This document shows, piece after piece, positions 1 through 64,000 of a stretch of DNA of 64,000 nucleotides. The notes under the pieces are model-generated. The model saw only the letters and a program-made list of their open reading frames with translations. It was not told the DNA's origin and did not search any database. The position numbers and the translations under genes were made by a program. This DNA comes from Octopus sinensis. Its lineage: Eukaryota. Location: positions 65,038,001-65,102,000 of the forward strand of contig NC_043005.1 of assembly GCF_006345805.1 (NCBI RefSeq), given 5' to 3'. Position 1 is the stretch's first letter; every line of letters starts with the position of its first letter.

Positions 1-470
1 CCGTAACCAGTCCACTTCCAACTATCTTGAAACTCTTCGTTCCAAATATCAAATATTTCGGCATTTGGCACGTCATTTCCCAGGTGTTTATTATTATTGG
101 TAAACACTCTTTTCATTGTTTCTGAAGAACCTGTTCTGCTATTAGTTTATTCCTTGTTGTTATCTAGTTTTCTTTTGTTGTTTTTCTTTTTGCGTAATAT
201 TACCTTAATTTCTGTTTTCCTTTCTTCTTTAGCTGCCAGCAGTCCTTTGTGTCTAATGTTCCACCTATGGATCTCATTCCTGTCACTGTCCTTGACAATC
301 TTCTCTTCAGTTATTTCGTTTATTTTTTCAAGATCTTTACTGAGCTGTTTAATTTAATTCCCAAGCCTTTGCCTCTTGATTTTAACCCCACGAATTTCTA
401 CAGCAACATAGCTGCGCCGTGTATGAAGTCGTTTAGATCTGTTATATTTTCGACATTTCGTTAACAACTC
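1..470 (-). mobile_element. Degraded N-terminal ORF fragment of an R4/Dong-like non-LTR retrotransposon
   Basis: Minus-strand pieces NVENITDLNDFIHGAAMLL, IKQLSKDLEKINE...KGLLAAKEE and PNAEIFDIW resemble the pre-RT region of R4-clade ORFs. Stops and frameshifts present; runs off the window edge. Confidence 0.55.
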
Positions 471-1579
471 GACCACCTTACCATTTTATGTAGTCTGTGT
501 GTGAGAGAGAGAGAGAGAGAGAGGAGGAGGAGGAGGGAGAGAGAGAGTGTGTGTGTGTGTAGGGGTGCGGGTGGGTGTAGGTGTGTTTATATGAGTCGAA
601 CTACAGCTGTTTAATTAGAATGAATTAATGACATTTTCTACATATTTTATTCGTTAATGCCAAAATCCCACCAGCATTTTATTGCTATGTTTTGTGTAAC
701 TCCCATTCGAAATGTATCATCCATTTCCACTGTATTTAATATATTCTTAAATAAAATAATCCATTTTATAAAATAAAATAGTATTTTTAAAGATCAGCTT
801 AATGTTTTAGCAAATGGATTTGTTTCAATACCAACTGCTGTGTAATCTGCATTATGGAAATATAGTTGTCCCCCTCTAGTTGTGGATTATCTATGCAAAT
901 CTTGTATTGTTGAATGGAAACCCGATGGAAGCTAATTTTAATAAAATGTCTTAGATTAAAGCTAATACATATTTTTTTTGCTTTATTTTATGTCAAAACA
1001 TTCTTTAAGAAATAAAATCTAATAATATTCTTTCACTGCAGTTCCTCTGCTGTCACCACGAATACTGTACCGCTGCAAAATTAATCACATTTAGCACAAG
1101 AGATTCAGACATAATAATTAGATTGAAAATTCTACATTTTTTTTCTTTTGCAACAACGACAGCAAAATCAACATCAGTGTTGAGAATAAACATCCTGTAA
1201 TAAGTTAAGGCTGTTTATTTTCAAATTCTCTATTAAGCGTAATGGCAGAGGTTTTTATTTATATAGGATTTTACGTGGAAATCGCTCAACAAAAAAACGT
1301 CTTGATTTTTTCATTTAAAGGTGAAAATCATGGAAGCCACCAACGATACACAAAGAGAAATTGAAATATTCAATAATTTAGAAGTATTGAACTTGTGTTC
1401 GATTCTCAACAAATTAAAATAATCTTAATCGATAACTTATATCGTATTTTGAATGCCCACATATTTTTCTAGATAACTTATAAATGTTTCGTAAATTAGA
1501 TATAATAACGCAAACGATATTATTTGCACTACAGATGCCACATTTATATATATTATATATATATATGTATCTTTTATAA

Positions 1580-1770
1580 TCTTGCTTGTTCCAATCGTTA
1601 GGCTACGACCATGTTGAGGACACCGTCTTGAAGGATTTTAGTCGAACGAATTGACTCCAATACGTTTTTCTGTCAGCCTGGTACTTATTCTGTCGTTTTC
1701 ATTTGCCGAAGCTACGGGTACGTAAACACATGAACACACCAGATGAAGGTGGGGATGGAAGATAAATACA
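1580..1770 (-). mobile_element. SINE family A, degenerate 3' half
   Basis: Reverse complement matches the 3' half of the family-A copies (ccatgttgagg..ttagtcgaa..gtacttattctgtcg..gccgaagctacgg..gtaaacac). Confidence 0.6.
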
Positions 1771-3162
1771 GACACAAAAACACACACATACACACGCATA
1801 CACACAAACATACACACACACATACATGTGTGTGTGTGTTTCCCCGATGATGGCTTAGCTGGACAAATCTTCGAAGTCACTGTCGATACTGTCCATGCCA
1901 AAGAATTATATATAATCACTCTTTTACTAGCTCCAACCCATGGTTACTGCTTCTTCTGTAGTTGGTTGTTGGTGAATGGGCGATTTTAGATAGCACTGTC
2001 CTGATTTATGCTTCTAGTCATGTCTTAGAATGTCCAACCGTTTCATGAATAATCTCATCAACTCTACGAAGACCTCGTATGTGTCTTCGCTGGATGTTGA
2101 AAAGTTCTGAACTTCTGAGAAACAAATTCACCGTTAAAATCTCACATTTTAAAACTAGCACTAAATTTAACATACCCTTCAAAGTTCAGCGAGAGATAGA
2201 ACTCCAGCTTTCTGTATAGTTTAATGTGGAAGATTCGGGACCAGGGAAATTGCATTCACTTCATAAACAAGAGCACACTTGATAAGACTCATTCCTATTC
2301 GTCCGGGGGGTGTAATTGCCTTCTAGTCTCTCCGAGAAATTACAAATATTACAATAGTTCAAGCTATATTTTAAAATGAAATCTGAAATTTCATAGTGCT
2401 GTCGCCAATGGGATTAGTTTGTAAATTGCAAGCGATTGGTTGATAACTTTATTTCATAAAGTTTCTTGAAATTTTTCTGAAATTATATTGTATTGTCTAC
2501 TAAAAACAAGGAAGATTATTCTTTTGCATTGTGTTATAAACGTCTGTTCAGCAATTTCCATCAGACATCATCCAGCAGACGTCCAACTTCTGGCCCTATC
2601 ACATGTTGTCAAATGCATTTTACACAATACCAATTAGGAATCGCCTTCTTTAGACTCGCAGCTACAGGAACATTGAGCACCGCGTTTTCTAAACAATCGC
2701 GTTTTTATGTTTGAGAAATCTTCATTAATGCAGATTATATGACTATATATGCGTTTAGATATGTGTGTGTGCATGAATACACGTGTGCGTTTCCTGTATG
2801 TATATATGTGTAAAAGTGTGTATATGCTTGTATATGTACGAGCGCGCGTGCATGTGTATGTTTTTGCATATGTGTGCGTATATATTTGTATGTTTTCTAT
2901 TATTTCATTTTACTATATTTCACTTCTAATCTTTCTGTTTGATGCTCAGATTTTGAAAACTATAGACTTATCAAGTGATTTTTAAGAATATTTTCATAAA
3001 AAAGGATATCTAGAAAGTATATATTCTTATATATAAAGCCAAAGTTTTACAACTATAAATTAATTTGCTAAGTGCTACACATCACACGTAACTCTCGTCC
3101 ATTGTGTCACTTATGTAACCTTGCATTTATAGAAATTATAAATATATATATATTTTATAAAT

Positions 3163-4875
3163 TACATCGATATAAAGGAAGACGATGTAATAAAGGCTAT
3201 AGATGAAATGAAAACAGACTCAGCTATTGGCCCCGATGGATTCCCGGCAATCCTCCTAAAAAAGTATGTAAGAGAGTCCTAGCAAGACCACTGCAGTTCC
3301 TCTTTCAGAGCTTCCTTGCAGCTGGCAAACTTCCAAGAAAACTGAAGGAAGGTAAAATATGCCCTATTCATAAAGGAGGTAGCAGAGCGGAGGCCAAGAA
3401 ATACAGACCTATCTCTCTCACCTCACACATCAGCAAGGTCGTGGAACGAATAGTCAGAAGGAAACTAATCACCTTCCTTGAAGAAAATGACTTGCTGCCT
3501 GATACCCAACATGGTTTCCGACCAGGAAGAAGCTGCTTAACTCAGCTCCTACAACACTATGACTGGGTGCTGAAACAACTGCTCAACCACTCAAATGTGG
3601 AAGTCATATATCTCGACTTTGCAAAGGCCTTTGATAAAGTCGATCATGGAATGATATGTCACAAACTGCGTGATCTTGGCATAGTTGGAAAATTGGGAGA
3701 ATGGCTTCATGACTTTCTGAAGAATAGAAGTCAGGTGGTAGCAGCCAATGGGGCCACTTCCATTAACACGCAAATAATGAGCGGTGTTCCGCAGGGCACT
3801 GTTTTGGGACCACTACTGTTCATAATGGCCCTCTCAGACATGCCCTCAGCCACGCAGAGAGCCACGATCACAAGTTATGCAGATGATACAAAATTTTCAC
3901 AGGCAATACAGAAACCTGAGGACACTAAGCACCTGCAATGTGAGCTGGACGAAATATACAAGTGGGCTGAAAAGAATAGCATGCAGTTCAATGCCGAAAA
4001 GTTTCAAGCTTTATACTATCAGCATGCAAGACTAAATGCAATACCCAATGAATACACTGGACCCGGAGGGATTGCAATCCCAGAGGCACAATCAGTGCGT
4101 GACCTGGGTATTCACATGAGTGATGACGCGACCTTTCATGTACATGTTGCTAAACTGGCAATGAAATGTAGACGGCTGGCTGGATGGATTCTTAGAACCT
4201 TTAGAACAAGAGAACAAGAAACCATGATGGTCCTCTGGAAGACACTTGTCCTAAGCCACTTTGACTATTGCTCTCAGCTATGGTCACCATCCAGTGTCAA
4301 GTTGATCACAGAACTTGAGGCGATCCAACGAAGCTACACGAAGAAGATAGCCTCTGTGCAGCATATGAGTTACTGGGAAAGACTCAAGAGATTAAAGCTC
4401 TATTCCCTGGAGCGTAGGCGAGAAAGATATGCCATAATATATATCTGGAAGATCCTGGAAGGACTTGTCCCAGACTTTGGCATCGAGAGTCACACAAATG
4501 CCAGAACCGGACGCCACTGCGTAGTACCAAGGATTCCAAATTTGCCATCAAGATGTAGGACAAGATATTGTGATAGCCTGGGCTTCAGAGGCCCACAGCT
4601 CTTCAATATCCTCCCGAAGAACCTGAGGGACCTGCATGGTGTGGATGCTGATTTATTTAAAGTAGGACTGGATCTCTTCCTGCCAGGTGTCCCGGATGAA
4701 CCAACTTCGCGGCAGGAGGTGCAGATGAGGGCAGCTGCATCGAACTCTCTCATGCATCAGATGGCGTTTGCTAAAAAGCATCCGTAAGGTAAAATCGTGT
4801 AGCAAACCAAATGGCGGTGCCCCAGCATGGCCACAGCTCATTAGCTGAAACTGGAAAAATCAAATTCAAAATCAA

Positions 4876-4878
<3 letters not shown>
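3163..4878 (+). mobile_element. 5'-truncated CR1-type LINE (RT and 3' UTR), young
   Basis: AIGPDGFP, QHGFRPGRSCLTQL, YLDFAKAFDKVDH, GVPQGTVLGPLLF, YADDTK, VRDLGI and GPQLFNILP motifs. One frameshift near 3270. 3' stem-loop followed by AAATC-like repeats and (AT)n. Confidence 0.95.
3441..4787 (+). CDS. Reverse transcriptase (partial LINE ORF2, 448 aa open frame)
   Basis: Uninterrupted ORF with all RT motifs including YADD. No endonuclease domain because of 5' truncation. Confidence 0.9.
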   Translation: MERIVRRKLITFLEENDLLPDTQHGFRPGRSCLTQLLQHYDWVLKQLLNHSNVEVIYLDFAKAFDKVDHGMICHKLRDLGIVGKLGEWLHDFLKNRSQVVAANGATSINTQIMSGVPQGTVLGPLLFIMALSDMPSATQRATITSYADDTKFSQAIQKPEDTKHLQCELDEIYKWAEKNSMQFNAEKFQALYYQHARLNAIPNEYTGPGGIAIPEAQSVRDLGIHMSDDATFHVHVAKLAMKCRRLAGWILRTFRTREQETMMVLWKTLVLSHFDYCSQLWSPSSVKLITELEAIQRSYTKKIASVQHMSYWERLKRLKLYSLERRRERYAIIYIWKILEGLVPDFGIESHTNARTGRHCVVPRIPNLPSRCRTRYCDSLGFRGPQLFNILPKNLRDLHGVDADLFKVGLDLFLPGVPDEPTSRQEVQMRAAASNSLMHQMAFAKKHP

Positions 4879-4924
<46 letters not shown>

Positions 4925-5184
4925 CCATGATGACCCAGAATTTATTTCAGTGAAATCTGGCAATTTTGTAAAACCTCGCTTTTATTTATGTTTATGTTTA
5001 ATATGTGTTAAATGTGTATGAAGTTTTAATTTTGTCTATGATTTTATAATTTTTATAATTTTTTAATAATTTATTTTCATTCTTGTTGGATCCCGCTTAT
5101 CTGCCCACAACGGCTTTTTTTTTTTCAATTTGGCTGCAATCATTCTCTCTACTTCCATCCCCAGGGTGGAGCAATAGTTTAGCT

Positions 5185-5524
5185 CAGTGGTTCTCAACCA
5201 TTTTTTTTTTAGCTATGGACGACCCCTATGATTACTATTTCATTCTGGTAGACCCCTTTGTTTTCTATTTTAATCTGCTGGGCTTCCATAACAATTCCAT
5301 GTTTAAAAGTTAATTTTGTGGGTACCTTTCAAAATTCCTATTTTCTTATTCACTCATTCCCTTGTATAGAGTGAACTATGTAAAATATTAGAGAAAGAAA
5401 CCTAGCTGTTTCTTGTAATACACACATTTAAACTTTTCATGAACCCCTAAAATAACACTTGATCCCCAATTTGCTATTTTGCTAGATCCTCGAGGGTCAT
5501 TTGGACCCCGGTTGATGACCACTT
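5185..5524. mobile_element. hAT (Charlie-like) MITE
   Basis: Termini CAGTGGTTCTCAACC ... GGTTGATGACCACTT. Near-perfect 8-bp TSD gtttagct (5177-5184) / gcttagct (5525-5532). Confidence 0.75.
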
Positions 5525-5799
5525 GCTTAGCTGAACTTAAACAACACATTCAGTTAGCAGTGCAGGTGATAACTCCTGAAATGCTTCAAATTGTGTTTCG
5601 CACGCTAAGAATAGATTTGCAATTCGCAGGGATACAGACGGAGCACATTTTCAAAATTTTCAATAAAGTTTTGACATAAGATTCGTAAATATATTTGTTT
5701 TGGTATCATAATTAAGTAATAAACATAAAATTCTGTCATATATTTTTCTTTTAAATTTGCCAGATATCATTGAAATAGATAGTTAATTCTGGGACACCC

Positions 5800-5802
<3 letters not shown>
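5525..5802 (+). mobile_element. Tc1/mariner-superfamily 3' end remnant
   Basis: ELKQHIQLAVQVITPEMLQIVF resembles a transposase C-terminus. Terminal gggacaccctgca followed by TA. Confidence 0.55.
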
Positions 5803-5853
<51 letters not shown>

Positions 5854-7063
5854 GTGTGTGTGTGTGTGTGTGTGTGCAAAGATTAAGAGCACACATCAAC
5901 AGAAATCTGAAAACATCTTTTGAACCTTGTATATAATTATTAATTTACATTCGGAACTACAACTGACCGCCTGTTTCCCTGTGTTATCACAGTATTTCGG
6001 AGGTCAAATTATTCATATGAACCGATCTCTCCATAGCTATACACGATTTATTTCTAAGCAACTAATGAACCAAAACCGAAACAAAAGAATGCAAATGAAA
6101 TGAAAAGTACGATTAAAAAACAGCGTATTTGGCGAAAAAGAACGCCCGTCCTAATAACCATATTTGATCAACAGAAGTACTATTCCTAAGAACGAGAAAC
6201 AACATTTCAAATAACGAGAGGGTTAAAATTTTGAAAAAAAAAATCAGGATTTATATCTTATTAATGCTTATGAAACACGGTTGTAAATTAAAAAATTAAA
6301 GATAAGTTCCATATCGAATGATGCTAATCTGTTTTTACATTCATCAATTACCGGCCAAATTACAAATTTAAAAAATTGTTAAGTTAAATCTAAAAGATTG
6401 TTATGGATATTGAAAGTACCATTTCCGCACGCGAAATCAATACTGAAAAATCAACATAAATTAGCATCATTAATTTTGAAAATTTAAGACCTAGAAGCAA
6501 TTTTTTGCACGAATTTACCTTATAGCTAGAAAACTGTGCTAAAGAAAGCAGTGTAATTTTGAATAGATTCATTTTCTCAAACATTGACGTTTATGGAGAA
6601 ATATTATTCACCTCTCTTTAATGTAAAGGAGAGGGAGTGCAAGAATGCGTAAATAGGAAAAGAAAGTTAGAGAGGCAGGGTGGTGCTTTTGAAAGACGAA
6701 TCAACAACAAGAACCACAACGACAACGACGGCAATGAAAATAATAATGTTAACGACAACAACAAGACCAGAGTGTATGGATTTCGTTTGCTGATAGAAGC
6801 AGTACTGAGTGCACTAAATAGTCACGCGATCACAAGGAAAGATATGGTGAAAATATAAAAGTGATGTTACTCCGCCGTGATTGATGAAACTTACAATCAC
6901 TGAGGTAAAAATCGTTCAAAAGAAACCCATTGTCTATAAAATGCATAAACAATATGGAAAGAAAACTACAGTATCTCAATCCAGCACAAATTGGAAAATG
7001 CTTGCAAGAAATGTGGTTTAACACGGAGGAGTTGTTGCTGTTTACAACATAAAGTGGAAGCTA

Positions 7064-7099
7064 GTACGCTTGTATTCCCCCAGGGGAATACAAGCGTAC
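7064..7099. repeat. Perfect 17-bp inverted repeat with 2-nt loop
   Basis: gtacgcttgtattcccc-ca-ggggaatacaagcgtac, followed by a direct repeat ctcatatctggaaa x2 (7100-7133). Confidence 0.95.
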
Positions 7100-10000
7100 C
7101 TCATATCTGGAAATTCTGACCTCATATCTGGAAAGACAAGTGATGAAAGCACGGGTCACCAATGTGTCACCTCACAAGGACCAACTTAGAGAGGTGGCAA
7201 TTGTGTAGAAGCATGGCGAGATAATTGCACTCAAGTTCACTTTCCAATAGCAATAATTCTAGAGTTTCATTCTAGAGTTCCAGGTTCCACCTGGAGACGT
7301 AGCAGATATTCCGGATTACACACACTTACTTCGAAGACAATGAGCAAATGCGTGTTGCAGTAGAATGAAAAGAAACCCTTCAAGGCAGTCTGCCCTATGG
7401 ACGAGAGGAGACCTGAATACCTTAAACCATGGCTGCTACCAACACCCTAACTTCTGCAACTTAATAAACAAGCGCAGAGGCAGCGATAAAAGGTGGAATG
7501 GGATCCTCCTCTGCACGAATATGCAGAGTAGATCCGGAACTCCTCTCTTCACTACGACCACGACCACAACCTTATTACTTTTCTCAGCTCTGAGCTCGAA
7601 AATGTAAATAGCGTCACCATTTTCCTTTCAGTGAAGCCTCTAGCCCCACTGCCAGGTGGTAGTACTCGACAGTCCATCCCTGTTCTCCGCACCCTTCGAT
7701 TAATCCCTAATACCGCTTCTTCTTCCGTTGATCTGCATTAGCGATGTTCTTCCCATGGCACTGTCAGCTCAAACAAAATTCCAATTTTCCGTTCTGTTCC
7801 ATAGGATTAAGTCCGGTCTAATTTGTTGTTTTTATAAGTGGAAATATTAACAGTCTTTCAAAAACCGCGGCCAGCTCCCAGTAACCCTTCCATCTTTCTT
7901 CTGTCTCGAATACTTTATCTGAAAGCCTGGCCTTATGTCCTATTCCCTCCATCATGAAGTTTCTCCTTCCGCACTTTTCCACTTTTGGGTACTCCCCACT
8001 ATATATCTCCCCATCTTCTCCTTGATTGCTGCGCTTATGACACGGAGGACTTGATTGTGACGCCATTTATACCTGTCTAGTGCTAGCCTACAGTTTGACA
8101 GAGCATGTCTCACCGTCGTTTCTCTCCGCATCTACATTCATTAATTGTTTGTATATTCCACCGAACTAAATTCGCCGGTGAAGGTAAAACATCGAAGGTA
8201 GACTTGATCAGGAAGGATGTTCTTACTTGTTTCCAAGCCAAAACTTTCTTCCATGAGATTCTGCACCTGATCACGTATTCCTCCCATCTCAGGCACTGTC
8301 TCTGTTGACTGCATTGCACCAAATGTACATTTCGCCTTTCTCTTTCCTCCTTTTACACTTTGTGTATCTCTGCCACTTTCATCTCTTTTACACTGCTCAG
8401 GCAATGTGGCTTGAAATTGTGCAACTCTAGACCGGCTCTTGCTTCATGTGTCGCTCCGACTATATCGGCATGCCTTAGATTTCCTTTGAAAGGTTTTCTC
8501 GGATGTTCTGATCTTTCGAATACCTTAGCATCTGATCTTTCGAAAACCTTACTTTTCGAATAACCCTAACCCTAACCCCAACACTTTCCTGCCTTATATT
8601 CTTCGGCGATTGATGTTATCAGCAGTTGCAGCACGGGTTTTCCATATAGTGCAGTTGTATTCAGTGGTTTTGGAAGACCAAGCCATTTTCTGATAAACAC
8701 ACTGCATCTTTGTTCCATCCTTTCTACTCTACTCGAGGCTATTTCATACCCTTGCAATGGCCACATTATCCTTGGATACAGTCAAAATTGCAGTATCCAA
8801 CATTTGAATTTCCACAGTAGTGTTGTTCTGTCAATTGACTTTAGTCCCTGTTCCATTAAATCGTGTTTCTTTGCTTTGATTCTTAGCATTTAGTAAATCT
8901 CTATACTAACTGCCGAGTCTCTTTACTGGTTGTTCTTTCACCGCCGGTACATCTTCACCTTCTATCCTGAATTTCACTTCTTTTTGGACTCCTTTCATGA
9001 AAGCCACGCTTCGAGATTTTTTGCCTTGAATTACATTCTCTAAGGTTCCATCTGCTGCTTCTCTACTTTCTGATAATACAGTAACGTCGTCCATAAAAGC
9101 CCTTAATGGTGTCTTTGTAACAGATTTCTCACAGTTTGTTGATCTTAGTAACATGTCCATGGCAAGCACAAATAAGATGACTGATAATCGTGCATCCAGT
9201 TGCAATACCTACTTCAAGCCGTCGCCACTTTGTTGTGAGCTTTTCTGCTGTAAATCTCATCCTCAATTTATCGTAGTAACACATGAACATTCGTTGAACA
9301 TCTTCTGGAATCCAAAAGATGTCCATAGCTGCTTGAATTAGTGCGTGTGGAACAGATCCATATGCATTCGCAAGATCTAGCCATACAATGCGCAGGTTTT
9401 TCTTCAGTTGTTTTGCACAGTTGATAGCTTCCCGGATGGCAAATGCATGTTCTATGCATCCAGGGATTGCTTCATTAACATATCCGTTATGCTGTACGAA
9501 TTTTATAATTCGTCTGGCAATAATTCCAAACATGATTTTCCTATCGGTATTTTGTAGTGAAAATGGGTTTGAATTGCTCTAGTGTTTTTGCCTCCTTCTG
9601 TTTAGGTAAACAGATACCTTCCGCTAAACACCATCGTTCTGCTATGCTTTTCTTCTTCCACATTTCCCTTATCAGTGCAAATAGTTGTAAACGTAATTTC
9701 GGGCAATACTTATAAACCTTGTGGCAAACTCTGTTGTTCCCTGATGAACTTTTTGCTCTTACTTTTCTAATGAACTCATCAATTTCTTCCGTCTGATGTC
9801 ATTCAATTCGAATGGTACCCTTGGTTCAGGTGGTTTCTTCAGCCCAAGCATTACTAGGAGTACTTTATTTCTATCTGCGTCGCTGTATGTCCCTTTAAGA
9901 TGGTGTTCTTCTTTAGTGCAATCCAGTCTTCCGCTCTTACTTTTCAGTAAACAAACGTTTAGCATATTGATATGAGCTGTTTACAAAACTACGAACGTTC

Positions 10001-10510
10001 TTTTCTCTCTCCTTTCTTCTGTTTTTCTTTCTTTTTCTTTCTTGTTCTCGATGCCCCTTTCTTATCATTCTATACAGCTGTTTTAACCTTTCTCTTTCCT
10101 CCTCCTTTGCATCCCTCTCTCTGTTTCTGCGTTTTTTCTTCTCGTATCATTGCGATCCGCCTTTTTCTCCTCAATGGTCCCCACCTTTGCTGATGATTCT
10201 CCATTCCCTGTTGTTTCAAGGCCAAATCTTTTCTTTCCTTCCTGATATATTATATTAACCAAGATTTCGAGCTTTTGTTCGTCGTTCCCTTTAAATTTGG
10301 TGGTCATCCTTGCCACCTCCTCACCGAATTTCCCGCTACATCATTTGCCTTCGGCAAATAGAGAAATGTATTGACAGATAGAGAGAGGATAATAACCTTC
10401 CAACATTTTCAGCATTGCATGACTTCGAAGCTATTTTTAACGGAGTGCGAATTGATTTCAGAATAAAGCTGTCTTCAATAATCCAATTAATGCTATGTAT
10501 TGAGGAGTAG
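7100..10510 (-). mobile_element. HERO-like RLE non-LTR retrotransposon, degraded but nearly complete
   Basis: WLDLANAYGSVPHALI, LEVGIATGCTI, AFMDDVTV, RKWLGLPK, SFLIKSTFDVLPSPANLVRW, RYKWRHNQVL and ELTVPWEE motifs in order (RT, Zn knuckle, RLE). Many stops and frameshifts. Confidence 0.85.
8561..8578 (-). repeat. (TTAGGG)3 interstitial telomere-type repeat inside the HERO ORF
   Basis: taaccctaaccctaaccc on +, next to a tandem duplication of taaggtattcgaaagatcag. Confidence 0.85.
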
Positions 10511-10841
10511 CCGTGGATGCTGGTCATGTTGTTGTTGTTGTTGCTGCTGCTGTTGTTGCCAACTGCTCTTGTTGATACTGCTTTCGTTCAGAAGTTGGTC
10601 GTTTGGTCGTAAATGTCCTTGGGAATTTTATGACCAGCTTCATCATATTTCGGAATTTATGTTTGTCCTTTGTTTTTATTTTGAAGCGAAATCTAACTTC
10701 GAGCAACATTTACAAATCAATTTTTAGTCACTATTTTCTCAAACTGGCAAAGCTATGTAGGGGGTTCAAATTTTGATTTTGCACCCCTTAAAAATTCTAG
10801 GGTTACAAGTGCACCCCTTGCACCTCTGTTCCCGAGCCCTT

Positions 10842-11067
10842 GTACACCAAGCATATGCATCACAACCATATGTGTGCGACATGGTGATATCATATCAAGA
10901 TAAACAGCTTATAACCTCTTAAGTGGGGCTCAGTTAGAATTTTGTTCAGGTCGAGTAGTCCGTAGCGCTAAAAAGTCCCTGAATAAAGGATTGTTTAAGG
11001 ATGATGAACAAAACACTCCTTTTTTCCAGAGGTGAATTATTCAAATCCAAAAGAATTTCTCTCAACT
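10842..11067. mobile_element. Internal fragment of the ~630-bp TTA/TAA-flanked dispersed repeat
   Basis: Aligns by eye to the central part of 13354-13983 (acaaccatatg..catatcaagataaacagc..gaggtgaattattcaaa..ctctcaac). Confidence 0.75.
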
Positions 11068-12240
11068 TTTTTTCGTTCAACCTTTTTTGTTTCACCCAAC
11101 ATTGTGAATTCTTGGGTCTAATTTTCCCACATCCAAAACATTTCAGATTCTTAAAAGGACAATTTCTTTTGAAATGTATTTCTCCACATCCATAACGTAG
11201 TTTTAGTATTGACCGTTGTTTTTCTTTTCTCGTATCTGTTACCGGTCGACAAGATGTATATTTGAATAATCTTTTTCCATTTTTTTCTGCGTCCTGTCGT
11301 AGATTTATAATTCTTTGGCATTCTTCAGACATTATATGTAGAGTTAATTTTGAATCTTGTCCAAGCTTTTTCAATATTCGAGCCCTTATCTCTACACCTT
11401 TATTTACCGTTAATCCTTGTACGAAGATTAAACATTTAAACATGCCCGGGCTTAATTCGTAGATTTTAAATTTTTCCCATTCTCCATGATTCCGGCAAAC
11501 GTGACGAAATCTTCTGTTTCTTTTTTTTTTTCAAACTCTCAGCAAATATTAAATAGTGAACTTCTTTCACTGAATATTTTAGATAATAGCTTGTTTTCTC
11601 GAAACAAATTTTGGATGGTTTTCTCGGCATGATGTAATTACAAAACTACATGTTCTGCTGGTGATAATTTCCTTAAAAGAAGACATACCTTTTCGTCCGT
11701 CCAGCTTTTAGACTCTTCTTTGAAGATTCCTTCATAGCTTCTGAAGTATGCAGAAAAAGTAATCTTTTCTTCGGGATTATGTGGGAATTTTTCAATTGAT
11801 TTAGCAACTGCGTCTGCAGAAAACTAACCTGAAGTGCTTTTGACTGAAACAATAATTCCAACAACTGTTGATTTTGCTGTTCTTATTGTTGTAGTTGCCG
11901 TTATACATTTTCTTGCTGTTTCTGTTATTGTTGTTGTTGTCATAGTTGCCACTACAACTGTTGCTGCTCTTGTTGCTGCTGTAGTTGTCGTTGCAACTGA
12001 ACCACGGAAGCTATTGTGTCTTCCATGCTCAGAACGTCCACTGTGAGCTTCGAATATCTCATCGCCCCTATTGTGTCTCGTCGACACTGTTATGTCCTTC
12101 TTTGAACTCACTGTATATGTCACTTCATAACTTTGACTTATAACAAGGTTATAACAATACAAATATAAATTAGACAAAACACGTACCAAACAATATCTCG
12201 TCTCAACGACTTCTGCACTCTCGTTACAAAACATACCACA
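11068..12240 (-). mobile_element. Gypsy-type LTR retrotransposon remnant: LTR end, PBS-like motif, gag
   Basis: PEEKITFSAYFRSYE..KVCLLLRKL, KCLIFVQGL..EIRARIL..EECQRIINL and two CCHC-like knuckles (YGCGEIHFKRNC, CFGCGK..SQC). LTR end taaca (12092-12088) followed by gtgtcgacgag, resembling a TGGCGACGAG PBS. Confidence 0.8.
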
Positions 12241-12394
12241 TTGCTAACCTATAGGTTTGTGTCGAACACCTGCTGTCGCGTGTTTACGCATCTGCTATCA
12301 GCTGAATCCATAGTGAAGATTGCCTCACCGTCCTACTTTGGGAGGGGTAGGCAGTTTTTATCTGTCTGGTGGCTGTAGCGAAAGAGGTAGTATG

Positions 12395-12780
12395 ATGGAC
12401 TCGTCTGAAAGGGCTAAAGTCAGACACTTTCCTCTATGGTCGAGCCCTCTTCAACTTTTTCAAGTTTCACTTGAAAAGGAAGTTGGGGGTAGAGAGGTAA
12501 GTGTTGCCTTTAGTAAGTTTGTTGAAAGATGAGTGAATACTGGAAGAATGGCAAATGTGAAAGGGCCAATTCTGAGCGTACACCTGTGAGAAATAACAGA
12601 AGAGCTCTTGCTTTTGTGGGGTTTTCCGATCTTAAAGCGCCTTCCCCATTGAGAGTTTTAATTTGTTTAATTTTTAATCATTATATATATTGTTTACACG
12701 CTATAAAACCCATTGTATCAGTTTGTGTTGTCTTTTATGCCTGTGTCATGTCATTTAATGTTATTGTATGTGAGCCCTTG
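12395..12780. repeat. Unclassified dispersed repeat (copy 1, possibly solo-LTR-like)
   Basis: Shares tctgaaagg.ctaaag.cagac.ctttcct and tttcacttgaaaaggaag with 45375-45720. Confidence 0.55.
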
Positions 12781-12844
12781 AGGCTAATAAAAGAATTGAT
12801 TATAATTATTATTATTATTGTTGTTGTTGTTGTTGTTGTTATTA

Positions 12845-13250
12845 GGCGCAGGAGTGGCTGTGTGGTACGTAGCTTGCTTACCAACCACATGGTTCCGGGT
12901 TCAATCCCACAGCGTGGCACCTTGAGCAAGTGTCTTCTACTGTAGCCTCGGGCTGACCAAAGCTTTGTGAGTGGATTTGGTAGACGGATACTGAAAGAAG
13001 CCCGTCATATATATGTATATATATATGTACATATGTGTGTGTGTGTCTGTGTTTGTCCCCACACCCCAACATCGCTTGACAACCGATGCTGGTGTGTTTA
13101 CGACACCGTAACTTAGCAGTTCGGCAAAAAAGACCGATAGAATAAGTACTAGGCTTACAAAGAATAAGTCCTGGGGTCGATTTGCTCGACTAAAGGCAGT
13201 GCTCCAGCATGGCCCCACTAAAATGATTGAAACAAGTAAGAATAAAAGAG
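12845..13250 (+). mobile_element. tRNA-derived SINE family A (bipartite, internal TA/TG microsatellite)
   Basis: A box TGGCTGTGTGG, B box GGTTCAATCCC, conserved body, tail gctccagcatggcc..tgaaacaagtaagaataaaagag. Confidence 0.92.
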
Positions 13251-13259
13251 TTATTGTTA

Positions 13260-13313
<54 letters not shown>

Positions 13314-13353
13314 TATTATTATTATTATTATTATTATTATCATTATTATTATT

Positions 13354-13983
13354 GAGTGAGAGAGCAGTTCATGCCATCAAAGTGACACTAGGGTAAAATA
13401 TACGAAGCCCAATATACCTATCATGACTACCCGTCTGATAAGGGTACACCAGGCTGTTGCTGTTGTAGTTGCCGTTGCAACTGAACCACGAAATTAATGT
13501 GTCTTCCATGCTCAGAATGTCCACTGTGAGCTTCGAATGTCTCACAACCATATGTGCGCGATATGGTGATCTCATATCAAGATAAACAGCACATGACCTT
13601 GCAGGTGGGGCCCAGTTAGAATTTTCTTCAGGTCGAGTAGCCCATCCTGCTCAAAAGGACCCTGAATAAGGGTTGTTTAAGGATGTTGAAAGAACCACCC
13701 ATGTTTCCAGAGGTGAATTATTCAAACCCCAAAGAATCCCTCTCAACACATGACTATGATGCTCCCCCACTACTTCTGCTCGTGATCACAGATGCACGTA
13801 TCATCAACTACCAAGGGACATGCTCAACTGGTTATGGTCAAACAACTGACAAGCAAATCTGTAGTATTGAGCAGAATATTTGCTGTAGCCCATCTTTTAT
13901 ACCAAGACAAAACAATGTACATGATAACACTTCCAATCAGTTAAGATCAGAAGCCATGAGAGCCACTGCCTGGTACTGCATCA
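13354..13983. mobile_element. ~630-bp dispersed repeat flanked on both sides by (TTA)n, with a ~90-bp gag insert
   Basis: (TTA)n at ~13255-13353 and ~13984-14070. Homologous copies at 10842, 60383 and 61778. No ORF. Confidence 0.85.
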
Positions 13984-14063
<80 letters not shown>

Positions 14064-14520
14064 TATCATTAGTATTTGCACTGCTGTGCAAATAACAATA
14101 ACCCACCAGAGTGACTATTGTGAAGAAGCAGCTACACTCTCTGCCAAGAAAAGTGCAGTGTATGTATGCATGTACACAATTATGTATGTATGTATGTATG
14201 TATGTATGTATGTATGTATGTATGTGGGGATTATGTGTATGTGTGTATGTTTATAAGTTTGTATATGTATGTAGATCTACTCTCTCACCTCTTCTCTTAT
14301 TTGTTCTGAATTCATGTATACATATGTGTATATATACATATTTATATATATAATTATATATATACATTTATATATATATATATATAAAATTATATATATA
14401 CATATATATATACGCACGTACACCAGTGAATAATTAAAATATGTATTTGAACTTAGGTTGAGATTGTATATGAAGTATCAGAAAAACATACACAGATAAT
14501 TCTGAATTTATCAAGTTTAT

Positions 14521-14748
14521 TCATTGTACATTTTTTTCTTTCAGATCTATACATAACGTTTCTTCAGCATCCCATTGCGGGGAAACGCTATCTTGATCGC
14601 CTGGACTCACTCTGGCCATTCGCAGGGAGACGAGATGATAGTCTTCGTGAGAAGACTTCTGAAGACTCGGAGATCCGTGGGTACATTTTGTAGTTACACT
14701 TCTTGTTTCCATATGGTCTCGAACTTTCTTTGCTAGAGCTGCGCGAAC
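14521..14748 (-). CDS. Terminal coding exon (helix 8 and C-tail) of a class B1 CRF/DH44-type GPCR
   Basis: Acceptor ccaatttttcag|GTT, phase 0. VRAALAKKVRDHMETRSVTT...KNVQ* continues CFMNSD| exactly as CRHR1 NSE|VRSAIRKR. AATAAA overlaps the TGA. Confidence 0.82.
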   Translation of the reverse strand, partial: VRAALAKKVRDHMETRSVTTKCTHGSPSLQKSSHEDYHLVSLRMARVSPGDQDSVSPQWDAEETLCIDLKEKNVQ

Positions 14749-15039
14749 CTGAAAAATTGGAATATATTACTGATTAAGTTTTGAGAAATAAACATGCATG
14801 TCTGATAATCTGATAAGATGTGTATGGGTGTATAACTGAGTGAGGTTGCAGATTAAAAATAGGTACAAACATTTGTGTTTACGCTTTACTTTGCTTTAGG
14901 CATTACGGTCAAGACTACACTGGAGTATCACTATATAAATTCATTATGTAGCCAAAGGTTATTGAACCTATGTTCAATTCTGTTATGCGCTCCAGCCGAA
15001 ACTATGCTCGGACGCCGTGAGTATTTATCACATTTCCAT

Positions 15040-15790
15040 TGGCTAATCTTTTGCGATTAACTTTTGATAAAGGCGGACGTTTGATATTGCTACCCTCTTT
15101 TGAGTTTCTTTTCGTGATGTAGGTTCATGTGAGACCTCGGATATTAGGAGATCAAATTGTGTCTTGAAAGCATCTACCCAAATATATGTAGATCTCTGAC
15201 ATTTTTTGGGTAAGATATTAAATAGCTGTGGGCGTTTGAATCGTAAGCTATTGCGTGCCCGGTCCTCAAACAAGATGGGATACTTAGAGCCTTGGGAACA
15301 GTACAGTGACCACCAGTTCGGTGGCTGGTACCAACCCATCTAGGATCTTTCATATATATATATATATATATCACTGCATATCTCTCCCCTCATCGCTTCA
15401 GAGAGAAGAGTTGTAACTCTTTCAATCTCTCCTGGTTGCTCAACTGTCTTATTGATGCAATTTTCCTAGTGTAGCACCGCTGAACTGCCTCAAATTCCGC
15501 TATTAATTTGACACTGCCTACAGTTCAGAGCAGTAGTCCAGACAGTTGAGAGCCAATGTCCTCCATAAAACCAGCATAGTGTCCTGGTCTCTTGTTCTGA
15601 AATTTCTCAGAACCCATCAGGCCGTTCAACTGCACATTGCCACCATCTAGGGGATAAGTATATGAAACGAAGCGTCCTTGCTCATATAAATCCCCAGATC
15701 ACGCACTGTGTTTGACCCTGGGATTGCTACTCCTTTTCGGCCCAAATATTTTTGTTGCAGTACGTTAACTGGCTGCTAACATTAGTAAAG
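15040..15790 (-). mobile_element. Older degraded CR1-type LINE 3' fragment related to 3163-4878
   Basis: VRDLGIYMSKDASF, WVLRNFRTRDQDTMLVLWRTL, RPQLFNILPK and HEPTSR match the young copy. Many stops. Confidence 0.85.
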
Positions 15791-15852
15791 GTATTATCTT
15801 TGTATATGCACATACATATGGGTGTGTATGTGTATGTATGTTTGTATATATC

Positions 15853-15902
<50 letters not shown>

Positions 15903-15905
15903 ATA

Positions 15906-15946
<41 letters not shown>

Positions 15947-15951
<5 letters not shown>

Positions 15952-16105
15952 GTTACATTACTCAATTGTCAAGATAAAACTCTTCGGTTATCTGGCCATC
16001 TGAAAAACCAGATGGCCAGATAACCGAAGAGATGGTGTTGTGGATTTCCACTTCGGCATCTGAAACTCAGAGTTTTATCTTGACTATTGAGTAAATGTAA
16101 CATAT
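15947..16105. repeat. Fold-back (inverted duplication) of a PLE pseudo-LTR end
   Basis: Left arm 15947-16002 is the reverse complement of right arm 16009-16105, minus an internal deletion. Inner 23-bp perfect stem ctcttcggttatctggccatctg/cagatggccagataaccgaagag. Confidence 0.9.
16019..16079 (+). ncRNA. Degenerate type I hammerhead ribozyme motif
   Basis: gataa-CCGAAGA-gatg...catc-TGAAAC-tcaga-GT-T-ttatc. Helices I, II and III are recognisable, but core U4>C and H17=U make it probably inactive. Confidence 0.6.
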
Positions 16106-16180
16106 TATTTTATAGATAAATTTCCTCTCTTTACATAATATTGATGTCCCTTTCTTTCTTTTGTTATCTTACCGTTTTTA

Positions 16181-16222
<42 letters not shown>

Positions 16223-17422
16223 ATATATATACACTGTGAGTAACTTTTAATTTTTGAATATACCATTATAAATAACGTAACTTTTACACGTGTTTCACTT
16301 GAGACTGCTTGTATGTTATGCGGTAAACATTTTACTGATGAATGCATAATAACATTGAAACTCCAGATTTTGAAAAGAAAATAGTAATTCAATCCATTAT
16401 TATTTACCAACATGAGTTGGTTGACTGTCCTAAACATAGAACTGTATATAAACTGCAGAGAATATTGTTTTCATAGCATTTAAAAAAAAGGGCAATTATT
16501 TTATTGGAATAAGAGTCAGGATGTCTAAAGAAAAAGCTAAGGCAATTATGTAACAAGTTATAGACCAACGAATGTTCTAAGTTAACAATGACAGGTGACT
16601 TCGATGGTAGTTCTGTTGAGAGCCATCAGAAACTTAACGAAAAGCAGTCGTATACATCAGCACACCGAACATCCCACTCTCTCCCCCTCGTTTTCTCTCT
16701 CTTTCTTTGTCTTTCTTCTCACTCTTTCTCTCTCAGATACACACATCTAGACGTTTCGTAATCTAATGAAACTGAATGTAATCATATTGATCTGATTCTT
16801 TCATACTATAGTTTATACCAATTAGAGTTTAACTCGCGGTACATTAGAATATACATGGAACTCCAACGACAGCGGAAATTGCATGTGTCAAACATCAAAA
16901 GTTTAGCTATTTAACAAATACTACAATTCTTTAAATTCGTGTATTTATAATGAATTAGAAACCATTTATATTTACTTTTTAATAATTAACATTTATTATT
17001 TTAGTCCATGTCTGCTCAGCCAATCTTTCTCCCATAGACAGGATGTTCCTGAACGGAGATTAGTTCGTACAGAAGAATTCTGTTTATGTTTTCACAGACC
17101 TCGAGAGGAAGCATGATTAAATTGAGAAATTAGAAGTAATTGGTAAACTAATTTCCTTTAGTACTGGATTACGTTGATGACTTTTATTCTGTTATGTACG
17201 TAACCGCTTACACATACAACCACTGCAATAGAATATGCGTACATGCTTAAGCATCCGAACATGTGTCTGCGTTTGTCTGTGTGTAAGTGTTTGTATGAGT
17301 ACATACTTCATCGCATATCATTAATGTTGAAAATTACTAATAAGCACGTCTAAATCAATACCGCTTGATAACATGGTGTGGATAATCTAATATAGCTAAT
17401 GGTTTATGCATACGCATACATA

Positions 17423-17843
17423 CGTAGGAGTGGCTGTGTGGTAAGTAGCTTGGTTATGAACCACATGGTTCCGGGTTCAGTCCCACTGCGTGGCACCTTC
17501 GGCAACTGTCTTCTACTATAGCCTTGGGCCGATCAAAGCCTTGTGACTGGATTTAATAGACGGAAACTGAAAGAAGCCCGTCGTATATATGTATGTATAT
17601 ATATATGTATATATATGTATATATGTGTGTGTATATGTTTGTGTGCCTGTGTTTGTCCCCCCAACATTGCTTGACAACCGATGCTGGTGTGTTTACGTTC
17701 CCGTAACTTAGCGGTTTGGCAAAAGAGACCGATAGAATAAGTACTAGGCTTACGAAGAATAAGTCCTGGGGTTGATCAGCTCGACTAAAGGCGGTGATCC
17801 AGCATGGCCACAGTCAAATGACTGAAACAAGTAAAAGAGTAAA
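17423..17843 (+). mobile_element. SINE family A
   Basis: Full head, body and tail; matches 12845-13250. Confidence 0.92.
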
Positions 17844-18145
17844 TAGTATACACGATTTCCCCCCACCCTGACATATATGCATCATATATGTGCGCGTAAA
17901 TACATACATAAATTTTTACACACACACTCACACACACACACTTACACACTCACACACGCACGGACATGTACACACTCATCAACCCACACACGAACACACA
18001 CACGTACGCACCCACACATGTATGTTATCACATCTATACGCGTGCACAAATTCCTCTATAAAATATAAACCCCCAAACAAGCATAACCCTTGCCAGCATT
18101 AGAAAACCAATGACGGATAATAGCGCAAAATATGCTTGGTATATA

Positions 18146-18307
18146 GGCGCAGGAGTGGCTGTATGGTAAGTAGTTTGCTTACCAACCACATGGTTCCGGG
18201 TTCAGTCCCACTGCGTGGCGCCTTGGGTTAGTGTCTTCTACTATAGCCTCGAGCCGACCACCGCCTTCAGAGTGGATCTGGTAGACGGAAACCGAAAGAA
18301 GCTTGTC

Positions 18308-18369
<62 letters not shown>

Positions 18370-18612
18370 GTGTGTGTGTGTGTGTGTGTCTGTGTGTGTG
18401 TGTGTGTGTCTGTTTGTGCCCCCAACACCGCTTGACAACCGGCGGTGGTGTGTTTGCGTCCCCGTAACTTAGCAGTTCGGCAAAAGATAGAGATATAATA
18501 AGTACTAGGCTTATAAAGAATAAGAACTGGATCAATTTGTTCGACTAAAGGTGGTACCCCAGCATGGCCGCAGTTAAATGACTGAAACAAGTAAAGGAAT
18601 AAAATAATAAAA
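18146..18612 (+). mobile_element. SINE family A
   Basis: Full head, body and tail with long internal (TA)n(TG)n. Confidence 0.92.
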
Positions 18613-19959
18613 GAATTATATATGTAACAAAAACTAAGAAACCAAGAACTCCCTAACCAATTTTAACCAGACAAGAAGTAGAATTCCAGTGAAGCACTAT
18701 CTGGAAACAATCAACACCACACAAATAAATAAGCACATCAAATGTATACATTCCATCGTCTTGTTGCCAAGCAGATATCATTATCTTTTCGACACTTGGG
18801 TAATGTCATTCAAACTGGTGATGTCAACAGCGCTAAAAACAGAAACGCTGCCAGGTAATTAACACACAAGTGTAGGGTCCAAACACTGGCATGATTTGTC
18901 CATTATGACAACAACCTGTCTATTTTTACTAAACACATATTGAAACATTAAATCTCAAGTATAAATCGTAACATACTTATAACTAAGAAGCATGGAAACT
19001 AAAAAATAGAATATAGAAAACGGAGAAATATCATTGAATTGGACATTGCTACACCCAAGAGCCATGAACTTAGAAACCATAGATTATTAAAACGAACAAG
19101 CGGATTAAAGGTATTGAACTGAAGTTAGTGAACATAATCAAGAATACAGGTTCCAAATACATAAACGGGAAAGTAATAATAACTTAAGGAATAATCAGTC
19201 TAAAACTGTAAGCAAATAGATTAATTAAAGAACATGACCAAATAGATCTGTAAAACATACTTAAAATATAATAACATATTTAAAATGAACCAGACGTAAA
19301 CTAACAATCAGGCTTCGGTCATTTTGAAATAATACGACATCGGAATACACCAGTGCAGAACAATATCTATTAAATATAAACACTAACTGTAGAAAGTATA
19401 TTTACATTAATATTTTCACTTAGATTATGAAAAAATATAAATTTGTCTAAAACACACAAACCGTAACGAAAATACGTAAATCATAAAAGCATAATTAAAA
19501 CGAACTAGCTACAAGCAAACAGAATGACATGGCATTTATCACTTTAACTATCAGACATCAATTGTCTGCGACATGGGAATGAGCCAACGTAGACCTATGA
19601 TTATTAAATATACACTTAAATTGTAGAAAATGTATTTAAAATAATATTTCCGCCGAAAAAAATATACATAATATAAAATTAGTTAAAACAAACAAACCGA
19701 GATGTGGATATATTTTCTCAAGTAAATATTCAAAGTTATTGTATTTAGGAATAAAAATATTTGCAGTGGTCTAACTAAAACTTCTTCTTTTGGTGCATGT
19801 GTGTGTGGTGTGTGTGTGTGTGTGTGAAGAAAAAGGTGAGATCAGAATTTTGGATTATTATTTACGAGCATAACACCTCTCGGTGCTGAGTTGTCAAACA
19901 TTTAAACCAAATTTTCTGAAGACAACTTGTCCGACCGTCCCATAGGCCTTCCTTTTGAG

Positions 19960-20214
19960 AAACACTGATTTAACCTAAATTTGAGATATCAGCAAAAGAC
20001 GGATTTCGACTGATGTACTTGCGCGCACAAATGCACGTACCCACGGTTTTATCGATCGCATTTTCACCTGGAATCGATTTTTGTAATTTTTTGAAGAATT
20101 ATACCCGCCCTGATACCGTCGGTATCTACATATCAAATTTGAGCGCAATCGAATGGAGGATGCCCGAGATCCTAGAAGACACACAGACAGACAGAACGGA
20201 TTTTATATAATAGA
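19960..20214 (-). mobile_element. Possible non-autonomous Helitron-like element (5' part)
   Basis: Minus strand begins atctattatataaaatccgttctgtctgtctgtg and contains attgcgctcaaatttg, as in small Helitron-type elements. 3' CTAG end not found. Confidence 0.4.
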
Positions 20215-21399
20215 TTACACTTTCATCTCATTCGTTTCAGAGATTCATCAAATTTGCCTTTTACAGAAAACTTTTTACAAACCTGGAAGAATACTATTTT
20301 GTTATCAATATGCGTATGGTTGACAGAAACAGAATAGTAGCCGTTGGGTAAATTGTAGCTTCAATTCTTAACATTCTAGTCTTGTCGCACAGATTCCCTC
20401 ACTGGCTCTTCCTGAGAACTGCGTTAAGAATACATGCACCTGTCACATGTTCAGCTATTTACACTCACCTTAAGTCAGGAGCAGGAAATTTAGAGCAACT
20501 AAATACACATTGTCGAAGAAAAGCGACCTCTCATATCTACATATCCCACCGTGCACATACATATGTATATATGAATATATGGAGAGAAAGAGAGAATAAT
20601 TAGCTAGTTAGCTAAGTGAGTGGTGTGATTTTGGTTGTTTCAGAAAGAGAATAACCTCACTAAACAATGAAGTGAATGAGACACTATTACAGATAAAAGT
20701 ATCTACTTGTCGGGCATTGTTGGAAAATAATGAGGAACTTCTTAGTGACCTCGTAATATGAACGTCTCAAAATTGTGTTGGTTACCTTTTAAAGCCACAC
20801 ACCAATCAACTAACTTGTGATAATTTTATGTTACCAATGCCATTTTCCTGCTTAATGGCGACTAATAAGAACATACAAATACGAACAAGATCGACCAAAT
20901 AAGATGATGAAGACCATAATCATCACCAGCAGCAGCAGCAGCATGCCGTTCAGGAATTTGGACCAGGAGATCTCCATTTCCAGCGACTTCGATGGCCACC
21001 TCCCAGTAGTGTCGGGCTTCAACGAAGAGCCCTCGATTACAAGACAACCAAAGTCTTTTTTTCCAAGGTCTGGGGTCTTTCGCCCCTAAACCCTAGACCA
21101 TCACCTAATCACCCTTACCCGTCTTGTTGCTTAATAATAACAACAACAGCAGCAGCAGCAGTAGCAGTATTACATCATGATGATGATAATGAGGATGATG
21201 AAATGGAGTTTATTAAATCCATATATCCCTACTGAGACATTTCGTATGACTATATTTCGCGTATGCTTGTCATTTGTATTTATTTTCTGATATTCGCATC
21301 ATACACCCATGTGTTACAGATCGCTTAAGTGATTACGGCGTTTTACTTTTCCATCATTCAGGTATTCACTCTCTCCTTCTATAGCACATCTTTTCATTT

Positions 21400-21590
21400 C
21401 ATTTCATTTCTTCTGTCAAACGCAGGATACGCCCAATGGATTGTCGCCCTCGCCTGTTCACAATATTCTGTAAATTATCTTTCTCATCTCATTCTCTAAC
21501 TTCTTCGTTGCAGCATGATCTCTCCAGGAAATTATCAGTATTGTTAATTTCCTGGAGAGATTTTCTAAAGACTTCCTACGCACTGAAATG
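21400..21590 (-). mobile_element. RTE-type LINE C-terminal fragment with a 17-bp hairpin (21518-21561)
   Basis: ISWRDH..NEEVRE..LQNIVNRRGRQSIGRILR resembles an RTE RT C-terminus. Perfect stem atctctccaggaaatta/taatttcctggagagat. Confidence 0.5.
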
Positions 21591-21771
21591 TATACACGTG
21601 TATACATACAAACATACCACGCACACATGCATGCATATATATATATATATATATACATATACATACACCACGCCCATATGAATATATATACATATATATA
21701 TTATATATATATATATATATATAATATATATATATATAATATATATATATATATTATATATATATATATAT

Positions 21772-22094
21772 AGGAGCACTCTGTCGGTTGCGACGACGAG
21801 GGTCCCAGCTGATACGATCAACGGAACAGCCTGCTCGTGAAATTAACGTGCAAGAGGCTGAGCACTCCACAAACGTGTGTAATCTTAACACGTAGTTCTC
21901 GGGGAGATTCAGCGTGACACAGTGTGCGACAAGGCTGGACCTTTGAAATACAGGTACTACTCATTTTTGCCAGCAGAGTGGCTGGAGCAATGTGAAATAA
22001 AGTGTCTTGCTGAAGGACACAACGCACCGCCTGGAATCGAACTCACGATCTTACGATCATGAGCCGAATGCTCCTAACCACTAAGCCACGCACC

Positions 22095-22097
<3 letters not shown>
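21772..22097 (-). mobile_element. tRNA-derived SINE family B (tail type 1)
   Basis: A box TGGCTTAGTGG, B box GAGTTCGATTCC, core tgtgtccttcagcaagacacttt, tail ending ...gacagagtgctcc then (TA)n. Confidence 0.9.
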
Positions 22098-22175
<78 letters not shown>

Positions 22176-22815
22176 TCAGAGAAAGACAAAGAGAGAGCGA
22201 GAGATCAGTTATAAGATTCATTAGATTCCAGGCACGTCAATACGTAGGACACTAGAAATTACTAGATACAGTGAGGTAAAGCAAGCTTGAAGGTATCATG
22301 TGTTGTTAGGATACTGTAGATATTTTGGTACCAGATCCAATATAAACCGTCTTTCCAACTCAGAGCTGGTTCTGAGTTGGTATGGGAATAGAACTCAAAA
22401 TGTGTTTAAAATTTAGGACACCTGCTTCGGAATTTAATTGATATATTTATAGAATACATCTTTGCATGTAATCCACCATCATCAGGTTAAATTTTAAACA
22501 GGTATAAACAGGTGAGAAAATACTTCGATGATGACGAAACCAAACAACGGAAGAATACCATCAAGGAAAAGACACGACAGCTGAAGCTTGCTAAGGAGAT
22601 GACTAAGAGAATGCAAGAGGAATTCTTCAGTAGGTGAAGGATAACTCAGACCGACCTCACTTCCCAGCTCAGGTGAAGCATTAGTGGTTAAAGAGTGAAT
22701 TACCTGTGACCCTAAAATACCTGCTGAAGATACGAAAGAGTTTCCAGCACTTGCAAAATCTCTGAGGATCTCCTGAAATTTTTGTTTATTTCACACAAAC
22801 ACACACATACACACA

Positions 22816-23688
22816 CAGAGGGTGCGATGGGTAAATTGTCGCCATTTTATATTTTTAATTTCGTGCATGCGCATTGATTGTTTTTGATTTTGTTCACTAC
22901 ATAGTATGGTTGGGTCAGTTGGGCACCGCCTGAGAGAAAAACAGCACCATGATGCAATTAACTTTACTAGAAATTTGGAAAAATGCTTTACTACTGGACA
23001 TTCGCGCCGGAAGCTCCAATACTAACATTTCAGAGTGTTTGGGTGTCAGTCTGAGAACAGTGCAATCTGAGGACATGTTCCGAGAGTGATAAAAATCAAA
23101 CATCCAGTCAACATCATGGTGTTCGGCGTGATCACTAGTGATGGCGGGGTTATACCTCTATTCGTCTTCCCACACGGCCTAAGACTCAACACGGAGGCCG
23201 ACATCAAGTGCCTGGAGGAGGTAGTGCTTCTCCCGATCAAGAGGGTGGGTGCTGGAAGACCATATGTCTGGCAATAGGACCCTGCATCATGCCACACAAG
23301 CAGGAGACCCCAGTCATGGCTGTCAGACAACTTCTGTGACCAGGACACCCCTAACACCTGGCCACATAACTCCCCAGACTTATCTATGGGATGCAGTTGA
23401 GCGGGGGACCAACAGAACTCCTTGTAGCACCAAAGATGAACTGAAGGTAAGGATTATGGCAGCATTCACCAATTTAAAACAAGGAGACCGCCCAGAAAAG
23501 CTGCAGGAGATTCTGAAGTCGTCTGCTGGCCGTGGTTGGAGCCAATGGCGATTTTATTGAATAAATTTACTATTTAGTATTTCAAGATATTTTAGTGTAA
23601 TTTTGGTAAATATATCTGTTAAAATGAGATATCAGTGTTATTTCCATTTTTGCGTAATTTAGATGAAGATTTATTCACCGCACCCTCT
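22816..23688 (+). mobile_element. Internally deleted Tc1/mariner-superfamily transposon, maT/DD37D-like
   Basis: Imperfect TIRs agagggtgcgatgggtaaat / atttattcaccgcaccctct. Peptide IMVFGVITSDG..FPHGLRLNT..GRPYVWQ*D..CHT..QSWL..WP..YLWDAVE. Confidence 0.8.
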
Positions 23689-24702
23689 CTCTCTCCCTCT
23701 CTCCCTCTCTCCCTCTCTCTCCTCTCTCTCTCCCTCTCTCTCTTTCTCCCCTTTATACACGCACACACACACACACATATATTCTACATCTATATTTCAT
23801 AATTATATTTTATATTTAAATATGTCTATGTATTACCATTATCTTATTAACCTGCTTTTGTTCCATTGCTTCAAATCAATAAATAGAATGTATATCTTTC
23901 CAGATATTCCATATGTATGTAACTTGAGTAGTCCATATAGAAACCACCGAATAATTAATTAATTAAGTAAAGAAGAGGTATTAAATTCATTCTCCATAAT
24001 AGTAATTTTCCTTTTAATGTTTATAATTGATACATACACACCTTTTAGCTATTTATGTTATGATATCATTTTCTTGAAGTTTTAAATTTATTTCATTATT
24101 TATACAACATAATGATATTGCTTATAAACGTTCCCCCATCGAGCCGCTAATGATATTTTCCCTGTATTTCATTATAGCATCTTAAGTTTCATAGTGATTT
24201 GCTCCTTTAACTGGTAACTATCATCATGAATTAAAGTCAACCAATACCCTGCCTTTTTATTTATAGACAATTACCTCTATCTAATTGACACTTTCTAAAG
24301 TTTTGTTTCTTTTCTCTTGTGGGTAAGGGGATACCTCTGAGAGTATTTATGAGCAATTGCTAGCTATGAGCTGTCAACTCACATTTGTTCTGTAATCTAA
24401 ATATACACAGTCTTCTAGTCTCAGATTTTAGTAGATGATAAAGAGATAAATAAATTGGAAATGAATTACAACCCTCTTGCTACAATAGCCATAACATGAA
24501 TTTCTTCCATCTTCTTATCCTGTTAAAACATTTAAGAAAAATTATATTAATGTATCCTACTTGTTGAAATTCCATATATATATTTGTGCAACTGAAGATA
24601 ACGCTGTATTTAAACTGATGTAATGACTGCATTGTTCAATTACATAGAGCCGCTTGAAACGGTCGTACTGCATAACTACTTGATATCCTGTTGCTTATTT
24701 TG

Positions 24703-24737
<35 letters not shown>

Positions 24738-24835
24738 ATATAATATAATATTATACAGTATAACATAATATAATATAATGTAATATAATATACATACACA
24801 CATTCATGCTTACATACATGGATAAATACATACAT

Positions 24836-25145
24836 ACACGATGGCTGCCCCTCGTTATCGAGTATGGCCATTGTACGAAGCTTAACTGCTGTTGCTGCAG
24901 TGATCGAATGTGACTTGTATCTGCTTTTTAAGGCTACAGCCAGCCATTCAATTGAGACTCACAGCACCATCAACAATCATGAATAATGTTGTTATCGTGC
25001 AATGCCTGTGCAAGAATATTTTTTTTAGAGTGAGGGAAGGCTGTGCACTGAGTCAATCCCACTCAAAAAGCAACAGCAGCCATATTCCGAAAAGAAGAAC
25101 AAGTCAACATCATCGGTAACCACTGAGCCGCAGAATTTATGTCGG
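24836..25145. repeat. Unclassified dispersed repeat (copy 1)
   Basis: cctcgttatcgagtatggccattg..agcaacagcagccata.tccgaaaagaagaacaagtcaacatcatcg is shared with 32391-32610. Confidence 0.8.
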
Positions 25146-25344
25146 AGTTATCCCAGTTACCTGAGTTACCTTCTCCTAGAAGGATGCCCTAACAAAGGCT
25201 AGGAGTACTTCACTCCCAATGGTTTAACAGCGCGATCGGGTATTCAGTCCGATTATTTCTGTTCCCGCGCATGATACAGCCGTAAGCCTTAAGAATGAAA
25301 AAAACCCCACATTTATCGGATGGCCGTTGACTCTCAAGAGTCAT

Positions 25345-25378
<34 letters not shown>

Positions 25379-25391
25379 ATATATACACACA

Positions 25392-25424
<33 letters not shown>

Positions 25425-25426
<2 letters not shown>

Positions 25427-28400
25427 CATTATTGGTGAATTGAAGAAATGGAGCTGAACGCAGATTGAACAGAAATCGTTTTATTTCATTCTACACGTGT
25501 TTCGAAAGGCACAAATTACCAAAATCCGATTGAATAATGGGACCATATTGTGTCTTTCTCTTCAGGAAGAAAAAAGGAAATCCGTTGGAAAAACAAAAAC
25601 AGAACAGAGGCAGAGCAAAAAACAAATCGAACTGTGCTCCTAAGAGCCCATGGCGAAATGTTTATCAGTGTATGTTGAGAGAACCGGTGGCTGAAGAATT
25701 CAACAGGTCAGGCATCGGTCAAACATGTGGGTGAGGGTGTATAGATGTTCTTTGTGACCGAGAATAAAGTTCTGACTATTTAAATAATATTGGATGTTTT
25801 ATAAGGGGCGAGAAAAAAATCTACTTAGAGAGACGTGTGTGTGTATACTGTTCTATATATGTGTGTGTTGGCGAGGGGTAGAAAACATTTTTGTGTACGT
25901 GTGTGCGTTTGATCGTTCGGCTGTCAGTGGCTACTGCCGTGATAACCGTTGGGTGGCAGAAAGAAAAAAAATAAAGAAAAATTATATATATATATTTTAT
26001 GTTTTATGTGTGTGTGTGTGTGTTCATCTAAGCCTACCTTGACAAGGAAACCCCCCGCTGTGAAAAAACAAGCCCCGTTTGTCTTACAGGAGTAATTTCC
26101 CTTGCAGTGGTTAATTGTAGATATCTTAAAATCTATTTCAGAATTTGTTACCAAGGGCTATGGGTGCCGGTCTTATTTAAACGCTATTTAAAGGCCAGAT
26201 AAGTGTAACGCCGCCAATGGGGGCATCGAAAAGCCGACTGTAAAAGCCCGTTTAATCCGGCCTCTGGCAAACAAAATATGGAAGAGTTCGGAGACACAAA
26301 GGTTGCACTGTCTTCTGCCCCTATCAAATGGGAGGGCCACCGACAAAATTGACCATTCCAGCCTATAGCTTAAGTTCGCATCCCTCAGTCGCCATATTAG
26401 CTTACTGAGTCCCGTGGTCTGGCGCTTGTTCACGTCCCGAAAAGTTGCGTAATGGTTGGAGACACGCAAAGACAATCTTGAGGATGATGCCCCTATATAA
26501 GTGAAGGCATCTGAGTCCGTGTAAACCTTGCATTGGTAGACGGCGTTTTTGATCTTGGAGTTCGCCGACGTGAATCTTACTCTGCTAGGATTGGTTTCTG
26601 AAATTAGAACTGCGTTCCTGTCACTATATTCGTTCCGAGACCTGCAGCCGCTTACTACTCTATTTTCCACTACGTCACTATTAACTATAGGAATAACCCC
26701 TGATTCTCCACTATCTATCAGAGTGCTGTCATTGCTACTGCCCGTGGTACTGCTATTGCGGGAAATGATGCTGGGGATGCTAAGGGGCTCTCTACCCTAC
26801 TCCCATTGTTACCATCAACCACAACACCCCTATTTATAACTATACCCCTAGTGGGTACTCCCTGGCTGGAGCTGAGATTATGTCACTGTACTGGCTCTCA
26901 TATCATTATTACTACTATAATTATTCCTACTGAGCATTAAACCGGGAGCGGAAGAGGCTGTGCCTCCGGAAAAAGGTGATAGGGTCTTAGTAAGTAGCCT
27001 ATTATTATGGGAGGCGATTATCTGGGGCGAGGTTTTTAGTGTTGGAGAAAGCTATCCTAACTTTATGTGAGTTAACCGTGGAGTAATTTGGAATTTCTGG
27101 GGAAGTTATTGCGATGGCTTGTCTAAACATGAGGGGGAGGTTAGTTCTAATCTGCTTACCAAAGGGGATTACAAACCATATATGCTTATTCCTATCAGTG
27201 TGATGGGTCGGGCGCCAGCTCTCGCATTTGGGTGGGTGATTCTCGGATGAATAACGGGTCTTGGGTTAGTGTAAGACCTCCCGGACCGATAATTATCCTT
27301 GTTCGCTAAATTTAAAGCGGGAGCGACTACCCCGGTATCCGCCGCGCTCCCGTCCTTACTTAAAATGTTAATGTTATTATATACGGCCCTATCCTGATGA
27401 CCGAATGATGGCATCGGAAGGGCCGGATCATATAAATTACCTTCTGCCTATAACCGGCCTTGGATAGTGCGGCGTTATAAAAATCCGCTTTCTGCATAAA
27501 AATATCGGCACTGGCGGACAGGCCAGACAATCTTAGAGAGATGTTTTTAACCAAATTGTCTGTTACGGTTTTGGCATGATTTGAGAAGACACTGACATAC
27601 TTCAAATTAGTGGAAGGCTTATGGTAAGGGCAGTATGAGTCGCTATTAAGGTTAAGTGTAACGTCTAGGAAATTAGCCTTGGTGAGTTCGTTATCAAAAA
27701 CTATACTCATGCCCATTCTATTAAAAAACCTAGCTAACCTGCTCTTAGTTTTCTGCACTATTCTGTTCGTGGTGTTTTGCAGGTAAAACAGACAATCGTC
27801 ACGATACAGGCCGCCCGCGATTCCGGGAATTGATCGGACAATCGTAGAGAGAGAATATAATTCCGACCAAATCGGCTATCTGCGCACTATCCGAACTACC
27901 CATAGGCACATCAAATTCATTGGGAGTATCCTTACGGATCCACAGCTTATTATCAAACTTAATAAACGATTTCCTGGCAACTAAAATGATATCTATCTCT
28001 TCTCTGGTGAGGCCTGCCTTGTTGTGAGCATGCCAGAGGGCCTTATTTAGCACACTAGGTTAATCGAGGGGTAGAAGCTGGCGATATCAAACTGAATGAA
28101 CCTAGTACGGTTCTTATTGGGGATGGGAGAGAACCACTTCACTACCTGCGAGGAGTTGGCCCAGAGGCTGAGCTTCAGCTTGTTACTAAACTAGGGATAT
28201 ATTTATCTAAAATGTACTTACTGATTATCCCGATATCAGATCTAGCAGGGCATATGAGTCTTAGCGCTGGGTTGGTGTGGAAGTTAGGTTTATGGTCCTT
28301 CACTATAAATCTGGGTTGCTTGGGGCTAAGCGGCTGAGTTCTCATTTGAATTCGGTGTTTAAATATTATATCCTTAATTTCCAAGTTTACCTTCCTCAGG

Positions 28401-28819
28401 GTACTCCAATTGGTTTTCTATAATTTTTCTTGATCTCTTTACCGAGTAATCTAGGTACTGCTTAATGGGATCTTGTATGTGTTCCTGGTCTTGTCGGACT
28501 GGACCAGGACTCCGTCCGTTCTATTAATGTCCTTGGTAATTTTATCTAGGTATCTGAGGTGGGCATTTCTCCTGGGTGACTTCCTGAACTTAATCTTTCT
28601 AACTATGTCCCACAAGTCGTCCTCAAACTTCTTCAGTCTTGGGTTCGGTGGCGGCGTATCCAATGTTTTAAAAAGCCGGCCGTATTCGGACGATGCAGTT
28701 GTCGGTTCGATTTTAGATCTTCGTTCTCGTGGAAGAAAATGAGCCATCTTATCCGGTTTATGAATGCGTTGGTTTTACAAACCAACTCCTTAAGGAAGGC
28801 ATCCTTTGGTGGTATAGGA
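25425..28819 (-). mobile_element. Penelope-like element, left arm of palindrome (RT, C-terminal GIY-YIG, pseudo-LTR with HHR)
   Basis: PIPPKDAF..FINRIRW, LKKFEDDL, QSDKTRN, KDHKPNF..RLICPARSDIG, FIQFDIASFYPSI, FDVPMGSSDSAQIADLVG, GLYRDD, NFLDVTLNL, VYQC..YIG..R..NH, CNLCVSE. Single-base indels break the frame. Confidence 0.95.
25484..25572 (-). ncRNA. Type I hammerhead ribozyme, intact core (left arm, sense to the host GPCR)
   Basis: tttcttc-CUGAAGA-gaaagacac...gtgcctttc-GAAA-CACGUG-UA|gaatgaaa. Predicted GUA cleavage between 25492 and 25491. Confidence 0.8.
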
Positions 28820-30527
28820 CATAGTTAGAAAGATTAAGTTCAGGAAGTCACCAGGAGAAATGCCCACCTCAGATACCTAGATAAAATTACAAGGACATTA
28901 ATAGAACGGACGGAGTCCTGGTCCAGTCCGACAAGACCAGGAACACATACAAGATGCCCATTAAGCAGTACCTAGATTTACTCGGTAAAGAGATCAAGAA
29001 AAATTATAGAAAAACCAATTGGAGTACCCTGAGGAAGGTAAACTTGGAAATTAAGGATATATATTTAAACACCGAATTCAAATGAGAACTCAGCCGCTTA
29101 GCCCCAAGCAACCCAGATTTATAGTGAAGGAACCATAAACCTAACTTCCACACCAACCCAGCGCTAAGACTCATATGCCCTGCTAGATCTGATATCGGGA
29201 TAATCAGTAAGTACATTTTAGATAAATATATCCTAGTTTAGTAAACAAGCTGAAGCTCAGCCTCTGGCCAACTCCTCGCAGGTAGTGAAGTGGTTCTCTT
29301 CCATCCCCAATAAGAACCGTACTAGGTTCATTCAGTTTGATATCGCCAGCTTCTACCCCTCGATTAACCCTAGTGTGCTAAATAAGGCCCTCTGGCATGC
29401 TCACAACAAGGCAGGCCTCACCAGAGAAGAGATAGATATCATTTTAGTTGCCAGGAAATCGTTTATTAAGTTTGATAATAAGCTGTGGATCCGTAAGGAT
29501 ACTCCCAATGAATTTGATGTGCCTATGGTAGTTCGGATAGTGCGCAGATAGCCGATTTGGTCGGAATATATATCTCTACGAATTGTCCGATCAATTCCCG
29601 GAAATCGCGGGCGGCCTGTATCGTGACGATTGTCTGTTTTACCTGCAAAACACCACGAACAGAATAGTGCAGAAAACTAAGAGCAGGTTAGCTAGGTTTT
29701 TTAATAGAATGGGGGGCATGAGTATAGTTTTTGATAACGAACTCACCAAGGCTAATTTCCTAGACGTTACACTTAACCTTAATAGCGACTCATACTGCCC
29801 TTACCATAAGCCTCCACTAATTTGAAGTATGTCAGTGTCTTCTCAAATCATGCCAAAACCGTAACAGACAATTTGGTTAAAAACATCTCTCTAAGATTGT
29901 CTGGCCTGTCCGCCAGTGCCGATATTTTTATGCAGAAAGCGGATTTTTATAACGCCGCACTATCCAAGGCCGGTTATAGGCAGAAGGTAATTTATATTGA
30001 TCCGGCCCTTCCGATGCCATCATTCGGTCATCAGGATAGGGCCGTATATAATAACATTAACATTTTAAGTAAGGACGGGAGCGCGGCGGATACCGGGGTA
30101 GTCGCTCCCGCTTTTAATTTAGCGAACAAGGATAATTATCGGTCCGGGAGGTCTTACACTAACCCAAGACCCGTTATTCATCCGAGAATCACCCACCCAA
30201 ATGCGAGAGCTGGCGTCCCGACCCATCACACTGATAGGAATAAGCATATATGGTTTGTAATCCCCTTTGGTAAGCAGATTAGAACTAACCTCCCCCTCAT
30301 GTTTAGACAAGCCATCGCCAATAACTTCCCCAGAAATTCCAAATATTACTCCACGGTTAACTCACATAAAGTTAGGATAGCTTTCTCAACACTAAAAACC
30401 TCGCCCAGATAATCGCCTCCCATAATAATAGGCTACTTACTAAGACCCTATCACCTTTTTCCGGAGGCACAGCCTCTTCCGCTCCCGGTTTAATGCTCAG
30501 TAGGAATAATTTAGTAGTAATAATGAT

Positions 30528-31250
30528 ATGAGAGCCAGTACAGTGACACATAATCTCAGCTCCAGCCAGGGAGTACCCACTAGGGGTATAGTTATAAATA
30601 GGGGTGTTGTGGTTGATGGTAACAATGGGAGTAGGGTAGAGAGCCCCTTTAGCATCCCCAGCATCATTTCCCGCAATAGCAGTACCACGGGCAGTAGCAA
30701 TGACAGCACTCTGATAGATAGTGGAGAATCAGGGGTTATTCCTATAGTTAATAGTGACGTAGTGGAAAATAGAGTAGTAAGCGGCTGCAGGTCTCGGAAC
30801 GAATATAGTGACAGGAACGCAGTTCTAATTTCAGAAACCAATCCTAGCAGAGTAAGATTCACGTCGGCGAACTCCAAGATCAAAAACGCCGTCTACCAAT
30901 GCAAGGTCTACACGGACTCAGATGCCTTCACTTATATAGGGGCATCATCCTCAAGATTGTCTTTGCGTGTCTCCAACCATCACGCAACTTTTCGGGACGT
31001 GAACAAGCGCCAGACCACGGGACTCAGTAAGCTAATATGGCGACTGAGGGATGCGAACTTAAGCTATAGGCTGGAATGGTCAATTTTGTCGGTGGCCCTC
31101 CCATTTGATAGGGGCAGAAGACAGTGCAACCTTTGTGTCTCCGAACTCTTCCATATTTTGTTTGCCAGAGGCCGGATGGTAAACGGGCTTTTACAGTCGG
31201 CTTTTCGATGCCCCCATTGGCGGCGTTACACTTATCTGGCCTTTAAATAG
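30528..31250 (+). CDS. PLE linker plus GIY-YIG endonuclease (open 240-aa segment)
   Basis: AVYQCKV...YIGASS..LRVSNHHATF...LSKLIWRLR...LEWSIL...QCNLCVSE...CPH. Confidence 0.85.
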   Translation: MRASTVTHNLSSSQGVPTRGIVINRGVVVDGNNGSRVESPFSIPSIISRNSSTTGSSNDSTLIDSGESGVIPIVNSDVVENRVVSGCRSRNEYSDRNAVLISETNPSRVRFTSANSKIKNAVYQCKVYTDSDAFTYIGASSSRLSLRVSNHHATFRDVNKRQTTGLSKLIWRLRDANLSYRLEWSILSVALPFDRGRRQCNLCVSELFHILFARGRMVNGLLQSAFRCPHWRRYTYLAFK

Positions 31251-31856
31251 CGTTTATAAATAAGACCGGCACCCATAGCCCTTGGTAACAAATTCTGAAA
31301 TAGATTTAAGATATCTACAATTAACCACTGCAAGGGAAATTACTCCTGTAAGACAAACGGGGCTTGTTTTTTCACAGCGGGGGGTTTCTTGTCAAGGTAG
31401 GCTTGATGAACACACACACACACACATAAAACATAAAATATATATATATAATTTCTTTATTTTTTTCTTTCTGCCACCCAACGGTTATCACGGCAGTAGC
31501 CACTGACAGCCGAACGATCAAACGCACACACGTACACAAAAAATGTTTTCTACCCCTACGCCAACACACACATATATAGAACAGTATACACACACACACG
31601 TCTCTAAGTAGATTTTTCTCGCCCCTTATAAAACATCCAATATTATTTAAATAGTCAGAACTTTATTCTCGGTCACAAAGAACATCTATACACCCTCACC
31701 CACATGTTTGACCGATGCCTGACCTGTTGAATTCTTCAGCCACCGGTTCTCAACATACACTGATAAACAGTTTCGCCATGGGCTCTTAGGAGCACAGTTC
31801 GATTTGTTTTTTGCTCTGCCTCTGTTCTGTTTTTGTTTTTCCAACGGATTTCCTTT

Positions 31857-31944
31857 TTTCTTCCTGAAGAGAAGACACAATATGGTCCCATTATTCAATC
31901 GGATTTTGGTAATTTGTGCCTTTCGAAACACGTGTAGAATGAAA
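31857..31944 (+). ncRNA. Type I hammerhead ribozyme, intact core (right arm)
   Basis: CTGAAGA 31864-31870, GAAA 31925-31928, palindromic CACGTG, GTA cleavage after 31936, helix I tttcttc/gaatgaaa. Confidence 0.78.
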
Positions 31945-32390
31945 TAAAACGATTTCTGTTCAATCTGCGTTCAGCTCCATTTCTTCAATTCACCAATAAT
32001 GTTTTAATTTAAATTATCCGCACCAACGCACGGTTGCAACGCCAGATGGTTGTACCTCCAACCGTGCTGTTCACTGCTGTGATTTTTGCTACTAAGGTAT
32101 CGGTTTAACTTTTGATTAATCTAACAAGATTATTCATCTTTCTATTTCACATAAATTATATATATATATATATATATATAAATACATACCCATATATACA
32201 TACGTAAACATATACCCACATACATATGCATCCTTATACACATACATCAATACATATCCATACATAGATGCATGCATATACATATACATACACATACATA
32301 TGCACTAATACATATACATATATATATATATACATATATAGACACACACAGACACAAACACATATACATACATACATACATACATACATA

Positions 32391-32610
32391 CACGGTGGTG
32401 GTGACTGCTCCCTCGTTATCGAGTATGGCCATTGCACGAAGCTTAATCAGTGTTGTTATCGTGCAATTCCTGTGCAAGAAGATTTTTTTAAAGTGAGGAA
32501 AGGCTGTGAACTGAGTCAATCTCACTCACTAAGCAACAGCAGCCATAATCCGAAAAGAAGAACAAGTCAACATCATCGATAACCACTGAATCGTAGGTTT
32601 TATGTCATGC
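32391..32610. repeat. Unclassified dispersed repeat (copy 2)
   Basis: Direct-orientation homolog of 24836-25145, about 85 nt shorter, embedded in TACA repeats. Confidence 0.8.
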
Positions 32611-33000
32611 ATACATACATGCATATATACATACATACATACATACATACATACATACATACATACATACATACATACATACATACATACATACACACAC
32701 GCACACACACATATATTTAAGCACAATATGGGTTTAAATAGTTCGTTTCACAAACATGAACGTCCGTAAAAGTATTATCCTTTATAGCTTCGGCCAACCT
32801 AAATATTATGAGTTAAACCTGTTCCCGAAATTCTAAAGTGTATGTGTGTGTGTGTGCGCGTGTATGTGTGTGTATTATGTGTGTGTGTGTGTGTCTGTAT
32901 GTGTGTGTTCTTATATATACAAAAGCATATATTAAGTCGGAAAGTGAAATTTATGGTATTATATGTAGGTCGTTAGTTTTGAGTTATCTATATATGTATG

Positions 33001-33045
<45 letters not shown>

Positions 33046-33088
33046 TATTATATATATATATATAATATATATAACTCGTATATATCTT

Positions 33089-33413
33089 CGGCACTCCGTC
33101 GGGGTTTCGACCACGTGGGTTCCGTTGATCCGATCAACGGAACATCCTGCTCGTGAAGTTAACGTGCAAGTGGCCGAGCTCTCCACAGACATGTTTACCC
33201 TTAACGTAGTTCTCATGGAGTTTCAGCGTGACACAGATTGGGTCAAGGCCGGTCCTTCCAAATACAGGTACAACTCATTTTTGCCAGCCGAGTGAACTGG
33301 GACAACGTGAAATGAAGTGTCTTGCTCAAGGACACAACGCATTGCCGGGAATTGAACTCACGACTTTATGATCGTGAGCCGAATACTCTAACCACTAGGT
33401 CACGCGCCTTCAC
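33089..33413 (-). mobile_element. SINE family B (tail type 1)
   Basis: Co-linear with 21772-22097. Confidence 0.88.
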
Positions 33414-33423
33414 AACTCAGTTA

Positions 33424-33472
<49 letters not shown>

Positions 33473-33914
33473 ATATAATATAATATATGGAGACTTTATT
33501 GAATGAAGTTCTATAAATCCTATCAATTTTGTTAAAAATGGAGGTGACAAGTTGTTAAAATATATAAGAAATTTATATATCTTATATATCTTCTTAACTT
33601 GTCTCCTCCATTTTAAACAAAATTGATGGGATTTATAGAACTTCATTCCATAAAGTCTCAGTACAGCATATACAAATACTTCTTTCATATATTCGCAAAT
33701 TTACGCCTGTAAACTCTCAGCAAAGTATGAAGAATCAAAATTAGAAATCTTTTTGGAAAACCTCCAATTAAAGGAAGAGCCAGCATTCAACTTTTATACG
33801 TCAATATAACTCATACATACACATACACACACACACCACACAATATTATATATATAATATATATATATCTATATATATATATATCTATACATATATATAA
33901 TATGTATATATATA

Positions 33915-34043
33915 ACATTTAAATAATGAGAGAGATAAAGTGAATATTAATTTAATTAATATCAATTTAAAACCAGTAGCCTAGCATACAAAAATCTGAG
34001 AAATCAGAGAAAATTCTAACACATGTGTATATTAAGGGCTAAA

Positions 34044-34097
<54 letters not shown>

Positions 34098-34716
34098 TAT
34101 ATGTATATGTATATATATACATTTAAATAATGAGAGAGATAAATTGAATATTAATTTAATTAATATCAATTTAAAACCAGTAGCCTAGCATACAAAAATC
34201 TGAGAAATCAGAGAAAATTCTAACACATGTGTATATTAAGGGCTAAAAACCACTATGTGGACAGCAATATGCTAGAAATAGATCACCTACAATCAAACTT
34301 CAAAGAAAGAATGTTCTCTAGAGAAAATTCAGCGGACACCAGAACAATAGGCGGGCAAGACTGATGAAAATTATATAAAAATCAAGAATTAATCGTATAC
34401 CGGTTTCGTCTATTAACGAATCACTTAAACAATCTCTTCGTCCGTAGGACTCATCAGTACGATCGTTCCAAAAGCAACTAACCACCAGTAAAACTAACCA
34501 CCAGTTTTCTGTATAAAAACAGACACGTGCTTAGTTCTAACGATTACATTGGGGTTGATTTCAATTGTCTGAGTTCTGGCGCGCTAAATTCCAGAAACAA
34601 AATCTGCAGCAAATAATTTACTGCAGTTAATGATGCCTATAGAGAACATAATTATTTTACATTTAAATAATTAGGGAGATAAATTGAATATTAATTTAAT
34701 TAATATCAATTAAAAC
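33915..34716 (-). mobile_element. Non-coding, terminally redundant HHR-bearing repeat (PLE pseudo-LTR or retrozyme-like), period 540 bp
   Basis: acatttaaataa..agataaa.tgaatattaatttaattaatatcaatt recurs at 33915, 34119 and 34659. (TA)n lies between and around the copies. No ORF. Confidence 0.75.
34392..34463 (-). ncRNA. Type I minimal hammerhead ribozyme, intact core (sense to the host GPCR)
   Basis: atcgta-CUGAUGA-guc...gac-GAAA-C-CG-GUA|uacgau. Perfect 6-bp helix I and palindromic CCGG helix III. Predicted cleavage 34398/34397. Confidence 0.78.
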
Positions 34717-35392
34717 ATGTATAATATATATATATATATTATATATATATATATATAGATATATATATAGGAAACTACTTCGTTATCGAAACTCTCAGTT
34801 CGAGACCAAAGCAGTATACAAACAAAAAGATATTGCTTATGTGGTTGTTCTCTAAGAGACGACGATACTGCCGTTTAACCCTAGGAAGACATCTCCTTCA
34901 GCTGGTTTATTCAGTGCGCTCCTTGCATCTGTTGATCTCGAACAGAGATTTTTTTAACGGACTAGTTTCCTAGTTAGAAAATCAGTGATTGCATTACACT
35001 GTGTTTTCTATATATTGCAAGCGAGGTAAACTTCCGCCATTTCTGGCAATGAGAACCCACCAGCGAGGGGATCCACGTGGTTTGGTGGTCTTGAAGTCCG
35101 GGTGGCAGGAGTTATCTCCCGCTTGCAATAACGGGTGTGGGAAGCGCACTGAATAAACGGGCTGGAGAAAATGTCTTCTGACATGTTGTCTGTTAGAGGA
35201 CAGCCACATTAAACAATTCTATTTTGTAGTATATCCACCTTATAAGGGTATGCCTGTGTGTACATGAGTGCATTGATGTGTGCCTTGGTCAAACTCTTTT
35301 TGCCGGGCCCGAGGGGTATTGGTGGAAGATATTTGATGGAGGGATGAGGCAATAGACTTGCGGTTGCAATCATGGTGGGGGCGCGCAGTTAC

Positions 35393-35404
<12 letters not shown>

Positions 35405-35426
<22 letters not shown>

Positions 35427-37130
35427 GGCATTGGGTACCTTTTAAAATTGCTCTCTTCTCAGCCAGGCATAATATGCACTTCCTGCTGCTACTGAAGTAC
35501 GGTTTACATTTCGCTAGGATCTTCCGCTGTACTCCGTGGTGCTTTCTTTCAAAGCCCAGACGTTCTTGACTAGAGTTATAACGTTACGTCTCTCCGGGTC
35601 CTGAAGAGGCTGTCTATTGCCCACACATACTCACGCACGCTTGGTTGTCCATTGAGTCCTGTTGTTGTTACTTCCGCCTCGTAAACAACTGTCTTTGTAT
35701 TGCAGTGGCCGTTAAGTGGAGAAGTTGTGTTACTCCTGCATGAGCATCCTACCTCTTGCCTCGGGCGTGGGCCTAACTACTAAAATTTTTTTTTACACTA
35801 GATGCACAGCTAAAGGATAATCTCAAAGTATGTTTATTGAATATTTTGTTGAATTTATTGGTGCGGAAGAAGTGTCTACCAACTAAACTGAGGAAGATCT
35901 TACCTACTCTGGTCTTAATGTTTAAACAAAATAGCGGCATGGACCACAGTGGCGCTTTCTCTTGTGGGGGCGAGAGTTATGGTTTGGCATGTAAGTAATA
36001 TTATCCTTGAAGCCGCTGGCAGCCAGAGCCCGGTTATAGTACGTGGAGGCAGCATCAGAGATCTCTTTGCTTGAAGACAACCTGGCGTTTTCTCCTACTG
36101 ACGCCCTTAACCATATTCCTGAACACTGGATGGATGGCAGGGACCTGTGTTAACGTAAGACAACTTCTCGTTTGGTTTCCTAAAGGGCATATAGGCGCCA
36201 GATTCTAGGTCCAGGGTCACGCCAAGGAAATTTACTGTTTTCTGTTTGGGCTTTATAGTGACCTTTAGTCCGAGGGAGTTCATGGTACTTGTGAGGTCCA
36301 TTCTGAGCTAATGTGTGGCCGTTAGCGCCTCTTGGTATTGTCAGCGCATCGTTCCTGTGGAGATCAAAGCTAGCTGAAGGGAAATTCTCTTTTAGTGTAT
36401 CTCAGATGAAGAATCTGACTAGGTCACATACGTCTAGGAGCATCACATTAACAATACGTACCTTCCCCACATTAAGATATATTTCTTTACTGATCCACAA
36501 GGGGCTAAACATAGAGGGGGACAAATAAGGACAGACAAACGGATTAAGTCGAGTACATCGACCCAGTGCAAAACTGGTACTTTAATTATCGACCCCGAAA
36601 GGATGAAAGGCAAAGTCGACCTCGGCGGAATTTGAACTCAGAACGTAACGACAGACGAAATACCTATTTCTTTATTACCCACAAGGGGCTAAACACAGAG
36701 GGGACAAACAAGGACAGACATAGGTATTAAGTCGATTACATCGACCCAGTGCGTAACTGGTACTTAATTTATCGACCCCGAAAGGATGAAAGGCAAAGTC
36801 GACCTCGGCGGAATTTGAACTCACAACGTAATGCAGACGAAATACCGCTAAGCATTTCGCCCGGCGCGCTAACGTTTCCGCCAGCTCGCCGACCCAACCA
36901 AGGGACATAACTCCGAACCTAATCCTCTGGCCCGTTTTCGTTTCACCAGCTTCTTTTACACCAACCGCTGACCGGTTGTGTTAATCCACGTGCGACAATA
37001 GAGAACAGTCGCCATACACACTTCCGAGTGTAAAGTTAAAAATCCGATTGTTACCTAACACTCCATTGTATTCTTTGCGCGAAAGCGACTGGTAAGATCA
37101 GCTGTGATGGATATTTAATATATACATTTC
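35405..37130 (-). mobile_element. Old degraded PLE of the same broad type (RT, CxCR linker, GIY-YIG), split by a SINE dimer
   Basis: GSELCPLVG, VNFLGVTLDL..YMPFRKPN, CSCRSNTTSPLNGHC..VVYEAEV..EYV, VWALKE, RKCILCLAEKRAI. Confidence 0.85.
36476..36890 (-). mobile_element. Tandem dimer of SINE family C (Nin/Deu-domain-like)
   Basis: Head ggcgagctggc..gagttcaaattccgccg and central gaggtcgactttgcctttcatcctttcggggtcgat. The full copy is followed by a 5'-truncated copy. Confidence 0.88.
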
Positions 37131-37155
37131 GGATTATATATATATATATATATAT

Positions 37156-37302
37156 ACGACGGGCTTCTTTCAGTTTCCGTTTATCAAATCCACTCACAAA
37201 GGATATAGTAGAACACACTTGCCCAAGGTGCCATGCAGTGGGGCTGAACCCGGGACCATGTGGTACGTAAGCAAGTTACTTACCACACAGCCCTCCTGCG
37301 CC
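37156..37302 (-). mobile_element. SINE family A, 5' half
   Basis: Reverse complement of the family-A head up to the internal (TA)n. Confidence 0.85.
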
Positions 37303-37417
37303 ATGTATATTCTTATAGGTGTGTGTGTGTATGCATGTATATCTGTATAAGAATATATCTGTATATATATATGTGCGTGTGTGTTTGTGGGTGTGTGTGC
37401 ATGTATATATAATGTAT

Positions 37418-37469
<52 letters not shown>

Positions 37470-37472
37470 ATA

Positions 37473-37553
37473 TTAAACACCACATGTGAATTAGAGAAAT
37501 TTAAACTATTAGAACTTCTCACAAAAATAGAAACATAGTGTCAGACGACTCAT

Positions 37554-37597
<44 letters not shown>

Positions 37598-37707
37598 CCT
37601 TATTACACAATGTATATACATGTGTTAGATGAGTCGTCTGACATTATGTTCTATATTGTGAGAAGTTCTAATAGTTTAAATTTCTCTTAATTCACATGTG
37701 GTGTTAA
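37473..37707. repeat. Inverted repeat with ~82-bp arms around a (TA)n spacer
   Basis: 37473-37555 versus 37627-37707, only a few mismatches. Confidence 0.92.
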
Positions 37708-37884
37708 TGATGTCTTTTTCTTTAGGTCTTTCTATTATTAGTATGTTGATTATTTTCATTCAGCCTTTAGGATTTATAATTATGTTAGAATATTTATGAG
37801 GATTATGATTTCTTGTTTTCTTTATGCTTGATATGGTTATATATTGTTTTTGGTTTATGTACGTGGTTTATTGGTGATATTTAT

Positions 37885-38014
<130 letters not shown>

Positions 38015-38777
38015 GCATATGCATATGCATGATTTGGCTCTAGCAGGAAATATGTCATCGAAGGCGAGAGAATTTGTTTTCAGACAAATTCAAAGATCCT
38101 GTATATTGAATTAGTTACTTAGACATCTTTTAATTCTGAACCAGTGATAGACAGTAACAGTACCGGATAATAATGTTTGTATGCCAACAGAATGTGGCAG
38201 TCCTGTAAAGGACGATGTTACTTTTGTTTTAGCCCCAGGAAAGCATCTTTTCCAGGTGGCTCTCGACACATAGCTTGTTTCCGTATAGCATTTACGATGG
38301 AGGTCATCACTCCCATCTCTAGCCTTACGTGATACTCAGACCTAGGTTTCCTTAATGTTTTTGTTGTGGTCTTAGTAACCATGTATAACACAATTTCAAA
38401 CATTTTCGTAATCATCACACGGTACATTTAGACACAAGTTAAATATATTAAATATGTTAAATATACTAAATATGTTAAATTCAACCTTCTAATAATTTAC
38501 AAATAGGACGAATATAGATGACAAGAGGTAGTTCATAGTTCAAGAAACAAATTTCAAGATTTTTTTTTCATTCTAATTCGTTAGCTGTTTAGTAGTATGG
38601 AAGGGAAAGACAGTGAGAGAAAGTTCTTACATAAAAACTAGATATTACCAGGGTATCCCAGCCTTACCAAAAATACACACATACATACATACATACATAC
38701 ATACTACATACATACATACATACATACATACATACATACATACGTACATACGTACACGCTTACATACATACATACAT

Positions 38778-39323
38778 GTTGTGGAATTCGCTGTCCTGCG
38801 GATGTTAACATAAAGCTGAAGATCAGTGAAAAAGAGAATACCTATGCTGACCTATTGAGTAAACTGCAGTTACTCTATCCAGATTCCAAGTTCAGGTTTA
38901 CACCTGTAATTATTGGAGCCCTGGAATATGTAACACACTGCCTAAATGTCAATCTTGAGAAATTAGGGTTCTCAAAGCCAGTAAGGAGAAAGCTAATTCG
39001 AAGATGCAGTCAATCACTGGAACTGTAAAAATTTGTAAAACTTTCCAGATGTTTATCATTTAATATATATTTGAGCTCGTCTAGATATTCAACAATACGC
39101 ATGGGAATTCATACACAAAGCAAAACATAGAAATCTGCACATATACATACATATATGCTTACATACATACATACACACACACATACGTACATACATAATA
39201 ACATACATACATACAAAAATCCTGTTGTTGATGTTGAAATTCCAATGAAGGAGCCTTGAATCTAGGTTAGAAACCAGCTCTTTCTTTATTGGCAAGAAAT
39301 CTTGAAATAAAACTGAACACTAA
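38778..39323 (+). mobile_element. RLE LINE 3' end in (TACA)n, copy 1
   Basis: VVEF..DVNIKLKISEKENTYADLL..FRFTPVIIGAL..LEKLGF (RLE C-terminus). TACA tracts at the 5' junction, inside the 3' UTR and at the 3' end. Confidence 0.9.
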
Positions 39324-39369
39324 CATACATACATACATACATACATACATACATACATACATACATAAT

Positions 39370-40308
39370 ATTATCTTTTACCTTTTACTTGTTTCAGTTA
39401 TTTGGCAGTGGCCATGCTGGGGCGTCGGCTTACAGAATTTTAGTCGAACTAATCGATTCCAGTACTTAATTGCTAAGCGTTGTACTTAGTTCATCAGTCT
39501 CTCCAGCTAAACCGGTTGTCAAACGGGGGTAGAGAAACAAACAGAGACACAAACACATACACACATAGTCATATATGTTTCATCAACAAACAAATACGTG
39601 ATTCATATATTTATCCTCAACATCTTATAATTATATACAGCTATTAAAACTCTTAAATATGTGTAATATTTAAATAGAAGTGTATGTATTATATAATCCA
39701 CAAAAAGCTACTTATAAATAACCAAGGTGACATCTAGTTCAAGCCAGAGTGAAGATAGAAGACAAGAGATAGTTCATAGTTCAAAAAACAAATTTCATGT
39801 TTTTTGCTTTCAGTTTCTGTCTACAAAATCCACTCACAAGGCGTAGGAGTGGCTGTGTGGTAAGTAGCTTGCTTACCAACCACATGGTTCCGGGTTCAGT
39901 CCCACTGTGTGGCACCTTGGGCCGACCCAAGCCTTGTGGGTGGATTTGGTAGACGGAAACTGGAAGAAGCCCGTCGTATATATATATGTATGTATGTGTG
40001 TGTCTGTGTTTGTTCCCCATCACCACCACATTGCTTGACAACCGATGATGGTGTGTTTACGTCCCCGCCAAAAGAGACCGATGGAATAAGTACTAGACTT
40101 ACAAAGAATAAGTCCTGGGGTCGATTTGTTCGACTAAAGGCGGTGCTCCAGCATGGCCACAGTCAAAGGACTGAAACAAGTAAAAGAGTAAGGCTTTGGT
40201 CGGCTCCAGTCTATCGTAGAAGACATTTGTCCAAGGTGCCGCACTGTGGGACTAAACACGGAACCATATAGTTGAGAAACATGCTTCTTAGAACACAGCT
40301 ACGCCTGC
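39370..40308 (-). mobile_element. Older SINE family A copy interrupted by a younger antisense copy
   Basis: Tail 39370-39560, body resumes at 39805-39839 and 40191-40308 on either side of the + copy. Confidence 0.7.
39840..40190 (+). mobile_element. SINE family A (nested insertion)
   Basis: Complete head and tail with small internal deletions. Confidence 0.9.
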
Positions 40309-40339
40309 GTTTATATACATCTGCCTTAAAGAATTTTTA

Positions 40340-40517
40340 ATCGAATGAGTCGATCCCAATACTATTTTTTGGTTAAGCCTGGCACTTATTCTATCGGACA
40401 TTTTTGTCGAACCGTTAAGCTACGGAGATGTAAACACAACACCAACGTTGATTGTCAAACGGTGGTAGACGTCAAGCATAGACACATAATTACATACACA
40501 CGCGCGCACACACACAT

Positions 40518-40562
<45 letters not shown>

Positions 40563-40712
40563 CGACGGGCTTCGCTTCAGTTTCCTCCTGCCAAATCTAC
40601 TCAGAAAGCTTTGGTCGGCCTGTGGCTATTGTTGAGGACACTTACCCAAGATGCCACACTGCGGGACTGAACCAGGAACCATGCGGCTGGAAAGCAGGCT
40701 GCTTACCACAGA
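40340..40712 (-). mobile_element. SINE family A, degenerate
   Basis: Head 40712-40561 and 3' part 40490-40340 flank a CA/TA microsatellite. Confidence 0.75.
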
Positions 40713-40717
40713 GCCAA

Positions 40718-40826
<109 letters not shown>

Positions 40827-41372
40827 GACGTATATACATAAATGCACATATATATATGTGTGTGTATATATATATTATGTGTGTGTGTGTGTAATCTTTT
40901 GGGGGCTTACTTATGTGCTCTGGCATTAAAAATTTGAAAATTAAACTGTAACCTCAACCAAAATAGTTAGTTCCATTTAATGACATGCCATTCCCCTAAT
41001 CCTTTGATATTTACATAGTAATCTTATCGAATGTATTCTGACAGATTATTAGTTTGTTGCTATTTAAAGCGTATATAATCTCAAACTTAGTTAAGTCTGG
41101 TCTGTTTAATTTGCATCATCTTTACTTTGCCCCCCCCCCCTCCTCACCCCCGTCATTCCATCATCGATACTACTAACATTCTTTCCTCTCCAGGATTTTG
41201 ACTTTCCAGAATTATTTTCCCGATGAGTGCTTACAACCAAATGACAACATCACAAACTGAAGTTGAACTTCAACGCAACGGCGTATCGATCATAGCAGCG
41301 TGGGATATTTGAGAAATGTAACACGAATGAACTCCTTGAAGAATAATTTACTTTAAACTATTTTCATATATA

Positions 41373-41631
41373 GGCGCAGGAGAGGCTGTGTGGTAAGTAG
41401 TATCATCCGCATCTCATCAATGTCTTTGTCCAGCTCGCAGCTACTTATCTGTGTACGGCTTTCATGGCCAATTTGATGAATAAATGTAGCTTGCTTATTA
41501 ACCACATGGTTTCGGGTTCAGTCCCACTGCGTGGCACCTTGGGCAAGTGTCTTCTACTATAGCCACGGGCCGACCAAAGCCTTGTCAGTGGATTTGGTAG
41601 ACAGAAACTGAAAGAAGCCCGTCGTATATAC

Positions 41632-41662
<31 letters not shown>

Positions 41663-41912
41663 CGTGTATGTGCGTGTGTCTGTGTGTGTGTGCGTGTGTG
41701 TGCAGGTGTTTGTGTATCTGTGCTTGTCACCCCAACATCGCTTGACAACCGAAGCTGGTGTGTTTACGTCCCCCTTACTTAGCGGTTCGGCAAAAGAGAC
41801 CGATAGAATAAGTACTAGGCTTACAAAGAATAAGTCCTAGGGTCTATTTGCTCGACTAAAGGCGGTGCTCCAGCACGGCCGCAGTCAAATGCATGAAACA
41901 AGTAAAAGAATA
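41373..41912 (+). mobile_element. SINE family A with an 85-bp insertion in the tRNA head
   Basis: Standard copy except for 41401-41485, flanked by duplicated gtag. Confidence 0.9.
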
Positions 41913-41963
41913 TATGTCATACATCTTCACATACCAACAAGCTCCCATGCACACAGAGACACA

Positions 41964-42001
<38 letters not shown>

Positions 42002-42408
42002 TCATAGATATACACATTGAAACTCAGCTGATGTTATTAAGTCAAAATTGACACGAACCGATTTTGGAGACGGAAACAGGGCAGCGAACATGATCTCCGG
42101 ATGAGAGGAGGGAGAGACAAAGGCAAAAACTTCGTATGAGAATACGAAACAAAGTTGCAGTTGGTAGAGATATTTAGGATAAAACCTCTACGTCTATACA
42201 GCTATTAACCTTAGTGTCAAGCGTACAGTTATATTTGTAAAATATATGAGTTATACAGTGGAAGATATTCTGATGAAATATGCAGCAATTAAACATTATG
42301 CGGTATATAGAAAATCTTTCACTCTATTCTTAGAGGAAATGCAAAATACCAAAATAGGCAAATGATTAATCCTGTCGCCATTTGCTCGTAGAGGAAGTTC
42401 TTTCCTTC

Positions 42409-42439
<31 letters not shown>

Positions 42440-42857
42440 CTCTCTCTCTTTCTCCCATTCTTCCCCTCTCTCTCTCTCAAATACACACATATATACATAA
42501 ATCGATATATATCTATATGTATGTATATAGTGTATGTAAATATATGTTCACACACACACACGCATATACATATATATATATATATGTGTGTATATTTATA
42601 CATATAGCCAAACAACTACTACTGCTGCCCACAGGAACATATATAAAGGCCAATAGACAACCAGTCAACCACAGTTGAAACACTCCTGTCACAACCTGGG
42701 ACCTTGAAGACTGCTTTAATGCAATAAAGTATACTAGTCCCTTAATATTTTATATTTAATATTTCATCTATTCAATAAGACAATCACTACTTCATTTCAT
42801 TATACTATATATATATATTATTTATACTATATATTCTATATTCTACATTAATATTAT

Positions 42858-42975
42858 TGGCCTGCTCGCCTAGCCAGCGGAGTGGCCTCATTCGAAGGCT
42901 AAAACAAGGCGAAGCGCATTGTGACCAGCGATGTGTAGCAACATCTGATAGCCTGGTCGGTCACGGTCATGGTGA
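42858..42975 (+). mobile_element. Short LINE 3' tail (probably RTE-type)
   Basis: GC-rich tail gcctagccagcgg..gcgcattgtgaccagcgatgtg..ctggtcggtcacggtcatggtga. Recognised by pattern only. Confidence 0.45.
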
Positions 42976-43071
42976 CATTAATATTATAAAGAATATAAAT
43001 AAAACAAAATCAGACAGAATTGGAATTTCTTTGAATAATATATACCTCTCTATACACAATCATACAAACCC

Positions 43072-43122
<51 letters not shown>

Positions 43123-43210
43123 ATATATACTAGCTTCTTTGCTAGTATATACGCAGTGAAGCTATACAATAGCGTCGTATTTATTACGATTGCTATTTTC
43201 CAGTAAGTAT

Positions 43211-43508
43211 CGGTGCCTCGTTGTACCATTTATTTACTTTTATATATATATATATATATACCAAAACACATTAAAACAGAAACTGACCCTATAGGTTTCA
43301 AGAAGTCTTTGGACAGATTCCTTCAAGAAATCCCGGATAAACCCCCTACACCCGGATATGTCTCTGTAAACAATAACTCTCTACTTGAGTGGGCCATAGT
43401 GCCCAAATTCTGACTTGAAAGACTTCACCAGGTGGTGCTATTAAGTTAGACATGGCCTGGGCCAATAATGGCCGAAACCTATCAAAGTATCAAAGTATCA
43501 AAGTATCT
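43211..43508 (+). mobile_element. CR1-type LINE extreme 3' end (second family) with octamer tail
   Basis: PKHIK..FKKSLDRFLQEIPDKPPTPGY..NSLLEW, then catggcc..ggcc-aataat-ggccgaaac and (TATCAAAG)3. Confidence 0.8.
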
Positions 43509-44841
43509 ATATATATATATATCAGGTCATTATATAACGTACGTATAAGTCTATAGAAAATTTTGTGAATGAGTGATGAGCAGCATAGGCAAGTTCGAGG
43601 CTGTCTAATAACTTCACACAGTGTAGGTTCTCTGCTCAATTATTTTTCCGAATGCACCACTGAAACTTTTCCAAAGAAGAACTAAAAGAAAAAAAGGGAC
43701 GCCGCATATCCTCATCTACCGAAACGTAAAATTCTCATTAGATGTCTGACTAAAGGAAATCCATATTAAGGCTGACTGACTCAGACATCACAAACATCAT
43801 ACTAAATATATATATCGGTGTTTGATTTCACCCGTTTTTCTGCATTGAAATATCGCTGAGAGTGTTTATATTAATATTGAAGTCGATTTCATCGTCAGCA
43901 ACTTTTGAGAAAAATTTACTTTGTATCAGTTAAAAATATTTTTTAAACATCTATTTCTATCTTACATTTGTATAAATTCGGAATGCTAGAATATCAGACA
44001 AAATTGACTGCCAGTCTATGTATCTCATATTATTACAAAAAAATTGGTCGATAAAATAAACAGGAGGAGTATACTGAAGGAGATAGATCTACTAATAATA
44101 CTCCAATGTAATGATCGCAAAGATAATGTACAGAGTTTAATAACCGAAATTCAAAGTCGACCACTCCTGTGTATACGCAGAGGTAATTGGCAGCTAATTT
44201 TAGCTGGTCAAGTAACTGTATACTGGCTCCATTGCTTAGTGAAGGTTTAATATCTTTTCCAAGAGAAATTTTGCAGTAAATAGTTTTAAATTATTACAAT
44301 AGGGATAGACACCAATTTGGAATCTTTCCTGGCCGGGAGTATGGTTCACAAAAATCAATCGATCAATACCCTGAAAACGTAATGCTAGTATTGCAGTTTT
44401 TGCATTACACATTTCTCTTAGATATTTATTATATTCTAAACTAAGTTGAAATGTCTATAGAAATTTCGTTTCTATTTCTTACATTGTTACAAAAATACTA
44501 TTATACTCTCTAAGTAGCTATTTAACTGGATGATATATTGATTGATTTCCATCTAAGGCAATTTAAGAACTTATCTCACCATGAATATCACATTTCTAGT
44601 GATAGATCTTAGTAAAGTGAAGATCAAGAGTGGGTGCTTGCTATCTGTAGATTTACATGTGGCACTTTCAGACCACATATAAATCTACTAAACCAGTCGG
44701 TTGATGTCCATGTTGGTGCTCTTTCGACAACTAGTGATAAGGAAGAATGACGATGTTCACGGGAAAAATCTAGGGGTCAAAGAGATGAAAACTGTTCCAG
44801 AGAACTTTCATCCTAAGAACTATGGGTAACTGCTAGATATT

Positions 44842-45077
44842 TGTTTTTTTTATTACCCACAAGGGGCTAAACATAGAGGGGACAAACAAGGATAGACAAA
44901 CGGATTAAGTCGATTACATCGACACCAGTGCGTAACTGGTACTTAATTTATCGACCCCGAAAGGATGAAAGGCAAAGTCGACCTCGGCGGAATTTGAACT
45001 CAGAACGTAACGGCAGACGAAATACGGCTACGCATTTCGCCCGGCGTGCTAACGTTTCTGCCAGCTCGCCGCCGGTT
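44842..45077 (-). mobile_element. SINE family C, full length, 23-bp TSD
   Basis: TSD actatgggtaactgctagatatt at 44819-44841 and 45078-45100. Confidence 0.93.
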
Positions 45078-45374
45078 ACTATGGGTAACTGCTAGATATT
45101 GCTGGCATAGCAGAGTTATTGGGAGTGGACGAGCATTACGCTCTACTCTTATCTCGGACTGTTCAACCGGATTTGTCCGCGATATGAGGAGAGCGCAACG
45201 CACTCGTTCAATTGAGCGCATTCATGTTTGTGGAGTTTTGTCGAATAGTTGTTATCGCGAGCAGAATGAACTCGGATATCAACAGAGTCCCATTATGAAG
45301 ATTATCCCATCACTTTCTTTCCATTGTAAAAGTGAAGCAGTTTACTTTGATTAATAGCTAGGGTGAAAGAGTTT

Positions 45375-45720
45375 ATACAGTGAACGAGTCTGAAAGGACT
45401 AAAGGCAGACTCTTTCCTATTCGACCAAGCCCTGATCAGTATTTTCACTTGAAAAGGAAGCTGCGAATGGAGAGTAGAGTGTTTACCGCAGTAAATTCTT
45501 AGAAAGTTGGCCGAAAGTAATGAATATGGCACATGTGGAAGGAACCCTGAGCTTCGGGAAACGAAATGTGAGAATATGCATTTGCCAGTGGTGGTCAAAG
45601 TAACTGAAACCTTGTCAGGTTCTCTTTAGTGGCTCGAAGCGGCTTCCTCTGTTTTGGGGTATTTAAAAACAAAATTGCTGTTGTGCTGTTTTTCCTATCC
45701 CTTTTTACATGTAAATCCCA
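45375..45720. repeat. Unclassified dispersed repeat (copy 2 of 12395-12780)
   Basis: Shared blocks as listed for copy 1. Confidence 0.55.
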
Positions 45721-45780
45721 CATTATGATCATATTTCATCTTTGGATAATGTTTTTTTTGTTTTCATTTTGGAACTACCA

Positions 45781-45826
<46 letters not shown>

Positions 45827-47004
45827 AAATAATAATAATAATGATGATGATGATGATGATAATAATAGCAATAACAATTGTTGTTGTTGTTGTTGTTGCT
45901 ACTGCTCTTGTTGTTTTCAACAACTTGTGCTTTGACAAAACTCTAAAAATATCTCGAAATAATATTTCACGAAAGCTAAAATGAGAATAGACATGTATGG
46001 ATTCTCTATGACTCGTTTAACAAACTATTAAAATAAGAGTGAAAGCCGTAGTAAAAATGTGAGTTAATATTGTGTGGAATGACAAATAAAGGAAACGACA
46101 ACAGCTGCGGCAGTAATCTCATCGAATATCACTTTTCTCTCATTTAATTACCAGCAAAGATATGAGAATCTATCCGAAACTTCATATTTCAAATTTTCCC
46201 TTTTTATTTCTATAAGAATCATCAATTATGAAAATGTATATAATATTAAGTTTCACTAAAAGTGTCAGTAAAAATGCCTACTTACTCAATACCGGATTCT
46301 CATCCCAGGTGCATGTATGCTTCTGTTATATATATATATATATATATATATACATACACACGCATGCACACAAACAAAATGCATATGGAGATTCATATAT
46401 ACATACACAAACACACTCACAAACACACACACATACATACGTACATACATATATATATATATATATTATATATAATATATATATATATATATAAGTGTGA
46501 AATCTCTGTATATTACGTTAAGAATAAACAACTAATAAATAAAAAGTTGTAGAAAATCTTATCAGAAGCTCTCATATTTTTTTCCATAATTTATTTTACT
46601 CCACACATTGAGGAACTAAAAGTATTTGATGTGAACTGATTTTCTCTTAGCTAAAATACGTGAATATCTGTGATTAAAAGATAAATCGAAGCGCAGAATC
46701 TGCTGACGTAAAGTATGCTACTTTGTCAAAACAATCGCAAATCACCCCGAAGAAATAGTTGATATGTGTGAGAGTATTTAAATTTTCTTGAAAAATAACA
46801 TTGCTCTATAATTACCATGAGAAAACGAAACATTATTTGTAAAGCCTACATAGGACGTAAAGGCAAACTACGCACGCTCTACATCTATGGTAACCTCTCG
46901 AGTTCGTAAAAGACGGTTCTGAAATTTCTTGCTGAACAAGCAGCACAGGTGATTTCTTGATAATTATCAAATGTGTGTGCTGTACATCAGTTCACTCCTT
47001 CCTC

Positions 47005-47185
47005 GAAATCATCTTTCCCTCTATGGTGTACTGTATGGCACGCGTCAGATGTTGAAGTGATCACAAACTAGCATGATTTGAAGTGCTTTGCTCAAGAATA
47101 CAACGCACCACCAGGTCCGGGATTCAAACCCGCGAGTTCGCGATAGTGAATGCAACACCCTAACCTCTAGGCTATGAGCCCTCAC
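47005..47185 (-). mobile_element. SINE family B (tail type 4, degenerate)
   Basis: tRNA-like head plus core ttcttgagcaaagcacttc, then a distinct tail. Confidence 0.7.
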
Positions 47186-47260
47186 ACAATCTGCATAACA
47201 ATTAACGTACATAAAAGCTAGAAAAAGATATCGGTTATTTGTATCTGAATTATAAATTTA

Positions 47261-47520
47261 AAAATAATAATAAATGCGCCCTTTTAAAGCCTAGCCAGAC
47301 CCATGGGCCCGGTTTCCCGGTTTCAATGGCGTATGTGTTCCCCGGCTGAACGGGACGCTAGTCCATCACAGCGTTACTAATTTTTTCCAGCTAAGTGGAC
47401 TGGACCAACGTGAAAGAAGTGTTTTGCTCAAGAACACAACGCGTCGCCGGTCCAGGAATCGAAACCACAATCTTACGATCATGATGCTGACACCCTAACC
47501 ACTAAGCCACGCGCCTCCAC
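47261..47520 (-). mobile_element. SINE family B (tail type 2)
   Basis: A box TGGCTTAGTGG, B box GTTTCGATTCC, core, tail ..ggctaggctttaaaagggcgcatttattattattttt. Confidence 0.9.
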
Positions 47521-47919
47521 GAATTATATATGTGATTCGTAAAATTTAATTTTTCGGACTGCTGCATAAATTTTCAATGGTAATTGTATGGATACCCTAA
47601 CAAACATAGTTGCCAACATTTACAATTTCTTCAAATTAAGTACCTTGACTGAACAAGGATTGAACAATAGAAAAAGTGAAATCTCGGTAATAATTTCTAA
47701 TGGTGTAAAGGACATTCAACAAAATTCTTTGGTACCTTAAGAATAACTTCTATATATACAGGGATAGTGGCGGGCATAGATGTGTGATTAGGAAGTTCAA
47801 TTCGCCATCACTTTATTTCGGATTCACGATGCATTGAGCTAGTGCCATATATAAACTTCTATATAGCTCCAGTGGAACATTCCTTGTCATGAAACTTCAT
47901 AAACCAGTCGTGTCGTACG

Positions 47920-49262
47920 TGTATATATATATGGAAAAAAGGTCAAGGTAGGAAATGCTAAAATAATTTTACAAAAAACATTTCAGCGCCGGTTTCAGTC
48001 ATTGAGACTTTTTCAACTGTAAGTATGGGAAACAATTAACTTTTGGAAAAATTGAAAGAAAAATCTTTTTAAAAGAATATTTTGCATAGTATTCAAATAC
48101 AAGGGACATTTTCCTTGATTCTGTCTGTCTCTGTCTCTCTTGTTTACTCTTTTGGGCTCGAAGTCGTTGTGAATTCTTGGTAGGGAAGAAGAAGAAGCAG
48201 AAGAAGAAGAAGAAGAAGAAGAAGAAGAAGAAGAAGAAGAAGAAGAAGAAGGAGGAGGAGGAAGAGGAGAAGAAGAAGAAGAAGAAGACGAAGAAGGAGA
48301 AGAAGAGAAGAAGAAGAAGAAGAAGAAGAAGAAGAAGAAGAGAAGAAGAAGAAGAAGAAGAAGAAGAGAAGAAGAAGAAGAAGAAGAAGAAGAAGAATGC
48401 GGTAGTGCCATGATAGTAGTAGGGTGTTAAAATGTCAAGTAACCTATAATTGACTCGTTATGGATAATAGCAGTGATTGGGAGTGTTTTGTTAATGAATT
48501 CTTGAGAATCTCTTGAGTGTATCATTTTAAATATTTGCGTGTGTTTGTGTTATTCTAAGGCCGTGGTGGATATGTTGTTTGTTGTAGACGCGTTCAGAAG
48601 GGATCTGTACTTCGTAATAAAGAGAGTCGCTTTACTAATTCGTTGGCTACAGGTTGTATCGTCCCTGAATTCCTAGAGGAGAAAATTCTGAAGCTTGGAT
48701 TTTTTTATTGCCGCAAATGTCGATGTGTTGGCTGAATGTTATTTTCTGTTTTGGGGAATTTTGATCTGGGATCTGTACAGAGCCATTCTTTTACGTAGAC
48801 TGTTTTTGTTTGGCCTATGTATTGCTCTTGACTCCCAGAGCATGTTAGTGCGTATATCAGCTTCTCCGAAGCACATATGAAGTTGCTTTTCACTGTGAAA
48901 TGTTGTCCCTGTTTGAAGGAGAATTCTGATCCCTCAATTAAATTGACGCATATCCCACAGTTATTTCTTCCGCATTTTTTACTGACGGATTCTATGTTGT
49001 TGCTGAGCGTATTCGGGCTTGTGTTAGGAGACTTTTCATAGATTTGGGTTGTCTCTTGCTTTTTATGATGGTGTGTGTTTGGAGGATTAAGTTCATTCTG
49101 TGGTCGTTTTTTAGCAGGGAAATGTTTTGAAGGATGGTGTCGAAGGCTTCATTGTTAAGAGGGTTGTGTGTGGAGATGTATGGTAGGGCACGTTGAAAGC
49201 ATATGTCAATAGTGAAGGTGACCTTTTTTCCATATATATCAACTCGTGTGTCCCTATTCAAA
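47920..49262 (-). mobile_element. Canonical (Penelope/Neptune-type) PLE 3' fragment: thumb, Zn linker, GIY-YIG; (CTT)n 48184-48397; HHR remnant 48019-47984
   Basis: LPYISTHNP..KSKRQPKSMKSLLTQAR, KKCGRNNCGIC, FICASEKLIYALTCSG..QYIGQT. Remnant cag-ttgaaaa-agtc.gact-GAAAC-CG-GCG-ctg. Confidence 0.85.
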
Positions 49263-49283
49263 CTTCTACACACACACACATAC

Positions 49284-49335
<52 letters not shown>

Positions 49336-49337
49336 GC

Positions 49338-49586
49338 ATATAATTTAGAGAAAAACCTATTAAACAATTCATAATGAAAGATGTTATTCACACCATATAC
49401 AAAACATATGCTATATAAACCTTATTCTAAAAATCAATAAAGTACCATAAAAAAATAGTAAAGAGTACTTTTTATTGTACTTTATTGATTTTAGAATAAG
49501 GTTTTTATAGTATATATTTCCTCTATAGTGTGAATAACATCTTTAATTATTGAATTGTTTAATAGAGGTTTTTCTCTAAATTATAT
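49338..49586. repeat. Fold-back hairpin, ~120-bp arms
   Basis: atataatttagagaaaaacct...gatgttattcacac...aaccttattctaaaaatcaataaagtac / reverse complement; between (TA)n tracts next to the PLE. Confidence 0.9.
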
Positions 49587-49602
49587 ATATATATATATGT
49601 GC

Positions 49603-49667
<65 letters not shown>

Positions 49668-49725
49668 CTAATATATTGTGAAATTTTGATTTAAACTTCT
49701 TTAATTGAATTTTCCCTACTATAAT

Positions 49726-49758
<33 letters not shown>

Positions 49759-49777
49759 TTTGTATATATATAAATAC

Positions 49778-49834
<57 letters not shown>

Positions 49835-49839
49835 TACAT

Positions 49840-49872
<33 letters not shown>

Positions 49873-49885
49873 GACAGAATATATA

Positions 49886-50825
49886 CAGGGGTTGGGCAAA
49901 ATAATGGAAACACCTTAAAATTTCAAACAAATTTATTTTAATATGGGGTAGGACCGCCTTTGGCAGTAATTACAGCTTGAATTCTACGAGGTATGGACTC
50001 GTACAAAGTTTCAATTGTTTCCAAAGGGATTTTTGTCCATTCTTCAGCTAAAACAGTCTCCTGTTCTTGTAGTGATGATGGTGGAGGATGTCGACTCCTT
50101 ACTTGTTTTTCTAAAATGCACCATAAATGTTTAATAATATTGAGATCTGGGGACTGTGGTGGCCAGAAAAATGTTCAACTTCACTAGAATGTTCCTTGTG
50201 CCATTCAGTAACAACTTTAGCTGTGTGAATTGGTACATTATCATCCTGACAGACTGCTTTTCCCTCCGGAAACAGTTCCGCAACCATAGGATGAATTTGA
50301 TGAGATAAAATAGTCTTGAATATAATTCTGCCATAAAGAGAAACCACTGGGCTGGGGAATTGACAAGATATAGCCCAGCCCCGATCATCACAAATCCTCC
50401 TCCATGTTTAACAGTTGGAAGAAGTTGCAGTCTGGGTCAGATGCTTCTTTTGGCTGTCTCCACACACATACTCGGCCGGTGGTCGGAAATAAGGTAAAGA
50501 ATGACTCGTCCGAGAAAACAACATTGTTCCACTGCTGTAGGGACCGGTGCTATCGCTTTTTACTGCACTCTAAATGCTTTGCAACGTTTGTTTTTGAAAG
50601 TAGTGGTTTTCTGATTGCAGCCTTCCGTGAAATCTGGCTTTGTGCGGCTCCTGCCGAACAGTTTTTGTGGAAATTGCAGTAATTTTGGGAGCTGTACTTT
50701 TTAACAATTCACGTAAGAGTCCGACGGTCCCTATCTGAAAGCTTTGGTTTTCTTCCGGAGTTTTGTTTCGACGAAGAGGTTTTTCCATCTTTCTCAAAGG
50801 CTGTCGTTACTTTCGAGACAGTACT
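49886..50825 (-). mobile_element. Tc1-like transposon, 5'-truncated pseudogene with one TIR
   Basis: TA|caggggttgggcaaaataatggaaacacc TIR. TVSKV..NSGRKPK, WNNVVFSDES, AVCQDDNVPIHTAKVVTEW, PQSPDLNII. Confidence 0.9.
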
Positions 50826-51457
50826 GGTGGAATGTCCCAGTGAAGACCAAAATAAAATGTAAGCACAACCGACCTGATATAATGATTTGAGATAGAGAAG
50901 AGAAATTGTGCACAGTTGTGGAAATTAGCTGCTCAACGGATGTTAACATAAAGCTGGAGATCAGTGAAAAAGGGAACACATATGCTGAACTATTGAGAAA
51001 TCTGCAATTACTCTATCTAGATTACAAGTTCAGGTTTATACCTGTAATTATTGGGGCCCTGGGATATGTATCACACTACCTAAATGCCAATCTTGAGAAA
51101 TTAGACTTCTCAAAACCAGAAAGAAGAAAGCTAATTCGAACGCTACAGATCCAACCCATTACTGGAACTATAAAAAATCTGTAAACCTTTCCAGAAGTTT
51201 ATCATTTAAATCTATATGAGCATGTCTAGATTTGCAACTATATGCATTAGAATATATACATAAAACACAAATTTACACATACATTTATACATACATACAT
51301 ACATACATACATACATACATACATACATACATACATACATCCATACAAAAATACCCTGTTGTTGATTTTGAAATTCCAATGAAGGAGCTTTGGATCTAGG
51401 TTAGAAACCGGTTCTTTTTCTATTGGCAAGAAATCTTGAAATTAGCTGAATAGTAAC
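50820..51457 (+). mobile_element. RLE LINE 3' end, copy 2 (longest)
   Basis: YWWNVPVKT..HNRPDIMI..CTVVEISC..KGNTYAELL..FIPVIIGALG. Internal and terminal TACA. Confidence 0.92.
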
Positions 51458-51953
51458 GTACATACATACTTGCTCAAGATGCCACACAGTGGGACTTAGA
51501 AACAAGTATCTCAACCACACAACTACATCTATCTCTCACTCCCCACCTATCTATCTATCAATCCATCTATCTACCGTTCTGTATATCTGTCTGTCAGTCT
51601 GACTGTCTATCTATACGTACACAAATACGTACGTATGTATGATTGTGTGTATTTGTGTGCGTGTGCGTGCGTGTGAGTGTGTGTGTGTGTGTCTTTGTCT
51701 CTGTTTCTTATCATTTGACAGTTAGTACTGGTTTGGTAAGAAAGACCCATAGAATAAGTACGAGATTGAAAATATATACTAGGATCGACTAGACAAGTTA
51801 AAAACCCGCCAACGCGGTGCCCAAACCTGATGATTACAGTCTAATTAACCTGAAGAATATAGAAATAGTGAATGAACTACACATTAGTTTGCAAATGTGT
51901 CGCCTAAGCAGAATATATTCGAACTGTGAAATATAACGTTTTGTAATACAATT

Positions 51954-52339
51954 TCTCTATATATAAAGCTGAAGTTGTTTGTGTGTGGCAGGTTTGGTAG
52001 CCTTCAACTAACACTATCCCCTCCGAGACCCTGCGACACAAGTTGACCAAAATTGAAAGTACGATAGAAGACTTGCTCTTCCTTCTATTGAAGAAAAAAT
52101 TCAAATCGGACCATGTTAACACCAAAAATTATTTACATCAAAAAGGTGCTTTTTTTCTATGAAAATCCTTATTTTTTTACGATTTTTTGACTGCTGTGTC
52201 GCCATTTTTCGGTGTATTTCAACCAGAAAAATGTTCACTTAAAGAGAATGACAAGCTACATAAGGCAAAATTTACTTTTCAAAAATTCCAATTCTAAAGG
52301 GTCGAAACAAACCCGAGCAACGCTGGGCGATACTGCTAG
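51954..52339 (+). mobile_element. Small non-autonomous Helitron
   Basis: 5' tctatatataaag and 3' GC-rich hairpin cccgagcaacgctggg followed by CTAG|T (52336-52340). Confidence 0.65.
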
Positions 52340-53384
52340 TAAGTCTATAAAATGATTTTTCTCCGGGCAAAAACTGAAGCTTCTAGAGCTTCAATTATAC
52401 ATATACATTAAATGCTGCACCTGTAGAGATTTTATAACAGAGCAGCTTCTATTGTATAATTTTAGTACATCTATATATGTGAATATACGTGCGCACGTCT
52501 GTGCGTGTGTGTATGTGAGTGAGTGAGTGTGTGTGTGTGTGTGTGTGTGAATGTGTACGTAACTATATGTGTGTATGTATGTATGTATATATATATATGT
52601 GTGTGTGTATACATGTATATTCTTTTTAGAGAAAGAGCTTTCTTTAGAGAGATGGAAAGAGAGAGAAAGTAAGAGGTAATGACAGAGAGAGAGGGAGAGA
52701 GAGATAAAGAGGGAGAGAGAGAGAGAGGGAAATAGATGGACTGAGAGATCTTAGTTCATTTTTGTTCTAGCAAATATTCTCTATTCATTTTCTATTTGCT
52801 AAGTCTCATGTATGCTGAAGCTAAGACAAAGCAACTTTACCCGTGATAATGATGCTTCTTGAGGCAGAAAGACCTGTCCAGACATGTCCTCCCGTCTCCA
52901 AAATATTAGACCCTCTTTTCCTTAATGGCATGTCAATTCCATAGAGTTTTTGATTTTTGAAATTATCTTCCTTTCATATTCAGAATCGGTTGAGATTGCC
53001 ACCGGCCCATTGTTTGCCATCCCTCGAAGCAAAACAAGTTCCTATAGATCAAAAGTGTATCTTATATTACATTTATCATGTTCTCGTATTCGTTGTCAAC
53101 ATTCATGCCCATAGCCACTTTTAGTTATAACTCGTTGCTTGTTTTTGTTTTAATTATATACGTGTGTGTAAGTTTGTGCATGTGTATGTATGCATTACAT
53201 ACATACACACATATATATACACCAACCTACCAACCAAGCTAAATACCTACCTACATACACACATACATACACACATACATACATACATACATACACACAC
53301 ACATACATACATACACACATACATACATACATACTACATACATACATACATACATACATACATACATACATACATACATACATA

Positions 53385-53540
53385 GATATCCTCATGGGGC
53401 ATAGTAAGGTTGAACTTGGGATCTTGGGTGGAGAATGCAAATCCTTAATTCATATCCTACAGATTATCGCGATTTCCGGAACAATAAACATCTTAAAATT
53501 TAAGGAATGATGATTAAAACAAGATCCTTTCCTTTACAAC
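53385..53540 (+). mobile_element. Divergent sister of the TACA-associated RLE LINE, extreme 3' end
   Basis: ELGILGGECKSLIHILQIIAISGTINILK aligns with LEKLDF..RRKLIRTLQIQPITGTIK. TACA tract on the 5' side and TACA units on the 3' side. Confidence 0.6.
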
Positions 53541-53807
53541 CTACATACATATATGCATTCATACATACAGCTGAAGATTTTAGCTTCAACATTTCTTTAA
53601 GGTTTGTTGTTGTATAAACCAACTAAGTTCGCAATCCGCAGACACGTAGACAGTCAGTTGGACGGCCGAAACATAAGGTTCTTGAAGGTTGTCTTTCCCG
53701 TGTGATTTACTTTGTACACTATGATGTGAAGTGGTTAAATATTTGAATTTGTTATATTTGGGAATGGATATGTTTTGAATGTGTGTATACGTGAAGAGTT
53801 ATTTTAT

Positions 53808-53843
<36 letters not shown>

Positions 53844-53849
53844 ATAATA

Positions 53850-54160
53850 CTGTTGTTAATAATAAGGTGCTGAAACCTATTTGAAAATGATACCAGGCTT
53901 ACCAGCCTTACAGGAAGTGCAAAAAATCGTGTCAACTGGAACAACTCACGCACTGAGAAGAGCAAAATCGTTGTGAGAATAGCATCCATTCATGAATTTA
54001 TTTATTTATTAATAATATATTTATTATTTTTTTAAATACATATTTTACCTGTGAATTTGCGTCCGTAATCTGGTAATGCAAGCAATGAGTTTCTCTGCCC
54101 TAGGTGTACGGAAAACACCCGGCGAGAAATGGAAGAAAATTTGAAGAAAGCAAAAAACAA
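53850..54160 (+). mobile_element. R4/Dong-like LINE 3' end (family X), ending in (TAA)n
   Basis: YLKMIPGLPALQEVQKIVSTGTTHALRRA, then 3' UTR and (AAT)n 54160-54446. Confidence 0.75.
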
Positions 54161-54270
54161 TAATAATGATAATAATAATATAATAATAATAATAATATAA
54201 TAATAAAATAATAAATAATAATAATAATAATAATGATGATGATGATAATAATATAATAATGATAATAATA

Positions 54271-54330
<60 letters not shown>

Positions 54331-54374
54331 TAAATAATGATGATGATGAAATAATAATAATAATGATAATAATA

Positions 54375-54446
<72 letters not shown>

Positions 54447-54448
<2 letters not shown>

Positions 54449-56555
54449 GGTTGTAAAGATCAACTACTCATCAATAAGATGATCTTAGAAGATTGTCACA
54501 AACGACACTAAAACTTATTAATAGCCTGGATAGACTATAAAAAGGCTTTTGATAGCCTACCACATAGCTGGATTAAGAAATGCCTAGAAATGTATAAGAT
54601 AGCACCTACTCTGCGAAACTTTTTGTCTGTAAGTATGAGATCATGGAGAACCACACTAACTTTGAACAGTGACAATGAATCTCTAAATGCGGGTGATGTA
54701 AAAATTTCTTGTGGCATTTTCCAGGGTGACTCACTATCACAACTCCTCTTCTGTTTAGCCTTAATACCTATCTCAAAACTGCTCAATGACGCGCAGTACG
54801 GATATAAAATGTTTGATAAAAATATAAATCATCTCATTTACATGGATGATTTAAAGCTCTTTGCAAAAAATGACCAACAACTCAAGAGCTTACTAGCGAT
54901 TGTCAAACAATTCAGTGATGACATCAGAATGCAATTTGGCCTCGATAAATGTGCAAAGGAAAAATGACAGAAACACCTAACGTTAACCTTGACTAGCAGA
55001 ATGTCATAAAAGAATTAGACCCAGCGGAGAACTACAAGTATCTAGGGGTAATTAAAGGAGACGGAATAAGGCATTCAGAGATGAAGTAAAAGATCAGGAG
55101 AGAATGTTATCGCAGAGTAAGAGCACCACTCAAGACAGAGCTGAATGCGAGAAACAGGATCGAAGCGATCAATGCATTAGCCATACCAGTCGTGACTTAC
55201 AGTTTCAATATCGTTAACTGGTCAATTACTGAAATATGTAATCTTGACAGAAAAATACGAAAACTGTTGACAATGCATACAATGCACCACCCTAAGGCAG
55301 ATACAGAACGACTTTATCTGCAAAGAAAAGTGGGAGGCCGTGGACTTTTACAACTGGCAATAACAATGAAGATTGCTACAATTGGCCGAGACACCTACCT
55401 GAAAAACTCTGAGGACTGGATGTTAAAACTTGTCTCAAAACATGAAAACAAGAAAGCATCATACTCAGTAACAAAACAGGCAAAGGAATATCTAAGTGAA
55501 TTCCGAATACAACCAATTTCGGAATTAGAGATAGACATACAAGAAACAAGCACAGAAAAAGCTAAGCGCATGAAAACCCGTGCTAAATCTTCGGCCTTAG
55601 ATATTCTGAATGATAAATGGCAAGAAAAACCTCTCTATGGCAAATACCCAAAGAGAGCGAATAATGCAGATGTTGACAAAGCCCTGACCCATCAATGGCT
55701 AATGGCCTCTGGCTTAAAATCTGAAACAGAGGGGTTTATCATAGCAGCTCAAGATCAATGCCTACCAACAAGAAACTACCAGGCCAACATATTAAAGATC
55801 GGCAGTAGCCCAACATGTCGTGTATGTCAGCAACAAAATGAAACCATTGATCATGTGGTCTCCAAGTGCAGTCTTCTAGCGCCTACAGAGTATCTCAACA
55901 GGCATGATAGAGCTGCACAATATATTCACTGGGTAATCTGCAAAAACCTGGATTTGCCCCATGAGCAAAACTGGTGGGAACACAAACCACCTCCAGTGCT
56001 TGAAAATGACCACATCTCACTCCTCTGGAACTTCACCATTCAAACTGACAGAAAGATAGATGCAAATAGGCCAAACATCATATTGAAAAACTTCAAACAA
56101 AGAACATGCCTCCTCATTGATATGACTGTCTCAATCGATATAAACGTATCTGCCAAGACCTACCAAAAATTGAGCAAATATAAAGATCTTGAAATAGAAA
56201 TCAGCAAAATGTGGAAGCTGAAGACTAAAACAATACCTGTTGTCGTAGGTACCCTGGGAATGATAGCAAAAGGGGCTGATTGCTACCTAACTCAGATACC
56301 AGGAACCTCAAAATGGCAGAAATTCAAAAGATAGTGCTCATGGGAACTGCTCATATCCTACGCAAAATACTTTCTATGTAATCTCGAGGTTTAAAACAAA
56401 CATTTGTTTTAGACATCCACTAATACAACACAAAAAACAACCAAATATATGGCACACTAGGCATAACAACAACGTGAACTTCAAACCTCTTGTCTCTTGA
56501 GGTCTCTGGGTGAGACTTGGAGCCAACTTGTACAAATATAAGGCAAAAGTCAAAC

Positions 56556-56558
<3 letters not shown>
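54447..56558 (+). mobile_element. 5'-truncated R4/Dong-like RLE LINE (family Y) embedded in (TAA)n
   Basis: CKDQLLINKMIL, AWIDYKKAFDS.PH, GIFQGDSLS, HLIYMDDLKLF, RKVGGRGL, CRVC..ETIDHVVSKC, RHD, DANRP, KYKDL, IPVVVGTLG. (AAT)n on both sides. Confidence 0.93.
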
Positions 56559-56609
<51 letters not shown>

Positions 56610-56610
<1 letters not shown>

Positions 56611-56888
56611 CCAGGAAACCCCAAAATGGCAGAAATCCAAAAGATAGTGCTCATGGGAACTGCTCATATCCTACACAAAATACTCTCTATGTAATCTCAA
56701 GGTTTAAAACAAACTTTTTTTTTTAAATTTATTTATTAAACATTCACTAGTACAATACCAAAAAAAAACCCCATTTATATGGCACACTAGGTATAACAAC
56801 AACGTGAACTTCCAACATGTTGTCTCTTGAGGTCTCTGGGTGAGACTTGGAGCCAACTTGTACAAACATAAAGCAAAAGTCAAACATA
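56610..56888 (+). mobile_element. Second family-Y 3' end, followed by (GAA)n-(CAA)n-(TAA)n
   Basis: Near-copy of 56298-56558 with the same terminus gcaaaagtcaaacata. Confidence 0.92.
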
Positions 56889-57020
56889 GAAGAAGAAGAA
56901 GAAGAAGAAGAAGAAGAAGAAGAAGAAGAAGAAGAAGAAGAAGAAGAAAAAGAAAAACAAGAAGAAGAAGAAGAAGAAGAAGAAGAAGAAGAAGAAGAAG
57001 AAGAAGAAGAGAAGAAGAAG

Positions 57021-57051
<31 letters not shown>

Positions 57052-57082
57052 GCAACAACAACAATAATAATAGGTTACTTAC

Positions 57083-57124
57083 ATCGCTGTTCATGAAGCA
57101 ATAAAGAATTGCAAGAAGTAGACC
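57083..57124 (-). CDS. 42-nt TM7 exon of the class B1 GPCR
   Basis: cttttattttacatttcag|GLLLAILYCFMNSD|gtaagt. A phase-0 42-nt exon here is characteristic of secretin-family receptors (GFFVSVFYCFLNSE in CRHR1). Confidence 0.93.
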
Positions 57125-58200
57125 CTGAAATGTAAAATAAAAGTTCTGCAGACTTTCTCAGGTTAATAACGTGAAGTTATATTTTATGCATTTATAATGC
57201 TTCTAACTAACTTTGATTTGCATTGGGAAAAACGAGAATACGAATAGTAACGAATGAAAGAAGCTCCTGAGAGCAAATGCGTTCTTAAAACGAATATATA
57301 GAACATGTAGAAAAAACGCTATGAGAGAAATTTTGGATATTTTTCCCCATATGACAGACATTTTAAATGAACTTGATAGGAAAATGATAGAAGCCATCTG
57401 TACACAAGAATTGAAAAATGTTCGAAAGTAAGAGTTAAAACGTCAGACTATGATTTAATTAATTCTATTAACTGTTTCACCGAAACAAACTCCACCACAC
57501 ACACACACACACACACACACAACACACACACACACACATACACACAGACACACACTCACACTCACACACGCACACTCTCACACACGCACATACTCATACA
57601 CACATACATACATACACACAATTTTACTTTAGATAATTAGTGTTGGCATAGTATGCTAGAACCGTGAATAGTAGTCTTTCAGTGCTATTCCAACATTCAC
57701 TGTCTTCAGCAGACGCACCTGGCTTTATTTTCCGTGACAATTTCTTAGTTATTAGAACTTCGCTCAACCTTGTCAGATGCCATCATTTAGTAACAGAAAA
57801 TAGAAAAGAAAGACTCCAGCTAGTCACAATACATACGGTTTTCTGGATTCTGTATCATTTAATCATTCAATTTCGAAGTGTGATAAGCACACACACACAC
57901 ACACACACACACATGTATGTATATATATATTCATGCAGGCATGCATGTAGTTTTGTTCTCTGATTTTATTTAAATTCTTGAGAGAGTTAAAGCTAGTTGC
58001 TAAGAAAATGACAAGACTATTTGAGTTGAGTGTTCCCGGTATTTGTCACTATATGGTCGCGTTTGTGTGTTGGTTGAACTGTCTATAGATACAGTCAAGT
58101 GTGTGTGTGTGCATCTATTCACATAGGAATCTCATTTGGAGAATTTTTGGAACGTCTAATAAATCTTCACTAGTCACTAATAAATGTATGTATGTATATA

Positions 58201-58330
58201 TGTCATTATTCAGTTTCATTTCAAGATTTCTCTCTAATAGAGAAAGTGCCAGTTTCTAACGTTGATCCAAGGCTCTTTCATTGGAAGTTTAACATCAGCA
58301 ACAGAGTATTTTTGTATGTATGTATGTATG

Positions 58331-58361
<31 letters not shown>

Positions 58362-58401
58362 TGTATGTATTGTATGTATGTATGTGTGTATGTATGTATG
58401 C

Positions 58402-58451
<50 letters not shown>

Positions 58452-58462
58452 ATATATATATA

Positions 58463-58500
<38 letters not shown>

Positions 58501-58842
58501 TACGTGCTTATTTGTATGTTTTGTTTAATATATGTCTTCTGATGTGCATACACTAGACGTGCTCATATAACATACTCATATATGCTTAATTCATAAACTT
58601 TTGGAAAGTTTTACAGATTTTTCAGTTCCAGTGATGGCTTGGATCTGTAATTTTCGAATCAGCTTTCTCTTTTCTGGTTTGAGAAGCCTAATTTCTCAAG
58701 ATTGGTGTTTAGCCAGTGCGTTACATATCCTAGGGCCCCAATAATTACAGGTATAAACCTGAACTTGTAATCTGGATAGAGTAACTACAGATTTCTCAAT
58801 AGCTCAGCGAAGGTATTCACTTTTCCACTGATCTTCAGCTTT
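58201..58842 (-). mobile_element. RLE LINE 3' end in (TACA)n, copy 3
   Basis: Co-linear with copies 1 and 2. 5' junction directly into (TACA)n at 58843. Confidence 0.9.
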
Positions 58843-58853
58843 ATGTATGTATG

Positions 58854-58887
<34 letters not shown>

Positions 58888-58931
58888 TGTATGTATGTAT
58901 GTATGTATGTATGTATGTATGTATGTAGGTA

Positions 58932-59381
<450 letters not shown>

Positions 59382-59384
59382 TAA

Positions 59385-59722
59385 AGGGTAAAGAGCAAAA
59401 GGTCAAGACCCCCCCTCGGTCATGAATGACCATAGTTTTGCACCTAGAAAGTTCGCCTCCGAGGCACAAGTCCGAGTAAGGTTATTTATTAAAGACCAGC
59501 ATACCAGCCTCCCCTCTGTACACCACCGATGTTATCCAATGGAAAGGCAAAGGCCGATACAGCTTGGCATCAGTGACACCGCGACTCATTTCTACAGCTG
59601 ACTAAACTGGAGTAACGTGAAATAAAGTTTCTTGCTCAAGAGCCCAACAGAGCCCGGTCTGGAAATCGAACTCACAACCTCATGATTGTGAACCCGACAA
59701 CCTAACCACTGAGCCATACGTC
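59385..59722 (-). mobile_element. SINE family B (tail type 3)
   Basis: Head tggctcagtggttagg..gagttcgatttcc, core ctcttgagcaagaaactttatttcacg, distinct tail. Confidence 0.8.
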
Positions 59723-59769
59723 TACCTATGTATATATGTATGTCTGTATGTATGTATGACCGCGTATGT

Positions 59770-59965
59770 ACCGTTGGCGATTTTTTTCCATCTGTCTTCC
59801 CTTCTCTGGATCTTTCCTTCTCCTATGTTTCCGACGAAGAGCTCCGCTCAAAACGTTAAATCCTCCTTCTTCCCTTCCTTCCCGAGCGTCCAATAATACT
59901 ATATTTGTTCCACGTCCTCACGTTGTTGTGTTTTCTCTTTGTGTTTTCATGTTTGGATTAACTGT
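59770..59965 (+). mobile_element. Short TATG-flanked repeat with a degenerate HHR-like motif (59827-59860), probable PLE pseudo-LTR
   Basis: ttt-CCGACGA-a-gagc-tcc-gctc-AAAAC-GT-T-aaa. Several core deviations. Confidence 0.45.
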
Positions 59966-60121
59966 ATGTATGTATGTTGTATGTATGTATGTATGTATGT
60001 ATGTATGTATGTATGTATGTATGTATGTATGTAGAAAGAGGGAGATAGAGAGATAGTTTTTAGAAAACAGATAAACTGACGGGTTACAAAGTGAGGCATT
60101 AAAATACAAATTTCCACTCAC

Positions 60122-60257
60122 CTGGGTTGCTTGCAGGAAAGCAATGATATAGCTGAACACTTCTTTTGAAGTCGGTGTGGACCCCGGGTTTACAATAAAG
60201 AGGAGGTAGTTTATACCAAGCAAAGGAATTAAAATTCCAGACGCCCTGAAAGCTTTC
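60122..60257 (-). CDS. TM6-ECL3-TM7a exon of a class B1 CRF/DH44-type GPCR
   Basis: tttctttttctttgattttgaag|G-KAFRASGILIPLLGINYLLFIVNPGSTPTSKEVFSYIIAFLQATQ|gtgagt, 136 nt. PLLG motif; parallels CRHR1 [24 protein letters not shown]...SFQ. Confidence 0.95.
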
Positions 60258-60382
60258 CTTCAAAATCAAAGAAAAAGAAATATTTAAATGTAAACTAGAA
60301 TAAATTACGTCAAATCTATATAACTTAATAAACACTAAATAGCTTTAATTGCACTGCAAAAAAAAAATTAAAACTTTACATT

Positions 60383-60692
60383 AAGGCTGAAGAACGAAAC
60401 AGCCATGTTTCCAAAGGTGAATTATTCAAACCCCAAAGAATTCTTCTCAACACATGACTATGATGCTCTCCCACTACTTCTGTTCGTGATTAGAGATACA
60501 CATATCGGCAACCACCAAGGGACATACTCAACTAGCTAAAGTCAGAAAATTGACAAGCAGATCTGTGGTGTTGAGCAGAATATTTACTGTTGCCCATGTT
60601 TTATCCCAAAACAACACGATGTACGTGATTACACTTCCAATCAATTAAGACAAGAAGCCATGAGAAGCACTGCTTGGTATTGCATCAGGACA
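60383..60692. mobile_element. TTA/TAA-flanked repeat, half copy
   Basis: Near-identical to 61982-62293. Confidence 0.85.
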
Positions 60693-60999
60693 TTAAAACT
60701 TTACAGAAGTATTTGCTTTGAATTTGCGTTGCAGCTATTGGAAGGTGGGCAATCGACTTGGCCCTTTCCTCAAAATCGCTCATCTTGTGCTAAAATATGC
60801 CTTTCATTCTTTTGGGGCTCGATAAAAAAGGCACCAGTTGAGCACTGGGATTGATGTAGCTGACCAATTCCCCCCTTGTGCCAAAATATAAAAGGATTGT
60901 TATTATCACTGTTGTTATTCGGAAAGACTCTCAGTTCTTAATTACCGGTTATTCTTTACTTGAAATCAGGCAATAACAAGTCTCCAAAGGTTTCAAGTA

Positions 61000-61770
61000 G
61001 TGCCGTCTCCAGTGACTCAAAAACGACCGGTTAAATTGCTCGGGGTCTGATTTGGACCTCCAGGTGAACAATGACTAAGGGAGGTGACAAGCAGTGTAGA
61101 CAATCTCACCCAGAAATGGGCAGAGTGAAACTGTCCCTGTGCTTCCATCATCTCCTACCGCCTGACCGTCGTCCCCTGCCTCACTTCATGCCTGATAAGT
61201 TGGAGAGCGTGCTTTTCTACTTTCTATGGAAGAGACGTGTTCCACTCGTTAGACGGTCCAGCTTGTCTCATTGATGGTGCTACAGTCCTGGATCAAGTGT
61301 AGTCCAAGAAAGGGCGTTTGGCACCTGGGGTGTCGGTAAGCGCTCACAGCTTTCTTCCAGTCGGGCAACACAGTCGGTGGAAATTCAACCATGGAGCTCT
61401 ATAGGATGTTAGTGGAGGGAAAGAGTGACGATGTACTCGAGGAAACTCTGCGTGTCGGGAGGGATCAACTAACTGGTATTTTCTGGAGGACTTTTGGAAC
61501 AGAGCCTATGGATAACTTCCAGAAGTCCCTGGCCTGACAGTGAAACAGGAGAGCTCAGTAGGTTCGAGAAAGCTTTAGAGACACGGACCTGTCCGTGGTG
61601 TGCGCAGGGAGACGAAACCATCCTGCTTGCATTCGTCCAGTGTCGGTACATTACTGACTCGTGGAGCTTTGTCTAACGGCTGTTGTCACGTGTAGGACGG
61701 ATACGGTTAACAGACGAGTCTATTCTGAGCACTCTTCTTAGGCCGGGAGGGAAAGACAGTTTTCCTCGGC
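61000..61770 (+). mobile_element. L1/Tx1-clade LINE 3' fragment, degraded
   Basis: PVKLLGV, LESVLFYFLWKRRVPLVRRS and CPWCAQGDETI..FVQC..W (CCHC-like). Confidence 0.7.
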
Positions 61771-61777
61771 TGTAGTG

Positions 61778-62293
61778 AATATACCTATCATGCCAATATA
61801 CCTATCATGACCACCCATCTAATAAGTGTACACCACGCACATGCATCACAACCACATGTGGGAGACATGGCGATCTTATATCAAGATAAACACCACACAT
61901 CCATGCAGGTGGGGCCCAGTCAGAATTTTCTTCGGGTTGTGTAGCCCATCCCGCTCAAAAGATCCTTGAATAAGGTTTCTTTAAGGCTGATGAACGAAAC
62001 AGCCATGTTTCCAAAGGTGAATTATTCAAACTCCAAAGAATTCCTCTCAACACATGACTATGATGCTCTCCCACTACTTCTGTTCGTGATTAGAGATACA
62101 CATATCGGCAGCCACCAAGGAACATACTCAACTAGCTAAGGTCAAACAATTGACAAGCAGATCTGTGGTATTGAGCAGAATATTTACTGTTGCCCATGTT
62201 TTATACCAAAACAACAAGATGTACGTGATAACACTTCCAATCAATTAAGACAAGAAGCCATGAGAAACACTGCTTGGTATTGCATCAGGGCAT
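61778..62293. mobile_element. TTA/TAA-flanked repeat, near-full copy
   Basis: Homologous to 13354-13983. Ends tgcatcagggca, then compound (TTA)/(TCA)n to ~62780. Confidence 0.88.
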
Positions 62294-62331
62294 CATTATG
62301 ATTATGAATATTATTATTATTATTATTATTA

Positions 62332-62377
<46 letters not shown>

Positions 62378-62378
62378 A

Positions 62379-62413
<35 letters not shown>

Positions 62414-62433
62414 TATTTATTATTATTATTATT

Positions 62434-62468
<35 letters not shown>

Positions 62469-62624
62469 TATCATTATCATTATTATTATATTATTATTAT
62501 TTATTATTATTATTATTATTTGTTTGGATTTTGCTTTGTGTTTATACAAGTTGACTCGAAGTCTTATAAGTTACAAGTTCAAGTCGGTATTATGATTACG
62601 GTGGTTAATAACTTCCATCTTTTT

Positions 62625-62741
<117 letters not shown>

Positions 62742-62785
62742 TATTATTATTATCATCATCATCATCATCATCGTATTATTAAGTT

Positions 62786-62935
62786 GGCGAGCTGGCAGAA
62801 TCATTAGCACGTCGGGCGAAATGCTTAGCGATATTTCGTCTGCTGCTACGTTCTGAGTTCCAATTCCGCCGAGGTTGACTTTGCCCTTTATCATTTCGGA
62901 GTCGATATAATTAAGTAAACACTGGAGTCAATGGA
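62786..62935 (+). mobile_element. SINE family C, 3'-truncated
   Basis: ggcgagctggcagaatc..gagttccaattccgccgaggttgactttgccc. Confidence 0.8.
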
Positions 62936-63160
62936 TTATTAGAAAGGATTATTATTGTTGTTGTTGAAGATGTTATGTGACTTCAAATTCGTTCAAGATC
63001 GATTTTGCCTTTCATCCTTTCGTGGTCAAAAAAAAAAACGCTTCAGTTGATTATTGGGGTCAATTTTAAATTGACTAAGCCCCTCTCTCAAAATTTAAAG
63101 CTTTGTGCCAACTGCAGAAAGAATTATTGTTGCTGTAGCTGTGGTTGATTTCATTACCGT

Positions 63161-63352
63161 TACTCTTTTACTCTTTTACTTGTTTCAGTCATTTGCCTGT
63201 GGCCATGCTGGAGCATCTCCTTTAGTCGAGCAAATCGACCCCAGGACTTATTCTTTGTAACGAGGTGTTTACGGGGACGTAAACACACCACCATCGGTTG
63301 TCAAGTGATGTTGGGGGACAAACACAGACACAGAAACATATACACACATACA

Positions 63353-63429
<77 letters not shown>

Positions 63430-63544
63430 CATATATATACGACGGGATTCTTTCAATTTCTGTCTACCAAATCAACTCACAAGGCTTTGGTCGGCCCGAG
63501 GCTGTAGTAGAAGACACTTGCCTAAGGTGCCACGCAGTGGAACT
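63161..63544 (-). mobile_element. SINE family A, head-truncated
   Basis: Tail, body and internal microsatellite match family A. Confidence 0.88.
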
Positions 63545-64000
63545 AACACGCACATGAGTGTTGTGCGTGAATTTTATGATCATTTGGGACGATTTAGTTA
63601 ACTAACCAGAAGCTTCGTTAGTTGGATGGACCACGTTCTCTCTTGCCCCTACAGGGCAGAGTATTTGAAGAAACACTGAAAAGTTCTGTTTTCGAATAAC
63701 ATTGATTTTAATGTTATTTTAATGTTTTTTTTAATTTGTTTTAACAGCCAGCTAGCTAAAGGGAGAACTGGTTGGTGATAATAAAGCAGGCGAATCAGTG
63801 AGTGATTATAAGGAAACTATCGCCACTGCCACCACAAGAGGCAGGAGAATCGGTTCGAAATAAAACGGGTGTTTCAATTACAGGTGAAACCAAACTATTT
63901 TGAAAAGACTCATTCAGCTACCGAATAGGGTACAAATCCATGCCACAGAGAACAGACGGCCTATATATTATTTATGTGGCGATGACAGACATCCGAGAGC

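What the first reader, a model, noticed from the sequence alone, without database searches (positions are those of the whole stretch)
25425..32155. 6.6-kb head-to-head palindrome of a young Penelope-like element inside a GPCR intron
Arms 25425-28610 and 28817-32003 (~3.19 kb each) are near-identical reverse complements around a 206-bp spacer. The spacer is extra 5' ORF of the left copy (PIPPKDAF...FEDDLW), and the two differently 5'-truncated copies join through ~3 nt of microhomology. The whole unit sits in (TA)n. Inverted insertions are known for PLEs, but here both arms span RT to pseudo-LTR. The host pre-mRNA would fold into a >3-kb dsRNA, a strong substrate for ADAR (very active in coleoids) and for siRNA/piRNA production, and a replication-fragile site.
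Basis: partly seen in the sequence, partly recalled or inferred. Interest (0 to 1): 0.88.

Follow-up and report, generated by a model that had tools for sequence, protein, structure and literature searches.

The report
Head-to-head Penelope-like retrotransposon double insertion
This is a real 6.7-kb inverted pair of copies of a recently inserted Penelope-like retrotransposon (Hydra clade) sitting in a TA microsatellite of a probable octopod genome; the layout is already a textbook hallmark of these elements, so it is an unusually large but ordinary example.

Summary
Arms 25422-28610 and 28817-32006 are reverse complements around a 206-bp spacer. The spacer continues the left copy's ORF towards its N-terminus.

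The element is a Penelope-like element (PLE) of the Hydra clade. It has the RWK and DKT motifs, a C-terminal GIY-YIG nuclease without CCHH, a (TA)n target, and TERT as its best structural match.

The arms differ by 8 substitutions and 40 short slippage-type indels. Frame-breaking variants split evenly between arms, and a 2.4-kb ORF can be threaded from variants of either arm. I therefore read the indels as unpolished long-read noise on two essentially identical, intact copies.

Three of six relatives' loci from other assemblies show the same head-to-head topology, with arms of 193-1,115 nt. In each, a one-sided 'tail' sits on the shorter copy. The window's extra 149 nt (32007-32155) behaves the same way and probably holds the element's 5'UTR and first codons.

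The best explanation is one integration event with reverse transcription primed on both strands of the cut (TA)n target. Snap-back self-priming and a fold-back assembly artefact fit poorly.

No GPCR exon was found in the window. The dsRNA/ADAR consequences are untested.

This is a new member of a known kind, and interest is modest.

The parts
25343..25421 (.). Left target flank: (TA)n microsatellite, about 41 units, abutting the 3' end of the long copy.
   Evidence: TRF; sequence.
25422..28816 (-). Long copy of the Hydra-clade PLE (3,395 nt). It runs from about codon 12 of the ORF to the element's 3' end and has no tail.
   Evidence: Alignment; frame map; family alignment.
26184..28815 (-). 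ORF of the long copy (RT plus GIY-YIG EN), broken in the assembly by slippage-type indels. Motifs: RW 28744-28761, DKT 28481-28498, RT-A FDIASFYPSI 28062-28091, RT-C YRDD 27786-27806, GIY 26524-26544, YIG 26485-26502, CxxC-E 26287-26307, CxH 26214-26228.
25422..26183 (-). 3' non-coding region of the long copy (about 760 nt). No hammerhead ribozyme was detected.
28611..28816 (-). 206-bp 'spacer': the extra 5' part of the long copy's ORF (IPPKDAF...FEDDLW), absent from the short copy. It contains one frameshift in an A-run.
28816..28817 (.). Head-to-head junction of the two 5'-truncated copies. No complementarity for snap-back priming and no palindrome.
28817..32006 (+). Short copy (3,190 nt), 5'-truncated 206 nt further in than the long copy. 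ORF 28817-31250, 3' region 31251-32006. Motifs: DKT 28927-28944, RT-A 29336-29365, RT-C 29619-29639, degenerate linker 30780-30809, GIY 30888-30908, YIG 30930-30947, CxxC-E 31125-31145, CxH 31206-31220.
32007..32155 (+). 149-nt one-sided extension of the short copy. This is the probable PLE 'tail' or pLTR end, holding the element's own 5'UTR plus about the first 11 codons (...LSISHK), which end where the long copy's ORF begins (IPP...).
   Evidence: Analogy with the tails in L005 and L002. PSSM rank P = 1.2e-3. [quoted passage not shown] The assignment is inferred, not proven.
32157..32392 (.). Right target flank: (TA)16 followed by a degenerate ATAC/TATACA microsatellite.
   Evidence: TRF; sequence.

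Best explanation
This is a single, recent integration of a Hydra-clade Penelope-like retrotransposon into a (TA)n microsatellite. It produced two converging copies.

Proposed mechanism:
1. The element's GIY-YIG endonuclease cut both strands of the AT-rich target.
2. Each exposed 3'-OH primed reverse transcription of a separate element RNA (target-primed reverse transcription from both sides).
3. One cDNA started at the canonical 3' end and ran almost to the 5' end of the ORF. This is the left, long copy.
4. The other cDNA started about 150 nt further downstream on a longer (tandem or pLTR-containing) transcript, which left a one-sided 'tail'. It stopped 206 nt earlier. This is the right, short copy.
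5. The two 5'-truncated ends were joined by host end-joining without detectable homology.

The result is a 6.7-kb head-to-head unit. Its arms were identical at birth and probably still are. The 40 indels between them are unpolished long-read consensus errors.

Shown here: the anatomy, the family assignment, the recurrence of the topology in relatives, and the noise signature.

Inferred: two-sided priming, the identity of the tail, and end-joining.
For: Anatomy:
- Arm, spacer and flank coordinates.

Family assignment:
- 356 homologues of about 700 aa.
- The alignment shows the RWK, DKT, CxCX5C, GIY..YIG without CC, CxxC-E and CxH motifs, exactly as published for the Hydra clade (PMC8557442).
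- GIY-YIG is the Pfam family most often matched by members.
- The model of an intact relative has pLDDT 91, and its best structural match is TERT.

Noise rather than divergence:
- 31 of 40 indels are slips of an adjacent identical unit.
- Each arm alone stays open for at most 141 nt, while a path mixing variants from both arms stays open for 2,416 nt. The antisense control gives 531 nt.
- Frame-keeping variants split 9 left-only, 9 right-only and 10 either.
- Intact 1.1-1.3-kb LINE ORFs elsewhere in the window would have P of about 2e-4 at that indel rate.

Recurrence in relatives:
- L002, L003 and L005 have inverted 3' fragments of 1,115, 193 and 364 nt (at least 99.5% identical) abutting the 5' end of a full copy.
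- L001, L004 and L006 have direct pLTR or tandem structures.

One-sided tail:
- In all three inverted relatives the long copy ends directly in (TA)n and the short copy carries an extra stretch.
- In L005 that stretch is 72 nt of the element's own 5' start.
- The window shows the same asymmetry, and the tail end scores P = 1.2e-3 against the family's N-terminal profile.

Mechanism:
- A purified PLE protein cleaves and extends both target strands in vitro, prefers AT-rich sites and starts reverse transcription at two internal sites whose interval equals the 'tail' (PMC11167929).
Against: - No reads are available, so the assembly cannot be verified directly.
- The elevated indel noise shows this region was poorly polished, which is also where mis-assemblies occur.
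- No second copy of this family was available to define the true element ends.
- The tail assignment rests on analogy and a short peptide match, and the tail shows no in-frame ATG.
- Two-sided priming has been shown in vitro only for a Penelope/Poseidon-clade element, not for the Hydra clade.
- Canonical hammerhead ribozymes, reported as readily detected in the Hydra clade, were not found. They were also not found by Rfam in three relatives' loci, so the test may simply lack sensitivity.
Confidence: 0.72

Rival explanations
1. Self-priming (snap-back). A single cDNA folded back on itself at its 3' end and copied itself, giving the second arm. Self-priming was proposed for head-to-head PLE structures in Adineta vaga.
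For: PMC3846280 infers self-priming from palindromes found at inverted PLE junctions. The topology here (arms plus a loop-like spacer contiguous with one arm) is what a hairpin with a 206-nt loop would give.
Against: No bases are complementary between the long cDNA's 3' end (...GGTATA) and the site where self-copying would have to begin. No palindrome longer than 2 nt lies at the junction. A self-copy must reproduce its template's outer end and then run into the target flank. Instead, the short copy carries a 149-nt extension that the long copy lacks. In L005 and L002 the equivalent extension is element 5' sequence, not flank.
Confidence: 0.08
2. Assembly artefact. A fold-back (missed-adapter or template-complement) chimeric long read, or a mis-join of two different genomic copies, created a palindrome that does not exist in the genome.
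For: The arms carry a noisy, unpolished consensus (40 slippage indels). Published work notes that PLE tandem and inverted structures often cause assembly problems (PMC8557442).
Against: A fold-back read gives a palindrome that is symmetric about the molecule's end and whose symmetry continues into the flank. Here the centre is asymmetric: a 206-nt unique stretch continues one arm's ORF. The outer ends are asymmetric too (a 149-nt tail on one side only), and the flanks are unrelated. The homology stops at the same element position in both arms, next to TA repeats. The same topology occurs in 3 of 6 relatives' loci from independent assemblies at 35-165x coverage.
Confidence: 0.1
3. Two separate events. 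Either a second copy of the same family later inserted in the opposite orientation exactly at the 5' end of the first, or a post-insertion inverted duplication arose by replication template switching.
For: PLEs nest into each other (PMC3846280). A second, older Hydra-type fragment lies only 3.4 kb away at about 35.44-36.43 kb, so the region has been hit more than once.
Against: No TA target or target duplication lies between the copies. The arms show at most 0.25% substitution difference. Identical-arm head-to-head pairs in relatives point to one concerted event. A replication-based inverted duplication would not give one arm an element-derived tail.
Confidence: 0.05
4. The arms are genuinely diverged, dead copies. 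The 40 indels are real mutations, or errors made by the reverse transcriptase.
For: Each arm as assembled is riddled with frameshifts.
Against: The indel-to-substitution ratio of 5:1 is the reverse of normal mutation. 31 of 40 indels are slips of an adjacent identical unit. The frame-breaking changes split 9:9 between arms and cancel to give one 2.4-kb ORF. Relatives' arms differ by substitutions only. An RT error rate of about 0.6% per nt would be incompatible with a replicating element.
Confidence: 0.04

Closest known systems
Hydra clade of Penelope-like elements (Craig et al. 2021, PMC8557442)
   Same: It has a single ORF with an N-terminal RW(K) motif, DKT instead of DKG, and an RT followed by a C-terminal GIY-YIG EN with no two cysteines between GIY and YIG. 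CxxC and CxH motifs flank the conserved E and N. It inserts into (TA)n, is frequently 5'-truncated, forms direct or inverted terminal repeats, and carries a one-sided tail.
   Different: The window copy's CxCX5C linker is degenerate: one Cys is left, and both arms agree on this. The protein carries about 150 aa of S/N-rich low-complexity inserts. The unit is about 3.55 kb rather than under 3 kb. No canonical hammerhead was detected. The host is a cephalopod; the clade was described mainly from cnidarians, with a few molluscs.
Canonical Penelope 'inverted pLTR' insertions (D. virilis Penelope; A. vaga Pen2a, PMC3846280)
   Same: An inverted 5'-truncated copy abuts the 5' end. An optional tail sits at one inverted end. 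The pLTR reaches into the first ~12 codons of the ORF. The target is AT-rich.
   Different: In those elements the inverted part is usually a ~200-bp pLTR. Here the inverted copy is 3.19 kb, about 94% of the longer copy, so the locus is a near-complete palindrome. The tail is 149 nt rather than 30-40 nt.
L1 twin priming (inversion/truncation of LINE-1 insertions; named from my own knowledge of the literature)
   Same: Both target strands prime reverse transcription, and the two cDNAs are joined in the middle. This gives a 5' segment inverted relative to the 3' segment.
   Different: Twin priming copies one RNA, so the two segments are essentially non-overlapping. Here the arms overlap over 3.19 kb, so two template molecules (or two passes) are required. 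There is also no poly(A).
PAc Penelope-like element, in vitro system (PMC11167929)
   Same: The protein cleaves and extends both top and bottom strands and prefers AT-rich cleavage sites. It uses two internal RT start sites whose interval equals the 'tail'.
   Different: PAc belongs to a different clade (Penelope/Poseidon, from a lizard) and has a hammerhead ribozyme. The complete inverted product has not been reconstituted in vitro.

Membership tests
Penelope-like elements (PLE) | Single ORF encoding a reverse transcriptase fused to a GIY-YIG endonuclease | tested here: met
   [quoted passage not shown] A PDB profile search hits an RT palm. Pfam GIY-YIG matches 4 of 25 family members and a neighbouring fragment in L004.
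Penelope-like elements (PLE) | RT lineage sister to telomerase RT | tested here: inconclusive
   The best Foldseek match for the intact relative's model (pLDDT 91) is Tribolium TERT, E = 4.9e-9, and many TERTs rank among the top hits ahead of R2 and L1. Bacterial DRT9 RTs score almost as well, and I made no phylogeny.
Penelope-like elements (PLE) | Complex insertion architecture: 5' truncation, pseudo-LTRs direct or inverted, and an optional tail at one end | tested here: met
   In the window: head-to-head copies and a one-sided 149-nt extension. In relatives: 3 of 6 loci inverted, 3 of 6 direct, with tails on the short copy.
Penelope-like elements (PLE) | Hammerhead ribozyme motif in the pLTR (canonical EN+ clades, including Hydra) | tested here: inconclusive
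   No Rfam hammerhead hit at E<=1 over 8.5 kb or at E<=10 over 241 nt. The one CUGANGA..GAAA candidate folds no better than shuffles. Rfam also found none in three relatives' loci, so the test's sensitivity for this clade is unproven.
Hydra clade of PLEs | RWK motif present; DKG changed to DKT | tested here: met
   The family consensus reads RMRWKA and ADKTxN. The window reads INRIRW (28744-28761) and SDKTRN.
Hydra clade of PLEs | Linker Zn-knuckle in the form CxCX5C | tested here: not met
   The motif is present in homologues (CNCRxxxxCPL). In the window copy it is degenerate (SGCRSRNEYS, one Cys), and both arms agree within a gap-free 533-nt block. The family has the feature; this copy has lost it.
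Hydra clade of PLEs | No CCHH cysteines between GIY and YIG; CxxC and CxH around the conserved E and N | tested here: met
   The window reads AVYQCKVYTDSDAFTYIG (no CC pair), QCNLCVSE and RCPHW.
Hydra clade of PLEs | Insertion into (TA)n | tested here: met
   (TA)41 lies on the left and (TA)16 on the right of the unit 25422-32155. Relatives L001, L002, L003 and L005 also abut TA repeats.
L1-type twin priming product | The two inverted segments derive from one RNA and therefore do not overlap substantially | tested here: not met
   The arms overlap over 3,190 nt.
Fold-back (missed-adapter) assembly artefact | A palindrome symmetric about its centre, with symmetry continuing into the flank | tested here: not met
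   The centre has a 206-nt unique stretch, only one side has the 149-nt extension, and the flanks are unrelated. Read-level support is not testable with these tools.

The most novel reading that the evidence does not exclude
The locus may be a natural snapshot of concerted two-strand target-primed reverse transcription by a PLE. Both cDNAs are near full-length, and they record two distinct initiation sites 149 nt apart. The element would be a currently active octopod Hydra-clade PLE that has lost its linker Zn-knuckle yet still targets (TA)n. That would uncouple the knuckle from microsatellite targeting. If the locus is transcribed, the resulting 3.2-kb perfect hairpin would be a strong endogenous source of siRNA/piRNA or ADAR-edited dsRNA in a coleoid.
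Probability: 0.15. Interest if true: 0.5.

Novelty: new member of a known kind. Interest (0 to 1): 0.27.

Why it matters
The finding has practical and modest scientific value.

- It shows how to tell a genuine TE-made palindrome from a fold-back artefact. The markers are an asymmetric centre, a one-sided tail, element-defined ends and recurrence in relatives.
- It shows that indel-rich 'divergence' between identical repeats can be a polishing artefact.
- It adds an apparently intact, recently inserted Hydra-clade PLE in a cephalopod.
- It provides an extreme example (94% overlap) of the head-to-head structures that any model of PLE integration must explain. In 4 of 4 loci examined, the shorter copy carries the tail and the longer copy ends directly in (TA)n. 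This is a small regularity that an in vitro system could test.
- A 3.2-kb perfect inverted repeat is also a potential hairpin-RNA source and a site of instability, but nothing in the sequence shows that this happens.

Tried and rejected
- Pfam on individual ORF fragments and on the stitched 839-aa protein found nothing. Pfam on four intact homologues also found nothing at E<=0.01.
- An exact-protein look-up of two window ORFs in public assemblies found no record, so the source assembly and independent assemblies of the locus could not be reached.
- A sequence profile against the PDB gave only a weak retron RT hit.
- Hammerhead ribozyme: Rfam scans were negative. A CUGAAGA-N54-GAAA-C(ACGU)G candidate at 31864-31935 was rejected, because it folds no better than shuffles and has no Rfam support.
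- GPCR host gene: a six-frame ORF screen, TM-segment ranking and class-A motif search found only TE remnants and microsatellite translations. I did not run Pfam on all six-frame ORFs.
- Junction microhomology cannot be assessed without an independent full-length copy.
- I considered a possible 32-nt mini-intron in the tail that would link an upstream ATG in frame. I dropped it as too short and too speculative.
- I considered an inverted target duplication in L003. It is better explained by a pre-existing palindromic (TA)n site.
Full report
**1. The observation**

An inverted repeat is present at the stated place. A gapped local alignment of the left side against the reverse complement of the right side gives arms at 25422-28610 and 28817-32006 with a 206-bp spacer (28611-28816). 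The arms share 3,155 matches, 8 mismatches and 40 gaps (ungapped blocks). No further copy of the element lies in the 64-kb window.

(TA)41 at 25343-25425 abuts the left arm. On the right, 149 nt of complex sequence (32007-32155) separate the arm from (TA)16 and a degenerate ATAC microsatellite.

**2. The differences between the arms are assembly noise**

- The indel-to-substitution ratio is 5:1, and 31 of the 40 indels add or remove a copy of the adjacent base or unit.
- Both arms carry pieces of one long ORF, broken at different places.
- Each arm alone stays open for at most 141 nt. A path that may choose, at each discrepancy, the variant of either arm stays open for 2,416 nt, up to the family-conserved C-terminus. 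The same procedure on the antisense strand reaches only 531 nt.
- At 9 indel sites only the left variant keeps the frame, at 9 only the right variant, and at 10 either will do.
- This even split on top of one intact ORF is what independent consensus errors produce. It is not what mutation produces.
- The noise is local. The window holds uninterrupted LINE ORFs of 1.1-1.3 kb, which at the arms' indel rate (0.63% per nt per arm) would survive with P of about 2e-4.
- The likely cause is failed polishing of a duplicated or multi-copy sequence. That cause is an inference.
- True substitution divergence between the arms is at most 0.25%.

**3. What the element is**

A conceptual 839-aa protein stitched from overlapping frame pieces of both arms has no Pfam hit. 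It does have 356 homologues, typically about 700 aa on contigs of about 2.5 kb. The closest named one is from the octopod Argonauta hians.

The alignment shows the following features:
- an N-terminal RMRWKA motif (window: INRIRW, in the spacer);
- ADKTxN (window: SDKTRN);
- RT motifs FDIxxFYPSI, YRDDGL and FLDV;
- a CxCX5C knuckle;
- GIY..YIG with no cysteine pair between them;
- CxxC before the catalytic E, and CxH near the C-terminus.

This is, item by item, the published diagnosis of the Hydra clade of Penelope-like elements, which also inserts into (TA)n (PMC8557442).

Further support:
- GIY-YIG is the Pfam family most often matched by members.
- A profile search of the PDB hits an RT palm.
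- An AlphaFold model of an intact relative (pLDDT 91) has Tribolium TERT as its best structural match, with many TERTs ahead of R2 and L1. This fits the PLE-telomerase kinship, although bacterial DRT9 RTs score similarly and I built no tree.

Departures from the published clade description:
- The window copy's knuckle is degenerate (one Cys, both arms agree).
- The protein carries S/N-rich inserts.
- No hammerhead ribozyme was found. Rfam also found none in three relatives' loci, so that negative result is weak.

**4. Anatomy of the pair**

The left copy lies on the minus strand and the right copy on the plus strand, so their 5' ends meet at 28816|28817 and their 3' ends face outwards.

The spacer is the extra 5' ORF of the left copy. 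Its peptide IPPKDAFLKEL...INRIRW aligns with residues ~13-40 of the family. The left copy therefore lacks only about the first 12 codons and the 5'UTR. The right copy is truncated 206 nt further in.

**5. The same topology recurs in relatives**

I fetched six genomic loci that encode intact relatives and compared each with itself.

| Locus | Structure next to the full copy | Length | Identity |
|---|---|---|---|
| L002 | inverted 3' fragment abutting the 5' end | 1,115 nt | 99.6% |
| L003 | inverted 3' fragment abutting the 5' end | 193 nt | 99.5% |
| L005 | inverted 3' fragment abutting the 5' end | 364 nt | 100% |
| L001 (Argonauta) | direct pseudo-LTR | 516 nt | 100% |
| L006 | direct pseudo-LTR | 694 nt | 99.9% |
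| L004 | direct tandem at the 3' end | 202 nt | 98% |

The few differences between the relatives' arms are substitutions, unlike in the window.

The literature states the same. [quoted passage not shown] See also PMC3846280.

The window is therefore the long-armed extreme of a known architecture, not a new one.

**6. The 149 nt at 32007-32155**

In L002, L003 and L005 the longer copy ends directly in (TA)n, while the shorter, inverted copy carries extra sequence beyond its 3' end. In L005 this is 72 nt identical to the first 73 nt of the long copy's own 5' end. In L002 it includes a 34-nt match to the 5' region. So the copy runs 3' end then 5' start, as on a tandem template.

The window shows the same asymmetry: the long copy runs straight into (TA)n, and the short copy has 149 extra nt before (TA)n.

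The last codons of this stretch (...LSISHK) score in the top 0.12% of all window 10-mers against the family's profile for the residues just before the conserved 'IP' (P = 1.2e-3, roughly 0.007 after allowing for frames and offsets). The long copy's ORF begins with IPP.

I conclude, with moderate confidence, that 32007-32155 is the element's own 5'UTR plus about 11 codons. No in-frame ATG is visible in the tail. That is not informative, given the error rate.

**7. Mechanism**

Both outer ends are element 3' ends joined to an AT-rich target, which is the signature of target-primed reverse transcription on both sides of the break. A purified PLE protein cleaves and extends both target strands in vitro, prefers AT-rich sites, and initiates at two internal sites whose interval corresponds to the tail (PMC11167929).

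The arms overlap by 3.19 kb, so a single pass along one RNA (as in L1 twin priming) cannot explain them. Two templates are needed.

The rival model, self-priming (PMC3846280), fits poorly for three reasons:
- No bases are complementary between the long cDNA's 3' end and the site where self-copying would have to start.
- There is no palindrome at the junction.
- A self-copy could not acquire an element-derived tail that its template lacks.

A fold-back read artefact would be symmetric at the centre and into the flanks. Here both the centre and the ends are asymmetric and the flanks are unrelated. Without reads I keep it at about 10%.

**8. Context claims**

I found no GPCR-like exon or motif in any frame. 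The window consists of LINE and Tc1/mariner remnants, other PLE fragments and microsatellites.

The host is probably an octopod or other coleoid. Both the PLE and an intact LINE ORF have their closest named relatives in Argonauta hians, with the LINE hit at 63-65% identity. Recently active PLE families are already catalogued in Octopus vulgaris (PMC13282606).

Whether the locus is transcribed, edited, processed into small RNAs or fragile cannot be told from the sequence. Small RNAs that switch polarity across inverted PLE halves were reported in A. vaga (PMC3846280), so the idea is reasonable but untested here.

**9. Verdict**

It is a new member (family and locus) of a known kind with a known architecture. 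Its only unusual aspects are the length of the inverted overlap, the long tail and the degenerate Zn-knuckle. Interest is modest.

Noticed in passing
window 35440-36430 (- strand): A second, older, 5'-truncated Hydra-clade PLE fragment lies here, from a different family. It has an intact-looking CxCX5C (CSCRSNTTSPLNGHC), VVYEAEV and KCILCLAEK. Its 3' end runs into a TA repeat near 35390. It matches P0040 residues 358-677 in several frames.
   Followed up: partly
window 48708-49148 (- strand): An ORF with a GIY-YIG-like motif that carries a cysteine between GIY and YIG (KLIYALTCSGSQEQYIGQTK). It may be a remnant of a canonical (non-Hydra) PLE clade.
   Followed up: no
window 3207-4784 (+), 54512-56331 (+), 49941-50436 (-): An intact 526-aa stop-to-stop non-LTR RT ORF, 63-65% identical to Argonauta hians proteins. 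A second LINE RT remnant and a Tc1/mariner transposase remnant are also present. No host exon was recognised anywhere in the window.
   Followed up: partly
window 30780-30809 (+) and 26623-26652 (-): The Zn-knuckle (CxCX5C) that the literature tentatively links to (TA)n targeting is degenerate in this element: one Cys remains, and both arms agree. The insertion is still in (TA)n.
   Followed up: partly
L001 13701-17266 (Argonauta hians contig BAAFZT010000038.1): A 356-bp satellite array switches orientation near 15732, giving 1.5-kb perfectly complementary inverted arrays.
   Followed up: no
L003 7720-7777 and 10378-10440: The PLE target looks like a pre-existing palindromic site. 'acctgacatatatgac' and its reverse complement flank the (TA)n on the two sides of the insertion.
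   Followed up: partly
L002 7897-7930: A 12-nt string, AGTTCTTGGTTA, occurs on both sides of the head-to-head junction. The 5'UTR start of the long copy is therefore complementary to the truncation point of the short copy. This may be a clue to where the second cDNA stops.
   Followed up: no
window 32056-32155 (+): Within the putative tail, an ATG-initiated 20-codon ORF ends at a GT...AG-bounded 32-nt stretch containing CTAAC. Removing that stretch would join the ORF in frame to ...IIHLSISHK. It is too short for a normal intron and may be coincidence.
   Followed up: no
L002, L003, L005 and window: In all four head-to-head loci the shorter copy carries the tail, and the longer copy ends directly in (TA)n.
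   Followed up: partly

What the first reader, a model, noticed from the sequence alone, without database searches (positions are those of the whole stretch)
25484..31944. Antisense-locked intronic hammerhead: a possible self-cleavage switch in the GPCR pre-mRNA
Both arms carry a core-intact type I HHR (CUGAAGA / GAAA / GUA) with a 2-bp helix III capped by palindromic CACGUG, the minimal PLE-type design that is reported to cleave as a dimer. On the host (minus) strand the left HHR is in the active orientation. Its perfect antisense (31857-31944) is transcribed 6.3 kb earlier, so hairpin formation should mask it, and editing or unwinding could release it. Cleavage of the last intron could change splicing or the yield of the receptor's C-terminal exon. 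The regulatory model is inference.
Basis: partly seen in the sequence, partly recalled or inferred. Interest (0 to 1): 0.85.

Follow-up and report, generated by a model that had tools for sequence, protein, structure and literature searches.

The report
Inverted Penelope-like retrotransposon pair with hammerheads
The two "antisense-locked" hammerhead ribozymes are the ordinary 3'-end ribozymes of two truncated copies of a Penelope-like retrotransposon that landed head-to-head in a (TA)n repeat inside the last intron of an octopus neuropeptide-type receptor gene; nothing indicates a gene-regulation switch.

Summary
A core-intact type I hammerhead (CUGAAGA / GAAA / GUA, 2-bp helix III inside the palindrome ACACGUGU) sits at 25492-25565 (- strand) and 31864-31936 (+ strand). 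Both lie in the 42-kb last intron of a class B GPCR on the minus strand.

The 88-nt "antisense" is only the tip of a 6.6-kb near-perfect palindrome. Its arms are 25422-28610 and 28817-32006, around a 206-nt unique centre. Each arm is a 5'-truncated copy of a Penelope-like element (PLE) of the Hydra clade:
- an RT whose modelled family representative matches telomerase RT best;
- a C-terminal GIY-YIG nuclease, a DKT motif and no CCHH motif;
- (TA)n at the ends.

The copies meet 5'-to-5' with 3 nt of microhomology. I found the same head-to-head layout in three loci of distant relatives. An Octopus sinensis tandem copy carries the homologous hammerhead, with four compensatory pair changes.

Hammerheads in PLE terminal repeats, inverted truncated copies and (TA)n targeting are all published. 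A lone minimal hammerhead, buried in a -159 kcal/mol duplex, is expected to be inactive. The switch idea remains unsupported speculation. Verdict: a new member of a known kind, of low interest.

The parts
25422..28819 (-). Left PLE copy, in sense on the host strand. It is 5'-truncated at about codon 13 of the ORF. Its 3' end is joined directly to (TA)n, and it lacks the last ~150 nt of the element.
   Evidence: Arm alignment. The N-terminal frame PIPPKDAFLKEL..NRIRWL matches the start of the family and O. sinensis ORFs. It ends at the same internal site as the inverted 36-nt tail in O. sinensis.
28817..32180 (+). Right PLE copy. It is 5'-truncated about 206 nt deeper than the left copy. Its 3' end is complete, running through the 150-nt terminal segment into the element's own terminal (TA)n.
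   Evidence: Window 31861-32160 aligns with O. sinensis L001 12168-12452, including the terminal (TA)n. The TA tract is 32157-32180.
28611..28816 (-). Unique centre of the palindrome. This is the extra 5' coding sequence present only in the left copy.
28817..28819 (.). Head-to-head (5'-to-5') junction. The 3 nt GGA/TCC are shared by both copies (microhomology), and there is no filler.
   Evidence: Read from the sequence and compared with the O. sinensis ORF start.
25480..25575 (-). Hammerhead of the left copy. The core and H17 span 25565-25492, and the predicted cleavage is at 25492|25491. Helix II has 11 bp with one A.C mismatch.
31854..31948 (+). Hammerhead of the right copy. The core and H17 span 31864-31936, and the predicted cleavage is at 31936|31937. 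A 1-nt deletion in helix II weakens that helix. On the host strand this reads as the antisense.
29237..30409 (+). RT-like region of the right copy. Its motifs include FIQFDIASFYPSI, (M)GSSDSAQIADL, GLYRDDCL and NFLDVTL. It is split over several frames.
   Evidence: The fold of a family representative matches TERT and other RTs.
30879..31250 (+). GIY-YIG-type endonuclease domain of the right copy (AVYQ..YIGASS..R..H.., CNLC..E, CPH). The left-copy counterpart is 26191-26553 on the minus strand.
   Evidence: hhalign against the C-terminal domain of the family, probability 99%, E 2e-18. Pfam GIY-YIG is weak, hitting 3 of 32 relatives. Coordinates.
25344..25425 (.). (TA)n microsatellite abutting the left copy. 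It is probably the target site.
   Evidence: (TA)n targeting of the Hydra clade is published (PMC8557442).
14749..57082 (-). Last intron of the host class B GPCR (42.3 kb), which contains the insertion. The flanking exons are 57083-57124 (TM7, GLLLAILYCFMNSD) and 14524-14748 (C-terminal tail plus stop).
   Evidence: tblastn of P0121, a 499-aa product (HRM + 7tm_2) of a 2,075-nt contig assembled from a public sequencing run, taken to be a transcript. Splice sites.

Best explanation
Region 25422-32180 is one insertion of a Penelope-like retrotransposon (PLE) of the Hydra clade, an octopus family with a unit length of about 3.66 kb. It consists of two 5'-truncated copies joined 5'-to-5', with their 3' ends facing outward into a (TA)n microsatellite. 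The hammerheads are the element's own 3'-UTR (pseudo-LTR) ribozymes, about 220 nt upstream of its terminal (TA)n. They form an inverted pair only because the whole element does.

Likely mechanism (inferred): the GIY-YIG nuclease cut both strands of the AT-rich target. Both 3'-OH ends then primed reverse transcription of PLE RNA, from two different internal start sites 150 nt apart. The two incomplete cDNAs were joined in the middle through 3 nt of microhomology.

Both copies lack the start of the ORF and any upstream pseudo-LTR, so they were dead on arrival. In the host pre-mRNA the arms should fold into a long intronic double-stranded RNA hairpin of about 3.2 kb, which buries the single sense hammerhead. 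That hammerhead is a dimer-dependent minimal type with no partner in cis, so no self-cleavage of the receptor pre-mRNA is expected.
For: Shown here:
- The palindrome has 3.2-kb arms at 98% identity, about 8 substitutions and 40 mostly 1-nt indels, around a 206-nt asymmetric centre.
- Both arms encode the same RT-plus-nuclease ORF.
- There are 1,708 homologues, the best from Octopus sinensis at 72% identity.
- An AlphaFold model of relative P0002 (pLDDT 86) matches telomerase RT first (3du5, E 4e-8), then retron, DRT, group II intron and R2 RTs.
- The window's C-terminal domain matches the family's nuclease domain (hhalign 99%).
- The family consensus shows the published Hydra-clade diagnostics: RWK, DKT, CxCX5C, no CCHH, CxxC and CxH (against PMC8557442 section 11).
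- The window copy itself shows DKT, no CCHH, CNLC and CPH.
- (TA)n lies at both ends.
- The O. sinensis locus holds tandem units of 3.66 kb in the order nuclease - hammerhead - ~200 nt - (TA)n - next ORF. It also holds a 36-nt inverted tail that ends at the same site as the window's left copy.
- The hammerhead is conserved there with 4 compensatory pair changes, including ACACGUGU to ACAUAUGU. 88% of cells pair, against 38-55% when the partners are slid.
- Head-to-head 5'-truncated pairs occur in loci L002, L003 and L004 of distant relatives, and hammerheads lie just downstream of nuclease ORFs in L003 and L004.
- Two copies co-fold into the 8-bp intermolecular helix III.

From the literature:
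- Hammerheads in PLE pseudo-LTRs, and their inactivity as monomers (PMC4209133).
- Inverted 5'-truncated copies, tails and the microsatellite bias (PMC8557442).
- A PLE protein that cuts and extends both strands and starts reverse transcription at two internal sites (PMC11167929).
Against: - Pfam RVT_1 does not hit the window ORFs or their relatives. Sequence searches of the PDB find nothing. The RT call therefore rests on motifs and on a predicted fold of a relative that is 39% identical.
- The Hydra linker motif CxCX5C is lost in the octopus copies. The RWK motif reads RWL.
- Rfam scores the hammerhead below its threshold (14.9 against 34 bits).
- The covariation rests on only two independent sequences. 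The O. sinensis copy also has G instead of C at 11.1.
- The double-priming mechanism is inferred from the architecture and from in vitro work on a different PLE clade.
- The many 1-nt indels between the arms suggest a noisy assembly, so fine details such as frameshifts and the extra A in helix II may be sequencing errors.
Confidence: 0.9

Rival explanations
1. One reading: the intronic sense hammerhead is a regulated self-cleavage switch of the GPCR pre-mRNA. The upstream antisense arm keeps it off, and editing or unwinding releases it, changing splicing or the yield of the C-terminal exon.
For: The geometry is correct. There is a sense motif on the host strand in the last intron, the antisense is transcribed 6.3 kb earlier, and the masking duplex is very stable. 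Intronic ribozymes that affect expression exist; the CPEB3 ribozyme is one (PMC10919898).
Against: - The arrangement is the standard insertion product of this transposon clade.
- The insertion is very young and shows no sign of conservation.
- Helix III has only 2 bp, so a dimer is needed, yet the transcript holds one sense copy. Single minimal PLE hammerheads gave no detectable cleavage in vitro (PMC4209133).
- In the hammerhead fold the motif is 3.4 kcal/mol (left) to 4.5 kcal/mol (right) less stable than its own minimum-energy fold. The competing duplex is about 140 kcal/mol more stable.
- For the anole PLE, no RNA-seq reads began or ended at the hammerhead cleavage site (PMC11167929).
Confidence: 0.03
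2. The palindrome is an assembly artefact, for example a long-read hairpin or chimeric read, and the genome really holds a single PLE copy.
For: The arms differ mostly by 1-nt indels (40 indels against about 8 substitutions). That pattern is typical of long-read consensus error, and palindromic artefacts are known for such data (my own knowledge).
Against: The palindrome is not symmetric. It has a 206-nt unique centre that continues only one copy's ORF, and only the right arm carries a 150-nt extension. Both outer flanks are distinct genomic sequence. The same head-to-head layout occurs in three independent assemblies of relatives, and a short inverted tail occurs in O. sinensis.
Confidence: 0.05
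3. By-product function: the intronic 3.2-kb inverted repeat acts as a hairpin double-stranded RNA source whenever the receptor gene is transcribed. It could feed endogenous siRNA production or A-to-I editing, silence this PLE family, or slow processing of the intron. This would add to the best explanation rather than replace it.
For: Near-perfect complementarity over 3.2 kb with a 206-nt loop on one transcript. The host gene is expressed as a spliced mRNA in a related cephalopod. Long inverted repeats are known substrates for Dicer and ADAR (my own knowledge).
Against: No expression, small-RNA or editing data could be examined here. The intron is 42 kb long and full of other repeats, and nothing singles this one out functionally.
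Confidence: 0.15

Closest known systems
Hydra clade of C-terminal-endonuclease Penelope-like elements (Craig et al. 2021, PMC8557442)
   Same: [quoted passage not shown] DKT replaces DKG, there is an RW(K) motif, and no CCHH lies inside GIY-YIG. CxxC and CxH flank the conserved E and N. A hammerhead sits near the 3' end, insertion is into (TA)n, and the clade is already recorded in molluscs.
   Different: The octopus family is longer (unit ~3.66 kb, ORF ~900 aa, against <3 kb), because a low-complexity insert separates RT and nuclease. Its linker CxCX5C cysteines are lost, and RWK reads RWL. Its hammerhead has an unusually long helix II of 54-55 nt.
Minimal, dimer-dependent hammerheads of metazoan PLEs (Cervera & De la Pena 2014, PMC4209133)
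   Same: Type I topology, an intact core, a G10.1-C11.1 pair, an enlarged helix II, and a 2-bp helix III inside a palindrome that can form an extended intermolecular helix III. It lies in the element's terminal repeat. The paper also notes pairs of motifs on opposite strands.
   Different: There is no unpaired nucleotide between A9 and 10.1. Helix II carries a long distal extension that is not conserved in O. sinensis. Activity was not tested.
PLE insertion architecture: an inverted 5'-truncated copy adjacent to the 5' end, and a 30-40-bp tail (PMC8557442); cleavage and extension of both strands with two internal start sites (PMC11167929)
   Same: A head-to-head inverted pair, two distinct 3' end points 150 nt apart, a 36-nt inverted tail in the O. 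sinensis copy, and an AT-rich target.
   Different: In this window both copies are truncated, and there is no full-length or tandem copy beside them. The mechanism was shown in vitro for a Poseidon-clade element from a lizard, not for this clade.
Intronic self-cleaving ribozymes with proposed regulatory roles: the mammalian CPEB3 ribozyme (PMC10919898) and the amniote intronic hammerheads HH9/HH10 (the latter from my own knowledge)
   Same: A self-cleaving-ribozyme motif in sense orientation inside an intron of a neuronal-type gene.
   Different: Those ribozymes are conserved at orthologous positions and cleave as monomers. This one is a very recent transposon copy of a dimer-dependent type, and its own inverted duplicate masks it.

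Membership tests
Hammerhead ribozyme, type I (Rfam RF00163) | Conserved core: C3 U4 G5 A6 N7 G8 A9, G12 A13 A14, A15.1-U16.1 and H17 (not G) | tested here: met
   CUGAAGA ... GAAA ... U-A in both copies. The Rfam alignment covers the full model, positions 1-45.
Hammerhead ribozyme, type I (Rfam RF00163) | Three helices around the core, with helix I open | tested here: met
   A constrained fold gives helices I, II and III. 88% of cells pair, with 4 compensatory changes against O. sinensis. Only two independent sequences support this.
Hammerhead ribozyme, type I (Rfam RF00163) | Score at or above Rfam's gathering threshold (34 bits) | tested here: not met
   14.9 bits, E 0.59 in a 161-nt search. 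No hit at gathering or in the 8.5-kb E-value scan. The 50-nt insert in helix II and the 2-bp helix III are penalised.
Hammerhead ribozyme, type I (Rfam RF00163) | Site-specific self-cleavage | not testable with these tools
   Needs in vitro transcription or RNA end mapping.
PLE minimal / dimeric hammerhead (PMC4209133) | Helix III of 0-2 bp with palindromic 15.2-16.2 and loop 3, allowing a dimer | tested here: met
   ACACGUGU in the window and ACAUAUGU in O. sinensis; both are palindromes. Two copies co-fold into the 8-bp intermolecular helix.
PLE minimal / dimeric hammerhead (PMC4209133) | Conserved unpaired nucleotide between A9 and 10.1 | tested here: not met
   G10.1 follows A9 directly in both window copies.
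PLE minimal / dimeric hammerhead (PMC4209133) | Located in the terminal repeat / UTR of a PLE | tested here: met
   About 610 nt downstream of the nuclease stop and about 220 nt upstream of the terminal (TA)n. In the O. sinensis tandem it lies between two ORFs.
Penelope-like element, Hydra clade (PMC8557442) | Reverse transcriptase related to telomerase RT | tested here: met
   The model of relative P0002 (39% identical to the window ORF) matches TERT structures best, then other RTs. Pfam RVT_1 and PDB sequence searches are negative, so this is met by fold and motifs only.
Penelope-like element, Hydra clade (PMC8557442) | C-terminal GIY-YIG endonuclease without the CCHH motif; CxxC and CxH near the conserved E and N | tested here: met
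   Window: AVYQCKVY..YIGASS (one Cys only), CNLCVSE and RCPH. hhalign 99% to the family domain. Pfam GIY-YIG E 1e-4 in 3 of 32 relatives.
Penelope-like element, Hydra clade (PMC8557442) | RWK motif, and DKT in place of DKG | tested here: met
   Family consensus MRWKA and ADKTRN. Window: QSDKTRN and NRIRWL, where K is replaced by L.
Penelope-like element, Hydra clade (PMC8557442) | Linker CxCX5C zinc-finger-like motif | tested here: not met
   Present in the family consensus as CNCRxKxxC. In the window it reads SGCRSRNEYS, and in O. sinensis the cysteines are also gone.
Penelope-like element, Hydra clade (PMC8557442) | Insertion into (TA)n; tandem and/or inverted 5'-truncated copies | tested here: met
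   (TA)n at both ends. An inverted pair in the window, tandem units plus an inverted tail in O. sinensis, and head-to-head pairs in L002-L004.
Regulatory intronic ribozyme (CPEB3 / HH9-HH10 type) | Conservation of the ribozyme at the orthologous intron position across species | not testable with these tools
   No orthologous cephalopod intron could be fetched. The near-identity of the arms indicates a recent insertion.
Regulatory intronic ribozyme (CPEB3 / HH9-HH10 type) | Efficient cleavage as a single copy within the host transcript | not testable with these tools
   The sequence argues against it: a 2-bp helix III, one sense copy, and a masking duplex (PMC4209133).

The most novel reading that the evidence does not exclude
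Transcription of a neuropeptide-receptor gene in a cephalopod obligatorily produces a 3.2-kb intronic double-stranded RNA hairpin from an inverted PLE pair. A-to-I hyper-editing or helicase unwinding of that hairpin would expose the sense hammerhead. The hammerhead could then pair through its palindromic helix III with PLE transcripts in trans and cut the pre-mRNA upstream of the C-terminal exon. Receptor output would thus be coupled to editing activity or to transposon expression.
Probability: 0.03. Interest if true: 0.6.

Novelty: new member of a known kind. Interest (0 to 1): 0.2.

Why it matters
It matters mainly for annotation. Inverted hammerhead pairs in invertebrate introns should be read first as footprints of Penelope-like element insertion, not as riboswitch-like devices.

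The locus is also a clean natural example of a published behaviour. It shows two outward-facing 3' ends at two different start sites, a 3-nt microhomology junction, and (TA)n at both ends. That matches the in vitro finding that a PLE protein cuts and extends both DNA strands, and it extends the finding to the Hydra clade in a mollusc.

The insertion also flags a recent, possibly polymorphic, 6.7-kb hairpin-forming element in a neuropeptide-type receptor gene. That could be checked cheaply in population or RNA data.

Tried and rejected
- Rfam at gathering thresholds over the whole window gave nothing. An E-value scan of 8.5 kb returned only microsatellite-driven miRNA false positives. An E-value scan of the relatives' loci was likewise swamped by (TA)n hits.
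- A generic pattern search for CTGANGA..GAAA..TH was uninformative.
- Pfam on individual and stitched ORF pieces, and on relatives, gave no RVT_1. PDB sequence searches with one sequence and with a 32-sequence profile found no RT. The RT call needed a structure prediction and Foldseek.
- The word-indexed homologue search found nothing for the GPCR exons or for the low-complexity-rich nuclease frame.
- Regular-expression hunts for the receptor's last exon failed. It was found only after a related receptor sequence (P0121) came from the exhaustive search.
- I looked for the element's ORF start and 5' UTR in the window, to test for a tandem or full-length copy. There is none, and no further copy of the element either.
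- I considered a foldback or TIR DNA transposon. I rejected it because each arm is a co-linear copy of an RT-nuclease ORF with its 3' UTR.
- I considered the flanking 90%-identical direct repeats as a target-site duplication. I rejected that because they are far more diverged than the arms and lie in a different order relative to the microsatellites.

Full report
**1. What is in the sequence**

On the plus strand the right arm reads ...UUUUUUCUUC CUGAAGA [54-nt helix II] GAAA CACGUG UA | GAAUGAAAUAAAA. The left arm is its reverse complement, so that motif is in sense on the minus strand.

Every conserved hammerhead position is present:
- C3-A9;
- the G10.1-C11.1 pair;
- G12-A14;
- A15.1-U16.1;
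- H17 = A.

Helix III is only A-U plus C-G closing ACGU. The eight bases ACACGUGU are therefore self-complementary.

Rfam gives only partial support. Hammerhead_1 aligns over its full length at 31858-31942 but scores 14.9 bits against a threshold of 34. The 50-nt insertion in helix II is penalised. Nothing in the window passes a gathering threshold.

A strict descriptor of my own finds only these two sites in the window. It finds 0.11 per dinucleotide shuffle. Because the two sites are one duplicated motif, this statistic alone is modest.

**2. The "antisense" is a whole inverted element**

The complementarity does not stop at 88 nt. Arms 25422-28610 and 28817-32006 are 98% identical in inverted orientation, around a 206-nt unique centre. 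Inside the arms there are about 8 substitutions and 40 indels, mostly of one base. That ratio points to long-read consensus errors on top of very low real divergence.

One of those indels lies in the ribozyme. The left copy has GAAAGACAC where the right has GAAGACAC. This gives the left copy an 11-bp helix II with a single A.C mismatch. The arms are therefore nearly, but not perfectly, antisense.

G+C content is 43-45% inside the region and 32-38% around it.

**3. What the element is**

Each arm encodes the same protein in several broken frames.
- The polymerase motifs are KDHK..RLICP, FIQFDIASFYPSI, PMGSSDSAQIADL, GLYRDDCL and NFLDVTL.
- A low-complexity stretch follows them.
- The C-terminal domain reads AVYQ..YIGASS..R..H ... 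CNLC..E ... CPH.

Pfam does not recognise these pieces. A homologue search with the stitched polymerase part returned 1,708 proteins. The best is from Octopus sinensis (72% identity, mis-named "myb-like protein I"). The rest are about 700-aa proteins from many assemblies.

A 32-sequence alignment (A1) gave a confident AlphaFold model of relative P0002 (pLDDT 86, pTM 0.85). Its best Foldseek matches in the PDB are telomerase reverse transcriptases (3du5, E 4e-8). Retron, DRT, group II intron, R2 and LINE-1 reverse transcriptases follow.

The window's C-terminal domain matches the family's C-terminal domain (hhalign 99%, E 2e-18). That family domain hits Pfam GIY-YIG weakly, in 3 of 32 members.

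The consensus carries exactly the features Craig et al. 2021 list for the Hydra clade of Penelope-like elements:
- an RWK motif, and DKT instead of DKG;
- a CxCX5C linker;
- no CCHH inside GIY-YIG;
- CxxC and CxH near the conserved E and N;
- canonical hammerheads;
- insertion into (TA)n;
- hosts that include molluscs.

The window copy shows DKT, no CCHH, CxxC and CxH. It reads RWL instead of RWK, and it has lost the linker cysteines. The O. sinensis copy has lost them too.

**4. Architecture and the related octopus locus**

In O. sinensis locus L001 the family forms tandem units of about 3.66 kb. The order is ORF - 3' UTR - hammerhead - about 200 nt - (TA)n - about 55 nt - next ORF.

Comparison with L001 fixes the ends of both window copies:
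- **Right copy.** It continues 150 nt past the end of the palindrome, up to its own terminal (TA)n at 32157-32180.
- **Left copy.** It stops at 25422, directly against a (TA)n tract at 25344-25425.
- **O. sinensis tail.** A 36-nt inverted tail next to (TA)n ends at the same internal site as the window's left copy.

Neither window copy reaches the ORF start. The left copy begins at about codon 13, and the right copy begins 206 nt further in. The two meet at 28817-28819 and share GGA/TCC. No ORF start, 5' UTR or further copy exists in the window.

Loci of distant relatives show the same head-to-head pairs of 5'-truncated copies (L002, L003 and L004). Hammerheads lie just downstream of nuclease ORFs in L003 and L004. 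(TA)n tracts lie beside the copies; they show up as false miRNA hits.

The literature already describes each piece:
- inverted 5'-truncated copies, short tails and a microsatellite bias for PLEs (PMC8557442);
- dual hammerheads on opposite strands (PMC4209133);
- a PLE protein that cuts and extends both target strands and starts reverse transcription at two internal sites (PMC11167929).

The most economical reading is one insertion event. Both nicked strands of a (TA)n target primed cDNA synthesis, and the two incomplete cDNAs were joined by microhomology. That mechanism is inferred, not shown.

**5. Is the hammerhead real?**

The O. sinensis pseudo-LTR is only about 75% identical to the window's, yet it keeps the motif. 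Four base pairs changed on both sides:
- one in helix I;
- two in helix II (C-G to U-A, and A-U to G-C);
- one in helix III, where ACACGUGU became ACAUAUGU, still a palindrome.

The A.C mismatch in helix II becomes C-G. 88% of cells pair, against 38-55% when the partners are slid. Two copies co-fold into the 8-bp intermolecular helix III expected for the dimeric design.

Three caveats apply. Only two independent sequences support this. The O. sinensis copy has G at 11.1. Activity was not tested.

**6. Host gene**

Minus-strand exons were located through similarity and a related assembled transcript.
- The PDB sequence search matches the exon at about 60122-60259 to TM6-ECL3 of corticotropin-releasing-factor receptors.
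- A 42-nt exon at 57083-57124 (cag|GGT...GAT|gtaagt) encodes GLLLAILYCFMNSD.
- The exhaustive protein search found P0121, a 499-aa HRM + 7tm_2 receptor encoded on a 2,075-nt contig assembled from a public sequencing run, taken here to be a transcript.
- The last 75 residues of P0121 map at 92% identity to 14524-14748, which has a clean acceptor and a stop codon.

The last intron is therefore 14749-57082, and it contains the insertion.

**7. The switch hypothesis**

On the host transcript the antisense arm is made first and the sense arm, with its hammerhead, last. The local duplex is predicted at -159 kcal/mol, against -16.7 for the motif's own fold. In the hammerhead fold the motif is 3.4 to 4.5 kcal/mol less stable than its minimum-energy fold. 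Masking is thus physically plausible, but it follows from the inverted transposon pair and is not evidence of design.

The motif needs a dimer, and the transcript has one sense copy. Single minimal PLE hammerheads gave no detectable cleavage in vitro, and dimers cleaved weakly (PMC4209133). For the anole PLE, no RNA-seq reads began or ended at the hammerhead cleavage site (PMC11167929). The insertion is very young.

I rate the switch at about 3%. A more realistic side effect is that the intron forms a long double-stranded RNA hairpin, a possible substrate for editing or small-RNA pathways. That is untested.

**8. Verdict**

- The feature is a head-to-head pair of dead-on-arrival copies of a Hydra-clade Penelope-like element. 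Each copy carries the element's own hammerhead.
- It is a new member of a known kind and ordinary in biological terms.
- It has some value as a natural illustration of double-strand priming by PLEs, and as a caution for annotating intronic hammerheads.

Noticed in passing
window 24842-25143 and 32402-32606: A ~90%-identical direct repeat flanks the insertion on both sides, and these are its only two copies in the window. Each copy is preceded by (TA)n then (CATA)n microsatellites, and the left copy carries a ~100-bp extra segment. It looks like a dispersed SINE-like repeat with a microsatellite tail. The PLE may have landed in the tail of the right-hand copy.
   Followed up: partly
window 25422-32006 (arm-to-arm alignment): The arms differ by 40 indels, mostly of 1 nt, but only about 8 substitutions. 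This pattern suggests uncorrected long-read consensus errors. Many of the frameshifts in the ORFs, here and probably elsewhere in the window, may not be real.
   Followed up: partly
L001 (O. sinensis CM016882.1) 10001-11056; protein P0001: The gene model named "myb-like protein I" is a fragment of this PLE's ORF (RT thumb plus the low-complexity linker). It is an annotation error in the public record.
   Followed up: partly
L002 2947/2950, L003 3027/3028, L004 849/853: Relatives of the element from three other assemblies also sit as head-to-head pairs of 5'-truncated copies, with junctions within 0-3 nt. The layout looks like a frequent product for the whole clade.
   Followed up: partly
window 3441-4787 (+), 9129-9533 (-), 54590-56334 (+): Other retrotransposon reverse-transcriptase ORFs of LINE type. 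The one at 54590-56334 lies in the same last intron as the PLE pair. The window is largely transposons and microsatellites.
   Followed up: no
L002 202-273, 584-655, 966-1036: Three tRNA matches (42-44 bits, above Rfam's threshold) spaced 382 nt apart, next to a Hydra-clade PLE pair in an unidentified assembly. This is a tandem tRNA or tRNA-derived repeat.
   Followed up: no
window 30412-30880 and L001 10400-11170: Between RT and nuclease the octopus family carries a low-complexity insert of about 150 aa, rich in Ser, Asn and Gly. Other Hydra-clade proteins lack it. It coincides with the loss of the linker zinc-finger cysteines, although the element still sits in (TA)n.
   Followed up: partly
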